A DNA stretch of 64,000 nt from the NCBI RefSeq assembly GCF_964204865.1, contig NC_135258.1, forward strand, positions 10,850,001 through 10,914,000. The letters run 5' to 3'. Source of the DNA: Styela clava. Lineage: Eukaryota. Positions 1 through 64,000 of the stretch are shown here, piece after piece. Below the pieces are notes generated by a model. The model did not search any database. It was not told the DNA's origin and saw nothing but the letters and a program-made list of their open reading frames with translations. The position numbers and the translations under genes are program-made. Positions within the stretch are counted from its first letter, which is position 1; every line of letters begins with the position of its first letter.

Positions 1-357
1 TTCACCTGTACATTTCCACATAGAATCCCTGAATTTAAATAACGTCTAACCGCAAATAAGGTACGATAACTTATTGTATTGTAAAAAAGTTGTTTTATAT
101 TTGTACAATAATGATTGGATCAAACAAACATCGTAATTTTTGTGTCGACTGATCAATCATTATGTCGCAGACAACCATATTTTTTAAAGTATCTGATTCA
201 GTTTAAATATAAAACGAAATATCTTAGAATATACATTGCGAAAGCTAGCTTTTAAAATTGCATCTTTATCTTTCCACTCTAACAGTTCTTGAATCCGAAC
301 ACTTTTCCATCTTCATTTTTTGTTCTTCCCTTATACCGATATAGTTAACCCCTAGTG

Positions 358-3300
358 TCAAACTCGAAAAACACCAACTCGTTGTCGACATTTAATGTCC
401 GCGACAGGTAGTTTATCTCCAGTCCACGGCTTATAGTACATCCTGGGAGCGTCGTTAACATTCAAAGGCTCGAATACCTGAAAATAAAGTAGCAATGCTT
501 ATGGCCACGGCTATCATGCTCAAGAACATATTAGTGAGCTCTGAGAATTTCAATTGATTAATTAGGACTCCAACTCGTTCGGATATCCGGCTATCGATTG
601 ACAATATATTTGTGCTTGTCAAATTTTTACCTCGAATTTACTCCCTATTTTTCACGGATAAGAATCCATGGATTCATGGATAGATAATGAAATTTCGCTA
701 ACAAACTTTGATACTATCAAATATCAATTTATTTTAGTTTCAAATTTTCAACTTGATCTGACATTTCTAATATCTTGGAGTCTGAAATTTATATTCCGGA
801 GAGATAATAATTTTTACTCTAAATCTTGCAAGTCATAGAAGACTTCGTGTCCAGTTCTATAACATAAATGCCAGATTACTGACTCCAAATCCAAATTATG
901 AAAGAATTATAAAAGGACATAACAATAGCCTTGTGTTAAAAATTTGGCTTACTCTAAGACCATGAACTTGATGAGCGTATTCAGAAGCAGATCTTCGCCT
1001 TACAAATGCTACATCACGTTGACTTTTTACCGATGGTGACGGTGTAGCATAAGACAATTTCGTCATTGGAACAACTGCCAGTGAAGCACGTCTCATGGGA
1101 AGTGTGGGGGACAATCTTGTAGAATGTTGTGGATGAACTAAATTTGGTGGGGCGGACATGGTACCGTTTTGTCTGCCGGGGACAGTAAGCAAGGGCCGGG
1201 AAAATGTAACACTTGGTCGTTTCTTTACATAATTTGATGGAGGCCTGGAAAAATACAAGAATGTTTTTTTTTTTGAAATATCATTCATTTTAATTCTAAA
1301 TCTACAACAATGGTAAATTATTAGTACTTTTTTGGGCTTGCAAAAACCAACCTATAGGCTAAGGTCGCAAATATGAGCACACCTGAGTTGCCAGAACTGA
1401 CTGGGTGGCCAAGTTGGCCTGGAATCTTTTATAGATCTCGAGGCATCGTTTTGAACTTTCGGTATTCGGGTAGGGTTACCATATTTTTGTGACCTCAAAG
1501 CGGGACGCCTATACGAAGACCATATCTGTGATTTTTAGGGGCCTACATTCAAAAACATCCCGGCTGTCTTCCTTGACCATATTGTCATCGAGAGTTCATG
1601 CGATGTCCGTCTAAATATCGGTTTCGGTTTGAAAAATAGAAAGGAATTTACGTTGACGTTAAGCACCCTTTTGGCATACGCATGGTAAGCCTGTAATTGG
1701 GCATTCAATAAAGTAAGCCACCATGAAGAATACCTTGGAACAGGACTCGGCGACTGACTTTGTGTCCTTGATGGCAGTATTTGAGTTGTGTTTGCTGTTT
1801 GTGGTCTGGGTTGATTTGCAATAAGTTTTCCGACTTCATTTGTCGCTATAAATCGATAAAAATCAGTATGAAATCCAAAGTTAGCAGCGTTCTATCTTGC
1901 TCTAAAGGTAAACAAACTATCTATCTGAACGCAATCTGTAAGCTGTTTCTGGCAAGATACCTTTTAGAACAGCAGAATATGTGCGCAAAGCTTCTCCGTA
2001 CGAATGCCTCCTCTTGCAATGAACTGAATTGCGTCGAATGGTCGGTGTTCCGCATCTGAAAGGTGTAACTGGACTTCTAGGTGGCTTTTTGGAAAAGTTA
2101 CTCTCTGACGTTCGTGATGGTGTAACTTCTGTTTCTGTTCCGTTAATTTGTATGATCGGCATGGTCTTATTACGGGTTAGTTCTGTGAATATTAGAATAT
2201 TAAAATAAAATATTTCGCCGGTAACAGACGCAGATACAACTAAAAAATCCTCATTTATTTTTTCACATTTCTAATCTGTTTCATTTCTAACTGGGGTAGA
2301 TTGTTACATTCATAACGCTGTTCTAATTAAGGAAAGAGAATGATGAATGCAATCGCCTCTGCCGTAGATCAAATATCAATATATTCACGGTATATATATC
2401 AATAAGAAATAACTACAGGTAAAATATTCGTACCAGGCATCTGATGCGTTGTGCCCTTTGATCGATCCCTTTTAAAACCTTCCATCAATTCTGGATGAAC
2501 AATATTTCTTGGAACGCTTAGAGACCATAGAAATCTAGAACAACAAAAAATTATCAGAGTGGAAAAATCATACAAAGACAGAGATTTTCGTGACTGTTCA
2601 TATAAATATTTTTATTTCTCAAACATGGAAATCTCAGACTGTTGTTAAAAAATGGCGCTAAATGTATATATATCACAGCCGGCTTGCTAAACAATTCAAT
2701 GAGCGCTGTGAAATGTAAAATACTAAGCTAGTTTTGCTCTCATTTACTGACCTGTTCCAGAGCTTGATAAGTTTCTTGCTGTGAATAGTTGTGACATCTA
2801 AAAATTGAACCGCTTGTGGGCTTATCTGCTGGGCTTTTACGTGATCTTTTTTCATTGACTTCTCGTTGTTTTGGAGCCGCAAACCTTCCATGAAATTGAA
2901 TGTCATCTGCGAGGAAATAGAGAATTTAATAAATTCAACTATAGACTATGCTATGAAATCAGTGATGTTTCAGTATAAAGATTAAATATCCTGAACGAAT
3001 TAATTGGGCCGAATAAACAGAAGTCAAACCTCGTTACGAAGCCTTGTGGAGAAAAACTTCCAGCATAATCTAAAATGAGCAAGTCCGGAGCACCCGAATG
3101 ACCTTGAAACATGAAAAATATTATGGGAGTTCGTACATATAGAGCGGAGTTTCAAGACGATTGTGAAATATTGTGTTTTATAAATTAGTAAATGCTATTA
3201 CCGGAACGTGAAAGTCATTATACCCTTTTAAATTGAAGTGGACACATTTTCTCCCTTTAAACCGGATGGCGGGAGGATAGTCTTACGAGAACGTTTGGAG

Positions 3301-5842
3301 TTCCACCGAGACGAGAATGACGTAATACAACTACATTTAACTCACTCAATTGTTTAGTAAATAATATGCATATTACAACTCGTGTGAAAATGTTACCCGA
3401 AACGGCTGGTCAATAGATCCTCGCAACAGTAACGCGCATACATGGCATGGATTGTATCGCAAAGCTCGATTTAGATCATCCACAGCTTTTTCTGTGTCCT
3501 TATTTGTGTTCCACAACAAAGCCCTGAATTTACAAAACGTGTTTGAACACAATGAGAGTAAGCTTTGTAAAAACATCGTGACAGGTTGTCAAAACAAGTA
3601 TGGCCAGTGGAAGGTAGCACCACTCTTTTCAAAATTATGTAATCCTCATGTATGGCATAATTTTAAAAAAAGGATAATAGTCTATGTAATTGGATGTAGA
3701 CCAGACGAATAGGCTGGACCATTGTGTCATAAGGTAATCCATTATTTCGAATCTTTCACCAATAGAAACATAATGGTGTTATTTTAGGACTAATAGGATT
3801 TCCTTGCCATTGAGGTTGTGGGGAATAAATGTCACAAAAATGTAACACAACTTAAAAATGTCCGTATTTATTACTTGAAAACAATGATTATCATTACTCT
3901 TTGGTGGAGAAAGCTATGATTCATTAAATAATCAATTTTACTAATCAAAAATACCTTATACAAAATAAGTCTGAGTTCCTGGTGTCCAAAACAACTGCTT
4001 TTTCGATGTCAACGAAAGCGTTTTTCATATCTCCCGCCCGTGCGTGGGCATACGATCGTTTGGCCAAGACCGGAGTTTGGAAGCAAGAGTTCGAATTACA
4101 TCCAGCTAGACAGCCATTCTGTACGACAAAATTATTACACAAATGTAGAACAGGATTCATGTCTGTTCAATTTCCAAATTGAATTACAATAGAATGACAG
4201 AAAAATTTTCATCAAACACGCAATTATAAAATGCAACTTTATGTGAACTCTGATACATCATAGCAAATTTATTGTACACTTTCGAAACACCATCCGTTAG
4301 GTCTCGATTCCACAATAGTTGCCATCTCCTTATACACATATAAAGAAAAATTTAGACAATAGCAAAAATATATTTCATATTGTTACAGCTATAATAATAG
4401 GTATTATATGTTTAACAGAATTATTATTTACTTAAAATCAATCGATACGAGTCATCACATGTACCTGAAACATAGAATGTAGCGAATTTACTGAAAGTGT
4501 AAGAAAATGGAATTGACCAAACCTTATGAATATTAACAGCGTTCATTGCTTGTGTATATGCACCGATAGCTTCTTTGTGTCGCTCGAGATTCTGTAATGC
4601 CACTCCCAAGTGATAGTACGACTCATATATCAACATCACATAAGAATCTGTTATCGTAAAACCTTGAGGCATTGACGGTCTTGATATCAGTTTCAGCAAA
4701 GCCCTATACACATCAACAACCTGGAATGATAATAACGGAATTGTTTTAATTTGAGGAAATTCTTATGATCGGTTAAATCAATTGGTTAAATCAATTCTAC
4801 AGCGATTGAAAATAGACTTATAGTGATTTTGTTATAACGTCTTTGTCAAAATGAAAAGGGTCGAGCATGGCTTGTATGAAACTAAATTAGTTGACTGGTA
4901 AACGTATATATAAGTCTTGCATATAACACTTCAATTTCCGATATGACAAGATCTGGCGATCAGATCAGAATTCCCGATTTAGGCACGGCAATTATTTCAC
5001 AATCCCCTTAGAATACTACTGTGACAAGCTATATATGTACAAGCACCTAGATATTATTTCGTCTGTTGAAATCAATATTTCCCACTTGACCTTGGTGTAT
5101 ATCAAAATCAAGTATCGTTATAAGAGCGCAGTGATATTAACAGAATACTTATACCACTTATATTACTATTAGTCACAAAGTAAAATAACAGTTTATCTAA
5201 CTTCTAAATGATTTTGAAATGCAACAAAATGTATATGACATATCATTAGCGCGAATATTTGATCGGAGTACACTCTGTATTTTTTTTGAAATAATATATT
5301 TGTAAAACAAGATGTTGCCACTAGAGATTCATAAAGAATTTCATGCTCATTCAATGAAACATAAAAGATCGTAACAAGTTATGTTTCAATTCAGTGAACA
5401 TATTAGTTATCGAAACACTTTAACTGTGACGTACCCCACGTGTACTTATCCCACAGTTATCATATTCATCTTTCAAGTCATCGTATATGTTACGTTCATA
5501 CGAAGATCGATCCTTGCACCCAAGTATTTTAGAATAATAATATGCGAAGTATTTGTAATCTCGGATTTGCATATAAATCATCGTTTTGTAATAGTACATA
5601 AAATTTCATTCTCCTACCTTTTCCCATCTTCTGGCTCTTTCATTCATGATTGCACTTCTGAGATAAAATTCCGCCTGCGACTGGATTTCCACCATCTTTT
5701 CCAGTGGGTCAATCGCCATTTCTTTCGTACGTGTAGGAGGGCGCATGTTGTCGTCACCAAATTCTTCTAAAGCTGTTGATGCTAGACTGCTTGCAATACT
5801 ATAACAAGACGCACGTCTGTTGTCGTTTTCTGAATACCCCAT
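358..5842 (-). CDS. Uncharacterised TPR-repeat protein, 10 exons, ~571 aa
   Basis: Phase-consistent GT-AG exons 5842-5618, 4720-4523, 4118-3955, 3523-3397, 2906-2752, 2534-2434, 2182-1961, 1845-1734, 1244-953, 477-358 (1716 nt, TGA at 360-358). TPR-like helices: YYHLGVALQNLERHKEAIGAYTQAM, AHARAGDMKNAFVDIEKAVVLD, KAVDDLNRALRYNP. C-terminal half is Pro/Ser/Arg-rich. Confidence 0.8.
1471..1693. mobile_element. Degenerate hAT-type MITE (Blackjack-like termini) in TPR-gene intron 8
   Basis: Left end TAGGGTTACCATAT; right end reverse-complements to CAGGCTTACCATGC. Flanks tattcggg / taattggg (6/8, decayed TSD). Confidence 0.5.
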
Positions 5843-6791
5843 GATAATTGATGAAATTATAAACCTCGAAAACTTTCTTTTATTTCAGGATATCTTTAAA
5901 CCACGGATTTCATTCAACAGGTGAATAAAAGCACAATTAAGCAATTACTGACGTCGACGAATTCTCCAATTAAAATTCCACACTTTGAACTGGCTTTAAC
6001 TTCTGCTCCCAACTGAACCTTCCATCAATTAAAATAGGATTCGAAAATCTTTGGACGGCCCGATGTTACGGATCTAGTCGCGACTATAGATAGCATGGGG
6101 TCGTATTTATAAATATTCCTAAGCGATTTTTTCTTTGATATTGATGACAGCAATATGGAATTTAATACTTTAGATTTTATTACGAGTAATACCCAGCCCA
6201 TTGGGGCCGCGATATATCATCGAATTTCTATTCATACAACACGATACAATTACAATTGTTTTCACAGGCATTTAATTGTTGTCAAACACGCTTACTAAAC
6301 AAGGTATAGTATTATTTATGGGATTACACAATTCTCGACTAAACAATATCTGGAAACAGATCGGTTTGCCCCAACAAACATTACGTAATGCGGCATTCTG
6401 ATCGATTTTCTGATAAATGAGCGCCATCTATTATGTCAGAATACATATAATTTGAGCGACATCCATTGCGATCATAAAAAATAAAGTTGTGGTGAATTTG
6501 TCAGTCAGTCTTTTAGGAGTAAAACTACAAAAGCGATAAATTTTGGAGGATTGGCCTGATTTTAAAACGATCTCACATGTTATCTGATGTCAAATTTTTG
6601 CAAATTAGCATTTTGTGGGAAAGCATTTTGCAGAAATTCATCATTTCGAGTAACATAAATTTATCAGATACCGAGGGGGTTCTACTGTATTCCAAAGCAA
6701 CGAAATCATGTCATAACCAAAGTTTGTTAACTTTTATCTTCTCCTTTACCCTGTGGCTAATTTACCCCTAAACTCTGTATACTGTCTATTC

Positions 6792-7116
6792 CAGAGTTAC
6801 TCAAACTGGGCCCTCGGTCATCCCTAGAGGGTCCCGGAGGGGTTTTTTGGGGAGCACGAAAATCCACTGGTTATCATTTACGATAACTATATCGATTTAA
6901 CGTAAATTACCTGTTGTTTGTTTCATTCTTCGAACGTAATGAACTTATTATTTTACTTTCGTTGGTTATTTTTTATTATTAAACGTCACGGATAAAATAC
7001 CTGATGGAACCGATTGAAAACAAATCCATTTTTTATTGAAGACCAGGTGGTCAGACTCACAAGTATTGAGAATGTTTAGGATGGGCCTACGGTTCATAAA
7101 AATTTGAGATCTACTG
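6792..7116. mobile_element. hAT/Charlie-type MITE
   Basis: Ends CAGAGTTACTCAAA ... TTTGAGATCTACTG (degenerate CAGTGGTTCTCAAA). Perfect 8-bp TSD gtctattc at 6784-6791 and 7117-7124. Confidence 0.75.
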
Positions 7117-8071
7117 GTCTATTCCATGTGTGTTGTAAGTAAGAGATGAAAGAAAATGGCGCTGGGCTAAGACAAATAACATAATAGCATCTATTGCGCA
7201 ACATAGAACGTTGAATTTTGGTCAAATTCACTCCCAAGGCGGAAGTTGGGAACCTCTACTCTGAACGACTTTCACTCGTAAACGTATTTCTCAATATAAC
7301 ATAGAGGATGCTGCAATGTACAGGTCATGGCGAATAATATAAATGCTAAGCATAAGCTAGGGACACATAAACAGATCCAAAGTTACGATTGGTAAAAAGC
7401 ACTAAGCCTGCCTGACTTTTACCTCCCATACGCTTTAATTAACCCCCTTTAATCCCAAAGTATTAAATTCAATAGTTTATTTTTACCGACTCATACTCAT
7501 GATCCAGTCTAGACTTCTTGTCACACTATTGAAAGACGCCTCGAATGTACAGAACTTACATCTCAATATTTGTCAAGTTGAAGCTTTTGTTACATTGTTT
7601 ACTTTAATAAACGAAGCCTCTGAATCGTGTGTGAGCCGGGTTGATTATATATATCAAAAATTGACTTTGCATTCGGTTAGCGTAAGTTATATAAATATTT
7701 GTTCGACTCGTAAGAACGTCACAACGATCTGATTTTGGGCATCCTGGTAAAGGCGCGTAAAATTGAATGGCATGCCATGACTTTCCCTCTGAAGACGCAC
7801 GCGTGGTTTGACCGCTCATCTATCGTAAATAGGGATATCAAAGTAGGGGCTGTAAGAAATTTTTCGGGGTCAAAGGACATCGATACACAAATTGCAGTTC
7901 ATAATTTCCATATATATTCCAAGCGCCTAGAGAATGTCGCTTACCTAGGATATAGCAAGCGAAAATAAAATTATGGCGATGGAGCTTTAGATAAGGATCG
8001 TAATGATGAGCCCTAATACAAAGCAGGCAAACTCCGACACTCACTAATTTATTATATTCAGGTGTAAAATC

Positions 8072-10963
8072 CAGTGGCGGCGCGTGGTCATTTTGACAAC
8101 CGGGGCAAGCTACTGCGGGACCAAGTCACCCCCATCTACGGGGACAGGATGAGCGCTGTAAGTTCTCCCATCATTTTATGAGTATAAAAACCATTCCATC
8201 GGTAACAACCAATCGGCAAAAGCGACAATTTTTAACGATAAGAAAGTGTCTTTAAAATCGGTCCAAGTCAAGGGATTAATAAATATAGACATAGTTTATT
8301 TTGAAACCTCTTTCAAAAGGAAAGGCAATATTTACCCAGATAAATACAATGACATATTAACAGAAACTTCGGGAAAGCAGACAAAACCTAAAATAAGGTT
8401 TAAAACGTTACTATGAAGAAAGGAAAGTTAATGCAAAGATAAGGACATGCGTCGCTCACTCATAGATATATATGCTGGCAATGCTGCTAGACTTCTACTG
8501 CTTGAACATATATGCAACACGCCGCGGTTTCTTGGAAGCAAAATGCTCAATAACGCGCTGATTAAAGTCATGCATCCCAGAAATAACGTCTCTGTGAATG
8601 GATAAAACAGCCAAGGAATTTAATCTATCTTGCTTCATTGTGTTTCTGAGATACGTTTTAATACGCTTCAGCGTGCTGAATGTTCGCTCTGCGTCGGCGG
8701 AGAAATAGGCGTCGTCAAAATGATGTCCAGAAATTTAGTTTGATTGGTGTATATACATCGCAATTCATTTTTCAATTTACCCACGTTTATCATGGGGTAA
8801 AATATGGAGACAGTAGCCAACAAATGGATGGGAAATTGACGTGCAAATTTTGAAAAATTTTTGGGGTTTATCAAAGAGAACGCGGCAAGGTGTTCAGTGC
8901 GCAGACGATCGCCTATTTGATTCACCAGAATGTCACAGCATTCCTTCGCAGACAAAATCAAACGGCGCGGCGTAAAGAAGCACTCCATGTGTCGTCGTAT
9001 TTTATTGTTTCCCGGATACGAGATACAGCATCGCAGAAGTCTGAAATACACGACTGCACAGACGCTCCATTCATTAGCCTTGACTGCAATGCGCCGTATA
9101 ATACATCCACGTGATAGAATATTGTGGAGAAAAAAGCGAGAAAAAATCAAAACTCACCATCTTCGAGCAGACGCTTTAGACCTGCCGCCTCCCTCACAGA
9201 GCGTTCGTCCCAAACCGGAGAGCTCTGAATGCCATTGAAACACTCAATGAGCTCAGACCTAATTTCGGACACGCCCTGCACCACGCGTGATTGGAAGTTC
9301 CAACGTGTTGGTGCACAAGCTGGGAGACGGCGGCTACATATCTGGCGAAGGAGGTCAGAGCGCTTCGGCGAAACGGAAAAAAATGAAGAAAACCCCGAAA
9401 CATTTGCAAAAAATATACGGACGAGAGGGGTATCAAGACACATATTTTTAATAACGAGGTTAAATTGGTGTGCATAACAATGTAAAAAATGCGCATGAGG
9501 AAAATCTTCTTTTATATAAACTTGAACACCATGTTTCGACCCACTCATGACTGCCGCGCCGTCATAAGTTTGAGCTATCAATTTTGACTTCGCGTTGTAA
9601 GGCTGTAACACTTCTTTCAGTACAGTCGATATCCCGCAATCCGTGCGATCAACGATTGGTACAAAGCTGTGAAATCTCTCGGTAGGTTTACCATCTTTCA
9701 CGAACCGAAAAATCACAGCCAGTTGGGAAACGCACGTGATGTCAGTTGTCTCGTCAGACTGAATCGAAAGGAACTGGCAATTCTCAATTTCCAGAGCCAA
9801 ATGTTGTAAATAAATTTTATACATTGAGTCGAGCAAATCATTTTGGATATCCTTAGATGTCCCTTTCGAAACAGTTGCGGCATCAAGATGATCTCTCAAT
9901 ACTGTATCTAGGGATGTGGTGTATTCCACCATATCCAAAATCCCCCTCTATTAGAAGAGCCAGCCTGTTCATCGTGCCCACGGAGGGACAGCTCGTGACA
10001 ACCAATGAACTTCAAAACATCTATCAATCGACCGAGAACATGGCGGTTTTTCTCGACGTTTTGGTTGTGCCGACGAATAGAAACCGCGCGTCCTTCATCC
10101 AACTGTGCTGCAATATTAACATTTCCGAATGTTCGGTATTTTACTGCATTGTCCAGATGCTCCATAGAAGATTGATGATCCGTGGCACGCTCGGAAAGAT
10201 GTTTAAGATCTCTAAAACCAAATTTACACCAACGTGAGTCACGGGCGGTAGCAAAAAGTAGGCAATAAAAACAAAAAAGTGCATTTTTGTCCTCGCTGTA
10301 ACACAACCATTCGTGTTTTTTATATCAAGTTTCTGCGCAGAATGTACGCCGACGCTATGGGATTGTTCCAGTGAACAATTTTTTGGTTGATAAGGCCCAA
10401 GACGTTGTACCTCCAATTTTTGTTCCAGCGGCAGCTGCGAAAACGGAGTGCGAAGTAGTGCATCAACCTTATTCATTATGAGGTCTAAGGCTAAGAAATG
10501 CGAAGTCGGAAAGAAGTGAGGAGCTCAAAAGGAATGTGGAAAATCGAAAGCAAATGGACTAAAGGTCTCTAACTGATTCAAATAGCGAAACAAGCGACAA
10601 AAACGAAGGCGAGGAAACTATCAACTCTTCAAGCAACCAACGAACGAGAAGGAATGCGTGAATATGTCAACACGTTGTTGTAAGAAACGTCGGCATAGTG
10701 TCGTCATAATTTCGGGGCTAGCCCCGATGATTTAGTAAAAGAAACAGAAAACAAACGCGGCGAGTGGAAGATAAAAGAGAGAATACGATATACAATGAGC
10801 AACCGGGGCAAAATCGGCGTCGCCCCGTCGACGTTCGGCGAAGGCTTTGCGAGCGAAAAATGAACCATGTCGGGAGAATATGGCTAGTGTAGACAGTCTG
10901 TGCAACCGATATTGAGGTATTTTTCGAATATTTTTTTTCGGCCCTATTGACGCGCCGCCACTG
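8072..10963 (-). mobile_element. hAT DNA transposon (2892 bp; ZMYM1/DUF4371-type transposase)
   Basis: Perfect 14-bp TIRs CAGTGGCGGCGCGT (8072-8085) / ACGCGCCGCCACTG (10950-10963). Perfect 8-bp TSD gtaaaatc (8064-8071, 10964-10971). Internal transposase remnants. Visibly more GC/CpG-rich than the flanks. Confidence 0.95.
8495..10476 (-). pseudogene. Disrupted hAT transposase
   Basis: Pieces in different frames: TTF-type Zn-finger region (LFCFYCLLF...W..GF...H..S..H), LRGHDE, SIQSDETTD, QTYDGAAVMSG, HCYAHQFNL, TRW and hATC tail ADAERTFSTLKRIKTYLRNTMKQDRLNSLAVLSIH...MFKQ* (TAG 8497-8495). Frameshifts near 10350, 9940, 8965 and 8700; in-frame TGA at 9149-9147. Confidence 0.92.
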
Positions 10964-11049
10964 GTAAAATCGATAGCATAATACCTATACACAACTCTAG
11001 TTCTATGCAAACTTATTGGAACAGCCTGCATCTTAACACAGTCAATTAA

Positions 11050-11196
11050 GTAGGATAGGATTTACATATCCTGGAAGAGAGGAAAGTCGACAAGACGGCT
11101 TAATCATATGGCGAACCTCGGCATCTCGTCCGGTTGCCAAACCATCTCTGTTATGGGATTAGTCAGTCAGTTATTTGTTTTAGGAAGCATGGACTG
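11050..11196 (-). repeat. Probable 5'-truncated SINE (3' part)
   Basis: Reverse complement shares blocks with 17785-17910 (agtc..cct.aaacaaata..tgac, ggttc, atatg..aa.cctatcc). Confidence 0.5.
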
Positions 11197-11202
11197 GGGT
11201 CA

Positions 11203-11262
11203 AACTTCTTCAGTCAATTGTGATTGAGCAAAGAAGTTCAATTCTTCCCAAGTAAAAAGTAA
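11203..11262 (-). pseudogene. 60-bp diverged copy of part of CDC123 exon 7
   Basis: Translates LLFTWEELNFFAQSQLTEEV* versus LLFTWEELNSFVQSQLTEED at 12667-12608. Gap-free alignment, about 8 substitutions. Confidence 0.8.
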
Positions 11263-11673
11263 ATTTCACGCAACTAGTTTGATACTCGCCAGAAGATGAC
11301 AGTCCTAACAAGCGGTGAAAAATGCATTGGGCGTACAACACGCATTGAGCAGAGGTACAACACTGGGTATACAGTAAAGTCAACAGCAAGATTTATACTT
11401 TGAGCAAACTCAACCATATCGATATCTGCATATTTTTATTGAATTCTATCGCGGAATCTTGTTCAGTCTCCTGACATTTTGTTCTATATCCGTTTACAAA
11501 AGAAGTATTACAAAATTTTATTATGCGCACAAAAATTTAATTCGAACTATTTTGGCCTATCACATTGCCATGCCATGTAGGCAACATCCAACAGAAGCAC
11601 CAGATCAATTGATCATGCCAATTTCACATCGGCTTTCCATAACACCTAATCATCATTGGAATTGGCTATCTGT

Positions 11674-14600
11674 TCAAGTGTTTGAGTTGGAAGCAGGTAA
11701 CTGCCAAGGTTCATCATCATCAGATGATGAATCGTCGTTTTCATTTTGAATTTTCTGGAAAATATTTGAATTCCACAGTGAAAGAAAGAAATGAAATCTA
11801 GCTGATACAGATCACATTAAATACCCTTTTTCAGAAAAAAGACTATACCAGGTGTTAGCATTCCTAACTAGGCTAACTACTGTACAATAAACTTAGGTAG
11901 TAATATTGAATAATGCTGCATGAGACATTCACAAATTCATTCTGTTATATTCCTGGCCAAAACACCCATAATTTGTAAAACAAATGTGAACTGCTTGTCT
12001 GAGAAATTCTGGGTTCAGTCATAAAAACATTACAGCATAAAATTTGTTAAAAGTTTAATTTAACCTTTGAACCACAAAGCTATAGCTGCTTTGATTTTTA
12101 TCACAGTATCCTTGCCACTAGTGCAATATGGGTGCACCTACACAAAGGCATAGAGCAGAAACGGTACTCCTGAAGTATGCGCATCAAGATGTCGCACAAC
12201 CTGAACCCTAAACTGGTACACAACCGGAGTTCAGGTTGTGCGCCATCTTGGTGGGCATACTTCAGGAAGTCCGCAGAAACAGTAGTTAGGAACACACCAC
12301 CACATTCAATCACTGCTGAGTAAATTCAAAATTAGTTTACCATTCTTAAAAAATCAACTAGTTTTGTTGCGTCTTCACCGCGACTTAAATCTAGGAAATC
12401 TTGTGGCATTCTATAACTCAGCGTTTCACTTGGTTGCATTGTTGCATCTCTCTTAGCAAATCTGAACATTCCAATGGGTTCACCATCTAAAAATAAAACA
12501 ATGTTTTTTCTGACTAAACTGTTCGATTTTATTTATGTGCACATGACCTTGTATCCAGCAAATTCTTATGAAAAATACAATAATATACCTGGTGTAATAA
12601 TGGGACAATCTTCTTCAGTTAATTGTGATTGCACAAAAGAGTTCAATTCTTCCCATGTAAACAGTAATGAATCTGTCATTGAACCCCAAGGATTAAAATC
12701 AATTATCCAGAATTTTCCCTGAAACAAGAAAAATGTTGTTTGTAGGTCATTAAGTGAGCACATTCGACAGTTTACTATGAAACAATAAAATGGGTCTGGT
12801 TCATTACTGAGAAAATAACAGCAAAACATAGAAAGCAATTGCAAACACAACTAGAGTTAGTAAATGAATGAATTTAACCTAAATTCTTAATCAACCTAAG
12901 TCTAGTCATCAAGGTAAAAAGCATAAGCTATATGTCCGCCATCTTGGTTCACATACTTCGGGAATACCATATTTCCTATATTACATCATGATCATCTAAT
13001 TTACCAATTCAGAAATCCGAAACTGAAAAATATATTTTCTAAGAACAATGATCTAGTTAAATCTATTAATACTCACATCTCTCTTCTTGTAGATGTCAAC
13101 AACATCTAAAAAAAATTGGGTTATTCAGTACTTTTGAATCATTAAAATAACACAGGTACTAGAGAGAATAGTAATGTAAAATTTTGCCAATGGTTATGGC
13201 ATATTGGCATTCTCTAATCCTTCATGAGATTCAGATTTGTAGCACTCACACAAAGTGATCATTGGTTTAATAATGATTGTCAAGTCTGTAACATAATAAA
13301 TCATTTTTAGACACTTTATATTTCATTCAATCATTTTCTTTTACAAGATACTCACAATTAGAATTATTAAATTTATGTTGAATTTTTTCTTGAAAAAATC
13401 TGCAAATTTCTACAGGTAAAGACTGTTGTTGGCTTTCAACATATTCATAATATTGTTGATGATGTCTCTGACACGCAGCAATGAGTTTGTGGTTTCGTAC
13501 AAAACATCTGAATTCCATTCCAGGTACTAAGTTTGCCCATTTCCTCAAAACCAACTGAAAATATTTAATAAATCTGATAAGAAAAAAGATACGGTTTTAT
13601 TTTGGATCACATTTTCATAAATTTTATTTTGTATTGTTCCATCTGACCAAAGGCAGACTTCCTCAGACAAACAGTTTACAATAATGATAAAAAAAAAAGA
13701 ACAATTATAGGATGCATTATACATGCATGATATTTATGACAATATTTGCTGATATCAATATTCCGATGCTTGGAAATTGCTGATTTGATGCTGATGCTGA
13801 AATTGTTAATCTAATTTAATAATCAGATTATTAAAATTTGACATCCTTGCAGTGGGAACATGATTTATGTCAATATCATGTAATATAAATCTCAATAAAA
13901 TATTCTAATTTAAATTGAATAAAATTCCAGAAAACATACAATTCGGGTGTGAACATCCCTTCTGGCGGAAAGAACGACATATATATAATTTTGAACAAAT
14001 TATAAAAGATTAAAATCTTACTTCTTTCTGGAATTGTGGATCTGGTATTGAATCATCAGTACATAGTTTAAATGGAGATGTCAAATCGTAAGTGATGAAG
14101 TCGGAACTTTTCATAAGTAAAATGATGTCACCTGATAAAACAATAAATATAGAAAAGAATTCAATTTCACGAAGCAGTATTTTGAACTCTAATTTCTGAT
14201 ATTTGGACACACTTTAAAAAATATATTGCTGTACGAAGATTGTTTATAATTATTAAACAAATGAGCAAGGTGATTCGAGTGCATCATAGGAATAAATCGA
14301 ACAGATTCTAATTGATAGTTCCTCTTTGATGTAATAATATTTGTGTCGGCATGATACGCAATCAGTGAAAAGTTTGAAAATATTTTCAACAACAATTAAC
14401 ATTAACTGCCCAAGTTTTGGCATCAGGCATTCTGTAACAAGCAGAAGCAAAAATGCTAGTAGTAAGCCTCATCTATGTTGGCAATAATGGCTAAGGGTCA
14501 ATCAGGACCATTGTCCTCAGACAGAATGTAACAAGGAAGTAGCCAAACCTAGTTTCAAGTTTTTCCAGACATAGTGGTGTATTCAATAACAACCCTATTT

Positions 14601-16695
14601 CATGAAAAGGGTATAAAAACATAAAGTCACCTGGAGTGTTACACTTCAAACTATTATTCGATGTTATCCAAATAGCATCTTTGGGTGAACTCCAATTCAA
14701 TTTTGGAAATGATTTCCAATTTAATTTCTCTAAAACTTCTTTGATTTGTTCCAGAAGAGCAGTGAATTGAGGTGCCTGTAAACAACAATTGTCTTCTTCA
14801 ATTGCTTCTCCATAAGTATATAAACCACAATCCAATATTTCCAAGCAAAAATATTGCAATCCCAGTACTGGTATATTTTGAAATAGGTATATAATATATA
14901 CATATACCAGAATTTTTTTGTAATAAATCTTCTGAATTAGTAAGTTAGGATAATTATGAATCCATTTTTTCAAATTATGACTGAATTTGGCGTCCCTACA
15001 AAGGCAAGAATATCACAGATTCGAAATCTTAGAAAATCTTCAAACCTCATTTTCATTTTGTGTTTCGTCTTCATCTGACCAATTTTCATTATCATCGAAA
15101 TTACTTTGTATACTTAAATCAGCACCTTTTGGTAATATCAATGGACCATCTTTTTGCAAATATTCAACAAAATCATCCGGCAATGGTATAATAAAGCTAA
15201 AAAACAAAAATCCACAAATGACAGCCATCGATTATTAAACACATTTGAAGTGAACAATTACAGTTCTTCAACATATTCAGTATTAAGAGTTCAATAGCCT
15301 GAAAATTATGAATTTCAATCTAATAGTTAAATTATATTAGGAAATTTAGTGTTATTTACTGATATATGTCAAAAACTAATTTACATTGCATCTAGTATAA
15401 ATCAAATTCACTATATAATTTAAAAGAATCCTCGAAAAATAAATCAAAGAACTGTTGAATTCAAATTAATACGAGAGATTAAAAAGCGATAAATGTAAGC
15501 AAAAAATAGATGAATATTTGTTAAATCGAAATAAAAAGATCATATGTTTTCCTCTGTTGCTGGGCCACAAACTCCGTCAGAAAATTCAGTGCCATCTTCA
15601 GATGGCCACCACATTGGAATATGACATCGAAATTTTAGCTGACCATCTTTTGAAGAAAGTGTCTCTCCTGAGTAGTTCAGTCTCACTAATGCAAGACCTA
15701 CTTTACCATCAGAATGCATTGATCGAAACTTTCCTGCACTTTTTCTCTTCTCTGTGTATATTGAAGACCCAGATTCAATAGATCCTTCTCCTTCTATGCT
15801 CACAGGAACAAGTCGTTTTCTAATGACACCGGTGAATTTGGTACGAGCTGTGAGCTCTTGACCAATATAACATCCTTTATGAAAGCTGACACCATTCATA
15901 AAATCAAGATTGCATTCCAAGGGCAGACAAGTTCCAGGTGGCAAATCTAACGGACCCTCTGGAACACCAATGTAATGTCTTTTATGATGATATGCATTAA
16001 TATCCATGTTAATTAATGCAGAGTCACTTTCTGACATATTTTCAACCACCAGTCTATGCCCGAGCATTGGGACCCTCGGGTCAATGGCAGAAGTGACTAC
16101 ATTGCTGAACTGTGGAGAAATATGAAAAGAATTTCCAGACATTGCCTGCACCACCGATAGATTATCTCTGGGTGTAATACTCAGTTTTTTTCTCAGTTTA
16201 TATAATTTTAAAATTTTAATGATACTTTCGGAATTTGACGACTCACATTCAAGAAGGACTTTGTTTTCTGTGTCGTGTTGTTGATGATATAACATAATAT
16301 CATGCATAATGCGTCCATGTTGGTTTAAAATCATTGCATACATGCATTTCATTTCAGGGAGAAGTTCAACGTCATTGGTTATAATCCCTTGTAAAAAATT
16401 GGTAACATCCCGTCCTTCGAGTTCAAGTAAACTCCGATGTTTCAAATGAGCATATCTGACATTATCCTGATCCTTGTCAACAATATGCATATGCCTTGCA
16501 CTAGACAGCATTTTTGATTTCGAACAGAACCGCGGAAAGATACGTCGTAATAGTGTAACTCTTGACATAGCCAAAGACATTTTAAATAAAATAAGATTTC
16601 ATCAACTCCTACCTTTTTATTGTGATGTCTGAAAATTGTGAATACCATTTTGAGAACATGCAATTCATCACATGTTCTTTTGTTAATGTTGTCAT
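11674..16695 (-). CDS. CDC123: Cell division cycle protein 123 (eIF2 assembly ATP-grasp protein), 9 exons, 357 aa
   Basis: Exons 16695-16613 (MTTLTKEHVMNCMFSKWYSQFSDITIK, missed by the ORF track), 15196-15046, 14775-14631, 14131-14022, 13554-13356, 13105-13077, 12718-12589, 12486-12341, 11754-11674. All GT-AG and in phase. Family motifs FPKLNWSSPKDA, KSSDFI, LVLRKW..L.PGMEFRCFV, IDFNPWG..TDSLLFTWEEL. Confidence 0.95.
12163..12272. mobile_element. GG-terminal hairpin MITE (family A, short form)
   Basis: GGTACTCCTGAAGTATG...CATACTTCAGGAAGTCC, nearly palindromic. Perfect TSD gcagaaac (12155-12162, 12273-12280). Same subfamily as 54531-54643. Confidence 0.85.
12932..12968. mobile_element. Solo terminal arm of MITE family A
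   Basis: ATGTCCGCCATCTTGGTTCACATACTTCGGGAATACC is near-identical to the right TIR of 22562-22796. Confidence 0.7.
15540..16580 (-). CDS. IBA57: Mitochondrial Fe-S cluster assembly factor IBA57 (CAF17/YgfZ family), intronless, nested in CDC123 intron 1
   Basis: 346-aa single-exon ORF. Arg-rich mitochondrial-presequence-like N-terminus, R..L.LEG.D...FLQGIITND, DPR, GVSFHKGCYIGQELTART family signature. Confidence 0.95.
   Translation of the reverse strand: MSLAMSRVTLLRRIFPRFCSKSKMLSSARHMHIVDKDQDNVRYAHLKHRSLLELEGRDVTNFLQGIITNDVELLPEMKCMYAMILNQHGRIMHDIMLYHQQHDTENKVLLECESSNSESIIKILKLYKLRKKLSITPRDNLSVVQAMSGNSFHISPQFSNVVTSAIDPRVPMLGHRLVVENMSESDSALINMDINAYHHKRHYIGVPEGPLDLPPGTCLPLECNLDFMNGVSFHKGCYIGQELTARTKFTGVIRKRLVPVSIEGEGSIESGSSIYTEKRKSAGKFRSMHSDGKVGLALVRLNYSGETLSSKDGQLKFRCHIPMWWPSEDGTEFSDGVCGPATEENI
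16581..16635 (-). promoter_or_regulatory. Candidate IBA57 leader: exonic acceptor TTTTCAG|(16628), CDC123 donor (16612) and 6-codon uORF (16602-16582)
   Basis: Minus strand reads caattttcAG|acatcacaataaaaag|GTaggagttg ATGaaatcttattttattTAA a ATG(IBA57). The motifs are seen; the function is inferred. Confidence 0.45.
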
Positions 16696-17606
16696 ATTGT
16701 AGTATTGTTGAGTTTCAAATTTTGAGGAAGTTTAAGTATACCTTAATACCAGTCAATCAATAATTTTTCTAAAAAAAGTTTTGTAATCTCATGTTTATAT
16801 TGACTTCAACAATCCATATTTAAAAAAAAAGATATGACTTTATTGGCAAAACTAATATATAATAAAATACAGAATATGAAAGTTCTTCATGACCACTAAC
16901 AGACTACTAGAATTGCATGAACAAGAGGACAAGAGTAAAACTGTAAAATGAGACAGGCATGGTGAAAATAGATACCTGGATCTAAAGAAGCGAGTGCCTT
17001 GACGATTACGCCCCTATCCAGTTATCTGTAAATATAGTAAAGATAGTTGGGCACAATATGTCTATCTCTCAGTCCTCCATGCAGACGCAGTGATGTAAGA
17101 AAGCAATCTGGTATTTTTGTATTTCATTATTTGTCAAACAAGTATTACTGTATTAACATTCTTGAATATCTGTCTGAGCGAAACAAGTGTCTGAGTGGCC
17201 TCACTAACTTTACAGCTTTAATTGTTACGTCAATCTGTCAATATTAACTCATTGCCGATAGGCCATTAGGTATTACTGCATTACGGAAAGAAACATGGAA
17301 ATTGATGCTCGTGGAAACATCCATAGCTTCCTTCACCATCAGATCCTAATTCAGTACGGTACCGGTAGGCTACCGTATTTTCACGCTCCTGGCAATGCAA
17401 ACAAAAACTCAGTCAAAAGGAAAAATTTGTCTCAATTATTGAGTTTATATCTGAGTTATGCAAGTAAAATAAAAAATTAACATAAGCTGCGGCAGACGGG
17501 TCCAAGGACACTTGCAACAACATCGTGATCTTTAAATTTTGTGTCTTACCCGACATCTCTTTCAATTCCAAATATAGGCCATCCATACAAAGGTACATAT
17601 GGTCTT

Positions 17607-17910
17607 TGGTGCGCACGATGCTAAGCGTTACGGTATCATAGCGCCTGTGATAATCATACACGGCTCGCAGCTGGACTCTTCGCAGTCTGTAGTGGTGGTA
17701 GCAAAATAGTCAAATTAGGGATGGCCGAATACGGTCACTGGGCGTCAAATTGGAGATGGAAACTGCTCGGTAACACCTACATGAAGTCTATACACCTGAA
17801 ACAAATACATGACCAACTTGAGCCACCGTGTGAGAACTGAGAAGATGGTGGTTCTACTCTACACCAAATGCTTATTGTCTGCTACACGGAGATAAATATG
17901 GGAACCTATC
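17607..17910 (+). repeat. Diverged SINE-like repeat
   Basis: GC-richer block whose 3' part matches the reverse complement of 11050-11196 and ends ...gataaatatgggaacctatcc. Confidence 0.45.
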
Positions 17911-18594
17911 CATTTAGTTATGGATCGAATCTTATATTCTTAATCGGAAAAAAACACGTCTGCTTCAGTGAGTCATTATTACATAGTGTTGAGCATTGCG
18001 AATGCAGAATATATCAGGACTGATGCGATTACTGGTACTTGATTTTATGGAAATCATGTGCGAAAACACGGATTCGTTTTTTCCGAAAGCAATGTATGCG
18101 AGAAAAGAACTTCAAAGTAGCGTTTAGTTCTCGTATACCCCCAAAACATTCCGGGACTCTCGTTGGTTCATATTCCACCGAAAAAGAACATCTGTAATAA
18201 GACTAATTATGAGAAATGAAAGATCAATTTCATTGTTATGTCATAAACGTTTTAATGGCATTGCTGCTAACTACATACAGGTATATTACAGTAGTTGACT
18301 TGTCGGCCGGTTATTATCAGTTTTCATTATGGAAATGTTGGTAAGTTTTGTTTTCATTAATTCGTGATTTGGTGACTCACCGAAAAAGCATGCTTCAATT
18401 GCAGTGAGCGTAAGTGGATGTAAATTCGTATTTCTTACTTATGACTAACTGCTTGCATCATTTTGTCATTTCCACCCCTTCTCAAAATGCCCGTTGGACC
18501 TTTTTATTCGGGAAGCACCTCGGCGAGAAAATTATTACGCAACAAACCCTTTGAGAAACCAAGCACCGCCCTGGCAAGTTTGCTCATCGTCAAA

Positions 18595-18965
18595 CATTTA
18601 TCACGTGCCCACGCTCATCCACGTTTGTCTGGTAATTTATTCTCTCCTACAAACGAGAGAAGAGAAAAAATGAAAGATAATGGGACTACTGGAGCATGAC
18701 AGGTGACGTCACCATACAGAGTTATTTTTGCTGGAGATGGTTGGGCGAAGGAAGTCGTTGCCCGCGTTCAATGCTTTGTTCATTGCAGTTAGAGCGGAAT
18801 TTCGGTCATTTGCGTAATGTTGTTAATGAATCTATATGTTAGATGTGAATGCCATGAATTTTGACAGATCGACTTGGTATACCTTACCCTGCAAGCCAGT
18901 TACTACTCCAGTACTCAGCTCAAAAATAGGCAAATCCAGCTGCAGAAGCGTGGTGACGTTGCTGT
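18595..18965. promoter_or_regulatory. Candidate cis-regulatory module between divergent CDC123/IBA57 and USP44/49
   Basis: CpG-richer patch with E-box CACGTG (18602-18607), perfect CRE palindrome GGTGACGTCACC (18702-18713) and a TGACGT half-site near 18954. Confidence 0.35.
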
Positions 18966-20095
18966 GATATCCTAGTATCCTGGTATTTAGATGTCATAAG
19001 TTGATACCCATGGTTCGTTTCGTGCTTGTAAAAATGCTGTAATCTTTATTGTTAAGTATAGTTTTTTTCAAATTAATATGGGTAGCCTATGTACCTGATT
19101 TAAAACTTACAAGTGCAATTAATTTCAGCAATACCCAAATCTGTAAATGCAGCCAGGTGTCAAAACATGCCATTTTTGAAGGTTCTATGGTACTAACCTA
19201 GTAATGAAATAGCCTAGCCTACTAACTGCTTAAAAATAAACAGAAGAACATTATTCTAAAACAGATAGCATCTTGTAGTTCAGTAGTTTGTTAGTCTTGT
19301 GTTATTGTATTGATAAGTTCTTCTTTGACCGCTTGAGGAATCAGATGTTGTTGGTTCTGTGGTTTGGGAAGTGGACAGCAGGATTTCCGTATTTGCCAAA
19401 CATATTGTTCACATACGGCCATTTATATAAAATTGATGTTCTACATAAATTATAGAGTAATTTACATTACACAATCAGCACGGCTGTTGAAAAACTAAAC
19501 TAAGATTTTCACATTGTTACGATAGATGTAAAACGAATTAGTTATAGAGGCATTTACTACTAAAATACGGCACACTAAACAGATCGAGAGACATTGTCTC
19601 GTTCCAAAGAATCCCATTTTGCGGATGAACAAACACTTCTCCTTTCGAGGACGTCTGGACATTGTTGTCCCTCAATATACGTTAAAATGAAATTGGGCAA
19701 AAAACTACAGAGAAGCGCAATCTAAAAACGTCATTGTTGAATTCCTCTGGAAAAAATAATAAGGAATCAGAAGGAAAAACTTTCTACCGTGGCATTCGAG
19801 AGTTTTTAGCAAAAACAGCAATTTTGATCATGCGACGGCCACGATTAATTTACATTATTATCGGGGCACACATGACGCCATATGGCACCTCTATCATTGT
19901 GTTAGACGGCCCTCGTTTGTGAGACAGATGGAGTGTTTGTTTTATTGAACCAAATGACGGGACATTCTTGGAATTCGGAAAGTGTGCTGTACTGTATTAT
20001 TTTTATACTATGTTGAATGTTTTACTTCATTTTTTATATTGTGCAGCTGTTGAAACTTCTGACTAACTTAGTTGACGTCAAAACACAGATCTGTA

Positions 20096-23000
20096 ATGAA
20101 AAACAACGCTAGCAGTGTTCGTATGCCATCACCACGTCAAAATGCCGATAAATCTTCCCCAAAACGAGGATCTAAATCTGATAATCAGAATTTGAAGTTG
20201 CAAGGTGGTTGCAAAGGTGCCAAGCCGTGCACAAAGGTACCTATAATTCCATGTATATTAATTCTATAATAATAACACGAACATATCTATAATTATTGAA
20301 ATTTATTTAGGGTGGAGATACAATTGTTAAACAAGAAGAAAATTATCTGGCGAGATGTACAAATTTTCGGTTGACAACTGGTTATGAATTGAGCATTTGT
20401 AATTGTAAGCATATTCGAAAGATTCGAATTGGAGAACGACATTCGATTGTGAATCCTCAGCGATGGTTATGTGAAACATGCTTCACAACAGAATCTGTAT
20501 GGGCGTGTCTAAGTTGCCCGAATGTAGCATGCGGCAGGTACGTATCTGAAGCCTACACTCTGTATGTTTTACTGTGATATGTTGTTATTTTTCGATATCC
20601 CTGTTGCGTCAATTAGTTTCAATAACACAAATTTTACTTCTGCAAATTCACAAGCTCACTCGCACATGATAGAAACTCACTCAAGAGTAGAGAGATATAT
20701 TTCCTGTTTTGTGTCTTTGTACTCAGCACATTAATAAGGTCTTGTATCATCAATGTTTTTAGTCAATCCTATATACTTTTGAATAAATTATTAACTTATT
20801 GCTTTCGGACATAGATGGACCAGATATTAGCATTCCTAAATGATCAATCAACTGCATGAAAGCTCTAATTTTTTTTGCCATTTGAATTTATATACATTCA
20901 TCATTTGTATATATTTATTTCATTAATTTGGTAAGTGAGATAAAATTTCTATTTGATAAAGGAATGTATTTCAAAATGATTGTATGTGAATGTGTTCATA
21001 CAACTGGGTTCGAAATCAACAAATTTACAAATGTCAGACAATTGTATTTGTTCGATAATTCATCTGCTCGCGTCAGGAAATTATATCTGTCTTTGGAGCC
21101 CTCTTTTTCACTCATAATATGACATCAGAATTTTCCGTTAGTTTTGGCCAGTTGTGACTAAGCTTTAAGAAAGTTCTCCAATACTGTAATTGCTAAGCTG
21201 GCTATTACCAAATATTAGTTTGTTATACTAAATCAAGTTTGGGCCAGACATAAGATATCAAATCATGAAAATATAAGGATGAACTTTCACCTGGTATTAA
21301 ATTGGTTATAAAACAAAAGGTCAATTTGTCCTATATTAAACGAGTGGTTATGCTCTAAAACAGTGGTTCTCAAGATTTTTGAGCCGAGCCCCCTTTTTAG
21401 AAAATCCCAAGTCTCATGCCCCACCTCAAAAATAACTAGCTAACAATAAGCTACGAATAACAGATAGTAAGGCGAAAGTATGTTTTATTTATAAAGCATG
21501 TTGGAAATACGTGTATACGTGTACGTGTATACATAATAAAGAAATGTTTGAGCACTACTGTCTAAAAAAAGGCTTTCTCAAACTTATTTAGTTCCATATA
21601 ATATTAAATAGGCATATTGTTTTTTTATTCGACCTATTTATACACCTCTCTGGGCAAGGCTCTGTATAAGCATCCGATAGGTAAGAACCTATGATATTTT
21701 GGAAGGACCAGATTCCTTGCAATTCGTCATTGCCTATCCAATTTATTACAGTCTGAGTAAGGTGTCATACATAGGATTTGAACCCAAGATTTTTAATCAG
21801 TAATATTACTTCAGCATCTTTACCACTTGGCCATTGCGCCTATTGTATTTGTAACAAATAAACAAGAATACGTGGTACTGAATATATGTAATGTAAAAAA
21901 TTTTGTTTTGCAGGTTTATAAAAGAACACGCCCTAACACATTTTCAAGAATCTGGTCATCCACTGGTTATCGATGTCAATGAACTGTATGTTTTCTGTTA
22001 TAAATGTGATGATTATGTGCTTAATGATAATAATTCCAGTGACATCAAAGTCCTCAGAGAAACTCTTTTGGTAAGAAATTGGAAGGAGTAATGTCGTTAA
22101 GATAAATTTTAATTTAATGCTCTACCGGAAGATATTATATGAATTAATAAAATCAGAACGCAATTTCATATATGTACTATAGATAGAACGGATTCGTGAT
22201 TGAATCTTTGTTGGAAATTTGTTTTAGTAAAATCTGCTAAACAAATTTTGTGATTTTGCCAGAGAAGAAGTAGAAAATTTTTTTATAGTATTGCAATTTG
22301 CAGACATGTTAAGTTTTTTTCCTTACGTTTCCAGATGTCAAACTAATTTTAATTTCACCTCATTTATTATTTTTGATTTGATGTGTTATGTAGTAAAATC
22401 ATGAGACATGTCAGAATGTATTATATAAAATAATCTGAACAAGGCTTTCTATAAGCAACTCTGAAATGAAGGATAACTACTATGTTTCTGGTTTGGCATT
22501 ACCTTACCAACTTATTACACCTTGGGGGAGGTGATTGCCATGGAATCTAAACTCAAGATTTGGGGCTCCCGAAGTATGCGAACCAAGATGGCGGACATCG
22601 GAATGTAATATGTGTACTAGGTTAGGGTTAGGCCATAATTTTATGTATAAATACTACGGGAGGCTCTTGACTAGTCTTCGAACTGATAATAGGACTAAAA
22701 TAAGGAAAATTGGAAAAAATTATCGCCTAACCCTAACCTGTTGCCCATGTTACGTTCCGATGTCCGCCATCTTGGTTCGCATACTTCGGGAGCACCCAAG
22801 ATTTTTATCTGCAATGCCAACATATTTCAGTCCAACCATCGCTTTGATACATAGACTTTTGAACCCACAAAACCCACCCGACCTGATTATATAATTTTAT
22901 ATGACAATGGCAAGTATTTGGCAGCAACTTTTCAGATAACTCTCTATAAAACGACATATAAACTTCACGATTATCAATATAATAAATTCAATTTAGATCG

Positions 23001-26000
23001 TGATTAGTAAATGAACTACCAAGTAATTTCGACCCACCCATATAAATTATTTAAATTCACGATCACCAACATTCATATATTCTCATCCAGGCCATTCGAT
23101 ACCAAAACTTCACTGGAACAACTCGCAGTGGTCATACTTTAAGGTCAGCAATGATCACTGAACAAGTTGATGTTGAAATGAGAAGACAAATGCAACAAGA
23201 ACAATTAGACAGAGATGACAGACTTTTCACTGCTATTTGGCATTCTAGGTTGGTTGTTACTCTTTCGCCTTACCTCTGTTATCAAAAAGTCAATAATCAA
23301 TGAAGTTAAGATATCCATCGTGTTCATTAGTAATACCAAATGAGTTAATAGTCAAGGAAGAAGTCTAGTTACCTTGGCACCAACACAGCCTATTTTAAGT
23401 TATTTGTGCAACAAGCTAGTAAATTTTCGGTTTTAGAACAGCAACATCATTCTACGTGTTATATGGTTAATCATATTACACCAATTATTTTTGCTATTTC
23501 AAAGACTATTCGAAAAATAACCTTAAACACTTATTACAATCAGTGTACTAAATTTCAAACAAAATTAGTATTTAAAGAGAAGATTATATAAGAGATTACT
23601 ATTAAGAGAAGAGATATATTCCACATAATTACTTATCGATTTCAATCGGTAAGTATGTTGATAGGTATTTGTCTATCTGTTCGTCTGTTAGATGCACGCG
23701 ATATCTCATGAAAGCGAGATTGAATCTGCTCCAGATTTTGCATGTGCATTCATCATATGTCGGACCAGAAGCCTATTGATTTTGGATGAATTATGTCGTA
23801 TAATTAGCGAGTTATTAATTAGTGATGGGACACAAGGTGTCACTATGGAGTAAGAACGCTGTTTTGGGGGATCCCCTAACTTTCGATCGATAAGTCTTCG
23901 GTCTCTGACCGATATTCTCTTTTCGTTCTCATTGTATACAATTTTTTATTTCAAATTTTTTATGCATTATTCTTTTGTCTTAGGTTTGTTAGACAACGAA
24001 AAGCATTCCGACGATGGGTTCGATATATTCATTGGAAAAGAACAAAAACTGTGTTCCCATTAGAAAGTAGTGATGATGACACTGAAACTGAAAGCTCAGA
24101 TATTGTAATGGAACCACCAGATCTCACAGGTAAAATAGTCTGTCCATTTTGATATGAACACTAATTAATTATTGACTTGAACTCACCATCTTTGGCTTGA
24201 AAAATTGCTTCTTTCAACAGTTTTCCATGTCGTAGTGACTTGAACTGGCCTGTAATGCTCCACCATAAATGTATACTGTTTGTCATTTCAGTTGTTCGTA
24301 ACTTTTCTTGGAGAGGAGTCTCTTTTACTTTTGAATGAGTCCACTCGACTCCGATTTGAGTAAATCCAAAAAATTAGTAAAGCGGGTGGTATTGGTGGTA
24401 TATAATGTTTTAGATAGTAACAGATTTTTTTATATTTGAGCTGAATCACAGGAGGGTTCATGTGACTGCTGTACGGTCCGTTACTGCTGTAAAGTTATGC
24501 ACCGGGACTGATTGAAGGGGCTGTGATTTGCCATAATTTCCAAGCCTAAATAACTAACAAAGATTGTTATATCACATCTTTTTTTAACTGAAATAATAGA
24601 ATGTTTTCGAAGTGGCATATTTCGCACAGTATTGAGCAATAGAAAATTACTTTGCTGTACTAAAATTAATTCATTTTTAGAATCATGCCAATCTGAACCG
24701 CTCATTTCTTTGCCGACTAAGGAATCCGATATCAAGGTGCTGTCTTCTTCACATCATATTGATAGTGATGATGAGAATAATTTACTTTTACCTGAAATCT
24801 CTGTAAATTCTGAATCGGATACAAAATCAGATACAACGGACACTGATGTTAGTGATTTTCCAAATATAAAATCTGACTTGCCTTTAATAGAAGAAGATAT
24901 CCAAATGGATGTATCATTATCGAATATGACGGAATTATCTGAAATTACTGAAATATCGCTTACAAACTCGGATGTTATATCTTATTTGCCGCAGACTTTT
25001 TCTTCCAATCAAAGTACATCGCAGGTTATGAAATTACCCAGCGTCGATAATAATGAAGAATTTGCGATGTCCGATGCATCATCATGTCATTTGTCATCTA
25101 ACGAGAGTTTACCTGGAGTAAATGAGACCGCAGATGTTATTGTTGATGTCATGCTAACTGATGATGTCATCAAAGATGATGTCACAAAAGAGGAAGAAAA
25201 TTCTGATGTAACTGAAGTTCCTGTGATTCCTTTGAATATTTTATCGAGACCAAAAAGATCTAATGCGGCTGCAAGGTATTGTGTAGATCGTTTATATACT
25301 ATTATTTTTTGCCGGTTTTTCCATGCATGAGTAAGCTTCAAGTCAATGTGTATATAAAGCAATATTGCTTTGAAAAATGTAAGAATAGTTTAAAAAGATA
25401 ATTGCCACTGTAAAATTCCCTGTTTTGGAATACTCTGCACCTCCCAATTTAATTTTTATAAATTTGCAAAGATTTTTTCAAATTTTTCTGTTTATTTAAT
25501 GTTGATTGCTCAATCAAGAATATATTCGAAAATACCCCTTTAAAATATATTCCCATTAGTAAGATATTCTATTTTGGCCATCTTTGACCTATTGACAAAA
25601 GAAAAGCACCTAAAAATTAAATCATTTTTCCTAATTATTCCCACTCAGTACCTTTGTGAAAAGAAATCGCATTTTTTTTTCCAGATACAAGGAAATTTTT
25701 GGCAGTTTAAATAGAACTTCAACAGTAAAAAGAGAAAGAAATATACCCTCGCAACCAAAGTTCGGTGAAGAAGGTTCTCCTGAACAAAGAAAAATGAGTC
25801 TCAGACCAAGACCGTCCGGTCGGCGCAGCGATCGAATAAAGAAAATTAACAAAAAGAAAGAGAGAGCATCAACGACATCTAAAAAGAAAGTTGTGCAAAG
25901 AAAACCGCAACAATCTGTAAAATTAATAAAACAAAGACATCCACCACCAAAACGGAAACGAATCGTTCCAAAGAAAACTAAGTATGCAACTTAGTAACTT

Positions 26001-29000
26001 ATGTGAAAATAAATACCTTCATTATATGGAATAAATATTTTGTGTTATTTTTTGGATTGGATGATGTCTACTCTTTTTAGTCCAAACAATATCATGTAAG
26101 CAGCTGAGCAGACGCGGACCAAACCTGGCTCGACTGATGCTTCCACCACCAACCTAAAACCAAATTTTGACGTTCTATCAGAAAAATAGCTCAAGGAATT
26201 TTTTGAGATTGCGATTAAATTTAGTTTTGGCACGAAGCTTATTGTTTGTAACACTGTGAATATTGTTCATAAAATGTAACTTTTTAAGTCACACTCGCAT
26301 CTGTACATGGCCCATCAGTCTTTGTGGGCAAATTTTTGGCCCCTGGTCTAAAAACCTTGCCCAAAGAGCTAGGCCATTGCAGTTACTACATGGGCATTCT
26401 CCCTGTTCAATTCAGTCTTGCATACAAGTGAGTTGAATTATGTTTCCATGCATTTTTAGCTTTTTCATGTATTTTCCTTTATTCAGGCCTCGACCAACAA
26501 AAAATTCGATTCGATCAATCCAAGATAAACAAAAAAAGAGAAAGAAACAGCAAGCCGCAGCACAAACATCACACCGTACTAGACGTCTAATAAGTGCAAG
26601 CGGATCGAGACAGGAACGAAAAAGACTGGATTCTTACCGACCGCCATCATTATATGATAATATACCTAATAAAGCTGTTACTTCATTGATTCCTGGTGTC
26701 ACAGGTCTACGGAATTTGGGAAACACCTGTTATTTGAATTCAATAATTCAGGTATATATAATTGAGTATTTCGAAGTTACTAACTCGTCAAAATTATATA
26801 AATAATGGCTTATTGAAAGTCAAACCTCGTTAGTGGAATTGTAAATTATAAATCTTGTTTAGAATATGTTAAATTGTCTATTTATTCATACTTAACACAT
26901 TTGCCATTACCCATACCCATTTCTCAATTAAACAACCTTTTTCCCTGTGCAACACATTATTTTGTCGGAATATAAAATAAACTGGCGAGTCAATGCTCGT
27001 TTACATTTTCAAGTGGGTCACAAACCTATTAAAAATTGTTTGGTATTGATAAATCAGTTCAACTTTGATTGTAGTAGCATTGAATGATGATGCTGTTTAT
27101 GCTACTGAGTGGTAAAGCTCATTTTAATTATTAAATGGAAAGTGCCACATAATTTTTTGTGCGACAAAAGTGGGTTACAAAAGAAAAAATTCAGAGAAAC
27201 ACTGGCTTAGAGTAATAACTTTATTTGCTATTCAGGTTTTAGGTCACCTACAGAAATTCAGACTGTGTCTTCTTGCATTGAGGGAACTAGAGTTCCGTGA
27301 AGCATTTTCCCTCGTTTCGAAAGAAATTTCTACTAAAAATATAAGTGATAATTTTGTGTTTTCAACACCGCAAGCAAAACCAGCACGTACAATGAATCGA
27401 AGAACTACTGTTGAACTTTATAACGAACAGAATAAACCAACACCACTGTCTGTGAGAAACTCAGATAGAGCTAGATCAGGTTTGTCAAATTACTCTCAAA
27501 TCATAGTAAATTCACCAGAAATTTTAATAGCAAAATTTCCATTTTTCATTCAATCAATGAACCCAGATTGTAACTGTGTTATATAACAATATTTGCCTTT
27601 TGATTGAATTTTGAGATTATTATACAAGAGGTACATATGGTCCAGTATAAAGGATAAAATTAGGTATAGGAGTATTCTTTATTTAAAAATTGTGTAATGG
27701 GAATCTTAATGGACCAATTTTACCGCAAAAACATGATTTTCCAAACCAAATTTCCCATGTAAATTTGATTAATAAACAAAGCTTCTGTTGTGAAATGACA
27801 AGTTTTAAAGTAACGATAATCTCCAATATCTGAATTTATTGAATCTGCCACTGATACCAAACTATATGTGAGGAGCTACCTTCTTTGGAAGGACTGAATC
27901 TTTGCAATTTGGCATTGCCTAGAAATCTATAACACCATGGATGAGATGGTGAAATGGGATTTGAATCCGAAGTGTGTAACCTGCGAGCCAACACGCTCAC
28001 TTTTTCTGTTCTATACTAATTGTACATATTCTCTGTAATATCCTCACTTCATAAAACTTCATTATTTGACCTGTTTTATTTCTCTGATCAGGTCTTAACG
28101 GAGGTCAGTCATCGAACAGCATTACTGAACCCTTGCCTCCTGTATCGCCACCCTCTCCCAGCAGAATCAACTGTCGCTCGCCATCATCAGTGACAGGATC
28201 TGAGCCTTGGTCATCTTCTCTATCTCTTTGTAATGAACTAGATCACTTGTATCAAGTGATGTGGTCCGGGAAATGGAAACTGGTGTCTCCTTATCACTTC
28301 TTACATTCCGTTTGGAGTTTGATTCCATCATTCAGGGTTCGTATAAAAGCTATTTGAATTGTATAGTAGAGGAATTTTTTTTTTGTTGCATCAATGACTA
28401 ATTCGTCTTTGCTTGCTTGATGATAAAATTGGATTTTATAATTCTGGTCAATTTGGTGATTTTAGTCAGTTTAAATCACGATTTATTGCAAAAAATTCTT
28501 TGCTGACTAAACATAGTTAGGATACATAGCTGTAAGAAGAGTGAACAATAGTTTCTTACATTTGTTTCTTTGGGGTTTTACATGTTTACTATGAATAAGC
28601 TCAACCAGTGTTTAGCCCTGAGTGAAGTCGAATCAAAGGTCATTAGAGTCCGAAGTCGAACTAATCACTGAGTTGAGTGTTACTGGTAGTCTACGAAGAG
28701 TCTGTGTCTTAGATGTCTCAAGTCTTCGAAAATTGTGACTCGAGCCACCCCAACAATGGTAGAAACAACATTTGGAACAGTATGACACATGTATTTTTGT
28801 ACAAATTACGATCATAACTGAGTTTATTTTATACTAAAAGGGTTATACACAACAAGATGCTCAGGAGTTTTTATGTGAGTTGCTCGACAAGATTGTGTCA
28901 GAACTGGAAAGATGTCGAAATACTGAAAATAAATCGGTGCTTAGAATACTGGAGGTAAATTTTTTGAATATGATAATCTAACAAAATTGTCATGTGCATG

Positions 29001-32000
29001 CTTTCAAAATTTACCTTCTGGATTTATGACTCCTGTCCACCAGAAGTTGATAACACCAGGTATATTTAAAACAATTCTGTGGAGTCAAAGATAGTTTACA
29101 CTCGGCTTAAAATCTTGACATTCAAAAAGCGACTCCGACTCTAGGCTTGCAAACTTGGATTAAGACTCCCTGACCCTAACTAACAAAATTTTGAAGAAAA
29201 AATAATTTGGTGTATGCATACCTTGTTTAATTGCCTGTTGAGAATGTTTAGTCAACTTATGGCTTTCTGAGATTCTGTCAGAAATTGTTACTTCTTTTTA
29301 GTATCATTATAATGCTATAATCCCTATGATAATAATTCAAAATTTTGACTAGAAATATGTTTATATTCGAATCAATTTTAAATTATAATATTCCTTGTCT
29401 TATTGAAATTCTCAATAGCTATTTAAATTAGAATAACTTCAATCTAAATATTATCAAATGCCAACCCTAAAAAATAGAATACCGATCAATCTATCGACAA
29501 AATCCTTGACTGCTACATGACCAATGTCTAACATGATTCAATTTAGAATATATTCAACATTCCATATTCGAAAATGTATTCAGAACAGTAGATTATTTGG
29601 TTTTGACTATACTCGTTGACCACTACATTGTATAAATTTATGGTCGCTAAAAATATCCGAATTCCATAAAAATAATTTTATTCATCAACCAACCTAAACC
29701 ATGATTTCTTGTGTCAATAGAAAGTGGTTTCTCATTGATTTATTGATGTTGTTGAAATGTGATTTTTTATGATATCGATGGCTTCAAGAATACCGTAACA
29801 ATATTTGCATATATTTTAAAAATGCATTTGACATTCAGGTTGTTCAAAAGGTTTTTGAAGGTCAATTAAAGAGCAGAGTTCGATGTCTGGAATGTGGACA
29901 TGTTTCATCAACCGTTGAACCATTCTGGGATTTATCGTTAGAATTTCCTGAACGTTATCACAAGATTAATTCAACCAAGTATGTTGTGTTAGATATGATA
30001 GGACAAAGTATTTCGAATTCCGCCATAGTATGAGAAATGGACGATAACACATATTATTTGATATTTCATGATCGAAAAGTTTCAGTTTAAGATTTGGGGC
30101 CAAAATCTTATTTATATAATTGTCTTTTTTAATTTAACTAATGTATTAACCAAATACTCAAAAAAGTTACATCTTGTCATAGCTTTCAGTATTGGCTTGA
30201 AATCTATCATAAGGCCAAATGACAAATAACCTTTGATTCACTCCGCAGACGACGGCCTTCAACAAATTCCAAAGCTCCACCTGTGCCTGTTGACACGTGT
30301 ACATTGCATGAAATGCTCCAGAATTTTACTGCACCGGAAACATTGGAAGGAGGAAGAGTTTATGGATGTTCTAAGTGCAATTTTTTTCAACAACCACCTA
30401 TCATAAATCCGGATGTAGCAGGTAGTCAGAAAATATATCCATTTTTTATGCGAGTTTGTTCAGAGAAATGTTGCAATTTATCATATAAAGCAGGGTTTCT
30501 GGAACTAGGCACTCTCCTGGGGGCATTGGCCTTCACTAGTTACCTTTTGCGATGACTACATCAATTTAAAGTAAATTGTCGGTAATTTGTTCGATTTAAT
30601 GACCTTAATTATTGAACGAGGGAGGAAGTCACAACTAGCGTTGATGTAATTTGATGGGGGCTGTGGATTGTGTATATTTGAGAACCCCCTGATATAAAGC
30701 AATTCCTGGTTTGCCTGATAGAATAGTAACAAACATACATTGCCATGCTAAAAAGTATATTTCTCTGTATAAGTACGATTTACATTTTACCTTCGATATG
30801 AAAGAGTATTCAAATAAGGAACCACCAAGATACAACTTGGCCCTCAAATTGACTTGAAGTTAGTATTGGCCAATTCCTAGACCGGACAGACCGTTTTTTC
30901 ACTTTGTACCCATTCTGTTAACTCTGATTTTATATTTGAATCATGACTTTATTTTCCAGGTTCAACACAAAAGAAAAGACCTCCATTTCGGAAAAATTCT
31001 CAAAAACTCACTGAAGCTGAGAAACAGCTCAAAGTACTGGAATTGCCACAGGTAAGGTATATCACTACTACCATGGGTTATAGAATTTCAACCCACACTC
31101 AAGCAGTTTAAAAATACCGTTCCATCCAAAGCCAAGTGCCTGTTTACTGGTAATGTCTATTCTCCTAGGTTTTGAGGTTTCATTTGAAGAGATTTCGATG
31201 GATAGGACGAAATCACAGAGAAAAAATTGCTGTTCATGTGGATTTTCCGCCTGAACTAGATATGCGACCATACTGTTGGAATAACGGAAATGTGAGTTGT
31301 GGTATTATAGTATTTATTTGCCTAATTTTTTCTGCATCAGAATTTTAAAAAAAAATGGACCACACTTTGGAATTTGGCAATTCTGCTTTACTTGCGCGAT
31401 ACAATCGACTCTTGGAAGTACTGATTTATCTCTGTGTTTATGCATAGTTTACATAGTTGTAATCAGGCTGCTAAAAAGCCCAAAACAAATACGATATTTT
31501 AGGTGATCGTGATCGATTAGATTCATTAATTTAATTTTCAGCATTAAGTTGGCTTAAAAAATTATCAGTTTGAGTAATTATTCTTTATTCAAAAATAGTA
31601 TTTTAGAACATATTCAGAGTTAAGTTTTGAATTTTGGCTATTATATCATGATAATATAAACGTTTTGAATTCCAGGATTGTAATAATGAAGTACAATACA
31701 TGTACGATCTTAGTGCAGTTGTTATGCACCATGGACGCGGATTCGGTTCAGGTCATTACACTGCCAACTGTTGGAATGATATTGGAGGTACTTGTTTTTC
31801 TTGTTTCACAGTAAAGGCAAATGGCGCTCTTTGTATAAGAAAACTTATCAATATATCACATTTCAGAATTGATATACATACAAAGTATGACAATATTTTC
31901 CTTTTTAATTTAATATTTAGACAAGTGGTGATATTATTAACGACACCGTACAGTATTGAACAACATTTCATTCTTGATTGCACATGCGTATAGCAAGGTT

Positions 32001-32239
32001 GACCTCTTGTGCCTATCCTATTTCTCCTTGCACTAATTTATACAATTTTCATTCCAGAATTTTGGGTCCACTGTAACGATTCAAACCTTGAACTACGTTC
32101 GATCGAAGATGTGATGATGTCACAAGCCTATATTTTATTCTACACCCAGCGAGGTCTCGACCCACAACCTCACATTTTAAGCCCACCGCAAACACCAAAG
32201 GTCTCATCACCTACACACACAACACCGCCTCCATCATAG
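20096..32239 (+). CDS. USP44: Ubiquitin carboxyl-terminal hydrolase, USP44/USP49 family, ~17 exons
   Basis: ZnF-UBP (CKHI...[27 protein letters not shown]|[16 protein letters not shown]...[12 protein letters not shown]), Cys box [61 protein letters not shown], His box [25 protein letters not shown]; TAG 32237-32239. Junctions are in phase. The start exon is less certain, and it may be co-orthologous to USP44 and USP49. Confidence 0.9.
21361..21560. mobile_element. hAT/Charlie-type MITE (related to 35465-35746, opposite orientation)
   Basis: CAGTGGTTCTCAA ... TTGAGCACTACTG, with tctaaaa on both flanks. Internal agtctcatgccccacctc matches the reverse complement of ~35682-35699. Confidence 0.7.
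21690..21840 (-). repeat. tRNA-derived SINE copy
   Basis: Minus strand has a Pol III A box TGGCCAAGTGG (21833-21823) and B box GGTTCAAATCC (21784-21774). Body (ttggaaggac...ttgcaatt..cattgccta) is shared with 27860-28000 and 55755-55910. Confidence 0.6.
22562..22796. mobile_element. GG-terminal MITE (family A, long symmetric form)
   Basis: TIRs of about 80 bp containing CCAAGATGGCGGAC and GGTTAGGGTTAGG / CCTAACCCTAACC. Perfect 8-bp TSD caagattt (22554-22561, 22797-22804). Confidence 0.9.
23629..23922 (+). mobile_element. Helentron-associated non-autonomous element (HINE/DINE-1-like)
   Basis: 5' subTIR ACTTATCGAT (23631-23640) with adjacent partial IR atcggtaagt, then a short (GTCY)n-like tract. 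3' subTIR ATCGATAAGT (23886-23895) followed by hairpin TCGGTC-tct-GACCGA (23898-23912). T-rich boundaries, no TSD. Confidence 0.7.
26290..26345. repeat. hAT-MITE end fragment, second copy at ~57410-57460
   Basis: acatggcccatcagtctttgtgggcaaatttttggcccctg versus acatggtccgccagtctagatgggcaaaattttcggcccctg. Confidence 0.5.
27860..28000 (-). repeat. tRNA-derived SINE copy (same family as 21690-21840)
   Basis: ttggaaggac...ttgcaatttggcattgccta...ggatttgaatcc is shared with the 21.7-kb copy. Confidence 0.55.
29080..29176. repeat. GAGTC/GACTC-motif repeat family fragment
   Basis: Clusters of gagtc / gactccgactc motifs recur at ~24340, 28610-28745, 29080-29175, 48430-48510, 55100-55190 and 63035. 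Ends are not resolved. Confidence 0.3.
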
Positions 32240-33689
32240 ATCTGTTTGTTACTTTTTCAGTCTAGTTTTTATTAAAGTAGTGAAATATGAATAATCAACC
32301 ACTGAAACAAGCGAGATTTTGAAATACTAAGTTACTCCTCGGGGGTTACATGAAATAAGAAACTAATCTGCCATTTTAGGCAATCACTTCAAAAGTGCAT
32401 TCATCACCATGGATAGGCTTTATTAAAATAAGATACTCTTATCTCAAAAGCTTCAAATATGTGATACAGTCTTTCTTGTAGTTACCTATTTATTAAACAT
32501 GATACTTTTATTTTAGACTTAATTTAGATAACGCTAAGTTCTTTTTCGACAAATCTCCGATGAAACAAGTTCTTTGTCTTCTCACTATATATCATTGACG
32601 TTAAAAGAAATTGGTCATTTGTCCAACTGTTGCGGCATAAAGTGTTTCTTTCTCATCGATTATTTTTGGTTGTTTAATATCAGGGATTTACTTGGACGAA
32701 TTCCTAATCAAGGACCTTTTTTTTTCCTTCTGTTGCCTTGCAGATCTAAAATCTTTGATCATTAGAAATTATTACAGATCCAAGTCCAACCATATACTGT
32801 TCTATACAAAAGTGCTATAGACATGGAGTGCTTGTAACATGTACTATAAGCTTTGTTTTTCATGTTTGTTTGGGTTTTGCAGCCATTAAAATTCATTGAT
32901 CCATCAATCTGCCAATGTTTATCTCTTTTTTTTCAGCTACCTTGCTTTTTTCATTTTGGGACCAAAACCAGCCATAAAATGAAATTTTGCTTGATTTTGA
33001 AATTCCTTTTTTTTTAAAATAAAACTCTTTGCTCAAAACTGGTTACCATTATTATTATAAGTTTGAAGCGACAAAGCAGTTCAACAGGTAATTGAGGTAT
33101 TTTTTTCATGACACCGTGCTATGGCTGTATGGGGAGATTGGAGAACTTTCACTCTAGTCTTAGGAATGAACGCATGAGGCTGATAATGGAAATTTGGATT
33201 TGGAAAAAAACCTTGTTTGAAATTTTTGAAAAGTAATAGGCTGAATTGGTTTTGAAGATAAATTTTGTGAAAGGGAGACTTGATATTCGCCTTTTTACTG
33301 CATGTATTCGTGATATGTGCCAAATTAAGGAGGCCAAAAAGATTTGTTTTCAAGTCTGGGTATGAAGCAGGAGTTGCACAATTAAAATTGAACCCAAAAT
33401 GTTTTCCTCCAATCTCCCATTCACCCTGTCGCCTTCGTATTAGACTGCAAAAGACTATGTACTTGGTCTGCGGATAATTGTATCACAATAGCTCGTATTT
33501 TTGATTGAGAGCATTGAAAAAAAAATTTCGCTTTGAATTGCTTCCAGTTTTTTGGTTTCAAACACTGCTGCCGAAAACAGCGTTATTTCTATTTAATGTA
33601 ATAGTCGCTGTAATCTATGAACTAGCCTCTGGCAGATCAAACCTTAACTTTGCCAACAACGCACGAAGTCCTTAAGATATAGTTACAAC

Positions 33690-33861
33690 CAGTGGCGGGA
33701 TTCAAATTTTTCGTCGGCCTGTTTCTTCACAAAAGACATATATATTTCAGCCGGTTCTGTTACCGGCAGAACACTGACAGTAACCAGTAATTCTAACCGG
33801 TTCGCTGATCCCATAAAATTACTTGAGACGGTTCTATAGAACCGGTTGAATCCCACTACTG
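33690..33861. mobile_element. hAT MITE (172 bp)
   Basis: TIRs CAGTGGCGGGATTCAA / TTGAATCCCACTACTG (14/16). Flanks gttacaac / gttacaca. Internal (A)CCGGTT(C) repeats. Confidence 0.75.
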
Positions 33862-35464
33862 GTTACACACTGTCCTACTGACACATGATATAAATAGGTG
33901 ATAAACTTCCATTACATATGTTGTTCTTGGAATACAATAATGAAAATATAAAAACCCCACAAGATGCAGCTACATTGAAGATCAGGTAGCATCCTATCCT
34001 TTCCCTGCAAAGTATTAACACTATACTTTTGAAAGTCAAACTACTCTGGCATGGTGGTGGTAAGACATCAATTCATTATGGTTTTGAACGCTACCAATAA
34101 ATTTAGGTCAGCCCCATCCAACTGGCATTAGAAGTGTGGCTTTTCGCCAATATTGCTAAAAGTCAAGAAGATCAACCTAGTAACCGATGTACTAACATTA
34201 TCTCAAGGGGTGACTATAGATCGCTTGCGGGCATTGGCAACAAATTATTAGATGGCATGATCTACCTCTGTCAAATAGTTTTTATTCTTGGTGTATTTAA
34301 ACATAAACGCTTGAATTCAGAAAAACATTGTATCGTACTTAAGCAAAAATAACCGCTTCCACAATGATGGTGTTTTTCATAAAAATATGCACAAAAATTA
34401 AAAGAATCTGAATAAAAAACAAAAAGATTGTAATAGTATGAATCAATTTGGCATAGGATGGAACAAATATCATCAAAAAATCGCAACAACATTTAAATGG
34501 ACGGATCACTAAGCAATGAACTTCATCATAGATTTTATATGTTAATCTATTAATAAATAATAACCATTTCCAATACACTGCAGGGCAATGAAATGTTATC
34601 TTAGTAAGAGTAATATTAACACCAGGAGAGGAGTTGGAATAAATACGCTTGTAAAATGCACATAACGGATTTAAAATTTTAAGCTCTTGACTGACATTTT
34701 TTCAAAGCCACAATTTATACTTTACATAAAGTTTGATAAGTGGATATAATAGTTATTGGATTTTCATATTTACTGTGAATGGATAAAAAGACTCACCGTA
34801 ATCATATGGCCAACCAAGATCACCTCTGTCGTTAATTATAACCAATTAGGTTTTTTATATTGGTAAAGTGTATTAGAAAATATCCCCACATCTGTGTGAA
34901 CGAAGTACAATAATAATATTTTGATTGTCATAAACCGATCCCAAGGTAATTCCCAGTACCATAAAATTAGTTGGGAGTATTTTTCGAATATAGAAATCAT
35001 GACAATTACTACTATTTTCATATAAGTGGATGAGATGACAAAAAATACTGCATATTGGATTAATTTATATAACAATAATATTTCAGGAATGTAAAAATGT
35101 AGCAGCTTTGCGATGACCAGTCACTCGAATGCACCAATATCCATTTTAGATACTTAAAAATGGTTAATAGTATTTTCAAAATCATTATCAAATATAGAGT
35201 ATACAATATTAACACAGCAAAAGGTAAAATTCATAGCTTCCGAAAGCTATGGAGTTAAATTTCTTGCCGGAGTCGTTTTTTCAAATTCAATTGAGGTCCC
35301 TGGAGTTGAATAATAACACTTTTCAATATCAAAGTGTTAAAATTTTCCAAATAAAACATGCAAATGGCAATGCTTTCATAGTTAAAATCAGGAATATGCT
35401 CAGGTGTATGTTTATATGATATCTCTAGACCCAGAAGCCAGACTGATCTTTGGACATTCTAAAT

Positions 35465-35746
35465 CAGTGGGTCTCAAAAATGGAGCGCGCCCCACAAGGG
35501 GGGGAAAGACCATTTTTTGATGAGGCAACTAAAACTAAAAAAAAAATTGTTAGATTCGATCTTGTCCACCTTATTTTGGATATTTACATTCCATCCCCTT
35601 ATTTTCAATGTGTTTTTTGAATAAAACATACTTTCGCCTCACTATCTGTTAATTGTACCTTATTGTTAGCTAGTTACTTTGGAGGTGGGGCACGAGACTT
35701 GACAATTCTAAAATGGGGCATGGCTTACAATGTTTGAGAACCACTG
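35465..35746. mobile_element. hAT/Charlie-type MITE
   Basis: CAGTGGGTCTCAAA ... TTTGAGAACCACTG. Perfect TSD ttctaaat (35457-35464, 35747-35754). Confidence 0.85.
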
Positions 35747-37011
35747 TTCTAAATTGTTGGGAAGAAGTCCCAAAATGCCACGTAAGCTAAAACTCACTGG
35801 CGGTTAGTTGATGACAAGCAGAGTTATCCACTTTTGATGACTCTGGTTACTTTAAGTCTTTGATAATTGGTCACTTGAGCCTCCCTCCCCAACATTGGTG
35901 TCAAAATTTACGAGATCTTGCTTCGTGGTTGACACTATATATACATACACCTTTGTAAAATAGCAATCAAAGGACTGTGCACAAAATTAATGCTCACAAT
36001 ATATCATGCATACTTCAATACTTTATATGAAATGGTAGATTTTCAGCATAATCGCAGATAATGACTTGATCGCTATTCGAGAGTTTTTGACAACTCAACA
36101 ACCTTTGTACGTTTAACAACTATTAAAAAAGATGAAACTCAATGTAAAAAATAACAAACGAAATTGCCTTTGCAACAAGTTTGTAACCATATGAACATTT
36201 CTCCAATCAAATGAGTTTTTTCATCCATGAATCAAACCATGCAACACAACAAAAAACGTATTTGGTAGATGAATATATCATATGTCAAATAAGTTTTGTA
36301 CTTTATAGACCACTGATTTAATATTCCAATAAATCACTTTCAAAAATAAAAAAAACTTTATATTATGAAAAATGTACAATTAAGTAGACTTGAATAAGTA
36401 AAAGATAAAGGTTAAAACAGAATTAAATACAACATGCCATGGCAATAATTTTTGTCCTGTTGGCTCTGAAGGGGACTTTAACAGCAGCCACTCAGACATA
36501 TAGAGCTAGTAAATTACAAACGACACAGATTGCCAAATTTATCACAGGAGTGACAAAATTGCTAACTGGAATCATCACAAAATTTTGAATCGTAAATCTG
36601 AGAAAATTGACAGTAAAATTTCACTCCATTTAAAAAAAGGTTTTCAAATTCATTATTCAATACCCTCAACCGACTGCATTATCAGCCTTGATTTATCCAA
36701 AAATGAAAATAAATCGTAACTTTTTATAAAAATTATTCAATTCGATTATGTGGTGTTGTTCAACAATATATATACTCATTGTACAAACTGGCATATATGA
36801 CATCACCGTACATTCTTTCCAAAAAATTGAAATACGAATTATAGAATTTCACAATTCAACAAGTTTGTACTTTCACTTTCAGTAAAGCAGAAATAGGTAT
36901 AAAACATTTCTTAAATTATAAAGAACTGCATATACAACTTAATTTATATTCGACTTTGCAAATTAGAGTGCAATTTTCATTTTTTTTTTCTTTTCGCTTT
37001 TCGAAACACCA

Positions 37012-40000
37012 TCATGAATCGATTGCGCAAGACATTCCTAATAAAGCTCCGACAGCCCCAAAATATCCTTCATGTTCAAGAAAAAGTGCTTTCAAGGATC
37101 CGCCCGACCAGTAGTCCATAGCATATGCAAGAAGTTTCATAGATATTGGATTGACTCTCAAAAAGTTTCCAACAAACACAGCTCTGTCAATATTCTAGAA
37201 AAGCAAGTTAAAACAATTATATCTTTAGTATGGATGGCCAACTGTATAAGTTATATATAGCTATGAAACAGATTCAAATAATGTCTTTTGAGTGGATTTA
37301 ATTATTAATTCAATTCCTAATTTTACCCCATTTTCTTATATCTTCGTTAGCTTGCTTGATGTCAAGTTTTTAAGTTTGAAAACTTATTATATTTAAAAAA
37401 ATGGTGAAATATAAAATGAAAGAATTGCCACCATATTGAAATTTTCACTAATTACATGATATGGTGAAATCTTGAATGGTATTTGCTCAATCTGTCTTTC
37501 ATAAATTGAAAATGTGCACTCACCTCACGAGCAGCACAATTCATTACAATGCTTCCAATATTGTTTGTTATGGTGACAAGTGTTGCTTTAGCTAAATCTT
37601 CTTTTGTTGTTGCATTACGGAGTTCTTTTTGATTCATTTTACCAAAACTGAAACAAACATAAAATAATACTTTCAAAACGGTGAATTGAACGTTTAATTC
37701 ATAATGTTTATGTACCCAAGAATCAAACGGCTGCAAAAGAGAAGACCGATAGCCCATCTGTAAGAAGCCTTTCAAACTACAATTGAAAACACCATTTATC
37801 ATATTGCAATTCACCAGGGGGTCACAAGCAAAGTCCTTCGCTATGTACCTCACATATAAGCCTACCTCAAGCGACCATGTGTATGGCAACTAATCACAGA
37901 CTGCTAAATTTATACACGTTAACGAATGGACATTACTAAAAATATTTAGGAGTAGAGTAGAGTAGTAGCCATTAAAAGAACAAGTCAACTCTTACCTGGA
38001 TGCCACTGTGTCGCCAGACAAATTGAATTTTTTATAATCCCCTCCGTAGATATCACGAACTAACTTGTCAACTTTAGTACTGTCCCCATGTGTTGCAAGT
38101 TCGATTGCTTCTTCAAATGTCTCACAACCAGTCAATAAACAACATAGCCCAAGGAATGTTCCTCCTCCTAAACTGGTCCCTGAGAAGTAGGCAATAATGA
38201 AAAAGTATTCAAAATGGATACAATTTCCGGTGCTTCAGAAGTGTACGTACCAATATGGAGGTAACTAATTTTGTTCGCAAATTTTACATCAAGTTGTGTA
38301 AAGGGACTGAAGCCTATGGGCAGGGGGTATATTCACTTGGCTAACACAGACAGTCCCCAAACTCGTAATAGAACTAAAATAAGGTAAATCGGAATAAAAT
38401 TATGGCCTAACCTTAACCTGGTACACACACTACAGGAGTACCCAAATTCCATTAGCAAAATAGGGATAGGATAAAGATAGATGAGAATAGATAATGATAG
38501 GTGCCTATTCAACAGTTTAATGACGGAAATAAACTTTTTTACATCTTTAAAATAAATAATGTAATGAAATAATTCAGATATCACAGCGATAAATAAATAA
38601 AATATAGGTATTTGCTCCGTAAAAAGCATTTGTCATTATGACATAACAAGTTTTTTTACAATTTCTAAAGCCTGTACCATACATATTCAGATATTAAAAT
38701 ACTCTCACTGATAGAGATTTATTTGAAGTCAAATAATAAAATCCTTTTAACCCTGCTACCTGTCAAATATAAAAAATTTTAACAAAGGATTTCATTGATT
38801 AGACAGTAACAATGGGGAACAGTCGTTAATTTTAACAACTTGAATTCAAACACGCCTCCATTTTCATGATTATAAAAGTAATTTCATTGGTTGCTATAAA
38901 AACATTACACTTGTGATAGTCAACGACACTGACACGCCTACACGCCCACAAAAATTTTCCCAGTATATACCTATACTAGTTTATTTTGTACTAAATATGA
39001 TGGTATCCTGATATGTGATTGTGTTGTGAGACTAATCTAAAATAAAATTACGTTTAATTTTCAATTATATCTCAAAACAGATCAAACAACAATGACCACT
39101 TCAAAAATGATATAGAACACTCGATAGTAAAACACTTCAATTACAAAACTTTGTAAGTGTTGTGCACTTTTACTCTATAAAAAGCCTATAATGAGAAGTC
39201 ACTTGTGTGTGGAAAAATCGTAACTTCGTAAGAGTGAATAAGAGTTTTGGTATAAGCTAATACGTATTCTTGTCTCGATCAAATTTTGTTATGAAGTTAC
39301 TCCTTAATATATCTTCACCAGGTTTGATTTATTTTAATCAGTTTTGGTGTTTTTTTTACTTCATTTGATACACCTTCAGTTGCGAGAAGTACATCAAAGT
39401 TCTTTAACCAAATTTACTAGATATAGGATCTTCAAAAATACCTTAGCACGCACAATACAATTTCCGCAAACGATAGAATAAACTTGAAACACAGTGAAAA
39501 TTAAGTAATCAACTGAATTTTTTTTTTGTTTCCAAAATTCTTCATCACAATACCTGAAACCCTTTTGCATTCTTGTTGTGAATATACCGCCATTATGCTC
39601 ACACCCGATCCAATATTGCAGACGAGGTAAGGATAAGGATTTCGGAAATTGTATGGTTCTTTTTTCAGTCCGCCAGGGTCTAGGGGTTGTGCAAGAGAAA
39701 AACATTCAGATCTTCCATTGACTTCTGTATTGTGGTCGATAAAATGAATTCCTGTCGAAAACAGTAAAATAGTTACTTATTAACAAAGTATTTACAGTTG
39801 TATTTAAAGAGCAATTAATTCTGATATCCCAATCTAGAGTAACTATGAACCATTGAAGTTGCATAAAAGCAAATTTATTTATTTAGCACAAATATAACCG
39901 ACGGTTATCCACAAATCATTTATGACATTAAACTAATATGCATTATGAAAAAACACAGTAAAAACATGCCACAACAGCAAAAAATATTAGTTAGTCATTC

Positions 40001-42692
40001 ACTATTTATTAAGGGCTTGAAAAAATTTTGAAAATATCTAAATGATATTTGAATTTTTGCTTAGTTACAGTATTTTCTTAAAATTTTGGCCCTTTGGCAA
40101 AATAACAATGTCAAATACTTGAAAAATTTGACATATCTTGTGAATTCACATCGTATTTTAGTATGTTATTTATTGAACTTATTAATATTATGAAATTCAA
40201 ATTTGAAAGCTGAATTCCATGATATGAAATCAACAAACTCCTATGTATTGAATTTGACTAAAATGAATAATACGACAATATTAAATTTTACCACGAATGA
40301 AAGAATCCTCACAATGCAACATTGAACTTGTTTATAAAAGCTTTCGAGGCTTATTAAAACAAACAAAAATCATCTCATAAGGATTGACTTGCAGTATACA
40401 TCCTGATCGATCAGAACAAAAACATAAGAGACAGATGTACAGGCACGGAACTCTTTTCTTGGAGCATAACACATATTAAGGCTCTTAATCAATACTTGAA
40501 ACTACATAATATTCTTAGGTGCATATAGTAAAAGATAGTACCGGTAATATAACTGGTGTCGTGCTGCAATCATAGTTGGAATGATGTATGTTCTTCATAA
40601 TTTCATTGGTATTAGTGGTATGTTGGCAAAAGTATACCTTAACTAAGGAACTCCAACTGTATATTACATACAATGGATGAAAAAAAAATCTGGCTATTCT
40701 CAATATCAAATTATAAACTGTCATACACGCAAGTGAAAACGTACTAATTAAAATTGAAATATTTCCGCAAAAAATTGAAAATATCAATTGGTATATTTGG
40801 TCACAATATGAGAACAAAATATGAGACAAAGAAGAAAGACAACAATTTACATAATATGCGAGTTTATTCCATTCTAGCAAACAAACATATCTTATTAATA
40901 AGCTATTTCAACATGATGACGTCGGTATTATTAAAATATGTCAGTTTTATCAATAAGCTATTTGCAAAAATCTAACTTCGTTAATTGAAACCATAATTGC
41001 TACCACAAAAAGTTTATAAAAATCTTGATTTTTGTCAAGTTCCATAATACACTAAGACATTCCTGCAAAACACAAATGCCCGCTTACCTCAACTGTAGCT
41101 AGGCACATAATTAAACTATCTTTGGAAATATTTAGGGGTTCTCTACAAAGTTGCAATGTGCTATCTTTACAAATTTTTAATCTTTTATTTGGTTCGTCGT
41201 TCGTGGCATATCAACATTAACTTAGATCTAGGGTGTATTTAAAGATATTTGATTATTATTAACTTCTTCAATATAGCAACTACCATATATGATGAGTAGC
41301 CATTGAAGGGTACTTGTGGAAAAATTTTCAATTGACAGACTGAAGGGCAATTTGGGGAATTTCTAGTCTAAGAGCTAGGCTCTTGTTTCGAGGAACTTTC
41401 ATGTAGGTTTCTCGTCTTTATTGAGTTGATAAAAATAGCAACGCATTAATTAAGTTTAAGAGTTGTAATTAATTTAGCCCATTGAATCATAAATTTTTGA
41501 TTGTGCTACAAGAGCTGATGCGACAACGACAAGATTAGGTTACAAGAATCACATTCATTTTATTTTAGAGTGTGTTCAACATAATGTGTAATATGTCACC
41601 AAAATAGAATAAAATATAAATACTTGAAAGAGATGAGAAAAAAATTTAAAATCAAACCTCGTTAAAACTACCAGAATTAGTAAACAAAAAAAATTTTAAT
41701 TACCCTTTATCAGACATTGAAATTCGTCCAACTTGTTGAGTCTTAGATTAATCTCCTTCAAAAATTTTTCTTCAAATTTATAAGCTCCTCCTCCAGTTGC
41801 ATGACATATATTATGCATGGTTGAAAATTCTTTCTCTTTGACCATTCGAATAAAACTATCCATCCTGTGTGTTGGAAATCGAAGAAAGTGCATGTTGCCA
41901 ACATAACCGTTGAATTTCAATCCCTGAAAAAGATCAAACTGTTAGAGAACCAGGGACATTGTTTGATTATTCTTCCATGGTAAAAGTAAAACTATAAACA
42001 GGGGGCACAAAATCAATGGAAAATTTAAAAAAGTACGGTAGTAAACATTTTTGATTTTAAAAAAACTTAAAATATTTTTAAATTTAAATTTAACCTCTGC
42101 CGTTCACATAACAAATAAACTGAGTTTTACCTCGTGCTGTAAAAAAGACTATTACGGTAATAATCAAAACAATGTTTATCTCAAACATTCTACAAATTCA
42201 ATTCCTATTAATTCACAATAGCTTGTTATTAATGGTGACATCTCAAGATTGCGCTTCCTTTTAGTTCATTGCGCACTGACGGTTTGCCAATTTGTATCAA
42301 TATGAATACCAAGATTGTCTCGTAAATGAGGGGTTTGCACTGACTGTTATTATTGATGTCTTTTAACCTAGGGGCTATCCTTGAAACCGGAGAACTGTGT
42401 TGATTTTATAACTTAAATGATTTTTTATACAGCTATATTAACAAAGCAACAAAAAACCATGAACCTTGATTTCTAAATGAGCATCCCGCACTCCAGTTTG
42501 TCCATACGCAATACTCGATAACAAGGTTTCACGAATTACTTTCAAAGATTCTTCTTCATCTCGTACTTCTTGTTTCGTCATTGAAGTTGGTTCAAAATAA
42601 ACGAGTTTAACCAGAGTACCTCCTATATCAATCCCATACCAAGGAAATGGTTGACGTCCTTGTGGTGAATTTGTGGCATCGCTTGTAGCCAT
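37012..42692 (-). CDS. PANK: Type II pantothenate kinase (PANK1/2/3 family), 6 exons
   Basis: Exons 42692-42465, 41923-41704, 39751-39554, 38179-37996, 37647-37524, 37194-37012. Motifs [75 protein letters not shown]. Confidence 0.95.
38229..38442. mobile_element. GG-terminal MITE (family A, asymmetric form)
   Basis: GGTGCTTCAGAAGTG ... CACTACAGGAGTACC. TSD caatttcc / caaattcc (7/8). Contains ggcctaaccttaacc. Colinear with 52906-53097 in reverse. Confidence 0.8.
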
Positions 42693-43904
42693 TTTTATAT
42701 AAATAATATAAAATACTAAGGAATAAATAGCAATGTTAAGCAACTTCAAGACCTTATAGATACCTCTATTCTATGTTCGACTCTTTTTTCTCAGTATGAT
42801 TTAATGTTAGACTCCGTCTTAGGCTGTTAGGTGATGCTGTTCGATAACCATCACTGGTTCATTGCGTCTCATTTCACACTGAAATGCATTTCTCTTATCT
42901 TCTTAATTATGTTTGTACAATGTGTGCTTTCGGCATGTGATAAAATAAACTACTGACCTCAGCCGCTGTAAGTTGTGCATCATTCAACATATCAAGGGGT
43001 GATACAGTGATACCGTACCTTATTAATGCCAATATCCAAATTTAGTACATGCATTCATAGCATCACAGACAGGGCGAATGCTGCAATATCAATCAAGCCA
43101 GCCTACTTTGATACTAAATTTTATATAGCCTAGTTATAGTTTTAATTGGACATTTCATAGGCTACATTCAGAACCACATTCAATTTGATCTAAATTTAAG
43201 AGGGACAAATTCCACACCACCAAAGTATTCATTGCATTTTCATTATTCGAAGCCCTCTAATAACATTGGTTACCGTACTAACAATACAGCAATTTAAATC
43301 CACGATCAAATTGAATAGATCATTTTATATGTTAGTACCCGGTACTACCGTACACAGTACACACAAGTCACACAATCTCGGAGCGATAAAAATAATACAA
43401 AAATGCAAGATCGTTTAAAAATCAACGTATTCTGAAATAATAAATATGCCCAGTCTTTCAATGGCAATGCAGTAATAATGCAATTTCCATTAGTAACATT
43501 AACGAAAGAACGCGATACCGGCGTTGTCGAACGCGAATTGAATGGTGATTTTGTTTTGGTTGGATTTTGGGAAACGCGGTCCGCGCTTTGCTTGCGCATC
43601 ATGACTCATGAGGTACGAATTATTGCTCTCTGTCGGAAGCTAGAGGCTGTTTGAAATGATGCATATGGCTAATTTTCGTACTTTAATCTGTGTGACAAAA
43701 TTACCCAAGAAACATTTTAATTACCACACTTTACTGTAATTCGATTTAATTGTATATGTCTTTTATAAATATTGTGAAATTTTAATTTTATACCCTGTCT
43801 AAATAACCACTGGGGCATATCGGTGACTGCAAACAGTGAAAGTCACGCTGGTCTGGCAGGTGCTCCGGTTTAGAAGTTAGGGCGCTTGGATGCTGATAAA
43901 AGAA
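42693..43904. promoter_or_regulatory. Candidate bidirectional promoter between PANK and CHCHD4
   Basis: Head-to-head ATGs about 1.2 kb apart. CpG-rich patch ~43500-43620 with TGCGCAT and AP-1-type ATGACTCAT (43601-43609). Confidence 0.45.
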
Positions 43905-44914
43905 ATGTCCTACTGCCGTAAAGAAGGTTAGTTTCAGTTATTTCATCTAAAAGCTATTCTCACTCGCATGGAATATGACTATAAAATGTTTTGTTTGTTC
44001 AGGGAAAGACATAATAATATTCGCGACAGAGGACGATTTGTCCAGTCCCAGTACGGTCACACTTCTCCCGGATAATCCCAGCGATGTAGATACCAGCCAT
44101 GAAGGTTAGCAATGCCTTTTTTATTATTTGAATGCTCGAATATACGAGTATAGGTCGTAAATCAAATGTTATAAGCAATTTATCCATGGGATTTGAGCTT
44201 GACGCATATTAATTACATTATTTCTATAAGATTCAAACGGTGGATACCCCTACTGCCCTATACTTAAAATTTGTACCCGTCTCAAACCACATTATTAATG
44301 TCCTCATCAAGTAGTGGCTATATTTTTCATGTTTAATTTTCTTGATATTGCATATGACTTGATTGAAGAATTGTTACGAATGCATATCTTTTTGACTTTA
44401 CAATTCCTGTACTTATTTCTGGCTGCCTAATATCAAGGCCACACACCATGATTTTCCATATAGTTTCGTCGTATTTCATTTGCCTTGTGGTATGGGTATG
44501 AAATCGTATTGTAAAATTATTGACAATATTTCATTATTCCTAGGCGCAATACTTCCGAATGGAGATATAAACTGGGATTGTCCATGTCTTGGAAATCTAC
44601 CAAATGGACCTTGTGGCCCCTCATTTCGTGAAGCTTTCACATGTTGGGTGGAAAATCGAGACGACCAAGATTCTTTTGCGGAAAAATGTTTTGATAACTT
44701 TTCTAAATGGGAAGATTGTTTATCAGAAAATAGAGACATTTATAAACCATCATCTTCAAAGCAAAATGACAATGACGATAATTTAAATATTGAAGCTAAT
44801 GCTTTAAATGAGACTGAAATTGAGAACTCAAATGGTTCAGAAACGGTTAATATGAAGACCGAAAACAGACCTGCTATTGCTGCTGCATATATCGGAGATT
44901 CTAAAGAAAAATGA
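43905..44914 (+). CDS. CHCHD4: Mitochondrial intermembrane-space oxidoreductase MIA40, 3 exons
   Basis: Exons 43905-43926 (MSYCRKE), 44003-44104 (GKDIIIFATEDD...) and 44544-44914. GAILPNGDINWDCPCLG plus twin CX9C (CGPSFREAFTC, CFDNFSKWEDC). Confidence 0.95.
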
Positions 44915-45626
44915 GTTTGTTTGCGAGGTTCTGTATTAAGACAAGTTTGATTGGTATTTTCTGGAATACTTTGTTACATTTTTTTACACGATTCCACAAG
45001 TGAGTGAATGCTTTCAAAGTGCAGTTTCCCCACTAAGGGCTGTTCTTATCTATTATTAAACATAACTGAATTGTGGCCGCTGGGTCCTAAGTGCTTTTCA
45101 GCGGTACTCTCACATGAACAAATGCTAGTCCAATCTTTTGCGACTACGGCTTTCTAACAAAATAATAAAGTCTCATTACCCAGTTGAAAGAAAATTATAT
45201 ATTTGAAAAACAACAAATTTTTAAGTGCTTAATTCTAGCCTAAAAACACCATGCGAAAAAATGATAAATAGAGTAGCATTAAAAGCAAGCAGCCTGGACT
45301 AGTAATTAATTATATAAGGTGTGCACTTAAGTGTTTATTTTGTGATTGGGGGGGGGGGGGGAGCATTTTATACTTCCCAGGCCGCTAGATGAAGGCAAAA
45401 AATTACTTTAAAACCAGATGCTTGCAATAGAGATAGTTATTACTAATAGGTAACACTGCTCGCTCCACTGTGGATTTTTAAAAATAAATATTCTTTATTA
45501 GGGAAGAATGAATTTTTTTGAGGTATTTCCGATACCACAACATCGATAGCAACATTTTATCTGTCCAAAACCAGCAATGATGAATCAGTTCAATGACTCA
45601 ACCATGTACAGCACACTTTATCTTGA

Positions 45627-48600
45627 TCATGCTCCTACTGGGTAAGGCAACTGACTGGTCAAGCTTCTGTTCACACCAAGCTCAATAAGTTTTTTGTGAG
45701 GTAATTTTTTTAGTTGGGGGAAAGAATTGAGCAACTTTTGCCAACATAATGTTTGAAGACTTGGTAGTCTCAACCACATTCTATAACAACTTGCAGTTCG
45801 AATGTTTGGTTCAATGCAAGAAACACCACCAAATATATACATGCGTCCATCCTAGAATTGAGGAAAATATGAAAAAATTAACTTGAGTTTTACCCAAGGC
45901 TGTAAAGAATCACAGCCTCATTGTTGGGCCTTGACTTTTTTTGGTATGGTCACTACCGTGAAATATAAAAATTGTGCAGACTTTCAAATCAATATTATAA
46001 ACTGAACTAATATGATAAGCTGAGTCTGATAAGTTTTATTATTTGCATTCAGCACTACAAAATCATAAATGTGATAGAAAAAGTAGCTGTTTAGCAGCTA
46101 GAGCCACTAAAATTTCTGGTAGCACCTGGCTCCAGCTCTTTAGTCTTGATTTTACTTGTATTATTCGTCTTACCTCCCATCACAAAATCTAGCTTTACAT
46201 ACATACCGGAGTCACAGTTGCAGAATGGAAATAAACTGGCTCTATCATATCAGTTATTTTTGTCCATTGCATAGTTCGTAAATTGATTTTCCAAACATCT
46301 CCAGTAATACGGATACCATCATATCCACCACTTATTACGGCTTCATCTTGCAATTGCACACAACCATGGCAACGTCTGGGTGCAGGATAACCTGTAACAA
46401 ACAATTAATACTAATTAGCAAAAGTAATACTTTCCCACAGCTTATTTGATATTCCATAACTAGCATGACGGGCGATTATATAATTGATTATAGAATCAGG
46501 AGAGCAAACAAAACTTCAAATAGGGTTTAAGGGTACAGAATTCAAATTTGTGTTGCCAAAAGAAGTACATGTACACTCACCTAATAATATCAAATTGGCA
46601 GAGATATATTAAAATTTATAAAAAAAATGCGAGAAACTTGAGATAAATACCTGGTAAAAAAAACTAGAAAAATAAATAAAGATTAGGTACTTGCCACACC
46701 ATATAATAATACCATTACCATGCATAATGATTTTGTAACAGTCCCAAATTGAATACTGAATTAGTAAACAGTAAAGAAAAATATTTATTAAAACAAAGAA
46801 GATCAATCTTTACCAATTGTAATATGATGTATTCCAGAAATGAACCTTGGAATATATTGGATAAATGCATTCCATTATCAACCAGCGGTATTATCTGATA
46901 AAAAAAAATTGATATACCCCGTTGTTTGAAAAGTTGAATTACTTACCAGGGTTTTGTAAAGTATCTGGTTTTGTGACACGACATGTCCACCGTGTTGTTT
47001 TAAAATTGAAAGAATGCAATATTCTTAGATTATTGACAGAATTTGATGTTCCCCCGCCCAGGATAATAAGATTGTCTTGAAATAATGCAATTTCATGTCT
47101 GTACCTGCAAAAATAAAATCTCACAATATATCTATAGGCTTATCATAAATTTCAGAACTTTGTCAAAGTGAACAGCGCCCATACTTTTCCAGTGATTAAT
47201 AGAGTTAGTTAGCTTTACGACTCTGATGAAAGACTTGTACCATTTGAACAAATAAATTAAATCTGGGGTCACAAGGCCTCCCAGTAAAATATTTTTCAAC
47301 ACCAACTTATGTTAATAACAATCAAATTTGGAACCAGTAGCAATTATTTATACCAATTGTAACTATATTATCATTGAATTGAAGTAAAATCAATAGTAAT
47401 TAAACAACCTTTCAGCTGGCATTTCAGAAAACACGTTATTTGGTATGATTCTGTTCCATTTTAATGTCTTCAAGTTTAATTTGTGTAGATCAGTATTATA
47501 AAAATATCCAGATGTTCCTCCATGAACAATTAACTTTCTTTTGTAAAGTGTCATCGCCTGAATGAAGGTAAAGAAGGAGTTTTTATAATCATTAAAAAGG
47601 AATGTAGTCTGGCTACAATAAATTTGGTAGGCTATGCCAAACCAGGAAAAATAAAGTAGCTCTTTGAAAGACATCATATATCAAAGGTGTATAAAAAAGC
47701 AACCCAGGCCAAGCAAAAGAGACTTGGTCAGGACGAGCACAAAGATTAGAAGCATAATTGTTAATTCATAATTGACAAAATAAAGAGATGTATATATATC
47801 CATGATCGAGATCCTGAGGGGCCGTACATGAGCCCATGTGAAAAGTGATTGTATCAATATTTTATATGCAGCGACAATATCATTTTGTTTTGCGACTGCA
47901 TATTTCAACAAACATTCAGAGAAATATTAAATCTGAATCCAAGTTTTTTATGAATAGCCTTTTAATAAATGAATATTTATATACCGGTACTTGAAATCAC
48001 TATCAATTTCCAATATGTATCAATTTGTCTTATGCTCACCTGTCCATACTTTTCATCAGGTAGATTTCCATCACATTTTAGTTCTCTCCAAACACCTGAT
48101 CGCAAGTTACATACACTCAATTTATTGCTACTATTTATTCCAAATGGATATCCGGTTCCACCAAATACAAGCATGTGACTGTTATCGATGATGGCTTTAG
48201 AAAAATAGAAATAAACACGAAAATCAGTATGTATTGTACTAAATATAATTTGAAAGCATATCTAAGAAAAAGAAAAAATATTCAAAATAGCATTAGTACG
48301 ATTTTTCTGGACCAAGGATGAATATGTAATAACACCAAAGAAAATATTCATAGTTCATTAGACCTGTGATTAATGAACTAACAGAAACAGAGTCTTCAAT
48401 TACTCTCACATAAGAACAAATACAAACACTATCAGGGTTGGGCCCCAAGTACCTAAATCCCAAGTCACAAAACATCAGAGTCATGAATCAAGTTGAGTCA
48501 CAAATCATGAAAAATTTCAATAACAGTGAGATGGACATTCATATTGAAAATAGTAATTTCTATATATTTTTCGAAAAGCAGGAGTTATTTATGCATTGTC

Positions 48601-49781
48601 ATCAACACAATGCAGCTATTTCAGGTCAATGTTACACAAGCTAGTAAGTTTTTGATTCGAAAAATAAGCCATTTTCGTGGGGACTCAAGTCATTATATTT
48701 GATGCTTAGTTAAAAGGTGAAGCTGGTCAGTCGAAAACTTTACCCAATAAATGGTATCCAAATCACTGTACTGTACCCAGGTTCAGAGATACAGATCTAA
48801 AATAAGTGATCAGTTCAAGATTCCAAAGAATAAAATGTTGTGAGACTATACTTGAATGCGACGCAAGTTCCCCTGGCATGTCTCCTTCGCACTGCATTAA
48901 ATTCCATTGTCCTGTTGCAATATTCAACCTCCAAATTTCCCTGAATATAATGGATAACAATACAGCAGTAAGATAACGACAGATTGCAATCGAAATTTGT
49001 CGAGCTTGTAAGAAAACAATCAAATAGTGAATTACCTGAAAAGCGGTGTATTGACATTCCCGGGGTTGTACCCCCCAAGAACCCACATGTGGGTTTCGTT
49101 AGCGACAGCTCTGTGACCACTTCGTGCAGAGGGTGAATCTACAAAACAACATAATGCTTATTTCTATTTGGAATTTTGAAATACACCAACAAAAACCTGA
49201 AAATATCCATTGATTCCGCATGTTTGGTGTAGTTTCATACCTCAAGTATCGGTACTTTTAGTGGGCGTAGCAAAACAATTTTTGCTTATGTCACTCCCAA
49301 GCCTCACCTGACTGCGTTCACCCAAAATCGTGCTTGCTATTTCTTTCATTTTCTTGTCGTAACAATCACGATATGAGAGAGATCGCTGCCATTAGTGAGT
49401 TCATTATCGTCGGCACAGATGCCATTTCGGCCGATCATAGGTAGGCAAGCTCAATGACGAGATTGTGACATCATGATAACATAATTTTTGGATGGCGTAC
49501 GTAGTCAGGTCAGGTGGAGGTTAGGATTGACATGACCCGATTGTCAGTTTGTGCTTTTGCTATTTTTGCAAAATATAGTCTACAATACATACTACAGTAC
49601 CGGTACTGACATATGAATTTGACAACGCTGTTAAATCATCAAAAGCAAACACAGTTCATCAGTTAAACAAAATCACCAGTAACTTTAGAACTTAACAATT
49701 TAATATCTCACCTTGGCCTGTTGAAGGATTCAACCTTATCAATTTATTGACGCCAACAATGGTGTCATCTTTGCAATCCAT
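45627..49781 (-). CDS. KLHDC10: Kelch domain-containing protein 10 (CRL2 substrate receptor), 8 exons
   Basis: Exons ~49781-49712, 49138-49036, 48941-48853, 48194-48040, 47557-47409, 47104-46948, 46391-46207, 45851-45627. Motifs PSARSGHR, LGGYNP...PLFREIW, VFGGTGYPFG, RYRHEIA, PAPRRCHGCVQ, EPVYFHSA and BC-box-like PSLQTLCW. Confidence 0.92.
49268..49562. mobile_element. Degenerate fold-back/MITE in KLHDC10 intron 1
   Basis: tagcaaaa...atgtcactcccaagcctcacctgactgcgt...ccaaaat pairs imperfectly with atttttgg...cgtagtcaggt...aggattgacat...ttttgcta. Confidence 0.4.
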
Positions 49782-52700
49782 GCCGAATAGGCTATAACAT
49801 CAATTTTTTTCAGAATGCTTGCGTAAATGTGTAGAAGCGAAACAATCAAATGCCTGCACCCAGCAACATCATTGAAAACAAAACAGAATTAACTGTACAA
49901 GTTTTGTCTATATTTCAAATGCAGACTTTTATCAGCATTTCATTTGTCCGTAAACAAAGATGAGAAGAATCATCAGCTTTGGGCTTAAGCTTTACAGTAG
50001 CCTACAGACGCGAATCTGAAAACTGTGGAAATGAATTTCTTCAGAATAATTTCACGACCTTTGACCCTCAGTAAAGTTCAATTTCTTTTTATCAACGACT
50101 AACTTTTTGAGGCTTTTGATATAAATATTGAGGCAGCAAAAAATATAGTGCTGAATATTATAAATTGCAAAATAATCCCAATTTTTGGGTTTTTATAAAT
50201 GTCTCCCTGATCCTCGACCGCAAAGAAATCTCCCAATGATTTATCATCGCGATAATTTTTATGCTTATTTCAAAAGTGCTTTTACGAGTTGTCGCTTACA
50301 AACTGGTTTACATGTTAAATCATTATTTATTCAAAATATTTACCCATCTGCCGTTTAAAAGTGCGGATGACTAATTTTATCTTAGTCCATCGCAGCTTAG
50401 TTTTGTATTCCTGCAACTCTCTCTTTTTTCATACCTCATTTAAATATGTTTGGTGCGTATTTTCAGCATGGTGAAGAAATAAACTACTAAATATTACTGT
50501 CTGAGCGGCTTTACTGATTACAGTTGTTACATCATCGTCACTTAGTTAAGGAAGAATGAAAATATGATATATGGAATGCACACCGGAAAAGATCTGATTC
50601 AATGTAGCTACTTTTAATGGAAAAAATGGGATTAAAATCAAAGCTACGTCTAAGGGCCGTAATCTACTTATCTGGGAATGTGATATCTTTAGAAGAAGCT
50701 CGCGATAATCATAAAGAAACAAAAGTTATCCGAACTGTAGATCAGATCAGATTTTCACAACTTGATTTTCAAGCGTTTGACAAAAAGAAATGATAGTTTA
50801 GGATATCAGCCGACCTGTTTGCATACTGAAGATTTTGGTTTGGTAAAACTGGTTAAAAAGGAGTTAATTTCATGGCTTATCGTCATTGGCAAATTCTCAA
50901 GATTATAAATTTTTAAATGAAAACTTTCCAAATTCGGACCATTTCTTTAAACAAAAAGCAACGCCCGAAACTAGTTTTCGAGTTTTTACATTTGTTTGTT
51001 GACTTTTTAGCTTTGTTTATTTACTAAGAAAAACAGCAGCTGATGCTAATCACTTAGATTTCATTATTGGGATTCGCATTTTGGCACATGCACCAACACA
51101 TACCTCTCATTCTACTTATTTCGCAATCTTCACCACTTTCACCCACCAAACTTATATACAACTGTAAAAGTAAGCTTAGCCCGTGAATATAACTTTCTCG
51201 TGTTCATGTATGCGGTTTATGAACTTTTCTTTTAGTTAGATTGTCGTGATGTGTTTTTTTCACTTGTGTGAGTGTTTGTGAATGGGCACACACGCTGGTT
51301 AAAGCGTTCGCTATGACCGTTCTCTAGGTTTTGCCCATTTTCCCGGCTCTTCTGTCGCCATTGTATGTCTATTGTTTTTTTTTTATGCGCGTTCAGTGTT
51401 GTAGACGAAAGATAGAAATAAAGTTGTATTGTATTATTGTAGTTATGCAGGGCTTTGTGGGCTAGCCTACGAAATTGCGTCATGAGATGAATAACAATAG
51501 CAAAATGAAAATATCTACCACTATGGTGGGATTGAGAAAACATCGTGTTAATGGTTTATTTTCCTACGTCGTTAATGAGTTGAATCAACAAATACTCGTT
51601 ATTCTATAAATACTTAACACGTGGTGTATTTTTCCAGATGTAAAAACAACAACTTTTTGATTTCTCGTTCGTTTGGGAACCACTGTGATAGAACATTGAG
51701 AGATTTGTTGTAGGTATTTAATAGTTTTCCGAAGCCGCTTCAGATTACAGAAGGTCAACTAAATCTTCTCCGAAGACGGAACGACAACTAAGTTCTTCAA
51801 TTTCTACATGGGTATAGGGAAAATAGAAAAGTTACAGAGGAGTCAATATTTACATCAACATTTCATGTTGAAAAATCTGTCGAGTGAAAAAAGCGTTCTA
51901 GGTGTTTAAATGAATTTCGATTATTGTGCAACGGTTGAATTCTAATCGTAGAATTCAATAAATTATTTCAAAATTCTGCAGTAAAACGCTATCACGGAAG
52001 ACGAACTCCTCCACTTCATCAAACGTGTGGCAAACAGGCAATAACACTTTCTCACATTTTACAACATCAATATAAAACAGAGGCAATTTCATGTAACGGG
52101 AAGGACAACTTTTCCTTCGTGTGTTGGCTATATTGGAGCCTTGGTTATTACCCCGCGTATCGAATAAACCATCATGGGCCAGCGTTAATTCATATTCTTG
52201 TATCACCTCCAAGTAAATTAAAAACAATAATCAACATAAAACCAGTGTATTTCAGTTCATTTTATTACAAAATATGATGTAACTAGATGCGTGTAAAGAG
52301 AACTTATCTATTTGATTTCATCATCACAACATGACAGGGATGCTTAATCAATCTTGATAACACGCTCCAGTTTAAAAAAATCAACAGAAAATTGAGTTAG
52401 GAAAATAAACATCAGAAAATAGACAACAAAAATTACCATCATTAAAAACACAGAATGAATAGAAACAGAAAATGAGGTTTGAATTCTTCTCGAAATTCCG
52501 CCATTTCAGATTCCGAACAATTCGGATATTAAGAAGCATTTCGCTTATAAGTTTTTTCTCACACACAAAGCTAACAAAATAGCACCTCCTACTTTTACAT
52601 TTTTATATCATTTTTGTGACATACTGGAAAACACATTAAAAACGTGATAGCGAGCGAGTGTACTGCAAGCGAGCGAGTGAAGTACTGTACAAATGTCAAT

Positions 52701-52905
52701 GTAATATCTCAAATATAAGCTAGCATTATATAGGAAACATTGTAAATTCTTTCAAATAAAAGTGTCTCCAATATTCAGAACACTACAGTTGGTATGTATA
52801 GGGTACACCTGAAGATTAAAGAGGTTTAAATGAAGGTAGAATTAGATGTTTTGCTATTTATAAAACATATTACGGGAATTCGGACAATGAAAATACCTGT
52901 CATTC

Positions 52906-53097
52906 AGTACTTCCGTAGTGTATGTGCCAGGTTAGCGTCGGGCCACAATTTTATTCCAATTTTAGTTATATTACGAGTTCGGGGACTGGCTATGTTAGCT
53001 AAGTGAATATAGGTTTCAGTCCATTTACACAACTTGATGTAAAGTAGGCGAACAAAATCAGTTATCTTCATATGGGTACATACACTTCTGGAGAGCC
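52906..53097. mobile_element. MITE family A (asymmetric form), probably in the SLC20A 3' UTR region
   Basis: Reverse-orientation homologue of 38229-38442. Perfect TSD tgtcattc (52898-52905, 53098-53105). Confidence 0.8.
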
Positions 53098-53535
53098 TGT
53101 CATTCTTGTGAAGTTTTCAGGCCAATTTCGTCCTAAACAGTGTAAAACTACTTCATATGGCATCAGTTGGATACGTATGTGTGGAAATAGGTAGCGAGTG
53201 TTGGAAGTATTTGAAATGAATTACAAGATTTTCGTCAAATCTAGTTAGGCAGATTTGATAAAAAATTATTACAATGGTAATGTTTGTTCAGATGTGACAA
53301 AATTTTCTATATCTTATTTCTCGTTTCTTGAAAATAAAAAAATTCTTGAAAATTCGTCTTTGGGTGTGATATTGGTTCTTGCATAGTTGATATTCTGGAA
53401 AGTTTTGGTGTGAAAAGAACTTTCTTTTGTTCAAGAAAAGCTAAAAAGTAGCACTAGGCTCTGGCATGGGGCATGTACAAATGTAGTTTTATCTATGTAC
53501 CATGTATGAGCCGAGGTACCAAAAGTAAAGGTTCG

Positions 53536-56500
53536 TTATGTGGCGATCAGTAGAAGCACATACATCACTCCGGCACTGATTAGCCCCGATACTGGCACAG
53601 TGACAAACCAAGCGATTGCAATGTTACGTACAGTACTCCAAGTTACAGCACTGCGGGATCGAAACCACCCGATAGAGACGACAGATCCAACCTAAATGAA
53701 ATGAACAACGAAATTAAGATATTATGATCGGTTAAGACTTTTTTTTTTTAAATAAAGAGCACCTGTACGTGTACCGTAAGGTAAGATATCTTATCTGACT
53801 GGGCACTGATTTTGCTCAAAAAAAGGCGGGATAGAGTAAAAACACTCCCATTCTACGAACACTCATTCTGTGGAATTTATTTTCGTATAACATCATGAGG
53901 GTGGTAGAAATATTCATGTCTAAACAGATTTCTTACCTTGCAATGTGTAGTTGATACAGGTATTCCAATGTTTGAGGCAATTAGTACAGTCAATGCAGTC
54001 ATAAGCTCGATACAGAAACCCCTGAAAAGTGAGAAAGGGGGAATATTATATCGGTATATCCAGTTATAATGCAAGGATGTCAGTGAAAACGTCAGTTTAA
54101 GTCAAAAGCAGTGATATTTGAGAAATATCAATCCTAAGAATCCAGACATTAGAATTGTTGTTTTATCTTTAGACTAGCATAAAAATCAATTTAGAATACC
54201 CAAAATCGCATGAGTATTCACAAGAATAGACTTATCATAACGGCCAGAATTGCAGCAGATACATAACTAGTATTAATGCCACAAATATATTTTAGGGGGT
54301 ACGTGAGCTTTGAAAGTACAAGTAACCTAAATGGCAAAATGAAAATATTGGCCATTCGACAATGTAGAGCAACTTGGAAAGATGACAAATCAAGGGCAAC
54401 TAGGCTCACAGCATAACGAAATATGTTATTCATTTAATTATTAACGAACAGGTTCGTTTCCTCAAGCCTTATCCACGTTGTCATTTGATCAGATCAATGG
54501 TGCGTTTGACAATGATTTATTTGCGGCACTGGTGCTCCCGAAGTATTCGTACCAAGATGGCGCACAACCTGAACATAGTATGAGTACCAGGTTAGGGCTG
54601 TTCAGGTTGTGCGTCATCTTGGTACGAATACTTCCGGAGCGCCGCGGCACTTGTATATTAATTGCTTTTGATAGGGGTCTAAAGCCCTCAAAAAAACAAA
54701 GAAGTCTGTGGCGCTGAATGAATTAGGAACCACTGACTAAAATGTCTAAAAGGATTGGACAATACCGAAGCGACCAATCTCAATTCTTAGCATACCTGGA
54801 AGGTGTGATTTTTGTCAAGTCGCTTCCTATCGTTCTGATCACCCTTCTTCCAAGAATCCACAGCCCAGCAATGATCCCCAATCCCCCATATAATAACAAA
54901 TACCACGGTGTAGCTGCCTTCTGAACAACATTGCCAGAATGGTAGATCAACCAAAGTGCGATGAGTGGCCCAATTGCATTGCTGAAAAGAATAAGATGAA
55001 TAAGACAAAATGTTATCAACAAAAACTTGGATTCATGGAAGCATCTTCCTGTTCAAATTTTCTTTGTATTTATTGCCTTTTTGAGTTCCTGACAAAAACA
55101 TTTGACTCCGACTCCCACTTATACAAGTTTGAAATTCCAACTGCGGGGAATGCAGAAGAATTGACTCTAAGTCCAACCCACGGATACTGGAAATAAATGC
55201 GACGCCGTACCTCATAGTTTATATCGTTGAATACCCGAGACAACGACACTCAACACATGTCCCAAGATGAGTCAATTCTGTTAGCAAACTTGCCACCAGA
55301 ATCCTAGTTTTAATTTGAACACAAAAATAATTACAACAGTGAACATACCTGACATCATTACCACCGTGTGCAAAACTTCCAAAACAAGCCGTTAAGATTT
55401 GAAGTGTGGAAAATAACAAACGAACAGATGGTGGATCTTCTTCTTCCTCCTTGTCGTCTTCATCTAGTTTGTCTGTTTTGTCTATCGAAGGCTCTTTCAA
55501 TTGCGACTAGGATTAGTAAAAAGGGAAATCTTTATTTGACCACCAAGCGCTGTATTGCTATGTTATTCGGTGGATATTATTCAATTTTAGACACCATATA
55601 GTGTAGAATTGAGGCGGTACTGGTAGGATTATCAACTGAGCCAGCATTAACTATTGCCGGGCCAGATTGCGCTGGGCCTAGTCCACAAAGAGGTAAGAAT
55701 ATTAACTGAAAATTAGGCTTAGAATGAGCGCGCAGCCCACTACGATAGCACAGGTAGTAGTGGCCAAAGGCTGGCGCTGGTTATCAAGCATTGTCCCAGT
55801 GCTAAAGGCAAAGTTTACGATCCCGCCGACAACCAACGACACCCAGCGTGTAATAAATTAGGTAGGCAATGCCGAACGGGAAAGATAGCTTCTCGCATAT
55901 CGTTAGATAACAGTGCTTGTACCGGGCCTAGTTTAAAGCGAAAAACTATATACAGCGTCGAATGAGTTGTTTTATTTTTTAAAATTCTTATTATTTAGCC
56001 ATTACAGTATTATTATTTTTTTCTAATTTACCGATATCACCCCCAAATTTTGCTCTCATATGACATTCGACACAAGTCTTTTAACATTTCGCAGATATTT
56101 CATTTGCCATATTAGTAGCCATATTATTAGTTTACATTCACGTGCATATATTTGAACATTGCTCTCTTGTTTTACATTACCTTGTTCATAATAGGATCTT
56201 CGTACGCCGAATCGTCATCGCCGTAAGATTCAGATTTCTTTATTGAAGGTGATTTCAGTTTCAATTTCTAAATTGAAGCATAAAATATAAAAAATAACGA
56301 GTTCTATATTACACGCATTTTAGGTATATTTGATGTTGGAAAAATGGGATCAGGTACCTATAAAGGCAACCTTTTTCAGTCTGAATTTAACAAATACAAG
56401 TTAGAGTTATAATTCTTTTTTTATTCAGCGCTTTTCACGCCTTTTATGCTGAATACGGCTATGTACTAGTAGTCACTGAAGAACGTTTTTTTGTGGAAGA

Positions 56501-59500
56501 ACTGGAATCATTTCATTTCCACTCAATTTTTATACATGAGTGAGGTGGCATACATAGGAATTAAACTGAAGATTTGAAACCTCCGATAACAACATAGTCA
56601 AGACCAACCCTTTAACCATTCGGTCATCGCCACCACTAAATAACAATAAGTCGATTTATGTACCGTAACAAACACAAGATTTATAGCTTTATTTTGCCTC
56701 ATAGGCGTTTGGTAAAATGACCTTTGGAACTTGGCGACTAGCTCGACTTGAAGTATTCGTCAATCGTCACCATCTATTGCCTCGATGATCATAAACTCGG
56801 TTAAATTTGGTTCCGATAAAAGTTATAAATAACAGAATAGGCCAAGTATATTTAATTCTGATATTTCCATTTTTATGTGGTTTATACATGATTCAAATTT
56901 GAACGTGTTTTATTGTCGAAACCCGATTTATTTTTTTGTTTAACTTTAATCAGGAACTTTTTGACCTGAGATAACAAAATAACCCTAAGTCCAAAGTCCT
57001 AATTTATCTTCGCGGTTGCTTTAAAACATAATAATAATTGTAATTTACCGTCATGTCATCATCGGCCTCTGAAGTTTTATCGCCTGTGCTTGAGTTGTTG
57101 TCTTTGTCGTTTATTTCTGAAGAAAAAAAAAGAGCGATAACATAATCGGTGTTTGTTGGTTTGCTTACGGTAGTACACCAGGGGGCGTGCAAATAAGAAA
57201 CGTCTGGTTGTTCGAGACGACACGAAAAAGGGATAACGGAGATTCAAGAGCTTTGTAAATGTTTAATGAAAATAGAATATGTTAAACTGCCCTAACAACG
57301 ACAAACAAATGATAATTTCTCTCTATTTTTGGCACGAGGCATATTGTTTTCCACTCTCGCCGTTGTAAATAATACACTGTAAATAAAATTCTGTTCATAA
57401 AATTTTTACATCACACGCACATGGTCCGCCAGTCTAGATGGGCAAAATTTTCGGCCCCTGGCCTGGTGTCTCCCAAAATTGTTATTATTTTACACCGTGG
57501 TTGTGGCCGTAGTCATGATTTGCAACCGAAAGGAATAAATCATTGAGTCTTGTGCGTAAAGCATTAGGCCGCCGGGCCAACAATATTTAGTAAAACATTT
57601 GATATAGCACATCTATCTATCTTATACTGCACGACAAACAAAATTTGCCAATTTACTTTCAATTAAATTTGGATAATAGCAATAAGTAGGAGGGAATTAG
57701 TCAATGTTTCGCATGTAGCACAACCACGTTGTGGTCAGGTCACCTTCAAAATTCCCCAGTTATTCTACAGAACAACATTTCGCTACAGCTAGGTCTATGC
57801 AAACGGGAAATCCCCCGTTATTCGCTGCTATTATGGCACATTTAATGCACGGTAATTTTTAGTAATAATATATAACAATTGCAATTAGTTAGCTCTTTAG
57901 TAAAATTTATATGGTATCTATTTGTTGAATTTCTTCTCCCCGATCTGTCAAACTAGGTGTTAGAACCGTGGGTGTCGCAGCTCGATAACCAGTTTTGGTT
58001 CCCCGCGGCTTCCCTTCCCCAGTAATTTAAATATCATTTTTTCTATATATTTTTGCATGTGTTTTTTGTTTTTTACTGGTTGGAAAAAATAAACTTGACT
58101 TGACTTGACTTGTATGTATATACATTGATTGTTTATTACCAGCTATACATGCATTCCACGAGTAAGCCTGGCGGTAACAACTTTCCATCAGACAGAATAA
58201 TTGCGCCCAAAATTTCAAAGAATCACCTTATTTGAAAAAAAAACGTTACGAATTTTGCAATAATATTTTTGAGGGTAATACTGAAAACCACAAACGAGCG
58301 GTGACTAACAATTCTATTTTGTATACAAATTCTTCAAATAGACGCCGTTGATCGCTTAATGCACATCAGTAAATATCGCTATCTCAGCAGTTTAATTTTC
58401 AGTCAAAAACATGATGAAATATTCAATTTTTAACTTATTTTTCCATGGCCAAGTGTTTACTAACCAGGCTTCACTCCTTGTTGATTTCCCCCAACCCCCT
58501 TGAACTCTATTTTGGGGGAGAAAATTAACTTGGACTCAGAATTGTTTTAATGGCGCGTGAACTATTGCGATAAACCGAGTTTGTTTTGAAATACCAAGAA
58601 GTTTAAGAACAACATTCATACCAAGGTCGCTAGAGTACGACAATTTACCTCCCATCTGGATAAAATAACATAGATAAAGTGAATGTGTTCTACGACCTAC
58701 AGTAAACCGAGAAGGAGAGTACTTTTACGTTGAATTAGTGCGGTACTAACTAGATTAAATGTAAATCATTAAGAAAGTTTTTTCAGTCGTATTTTTAATT
58801 TTATTATTATGAGCGCACGTATTGTTATTTTGTCGGCCCGTTTCTGGAGGAAACTCGAAGCAGAGCTATTGTAGCTGAAGCGTCATTGCGCATAGTTATT
58901 AGTTTAAACCTTAAACAAAGTAACAAACACAATAATCGAAATAATCGAGAAAATGCCACAATGGACACGCGGCGCGAAAGAAATGCAAATATATAAGTAG
59001 AGGTGTAACCACGCAATCTTGTCCTTAAAAATCTCGTTCATGTATGCCATTGGAGGCGAGTAAAGACAAAAAATTATGATCGCTGCAGCATTAAGAAAAA
59101 CGAACTGAAGAATATGATGGCATTGCTCAAATTTACCATTCTTTTTCTATTTCAGAACCTAATTTCACAGCGCAGAATTAATTTCGCTTCACCGAGAACA
59201 CCGACCTTAAATACAGAAAGCACCAATGCAAATCTTTCTGGCGCACTCCATACATAGATCACGCCAAAAACCTTGGTACGACGACAAAACTCAAAGACCA
59301 ATTGGAAATCAGCCCACGGGTACACCTACCTCTCAACATACGCTGCTTAGAACATTCCAATCGATAAACACATCCTGTCATGCGTGTGTCACGTTGCTAC
59401 GAGGCCCGACGAATGACGTGGACACGCGGTGACGTCACACGTATCACGCAGACTCCGAGTGATCCTGTTTCGAGCGCGCGGCCGTTGGTCAAAAAGCACC

Positions 59501-62500
59501 GTCTGTCGTATCCTCAACAATGACGTACCGAGTTGCTGAATATTTAAAAATGGCGCGTTAAATTTCAAATGTGAATCGGTTAGGATTAATTGCCAAATAG
59601 GTTCGGGATTATGATCGTTTCATGTACGGTCAATAGATAAGGTCGGATTTTTTGTTATGCAGACTTCCGTAACTTTTAGGTCAAATTCCAATAAAATCCA
59701 GTAACTAACGGAGGCATGCGGTAACGTATATCCTATTGGCTAAGTATTGCGAAACCAGCCAATGCACGGAAGAAAGATCCATTAATGGCCCGTACTCGAA
59801 AAATTGATTCAAATTGAAAACGTTTGATTACGATATAGTTAGTATACAAGGAATAGGCTTGACATTGAACATTTAGCAAATAACACTTCAGTTATTAATT
59901 GGCGTACTTGACACTTGACATTCAACGCGTTTACTGTTTTGATTCTCTAAACTTCGTGCGGACGGAACATACATATTAATATGGTAGTTTGATGTTTTAA
60001 GATTAGGATTTTCATATTTACCACAAGAAGGAGAAAAAAAAAGGGGGGGGGGGGTTTCCCATCTTCGAAAAAAATAAAGCACCATGGCGTTTTTTTCATG
60101 TTGATAAAAGTTTTAGGTACCTAATACATCAACGATATTTTAAATACAAAGTAATTTTCGGAAATTTGGCGAAATTAACCGACGAAAAATGTGTCGAAAT
60201 CGGGAATTTTAGGAAACAGAAAAATATTTTTCGTATCTTGAGGCGTTCGATAATAAAGATATAAACCAATATATATGGATTATCCTTACCATCTAAATAT
60301 TAAATACCACATTATTCGTTTCGTTTTTTTAACAATTTAATATTAAACCAATCAAGATACCAAGACGCAAAGTATTCCCGATGGTTACCCAACTAGGCAC
60401 CGCTCAGTATGAGAAATGGCTATCGAACAGTATATATTCACACCATGTATGAACTACACGTAAAAGTATCATCGTTATGTCCAAGGACATTCTCCAATAA
60501 AGTATATAGCACCGTCTTAGAGACAGACAAAATAACATTTTTAATATTCACGTATAACTAACTGCTTGAGCGAAATGGAAATTTATAACACGCCCATCGT
60601 CGCGGAGTAGAGGAAAATACTTATGCCAATATTGACTAAAAGTAGTAGGTGTGGCCAAAGTAAACTTTTATTAAGTTAAGATTGCGGTTAGTAACGTTAC
60701 TTACGTATCAAAAGTAAAGTCACAATACCTCACCAGAGTTCGAAATATTCCCGAGTCTTAAAAATTTCATAACTTTACATAGTTAGAATTTATCAAATAT
60801 TTGTTAAATGTGCGACATTCAGACAAAATAGGATGACTATACCACGCATGCGACTCATGGCTTCTTCGTGGTGTTAAATCAACCGCAGAGAAGTACAGTA
60901 GCCACTCCCCTATGTGCTGATTTGTCCTTCGGTCTCAATTTAAGTAACCACGAAAACCTGCAAGCCCTACTTACTCATGGCCTGAGCCGTTTTTGTTTTT
61001 ACCTCGAAGTTTTTACCTCAAAGTAATAAACTAAATAATAGGATTTCACAAATTGCAATAAAATTGCAAAAGAAGAAAACGTACCGGTTTCGTATTGCTG
61101 CAAAAGACTGTCGTTTGCAGATTCATCGCCGATGATGACAGGAAAGTCAGATTGGTCGACGACAATATTCTATAAAAAAAAAATTTTTTTTACGCAAGGA
61201 AATTTACTCAAAGCACACTCACTCAAAAATGAAAAAGATTGATCCCTGAGTGAAGTTACCGATGACTAATAAAGTGCCAAGATCTACTGCGACTATTACG
61301 AATAGGCGTTAGTAAATACCGAATACACTCAAATATATTATACTTCAATTCCTAATGAGAATACTAAAATCTTTAAAATTAATGTCTCGAATTATCGTTT
61401 ATATCGAATTTTCATCACATTTAATATAGAATAATGGAATATTTCCATATCCTAAGATATAAGTGGAAGCTCGCAATGGCCTTTGTCAAAGAGAAAAATG
61501 TGTGAAGATTCGCCGTATAAAAAATTCATCGAAATAATACACTATAATTAAATTTACAATCATGATTTACTGTATTTAATATTCAATGATCCAACCCACC
61601 GTTCTTTTTCTTGGATCGTTAGGCGTTTGGTATCCAGAATCGTTGAGTACTGAATCGGTTTTGTTCTGTGACTTTGTCGGGGTTTGAAATGGGCTTGTGT
61701 CATCAGATGACCGACGCTTTACCATTGAAAGGCCAGTCAAAGATTCGATATCCATACCTGTAATAAATACGGTACAATATTATTTTTGAGTATAACAGTT
61801 AAGTAATTTTTATAGTGATTTCTTTATCGCGAAAATAAAATGAGGGAATCTAAATAATCAAGAATAAGCATATAAAATTATTAGTTCAAAACGAGAAATA
61901 ATCTAAATAGGTGAAAAATGAATATTGATTGTTATGTTTTCTATTTTTAACGCTGTCGCACGAAATGCTTAGTTTCAAAATTTACAAAATAAATAGCAAT
62001 ATACGAAATTTCAGAGAAAAAAGATAGCCCATTCACATTTTCGAGAAACTAAAACCCTAAACCCACCAGACAGAGTTATGTTAATGTCAAAAGTTTATCC
62101 CCATGAACCTGAATTATTGGCTAAATAAAAGACCGTCTTCATGATACATCAGTTATCGGTTCAGCCAAGTACGGTAAACAAGCGAAATTGCTGACTTTTG
62201 ATTTTTTTTTTACCTTTTTCAACTTATTATTATCAATCTATTTGTGCCGAATTAGGTTACAGAAAATCCGAAAACCGAGTATTGCGAAACCACCAACTTC
62301 GTAATTTTATTATTTAAAAAATGAATTATCAGGAGAAAAGAAAAGCGTCCTACAATCCAAATCGAAGCATTTTAAATGCCTGTTGCAATTCAGTTTCATA
62401 ACACTATAGAGAAAACACGATGTCGGTAAACGACGACTATCTCTCCTTGATTTTCTCGAATTCATATTCGAAATATCAATGCGAAAATTGCCGATTCAAT

Positions 62501-63408
62501 GTTACTGAATTAATCCCCGTCTTTTATCTATCATTTATCGCGATATCGCGTTGAAAAACAGTATAATTCCAACCGCCGATGTTTATCATTTTAAAACTTA
62601 GTTAGGTATGGGCCTAACTTAGCCCACTTTTAAACTAAAAATAATGTAAAAATAAATAAAAGTAATTTATAACAGTTATAAAAATAGACAATTTTTGAAT
62701 ACTTTCATGACGCATTGACGAGAAAAAGGGTCAGGGTCGTCAAAAAATGAGATTAAGATTTATCGAAACAACAAATTCGAGTTTAATTACCTTTTAATGC
62801 TTTTCTCCTCAACCTCGGAACAACCACGCATTGAACAACAACCCCAACGATTATCATAAGTCCCAAAGTAATTAATACAACCATCCATACTTCCAAATCC
62901 AGTCCAAGTACTGTGAGTAAAATGTGATTTTTTTAATATTTTTTTATTTTTTATTTTAAAATAAAAATTGTTGCTATTGGTCCTCGGGTTGTGGAAAAGA
63001 CAAGCTGTTTTATTACCAACTTTCCGAGAACAGGGCAGTCGAGTTTTGAGTTGAGTATGTCCGTTTGTGTTGTTTTGTATATATGTTCTAAAGAGAATCT
63101 AAACCCTTCCTGTCCTTTCTCATATAGTCGTAATATAGTCTAAAACTGTAATATTACCGAGGCATATCGCTCATAAAAGATAAAACAAAGTAACACTTGC
63201 GACATATTTGCCTACTAAAAGATGGAAAAGAGGGTGAAACGCCCTTAAGAAAAATATTTATTACTCCACTTTGATCGGATTTGAGCATAGGTATAGCAAA
63301 AAGATACTTACGTGGAGCTCCCGTATAGAAAATCGAAAAACAGTTGATACCGAATGTAAAGGCGTAAAAGAACGGCAAACATTTCAGTCCATTTTGCAAA
63401 GGGTTATC
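53536..63408 (-). CDS. SLC20A: Sodium-dependent phosphate transporter PiT (SLC20A1/2 family), 3' part; 5' exons lie beyond the window
   Basis: Exons include 63408-63312 ([32 protein letters not shown]), 62910-62791, 61757-61600, ~57117-57047, ~56267-56181, ~55507-55349 ([18 protein letters not shown]), ~54981-54796 (NAIGPL...[16 protein letters not shown]), ~54021-53937 (GFCIEL...[10 protein letters not shown]) and 53691-53536 (VGSVV...AWFVTVP, TAA). Confidence 0.92.
54531..54643. mobile_element. GG-terminal hairpin MITE (family A, short form)
   Basis: GGTGCTCCCGAAGTATTCGTACCAAGATGGCGCACAACCTGAAC ... GTTCAGGTTGTGCGTCATCTTGGTACGAATACTTCCGGAGCGCC. Loop contains GGTTAGGG. Perfect TSD gcggcact (54523-54530, 54644-54651). 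Confidence 0.9.
55755..55910 (+). repeat. tRNA-derived SINE copy (same family as 21690-21840)
   Basis: A-box-like tagtggccaaagg and B-box-like tacgatccc, then taataaattaggtaggcaatgccgaac, which matches the reverse complement of the 21.7-kb and 27.9-kb copies. Confidence 0.5.
58960..59765. promoter_or_regulatory. CpG-rich motif cluster (candidate enhancer or internal promoter) in a 4.5-kb SLC20A intron
   Basis: TGACGTGG (59414), GTGACGTCAC (59429), TGACGTA (59521), ATGCAAAT x2 (58983, 59226), CCAAT/ATTGG at 59223, 59298, 59357, 59735 and 59759, GGACACGCGG x2 (58963, 59420), AAAATGGCG (59547). Confidence 0.45.
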
Positions 63409-64000
63409 CTGAAAATTAAGTAAAAAGGAAAATTAAGCGGAAAATTATTCGATCGCATTTAATTAATTATAGTATTGAAACGTGTGTAATAACTAATACG
63501 CCTTTCTTGTTTGATTAGATTTTTAAACCAATCCATTAATTGGATCGCCAATCGCTATATTAAATTTCATGAGATAATTATGAAAATTCTATCTTCCATC
63601 CTATATGTGATTAAGAAGACACCAAACTACCGTATCAATATTTTTCGTCCGTACGTAGGTAGATTTGGAGAAAAGCAAACAGTGTCAAGCGTGGTACGTT
63701 TTCGTGTGAATTTTTTTAAATTGATCCAGCAGCTAGTGCAACTCTTTATTCTAATCAAATTTTTTAATTAACATTACTCTTATAAAATAATATAAATCAA
63801 ATATGGGATGAATATTAATAATATAGATTATTCTGGATCGATGTGAATTAATAACGAATATTAAAGACGAATGTTTTCAAGTACTACATAGCAAAATCAA
63901 AGCATTCCAAATTATTTAGATTAGAACAAGCCCTAGTTTCATAGGGAAACTTGCTAAAGTGAAATGCGTGTGATGCAAGAATTATTATTGAAATTAATTC

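Follow-up and report, generated by a model that had tools for sequence, protein, structure and literature searches.

Background

In the cholinergic locus, VAChT lies in the first intron of ChAT on the same strand, as in the C. elegans unc-17/cha-1 unit, and one precursor is alternatively processed. The first exon that the two genes share is non-coding, and both genes serve one pathway.

Intercistron-less operons of Ciona are resolved by spliced-leader (SL) trans-splicing (PMC1488885). In these operons tandem genes give one precursor that takes one leader, either mRNA is possible, the acceptor lies at the 3' end of the upstream gene, polyadenylation takes place at the AG of the following trans-splice site and a canonical poly(A) signal is often missing. 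A second source, PMC11155486, defines operons as consecutive same-strand genes with zero intergenic distance. It places major trans-splice sites of Ciona preferentially at the first functional acceptor, and its TS-1stAS genes yield both trans- and cis-spliced mRNA there. In upstream ORF (uORF) or bicistronic mRNAs, uORFs of 10-30 codons are the usual case for reinitiation (PMC10275272).

Here we describe a locus of the ascidian Styela clava in which CDC123 intron 1 contains the whole IBA57 gene in the same orientation. The window, the stretch of DNA that was analysed, spans 64,000 nt of NC_135258.1 (10,850,001 to 10,914,000), and both genes lie on its minus strand. As in the cholinergic locus, the guest occupies intron 1 of the host on the same strand, both in the window and in a second tunicate locus (L013). 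Unlike in that locus, exon 1 in Styela carries the start codon of the host, and the genes are unrelated housekeeping genes. The likeness to the operons of PMC1488885 lies in the missing poly(A) signal and would lie in the one precursor, the one leader and the choice of either mRNA; the difference is that the guest sits in intron 1 and its candidate acceptor lies beside the first coding donor of the host, in Styela within coding sequence. The zero intergenic distance of PMC11155486 does not apply because IBA57 is nested. The upstream acceptor of the locus (acceptor 1) behaves as in the TS-1stAS class, although that class yields one protein and does not cover a second acceptor that chooses another gene. 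A retained form of the Styela transcript would resemble the reinitiation mRNAs of PMC10275272, with a short uORF ending 28 nt before IBA57; the uORF of this predicted form would however be the first exon of another gene.

The nesting is conserved and apparently undescribed. A search of the openly accessible literature found no account of the CDC123/IBA57 pair, the one paper listed for the two names together being on mouse uterus, and the one supplementary file of PMC11155486 examined does not contain CDC123, IBA57 or CAF17. A switch between the two genes, proposed by a first-pass annotation in the form of two tandem 3' splice sites, is plausible but unproven.

Results and discussion

Gene identities and layout

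The features of the locus are collected in Table 1. The IBA57 protein contains the Pfam domains GCV_T and CAF17_C; the folate-binding domain, the C-terminal beta-barrel and the KGCY motif are all present. With a protein named Styela clava CAF17 homolog it shares 99% identity. The identity of CDC123 rests on a D123 domain across its spliced exons, and the RefSeq accessions of the two genes are consecutive in Styela clava. The IBA57 ATG lies 32 nt past the donor of intron 1, which is 1416 nt long. IBA57 has a single match in the Styela genome, and a genome search found no second copy or retrocopy of IBA57 or of the 5' region. No match was returned by a metagenome scan with protein P0008 or by a scan of genome contigs with A2. 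Protein P0006 carries an N-terminal extension by eye, uninformative without its DNA.

Table 1. Features of the CDC123/IBA57 locus (window coordinates, except the last row)
Feature	Position	Strand	Remarks
Upstream coding exon (MMQAVSH), RefSeq CDC123 isoform X2	18439..18461	-	donor GTAAG at 18438; matches N-terminus of P0127
Non-coding upstream exon, end	17550..17575	-	donor GT at 17549; cis-spliced to acceptor 1
Acceptor 1	16769..16777	-	AG ends at 16769, first exon base 16768; takes spliced leader and cis exon
CDC123 exon 1	16613..16768	-	coding from ATG 16695; residues 1-28; RefSeq protein P0121
28-codon uORF	16609..16695	-	formed from exon 1 on intron retention; stops 28 nt upstream of IBA57 ATG
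68-codon out-of-frame ORF	16442..16648	-	strong context; overlaps IBA57 start; removed by acceptor 2
Acceptor 2 (candidate)	16629..16637	-	codons F-S-D of CDC123 exon 1; score in top 0.7%
Intron 1 donor	16606..16612	-	AG/GTAGGAG; unspliced reading leads to a TAG stop
6-codon intronic uORF	16582..16602	-	weak context; stop 1 nt before IBA57 ATG
IBA57 coding sequence	15540..16580	-	346 aa, intronless
Intron 1 remainder	15197..15539	-	variants at 15360, 15350, 15338
Decoy, 9-mer identical to acceptor 2	15299..15307	-	intron 1; score 8.56 (above acceptor 2); no contig joint
CDC123 exon 2	15045..15196	-	then seven more exons to about 11614
L013 layout	CDC123 exon 1 1230-1303, donor 1304, IBA57 1386-2363, exon 2 3835		IBA57 intronless, 325 aa

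RNA-like runs

No listed run is recorded as RNA. Runs X1, X2, X4, X6 and X7, five of the nine RNA-like Styela runs, were used and treated as RNA because their contigs contain joints across CDC123 introns, and X10, which has no such joints, is DNA-like. The joint 16613/15196 between exons 1 and 2 is present in the contigs of all five RNA-like runs (three studies). All eight CDC123 introns are joined in X1, X4 and X6 and none in X10, and IBA57 is covered by contigs in 5/5 runs. Run X14, from another organism, placed no contigs on the locus. Contigs show the presence and never the absence of a joint. Assembly discards short side branches, and a branch that carries the leader next to a co-linear path is likely to be pruned.

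The RNA-like runs deviate from the window at 16675, 16730-16731 and 16746-16749 (one synonymous difference; two changes and two inserted letters in the 5' UTR). These differences are likely alleles, and leave acceptor 2 untouched.

Acceptor 1 takes a spliced leader or a cis exon

The first-pass annotation had placed acceptor 1 73 nt ahead of the CDC123 ATG, and acceptor 2 at a distance of 16 nt from the downstream donor GT and 48 nt from the IBA57 ATG. Both AG sites and all of these distances were reproduced when the coordinates were recomputed. Its premise of spliced-leader trans-splicing in ascidians also held for this animal. The exon-1 contig of run X4 stops at 16770 and carries 20 foreign letters, which are the spliced leader (one of the three runs with a complete loose-end table); those of X6 and X7 stop at 16769 and 16770. 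The 25 loose letters at acceptor 1 in run X2, the one run concerned, match 17551-17575 exactly and belong to a non-coding cis exon that is seen joined to acceptor 1 only. Styela clava thus trans-splices, and acceptor 1 is real, with a dual use for spliced leader or cis exon. In a further form, annotated by RefSeq as isoform X2, an upstream coding exon is joined to exon 2, and exon 1 is skipped together with IBA57.

The leader letters have 391 exact copies in the genome, compared with 0 for a reversed control, and 128 of them are followed by AG-GT. The SL genes form an array with a 1634-nt tandem unit in which the leader is followed by a GTAAGT donor (G000:C8:4230890-4580000 and beyond; L025). 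A comparison of the SL RNA gene with Rfam returned no family at the gathering score. The Styela leader matches the one listed as "Chordata 1" in PMC3795323 (Table 1).

Most of the 391 copies lie outside the SL array. Many are paired at a spacing of about 5-6.5 kb and share the same downstream sequence, and such pairs occur on many contigs (for example G000 C1:13883919 and 13890238; loci L003-L005, L007 and L008). This pattern would fit a spliced leader carried by terminal repeats of mobile elements or by retrocopies.

The candidate acceptor within CDC123 exon 1

The AG of acceptor 2 makes 16628 the first exon base. All five ATGs of exon 1 (16695, 16673, 16668, 16659 and 16648) lie upstream of it, as the first-pass annotation had noted; the ATG at 16602 in the intron, which opens an ORF of six codons in weak context, had been overlooked. 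Sites were scored with a small model trained on nine true Styela acceptors, and only two loci were readable as DNA. Acceptor 2 scores 6.25, within the top 0.7% of 3090 AGs; the true sites score 1.7-6.7 when each is left out in turn.

The first-pass annotation had cautioned that TTTTCAG may occur by chance. The minus strand of the window contains the motif 15 times. An AG scoring at least 4.72, the lower of the scores in two species, is contained in 7% of random 115-nt stretches. Among synonymous recodings of exon 1, 4% give a site as strong as acceptor 2 and 17% give TTTTCAG. All of these figures for acceptor 2 are post hoc because the site had been chosen beforehand by the first-pass annotation. 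There are 0 such strong sites in 2737 nt of other coding sequence. The branch motif yUnAy is absent at -18 to -45 of acceptor 2, as it is for 3/9 true sites, and a scan for branch-point motifs did not separate true from candidate sites. The motif of nine letters is insufficient alone, because an identical copy in intron 1 has a higher score and shows no joint. A leader or a joint at 16628 was found in 0/3 runs with complete loose-end tables, which as contig data show presence and not absence.

RNA across the IBA57 start

In four of the five runs (X1, X2, X6 and X7) the IBA57 contig begins at 16642, reaching 30 nt into exon 1, and is co-linear through 16628 and the donor. Unspliced RNA across acceptor 2 therefore exists, be it mature or precursor, and the co-linear link of exon 1 to IBA57 may derive from precursor. 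RNA of the upstream region was assembled at a depth of 4-8. In X4, the run with the leader on CDC123, the IBA57 contig begins at 16611, one base into the donor, without leader and unlinked to exon 1. This contig end is explained by no model considered here.

Contig depth cannot rank the parts, and in four runs the depth of exon 1 relative to CDC123 is 1.40, 1.17, 1.16 and 1.52, and relative to CDC123 and IBA57 together 0.69, 0.26, 0.83 and 1.05. A fit of these depths gives IBA57 a weight near zero for exon 1, and run X2 alone drives it. From X1 to X2, which belong to one study, the depth of IBA57 rises from 19 to 80 and that of exon 1 goes from 26.5 to 27.2. Exon-1 depth tracks CDC123 rather than IBA57, a weak hint that points away from intron retention.

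Conservation in other tunicates

Conservation of the exonic AG had been set by the first-pass annotation as a test of its switch, and the AG is not conserved. The exact Ser-Asp AG cannot be encoded in 5/6 other CDC123 proteins of the tunicate clade, the two closest included; Phallusia alone allows it. In P0133 no AG can be encoded within residues 18-26. The site of L013 homologous to acceptor 2 scores -3.0.

The nesting is found elsewhere. In L013 and L014, from one species, IBA57 lies within CDC123 intron 1 on the same strand. In a quick tree the L013 IBA57 protein falls loosely with Phallusia (SH-aLRT 82), outside the Styela clade. The IBA57 start is 32 nt from the donor in Styela and 82 nt in L013. 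Of the eight AGs between the two ATGs of L013, the best is situated 38 nt into the intron; its distance to IBA57 is 44 nt, and its score ranks within the top 0.7% of 548 AGs. In this out-of-sample test, 5.7% of random 156-nt stretches contain a site as strong; the joint chance for Styela and L013 is 0.4%, half of that being post hoc. An intron of 38 nt is likely too short for cis-splicing. Trans-splicing favours unpaired acceptors (PMC1488885). What is conserved between these two distant species is the layout and not the nucleotide: downstream of the CDC123 ATG and 44-48 nt ahead of IBA57, each has a top-1% acceptor unpairable with the exon-1 donor.

Among 15 CDC123 loci, IBA57 is present in two (L013 and L014); two others of the same species (L012 and L018) have no IBA57 in view, and the remaining 11, several of them short, gave no IBA57 match. 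In Clavelina the CDC123 and IBA57 accessions are consecutive in two annotations, which indicates adjacency, not nesting. The locus tags of the two genes are far apart in the four vertebrates that have tags for both (Coilia, Danionella, Pleurodeles and Lucifuga). L018:1-3346 is 99.6% identical to L013 from L013:3586 on, and its upstream 3.3 kb differ and contain no IBA57 match. Either intron 1 carries an insertion in one allele or the L018 contig is chimeric.

Upstream ORFs and the 3' end of IBA57

From acceptor 1 the IBA57 leader would be 188 nt long with six ATGs; from acceptor 2 it would be 48 nt with one weak ATG. Over both species, four ATGs remain downstream of the acceptor and ahead of the IBA57 start; each carries a pyrimidine at -3, where both IBA57 starts carry a purine. 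The Styela IBA57 ORF lacks out-of-frame ATGs in its first 100 nt. In L013 the uORF has 39 codons and stops 36 nt before the IBA57 start.

The remainder of intron 1 is likely the IBA57 3' UTR. Neither AATAAA nor ATTAAA follows the IBA57 stop in Styela intron 1; the L013 intron has AATAAA at 2600 and 2840. Contigs on the IBA57 side end at 15199-15515, and none listed bridges into exon 2. One low-depth contig of run X2 ends at 15199, one base short of the exon-2 AG, which recalls the poly(A) addition at the next acceptor in the Ciona operons of PMC1488885.

Models for the release of IBA57

We propose, with a probability of roughly 50%, that a dedicated acceptor, probably SL-spliced, frees IBA57 from the CDC123 start, and that in Styela this acceptor lies within coding sequence, with first base 16628. 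One upstream transcribed region feeds acceptor 1, where the leader or the cis exon is seen joined, and splicing from 16612 to 15196, also seen, yields CDC123 and discards IBA57. On a different set of molecules, 16628 would receive the leader or a cis exon from upstream. This would remove five of the six upstream ATGs, including the CDC123 start and that of the ORF overlapping the IBA57 start. The intron would then be kept, probably because an acceptor complex 16 nt from the donor hinders donor use or because of prior 3'-end formation. The IBA57 RNA would end inside the intron or at the exon-2 AG, and one precursor would give CDC123 or IBA57, never both.

The estimate of 50% is given because the leader from acceptor 1 has six ATGs in 188 nt, compared with one weak ATG in 48 nt from acceptor 2. 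The leader at acceptor 1, the same nesting in L013 and L014, the strong L013 acceptor and the weak depth hint also speak for a dedicated acceptor. Against it stand the 4/5 IBA57 contigs that cross 16628, the leaderless X4 contig at 16611, the unconserved AG, the unjoined decoy and the Ciona preference for the first functional acceptor (PMC11155486). The switch of the first-pass annotation accordingly stands in part: acceptor 1 takes leader and cis exon, and an equivalent strong acceptor exists in a second species, but no joint was seen at 16628. Its further argument, that only 16 nt before the donor would disfavour intron removal, is weak. Addition of the leader would give a capped first exon of about 40 nt, and intron retention needs another cause for this reason.

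The main rival, which we regard as rather unlikely, has the leader at acceptor 1 and intron 1 kept and ended. Exon 1 would act as the 28-codon uORF with reinitiation on IBA57, the switch would be splicing versus 3'-end formation, and acceptor 2 would be a bystander. The 4/5 IBA57 contigs that overlap exon 1 and cross the donor fit such a molecule, although they need few precursor reads, given the depth of 4-8 at which upstream RNA was assembled. The uORFs are suitable as well (28 codons with a gap of 28 nt in Styela, 39 codons with 36 nt in L013), 10-30 codons being the usual case for reinitiation (PMC10275272), IBA57 is near the donor in both species, and the first 100 nt of its Styela ORF hold no out-of-frame ATG. 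However, a ribosome would meet six upstream ATGs, three of which (out-of-frame or first) have A at -3, and one ORF extending across the IBA57 start; retention would leave the strong AG of both species unexplained, and the weak depth hint of run X2 also argues against retention. Reinitiation could, speculatively, tie IBA57 to the supply of eIF2, which CDC123 assembles according to its RefSeq name. An internal promoter in exon 1 or at the start of the intron, giving an unspliced IBA57 mRNA from near 16640-16600, appears improbable. It would suit the X4 contig that begins at 16611 without leader or exon-1 link and, weakly, the IBA57:CDC123 contig depths of 0.4 to 3.5 across runs, but this start is seen in one run while four others reach 16642, and the acceptor-like site of two species would go unexplained. 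It is very improbable that the excised intron is the source of IBA57 RNA, or that a leader at 16628 is real but minor noise. The X2 contig end one base before the exon-2 AG, with its Ciona parallel in poly(A) addition (PMC1488885), would agree with such mixed origins; the contig is single and of low depth, however, and donor-crossing contigs are not lariat products.

Extending the dedicated acceptor to other ascidians is more tentative, and we hold the following to be possible. An inside-out operon may have been kept across ascidian orders, in which the acceptor that takes the leader decides between CDC123 and the nested IBA57. The Styela IBA57 acceptor would be embedded in three CDC123 codons, and the same bases would be protein code on one mRNA and a branch-and-acceptor signal on the other. 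The site would have moved between intron and exon, and its distance to IBA57 would have stayed at 44-48 nt.

If true, gene organisation in trans-splicing animals would gain a third layout in addition to monocistronic genes and tandem operons, in which a guest gene follows the first coding exon of its host and is released by an acceptor unpairable with the neighbouring donor. PMC11155486 leaves open why a given acceptor receives the leader, and this locus would be a short case in which to test it. It would also illustrate how a gene lacking introns can depend on the promoter of another gene where trans-splicing operates. Were retention with reinitiation true instead, the locus would be a conserved case of a host exon acting as a uORF. 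On either reading, distant ascidians have two essential genes within a single transcription unit.

Other features of the window

Directly downstream of CDC123, positions 11196-11261 hold a 66-nt copy (86% identical) of part of its exon 7. CDC123 introns contain a very high-copy short interspersed repeat (12160-12270 and 12930-12970), with depth in the thousands in all runs examined. On the plus strand, 20311-22088 is a divergent gene with a zf-UBP domain, and its promoter region likely faces that of CDC123 at about 18.5-19 kb. Broken ORFs on the minus strand at 8400-10500 resemble hAT-type transposases by eye.

What the first reader, a model, noticed from the sequence alone, without database searches (positions are those of the whole stretch)
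15197..16695. Intronless IBA57 nested on the same strand in CDC123 intron 1, only 32 nt after the splice donor
Seen: CDC123 exon 1 (16695-16613) splices in frame (IK-S-FIIPLP) to exon 2 at 15196. The 1416-nt intron between them is about 73% filled by a complete 346-aa IBA57 ORF in the same orientation. There is no room for a separate promoter between the donor (16612) and the IBA57 ATG (16580). If the intron is kept, the CDC123 frame stops at once (AAA AGG TAG, 16611-16609). Known: nested genes are usually antisense, vertebrate IBA57 has introns, and the two proteins are unrelated (eIF2 assembly versus mitochondrial [4Fe-4S] maturation). Inference: an IBA57 retrocopy captured the CDC123 promoter, so one transcription unit yields either protein in a mutually exclusive way.
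Basis: partly seen in the sequence, partly recalled or inferred. Interest (0 to 1): 0.88.

Follow-up and report, generated by a model that had tools for sequence, protein, structure and literature searches.

The report
IBA57 gene inside CDC123's first intron
In the sea squirt Styela clava, the only copy of the mitochondrial gene IBA57 sits, without introns and on the same strand, inside the first intron of CDC123, and RNA data show both are expressed, probably from one promoter: a neat but not unprecedented variant of tunicate operons and promoter-sharing nested genes.

Summary
The window is Styela clava. RNA contigs from three studies join CDC123 exon 1 (ends 16613) to exon 2 (starts 15196), skipping 1416 nt. 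A DNA run does not show this joint. The intron holds an intact 346-aa IBA57/CAF17 ORF (16580-15540), which is the only copy in the genome. CDC123 mRNA carries a spliced leader (SL) at acceptor AG 16770-16769; that leader occurs 428 times in the genome. IBA57 RNA contigs are colinear with the genome. In two of three runs they cross the CDC123 donor and end exactly 30 nt (k-1) into exon 1. Contigs also cover the intron tail toward the exon-2 acceptor, and no AATAAA lies there, as in upstream cistrons of Ciona operons.

Best reading (about 0.55): one promoter, and each primary transcript gives either CDC123 (spliced) or IBA57 (unspliced, 3' end formed in the intron). The 5' end of IBA57 mRNA is not resolved. 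Upstream ATGs, one of them overlapping the IBA57 start, argue against a productive mRNA that keeps the whole of exon 1. They favour an alternative SL acceptor at 16630-16629 or a start site within exon 1.

Retrocopy origin is unproven: no poly(A), duplication or SL relic was found. First readers of this scan flagged similar same-strand nested intronless genes elsewhere in this genome. Interest is moderate.

The parts
16769..16770 (-). SL trans-splice acceptor AG of CDC123; the mature exon starts at 16768
   Evidence: The X6 CDC123 contig matches up to 16770, then carries 20 loose letters. Their reverse complement plus AG is TGGAGTATTTGGTTGTATTAAG. That string followed by GT occurs 428 times in the genome and 0 times in the reversed control, including a 1634-bp tandem array. 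The block is invariant across diverged copies.
16613..16768 (-). CDC123 exon 1: 5'UTR 16768-16696, coding 16695-16613 (27 codons plus 2 nt)
   Evidence: match to the human CDC123 N-terminus, E 4.8e-4.
16629..16630 (-). Candidate alternative SL acceptor (TTCACAATTTTCAG|ACATCA) inside exon 1, just after the last harmful upstream ATG (16648)
   Evidence: Sequence only. Its use is not shown: no SL letters hang on any IBA57 contig.
15197..16612 (-). CDC123 intron 1, 1416 nt, GT..AG
   Evidence: The joint is seen in three RNA runs and not in the DNA run.
16581..16612 (-). 32-nt spacer between donor and IBA57 ATG. It holds the TAG (16611-16609) that ends the exon-1 frame, and a 6-codon mini-ORF (ATG 16602, weak context, stop 16584-16582)
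15540..16580 (-). IBA57/CAF17 ORF: 346 aa, intronless, the only copy in the genome
   Evidence: (99% identical to the annotated Styela clava protein). RNA contigs lie at X1 15487-16642, X5 15379-16642 and X6 15227-16611. Of 8 SNPs among runs, 5 are synonymous.
15199..15539 (-). Tail of intron 1, the likely IBA57 3'UTR, running toward the exon-2 acceptor. It has no AATAAA or ATTAAA; AGTAAA lies at 15360 and AATAAT at 15236
   Evidence: RNA contigs lie over it in all three runs (X1 15199-15412, X5 15169-15307 and 15379 onward, X6 from 15227). The other CDC123 introns carry almost none outside repeats. Hexamer scan.
15046..15196 (-). CDC123 exon 2
14631..14775 (-). CDC123 exon 3
14022..14131 (-). 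CDC123 exon 4
13356..13554 (-). CDC123 exon 5
13077..13105 (-). CDC123 exon 6 (29 nt)
   Evidence: The two letters 'between' at this joint are a synonymous GGA>GGG change at 12716.
12589..12718 (-). CDC123 exon 7
12341..12486 (-). CDC123 exon 8
11674..11754 (-). CDC123 exon 9, coding part (stop TGA 11676-11674). The 3'UTR runs on, with ATTAAA at 11541 and AATAAA at 11522

Best explanation
This is one compact transcription unit of Styela clava that carries two unrelated essential genes.

Shown:
- CDC123 mRNA is made by SL trans-splicing at 16768 and by cis-splicing of exon 1 to exon 2. This removes a 1416-nt intron.
- That intron contains the genome's only IBA57 gene, intact, intronless and on the same strand.
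- IBA57-bearing RNA is colinear with the genome, crosses the unused CDC123 donor into exon 1, and extends through the intron tail toward the exon-2 acceptor.

Inferred:
- Both RNAs come from the promoter upstream of 16770.
- Each primary transcript has one of two fates. Either the 16612 donor is spliced to 15197, giving CDC123 mRNA while IBA57 is discarded in the lariat. Or the donor is left unused and a 3' end is formed in the intron tail at a weak, non-canonical site, giving IBA57 mRNA and no CDC123.
- The productive IBA57 mRNA most likely does not keep the CDC123 start codons. My preferred route is SL trans-splicing at the second acceptor, AG 16630-16629. That would leave only a weak 6-codon mini-ORF before the IBA57 ATG.

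In effect the locus is an upstream cistron of a tunicate operon placed in the first intron of the downstream gene rather than in its outron. The downstream gene therefore receives a cis exon instead of the leader at the boundary acceptor.
For: - Organism and gene identities.
- Single copy.
- All eight CDC123 introns are spliced in three RNA runs and none in the DNA run.
- SL at the CDC123 5' end. The leader is a 428-copy genomic element with a GT donor.
- The contig graph branches only at intron 1. The X5 CDC123 contig runs through seven other junctions unbroken.
- The IBA57 contigs of X1 and X5 end at 16642, exactly k-1 = 30 nt into exon 1. So reads bridging exon 1 into the intron exist.
- RNA contigs cover the intron tail, whereas other introns are nearly empty.
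- No AATAAA or ATTAAA lies downstream of IBA57. In Ciona, 16 of 18 operon upstream cistrons lack the signal, poly(A) is added at the acceptor AG of the next cistron, and either/or use of a transcript was proposed (PMC1488885).
- 60% of 5'-most genes of Ciona operons are single-exon (PMC2760879).
- RNA depth upstream of 16819 is about zero, so no upstream cistron abuts the unit.
- The upstream ATG map argues against a productive mRNA with the full exon 1.
Against: - No read-level evidence places the 5' end of IBA57 mRNA. No SL letters hang on any IBA57 contig.
- In X6 the IBA57 contig stops at 16611, 1 nt inside the intron, with no link to exon 1. None of my models predicts that end exactly.
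- The bridging k-mers in X1 and X5 could come from unspliced precursor alone.
- Assembly software may clip short SL tips (from my memory of how the assembler behind Logan's contigs works, not checked here), so their absence is uninformative either way.
- A TATAAA at 16799 and a start site within exon 1 remain possible.
- The 3' end of IBA57 mRNA is not mapped.
Confidence: 0.55

Rival explanations
1. IBA57 has its own start site inside CDC123 exon 1 or its 5'UTR (between about 16700 and 16642). It is driven by core-promoter elements that overlap the CDC123 5' end. The two genes overlap but are separate transcription units, and IBA57 mRNA is not trans-spliced.
For: - IBA57 contigs reach at least 16642 but are never seen joined to SL or to the far part of exon 1.
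- TATA-like hexamers lie at 16799 and 16861.
- About half of Ciona genes are not trans-spliced (PMC1488885).
- Specific VAChT promoters lie within ChAT intron 1 in the closest known analogue (cited in PMC3053374).
Against: - A start upstream of 16648 would put a strong-context, out-of-frame ATG, whose ORF overlaps the IBA57 start, into the mRNA. The productive window for a start site is therefore only about 16647-16642 if the contig ends are taken at face value.
- The promoter would have to sit in the CDC123 5'UTR and coding exon.
- Other same-strand nested intronless genes flagged in this genome suggest a general, promoter-free way of expression (unchecked notes).
Confidence: 0.3
2. This is the first reader's literal model, a sub-case of the shared promoter. 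IBA57 mRNA is SL plus the whole of exon 1 plus the retained intron. IBA57 is translated by reinitiation after the 28-codon exon-1 ORF, which stops at 16611-16609, 28 nt before the IBA57 ATG.
For: - Contigs are colinear from IBA57 into exon 1 (X1, X5).
- The exon-1 frame stops immediately in the intron.
- Short upstream ORFs can allow reinitiation (general knowledge).
Against: - Four ATGs lie at 16695-16659, and a strong-context ATG at 16648 opens an ORF that runs past the IBA57 ATG to 16442.
- The reinitiation gap is only 28 nt, with another ATG 6 nt after the stop.
- This would be a very poor template for an essential single-copy gene.
Confidence: 0.18
3. The colinear RNA is only unspliced CDC123 precursor or excised lariat, and the nested IBA57 is silent or a pseudogene.
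For: The X6 contig (15227-16611) nearly coincides with the intron from its second base to about 30 nt before the acceptor. This is roughly what a lariat would give.
Against: - It is the only IBA57 in 377 Mb.
- The ORF is intact, with every invariant family residue, including the KGCYIGQE cysteine.
- Most SNPs are synonymous.
- The other seven introns leave almost no contigs in the same runs.
- X1 and X5 contigs extend into exon 1, which a lariat cannot do.
Confidence: 0.03

Closest known systems
Ciona-type SL-resolved operons without intercistronic DNA (Satou et al. 2006, PMC1488885; 2008, PMC2760879)
   Same: A tunicate with one spliced leader. The single-exon gene lies upstream of a multi-exon gene on one strand. 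The upstream cistron lacks AATAAA, and its RNA runs up to the acceptor of the next gene. Either/or use of each primary transcript was proposed there too.
   Different: In Ciona the boundary acceptor receives the leader. [quoted passage not shown] The 'downstream' gene thus brackets the 'upstream' one. By the papers' own definition (adjacent genes less than 100 bp apart, downstream gene SL trans-spliced) this locus would not be counted.
Cholinergic gene locus: VAChT in the first intron of ChAT (PMC3053374 and references there)
   Same: The whole ORF of the nested gene lies in one exon, in the first intron of the host, in the same orientation. The 5' region is shared and alternative RNA processing gives one or the other mRNA. 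The arrangement is conserved from nematodes to mammals.
   Different: There the shared exon is non-coding and the two proteins act in one pathway, and VAChT-specific promoters in the intron are also known. Here the shared exon carries the CDC123 start codon and 27 codons, the proteins are unrelated (eIF2 assembly versus mitochondrial 4Fe-4S maturation, from general knowledge), and SL trans-splicing is available.
Promoter and 5'-exon sharing by distinct human genes, for example CPNE1/RBM12 and more than 20 other pairs (PMC2568002)
   Same: Two unrelated coding sequences are expressed from one promoter and common 5' exons through alternative splicing and polyadenylation.
   Different: Those shared exons are untranslated. 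Sharing is not yet proven here.
C. elegans SL1-type operons (as discussed in PMC1488885)
   Same: [quoted passage not shown] 3'-end formation of the upstream gene and splicing at the next acceptor exclude each other.
   Different: Those have canonical AATAAA in the upstream cistrons and no bracketing cis exon.

Membership tests
IBA57/CAF17 (mitochondrial Fe-S assembly factor) | GCV_T folate-binding-type domain plus CAF17 C-terminal barrel, above the Pfam cut-offs | tested here: met
   PF01571 37.1 bits (cut-off 25.6) and PF25455 54.4 bits (cut-off 25.7). Human IBA57 6qe4 E 3.9e-50.
IBA57/CAF17 (mitochondrial Fe-S assembly factor) | Conserved KGCYxGQE motif with the cysteine | tested here: met
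   K235 G236 C237 Y238 G240 Q241 E242 are invariant in 14 sequences and aligned to the human motif.
IBA57/CAF17 (mitochondrial Fe-S assembly factor) | N-terminal mitochondrial presequence | not testable with these tools
   The first 34 residues are rich in R, K and S and have no acidic residue. No predictor was available.
CDC123 / D123 | D123 domain across the spliced exons, and the conserved N-terminus | tested here: met
   Exons 2, 3, 4, 5 and 7 hit PF07065 at profile positions 14-64, 70-116, 118-148, 155-219 and 232-257. Exon 1 matches human CDC123 8phd residues 21-44, E 4.8e-4. The joined protein was not searched.
Ciona-type SL operon | The organism and this unit use SL trans-splicing | tested here: met
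Ciona-type SL operon | The downstream cistron's 5' end is made by SL trans-splicing at the cistron boundary | tested here: not met
   The boundary acceptor (15197) is joined in cis to exon 1 in all three RNA runs. No SL loose end at 15196 appears among the ends listed (104 ends were not shown).
Ciona-type SL operon | [quoted passage not shown] | tested here: inconclusive
   RNA contigs reach 15199 (X1), 15227 (X6) and 15169 (X5), but contigs cannot show poly(A) sites.
Ciona-type SL operon | A single promoter and a polycistronic precursor | tested here: inconclusive
   Colinear exon 1-intron contigs in X1 and X5. The start site is not mapped.
Promoter-sharing nested pair (cholinergic-locus type) | [quoted passage not shown] | tested here: met
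Promoter-sharing nested pair (cholinergic-locus type) | Shared promoter and 5' exon | tested here: inconclusive
   (at least 30 nt of exon 1 on IBA57 contigs in 2 of 3 runs).
Processed retrogene | Intronless copy of a gene that has introns in relatives | tested here: inconclusive
   It is intronless here. Two Clavelina models differ by an internal 30-aa block, which suggests introns there. No relative's gene structure could be fetched.
Processed retrogene | Poly(A) relic, flanking target-site duplication, or SL relic at the 5' edge | tested here: not met
   There is no A-run of 6 or more after the stop. The only flanking repeat (15 nt, 14/15 identical) would enclose the conserved end of exon 1. 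SL against the leader scores no better than shuffles (4909 of 5000 shuffles reach it).

The most novel reading that the evidence does not exclude
Same-strand, intronless genes embedded in introns are a regular, so far uncounted class of tunicate polycistronic unit. Intronless copies that land in RNA destined to be discarded (outron or intron) are expressed from the host promoter, because weak 3'-end signals and SL trans-splicing let one transcript serve either gene. Such 'operons inside introns' would escape the adjacency-based operon definitions used for Ciona. [quoted passage not shown]
Probability: 0.3. Interest if true: 0.6.

Novelty: new variant of a known kind. Interest (0 to 1): 0.4.

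Why it matters
If the promoter is shared, the ratio of an eIF2-assembly factor to a mitochondrial Fe-S maturation factor is set after transcription starts. It would depend on the competition between one 5' splice site and a weak intronic 3'-end site, and perhaps on the choice between two leader acceptors 140 nt apart. That makes a compact natural system for studying how splicing, polyadenylation and SL trans-splicing compete in a chordate. It also shows that adjacency-based operon counts in tunicates miss bracketed units of this kind. The arrangement as such is not unprecedented: VAChT/ChAT, CPNE1/RBM12 and Ciona operons are close analogues.

Tried and rejected
The Logan transcript contigs of relatives (P0002-P0007) and the genomic contexts in other tunicates (P0009-P0015) could therefore not be read, and conservation of the nesting is untested.
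- Two metagenome scans were run. With P0008 as query, nothing was confirmed. With alignment A1, 80 loci were kept, all at 38% identity or less and none tunicate. None has CDC123 exons beside IBA57.
- (protein 2) and 22 used a wrong frame for exon 1, so their blanks mean nothing. They were redone in frame.
- Searches failed on frame errors, and on a strand rule.
- Rfam found no RNA family in 11400-17600.
- Retrocopy hallmarks were not found: no poly(A) relic, no credible target-site duplication and no SL relic before the ATG.
- SL acceptors at AG 16610-16609 or 16607-16606, and a lariat, were considered to explain the X6 contig end at 16611. None fits exactly.
- Misassembly is rejected, because DNA and RNA contigs are colinear.
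- An upstream cistron abutting 16770 is rejected, because RNA depth at 16819-17400 is about zero.
- Depth figures were not used to rank the two genes, as the tool warns.
- The joined CDC123 protein was not sent to any search tool. Exons were joined only inside a script, to count length and stops and to classify SNPs.
Full report
**What is there**

The window is from Styela clava. The 346-aa ORF at 16580..15540 (minus strand) is 99% identical to the protein annotated there as 'putative transferase CAF17 homolog, mitochondrial'. The window maps to contig C10 of a 377-Mb assembly.

The ORF has the GCV_T and CAF17 C-terminal Pfam domains above cut-off. It matches the solved human IBA57 at E 4e-50, including the KGCYIGQE motif. 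It keeps every column that is invariant in an alignment of 14 chordate relatives. A six-frame search of the whole genome finds this one copy only. Among eight SNPs seen between sequencing runs, five are synonymous. This is the working IBA57 gene of the animal.

**The host gene**

On the same strand I built a nine-exon CDC123 gene:
- exon 1: 16768-16613
- exon 2: 15196-15046
- exon 3: 14775-14631
- exon 4: 14131-14022
- exon 5: 13554-13356
- exon 6: 13105-13077
- exon 7: 12718-12589
- exon 8: 12486-12341
- exon 9: 11754-11674

The CDS is 1074 nt with one terminal stop. Searched exon by exon, exons 2-5 and 7 hit Pfam D123 in order; the 9-codon exon 6 was not scanned. The 27-codon exon-1 peptide matches the N-terminus of human and fission-yeast CDC123. 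I did not search the joined protein.

**RNA evidence**

Logan contigs of three runs from three studies behave as RNA. All eight introns are skipped with GT..AG ends, while a DNA run shows none of these joints. The joint 16613^15196, skipping 1416 nt, is in all three.

In run X6 the CDC123 contig runs to 16770 and then carries 20 letters that are not in the window. Read on the minus strand and followed by the acceptor's AG, they give TGGAGTATTTGGTTGTATTAAG. That string followed by GT occurs 428 times in the genome and never in the reversed control, including a tandem array of 1634-bp units. The block TTGGAGTATTTGGTTGTATTAAG|GT is invariant across copies whose flanks have diverged. This is the spliced leader of the species, and CDC123 mRNA is SL trans-spliced at 16768. 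RNA is almost absent from 16819 to 17400, so no upstream cistron abuts the unit.

**The IBA57 RNA**

Each RNA run has a long contig over the whole ORF, colinear with the genome: X1 15487-16642, X5 15379-16642 and X6 15227-16611.

Two of them cross the unused CDC123 donor and end exactly 30 nt into exon 1. This is the k-1 overlap expected where a de Bruijn graph (k = 31) branches between the spliced and the unspliced path. So molecules reading from exon 1 straight into the intron exist.

The graph branches only at intron 1. The X5 CDC123 contig runs unbroken through the other seven junctions. Contigs also lie over the 340-nt tail between the IBA57 stop and the exon-2 acceptor in all three runs, whereas the other introns carry almost none outside repeats.

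That tail has no AATAAA or ATTAAA. In Ciona, upstream cistrons of operons mostly lack the signal. Their poly(A) is added at the AG of the next cistron's acceptor, and the authors proposed that a given transcript yields either the upstream or the downstream mRNA (PMC1488885). Single-exon genes are the majority of 5'-most operon genes there, for reasons called unclear (PMC2760879).

**How it most likely works**

I read the locus as one promoter upstream of 16770 and two exclusive fates per transcript. In one fate, the 16612 donor is spliced to 15197, which gives CDC123 and discards IBA57 in the lariat. In the other, the donor is left unused and a 3' end forms in the intron tail, which gives IBA57.

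The splice, the leader on CDC123 and the colinear IBA57 RNA are shown. The shared promoter and the exclusivity are inferred.

The 5' end of the productive IBA57 mRNA is not resolved. An mRNA that kept all of exon 1 would carry several upstream ATGs:
- ATGs at 16695, 16673, 16668 and 16659.
- An ATG at 16648 in a strong context, whose out-of-frame ORF runs past the IBA57 ATG to 16442.
- A weak six-codon mini-ORF at 16602, which remains in any version of the mRNA.

Directly after the 16648 ATG lies a good acceptor, TTCACAATTTTCAG at 16630-16629. Leader addition there would leave only the weak 16602 mini-ORF. This is my preferred route, and it matches another first-reader note on this window (s1-812150). 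No contig shows it, however, and short leader tips may be clipped during assembly, so their absence does not decide the matter (this rests on my memory of the assembler, not on a check). A start site within exon 1 is the main rival.

The end of the X6 contig at 16611, one base inside the intron, is unexplained.

**Origin**

A retrocopy origin is possible but unsupported. There is no poly(A) relic and no leader relic before the ATG. The only flanking repeat (15 nt, 14/15 identical) would enclose the conserved end of exon 1, so it cannot be a target-site duplication.

**Comparison and novelty**

The locus works like a Ciona operon but fails one defining feature: the boundary acceptor takes a cis exon, not the leader.

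It has the anatomy of the cholinergic gene locus, where the single-exon VAChT lies in ChAT intron 1 (PMC3053374). It also resembles human promoter-sharing pairs such as CPNE1/RBM12 (PMC2568002). It differs from both in that the shared exon is coding and the proteins are unrelated.

No paper in the library links IBA57 and CDC123 in this way, or pairs Styela clava with a spliced leader.

First readers of this scan flagged several other same-strand intronless nested genes in this genome. I checked one at sequence level. ARV1 is an intronless ORF that starts about 58 nt after a donor of a B3GALT-like exon, and there it has its own acceptor. So this locus is probably one member of a recurrent class, which is more interesting than the single case.

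**Verdict**

This is a new variant of known kinds, of moderate interest.

Noticed in passing
G000:C8:4.23-4.58 Mb (tandem array); loci L002-L009; window 16768-16770: The spliced leader of Styela clava can be read off. The block TTGGAGTATTTGGTTGTATTAAG|GT is invariant and occurs 428 times in the genome, many copies in a tandem array with a 1634-bp period. No paper in the library pairs 'Styela clava' with 'spliced leader'.
   Followed up: partly
window 15540-15596 (C-terminus of IBA57); proteins P0002-P0007: The window's IBA57 and six unnamed relatives (44-57% identity) share a tail after the family's usual WWP end, DG[TS][EK]FS[DN]G[VI]C[GS]. It is absent from the other tunicate and amphioxus sequences. 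An extra conserved cysteine in an Fe-S factor might matter.
   Followed up: no
window 12091-12287 and 12879-13075: Very high-copy repeats lie inside CDC123 introns 8 and 6. DNA word depth is about 55,000-67,000 against about 12 nearby, and they are also abundant in the RNA runs. They share a '..CCAAGATGGCG..' core in opposite orientations.
   Followed up: no
window 8668-10476 (minus strand): Broken hAT/ZMYM-like transposase ORFs (263, 160, 132 and 111 aa, in different frames) lie just downstream of CDC123, in a stretch of raised GC (0.40-0.43). This is my reading of the translations; it was not searched.
   Followed up: no
L090 1372-2360 (G000:C4:14210734-14211363): ARV1 is an intronless 255-aa ORF on the same strand as a B3GALT-like exon. 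It starts about 58 nt after that exon's GTGAGT donor and has its own TTGTTGTTTTAG acceptor 19 nt before the ATG. It is a second example of a same-strand gene wedged behind a host donor.
   Followed up: partly
window 15228-15197: An ATG at 15228 in the tail of intron 1 reads MAVICGFLFF in frame into CDC123 exon 2 (the 62-aa ORF). It is probably chance, and no RNA evidence supports such a start.
   Followed up: no
window 16629-16643 and 15299-15313: A 15-nt near-repeat, ATTCAyAATTTTCAG on the minus strand, occurs at the candidate acceptor inside exon 1 and again in the intron tail 100 nt before the exon-2 acceptor. About 0.2 such pairs are expected by chance by my estimate.
   Followed up: partly
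window 16611 (run X6): The IBA57 RNA contig of X6 ends exactly one base inside intron 1 and 30 nt before the exon-2 acceptor (15227), unlike those of X1 and X5. This is unexplained.
   Followed up: partly
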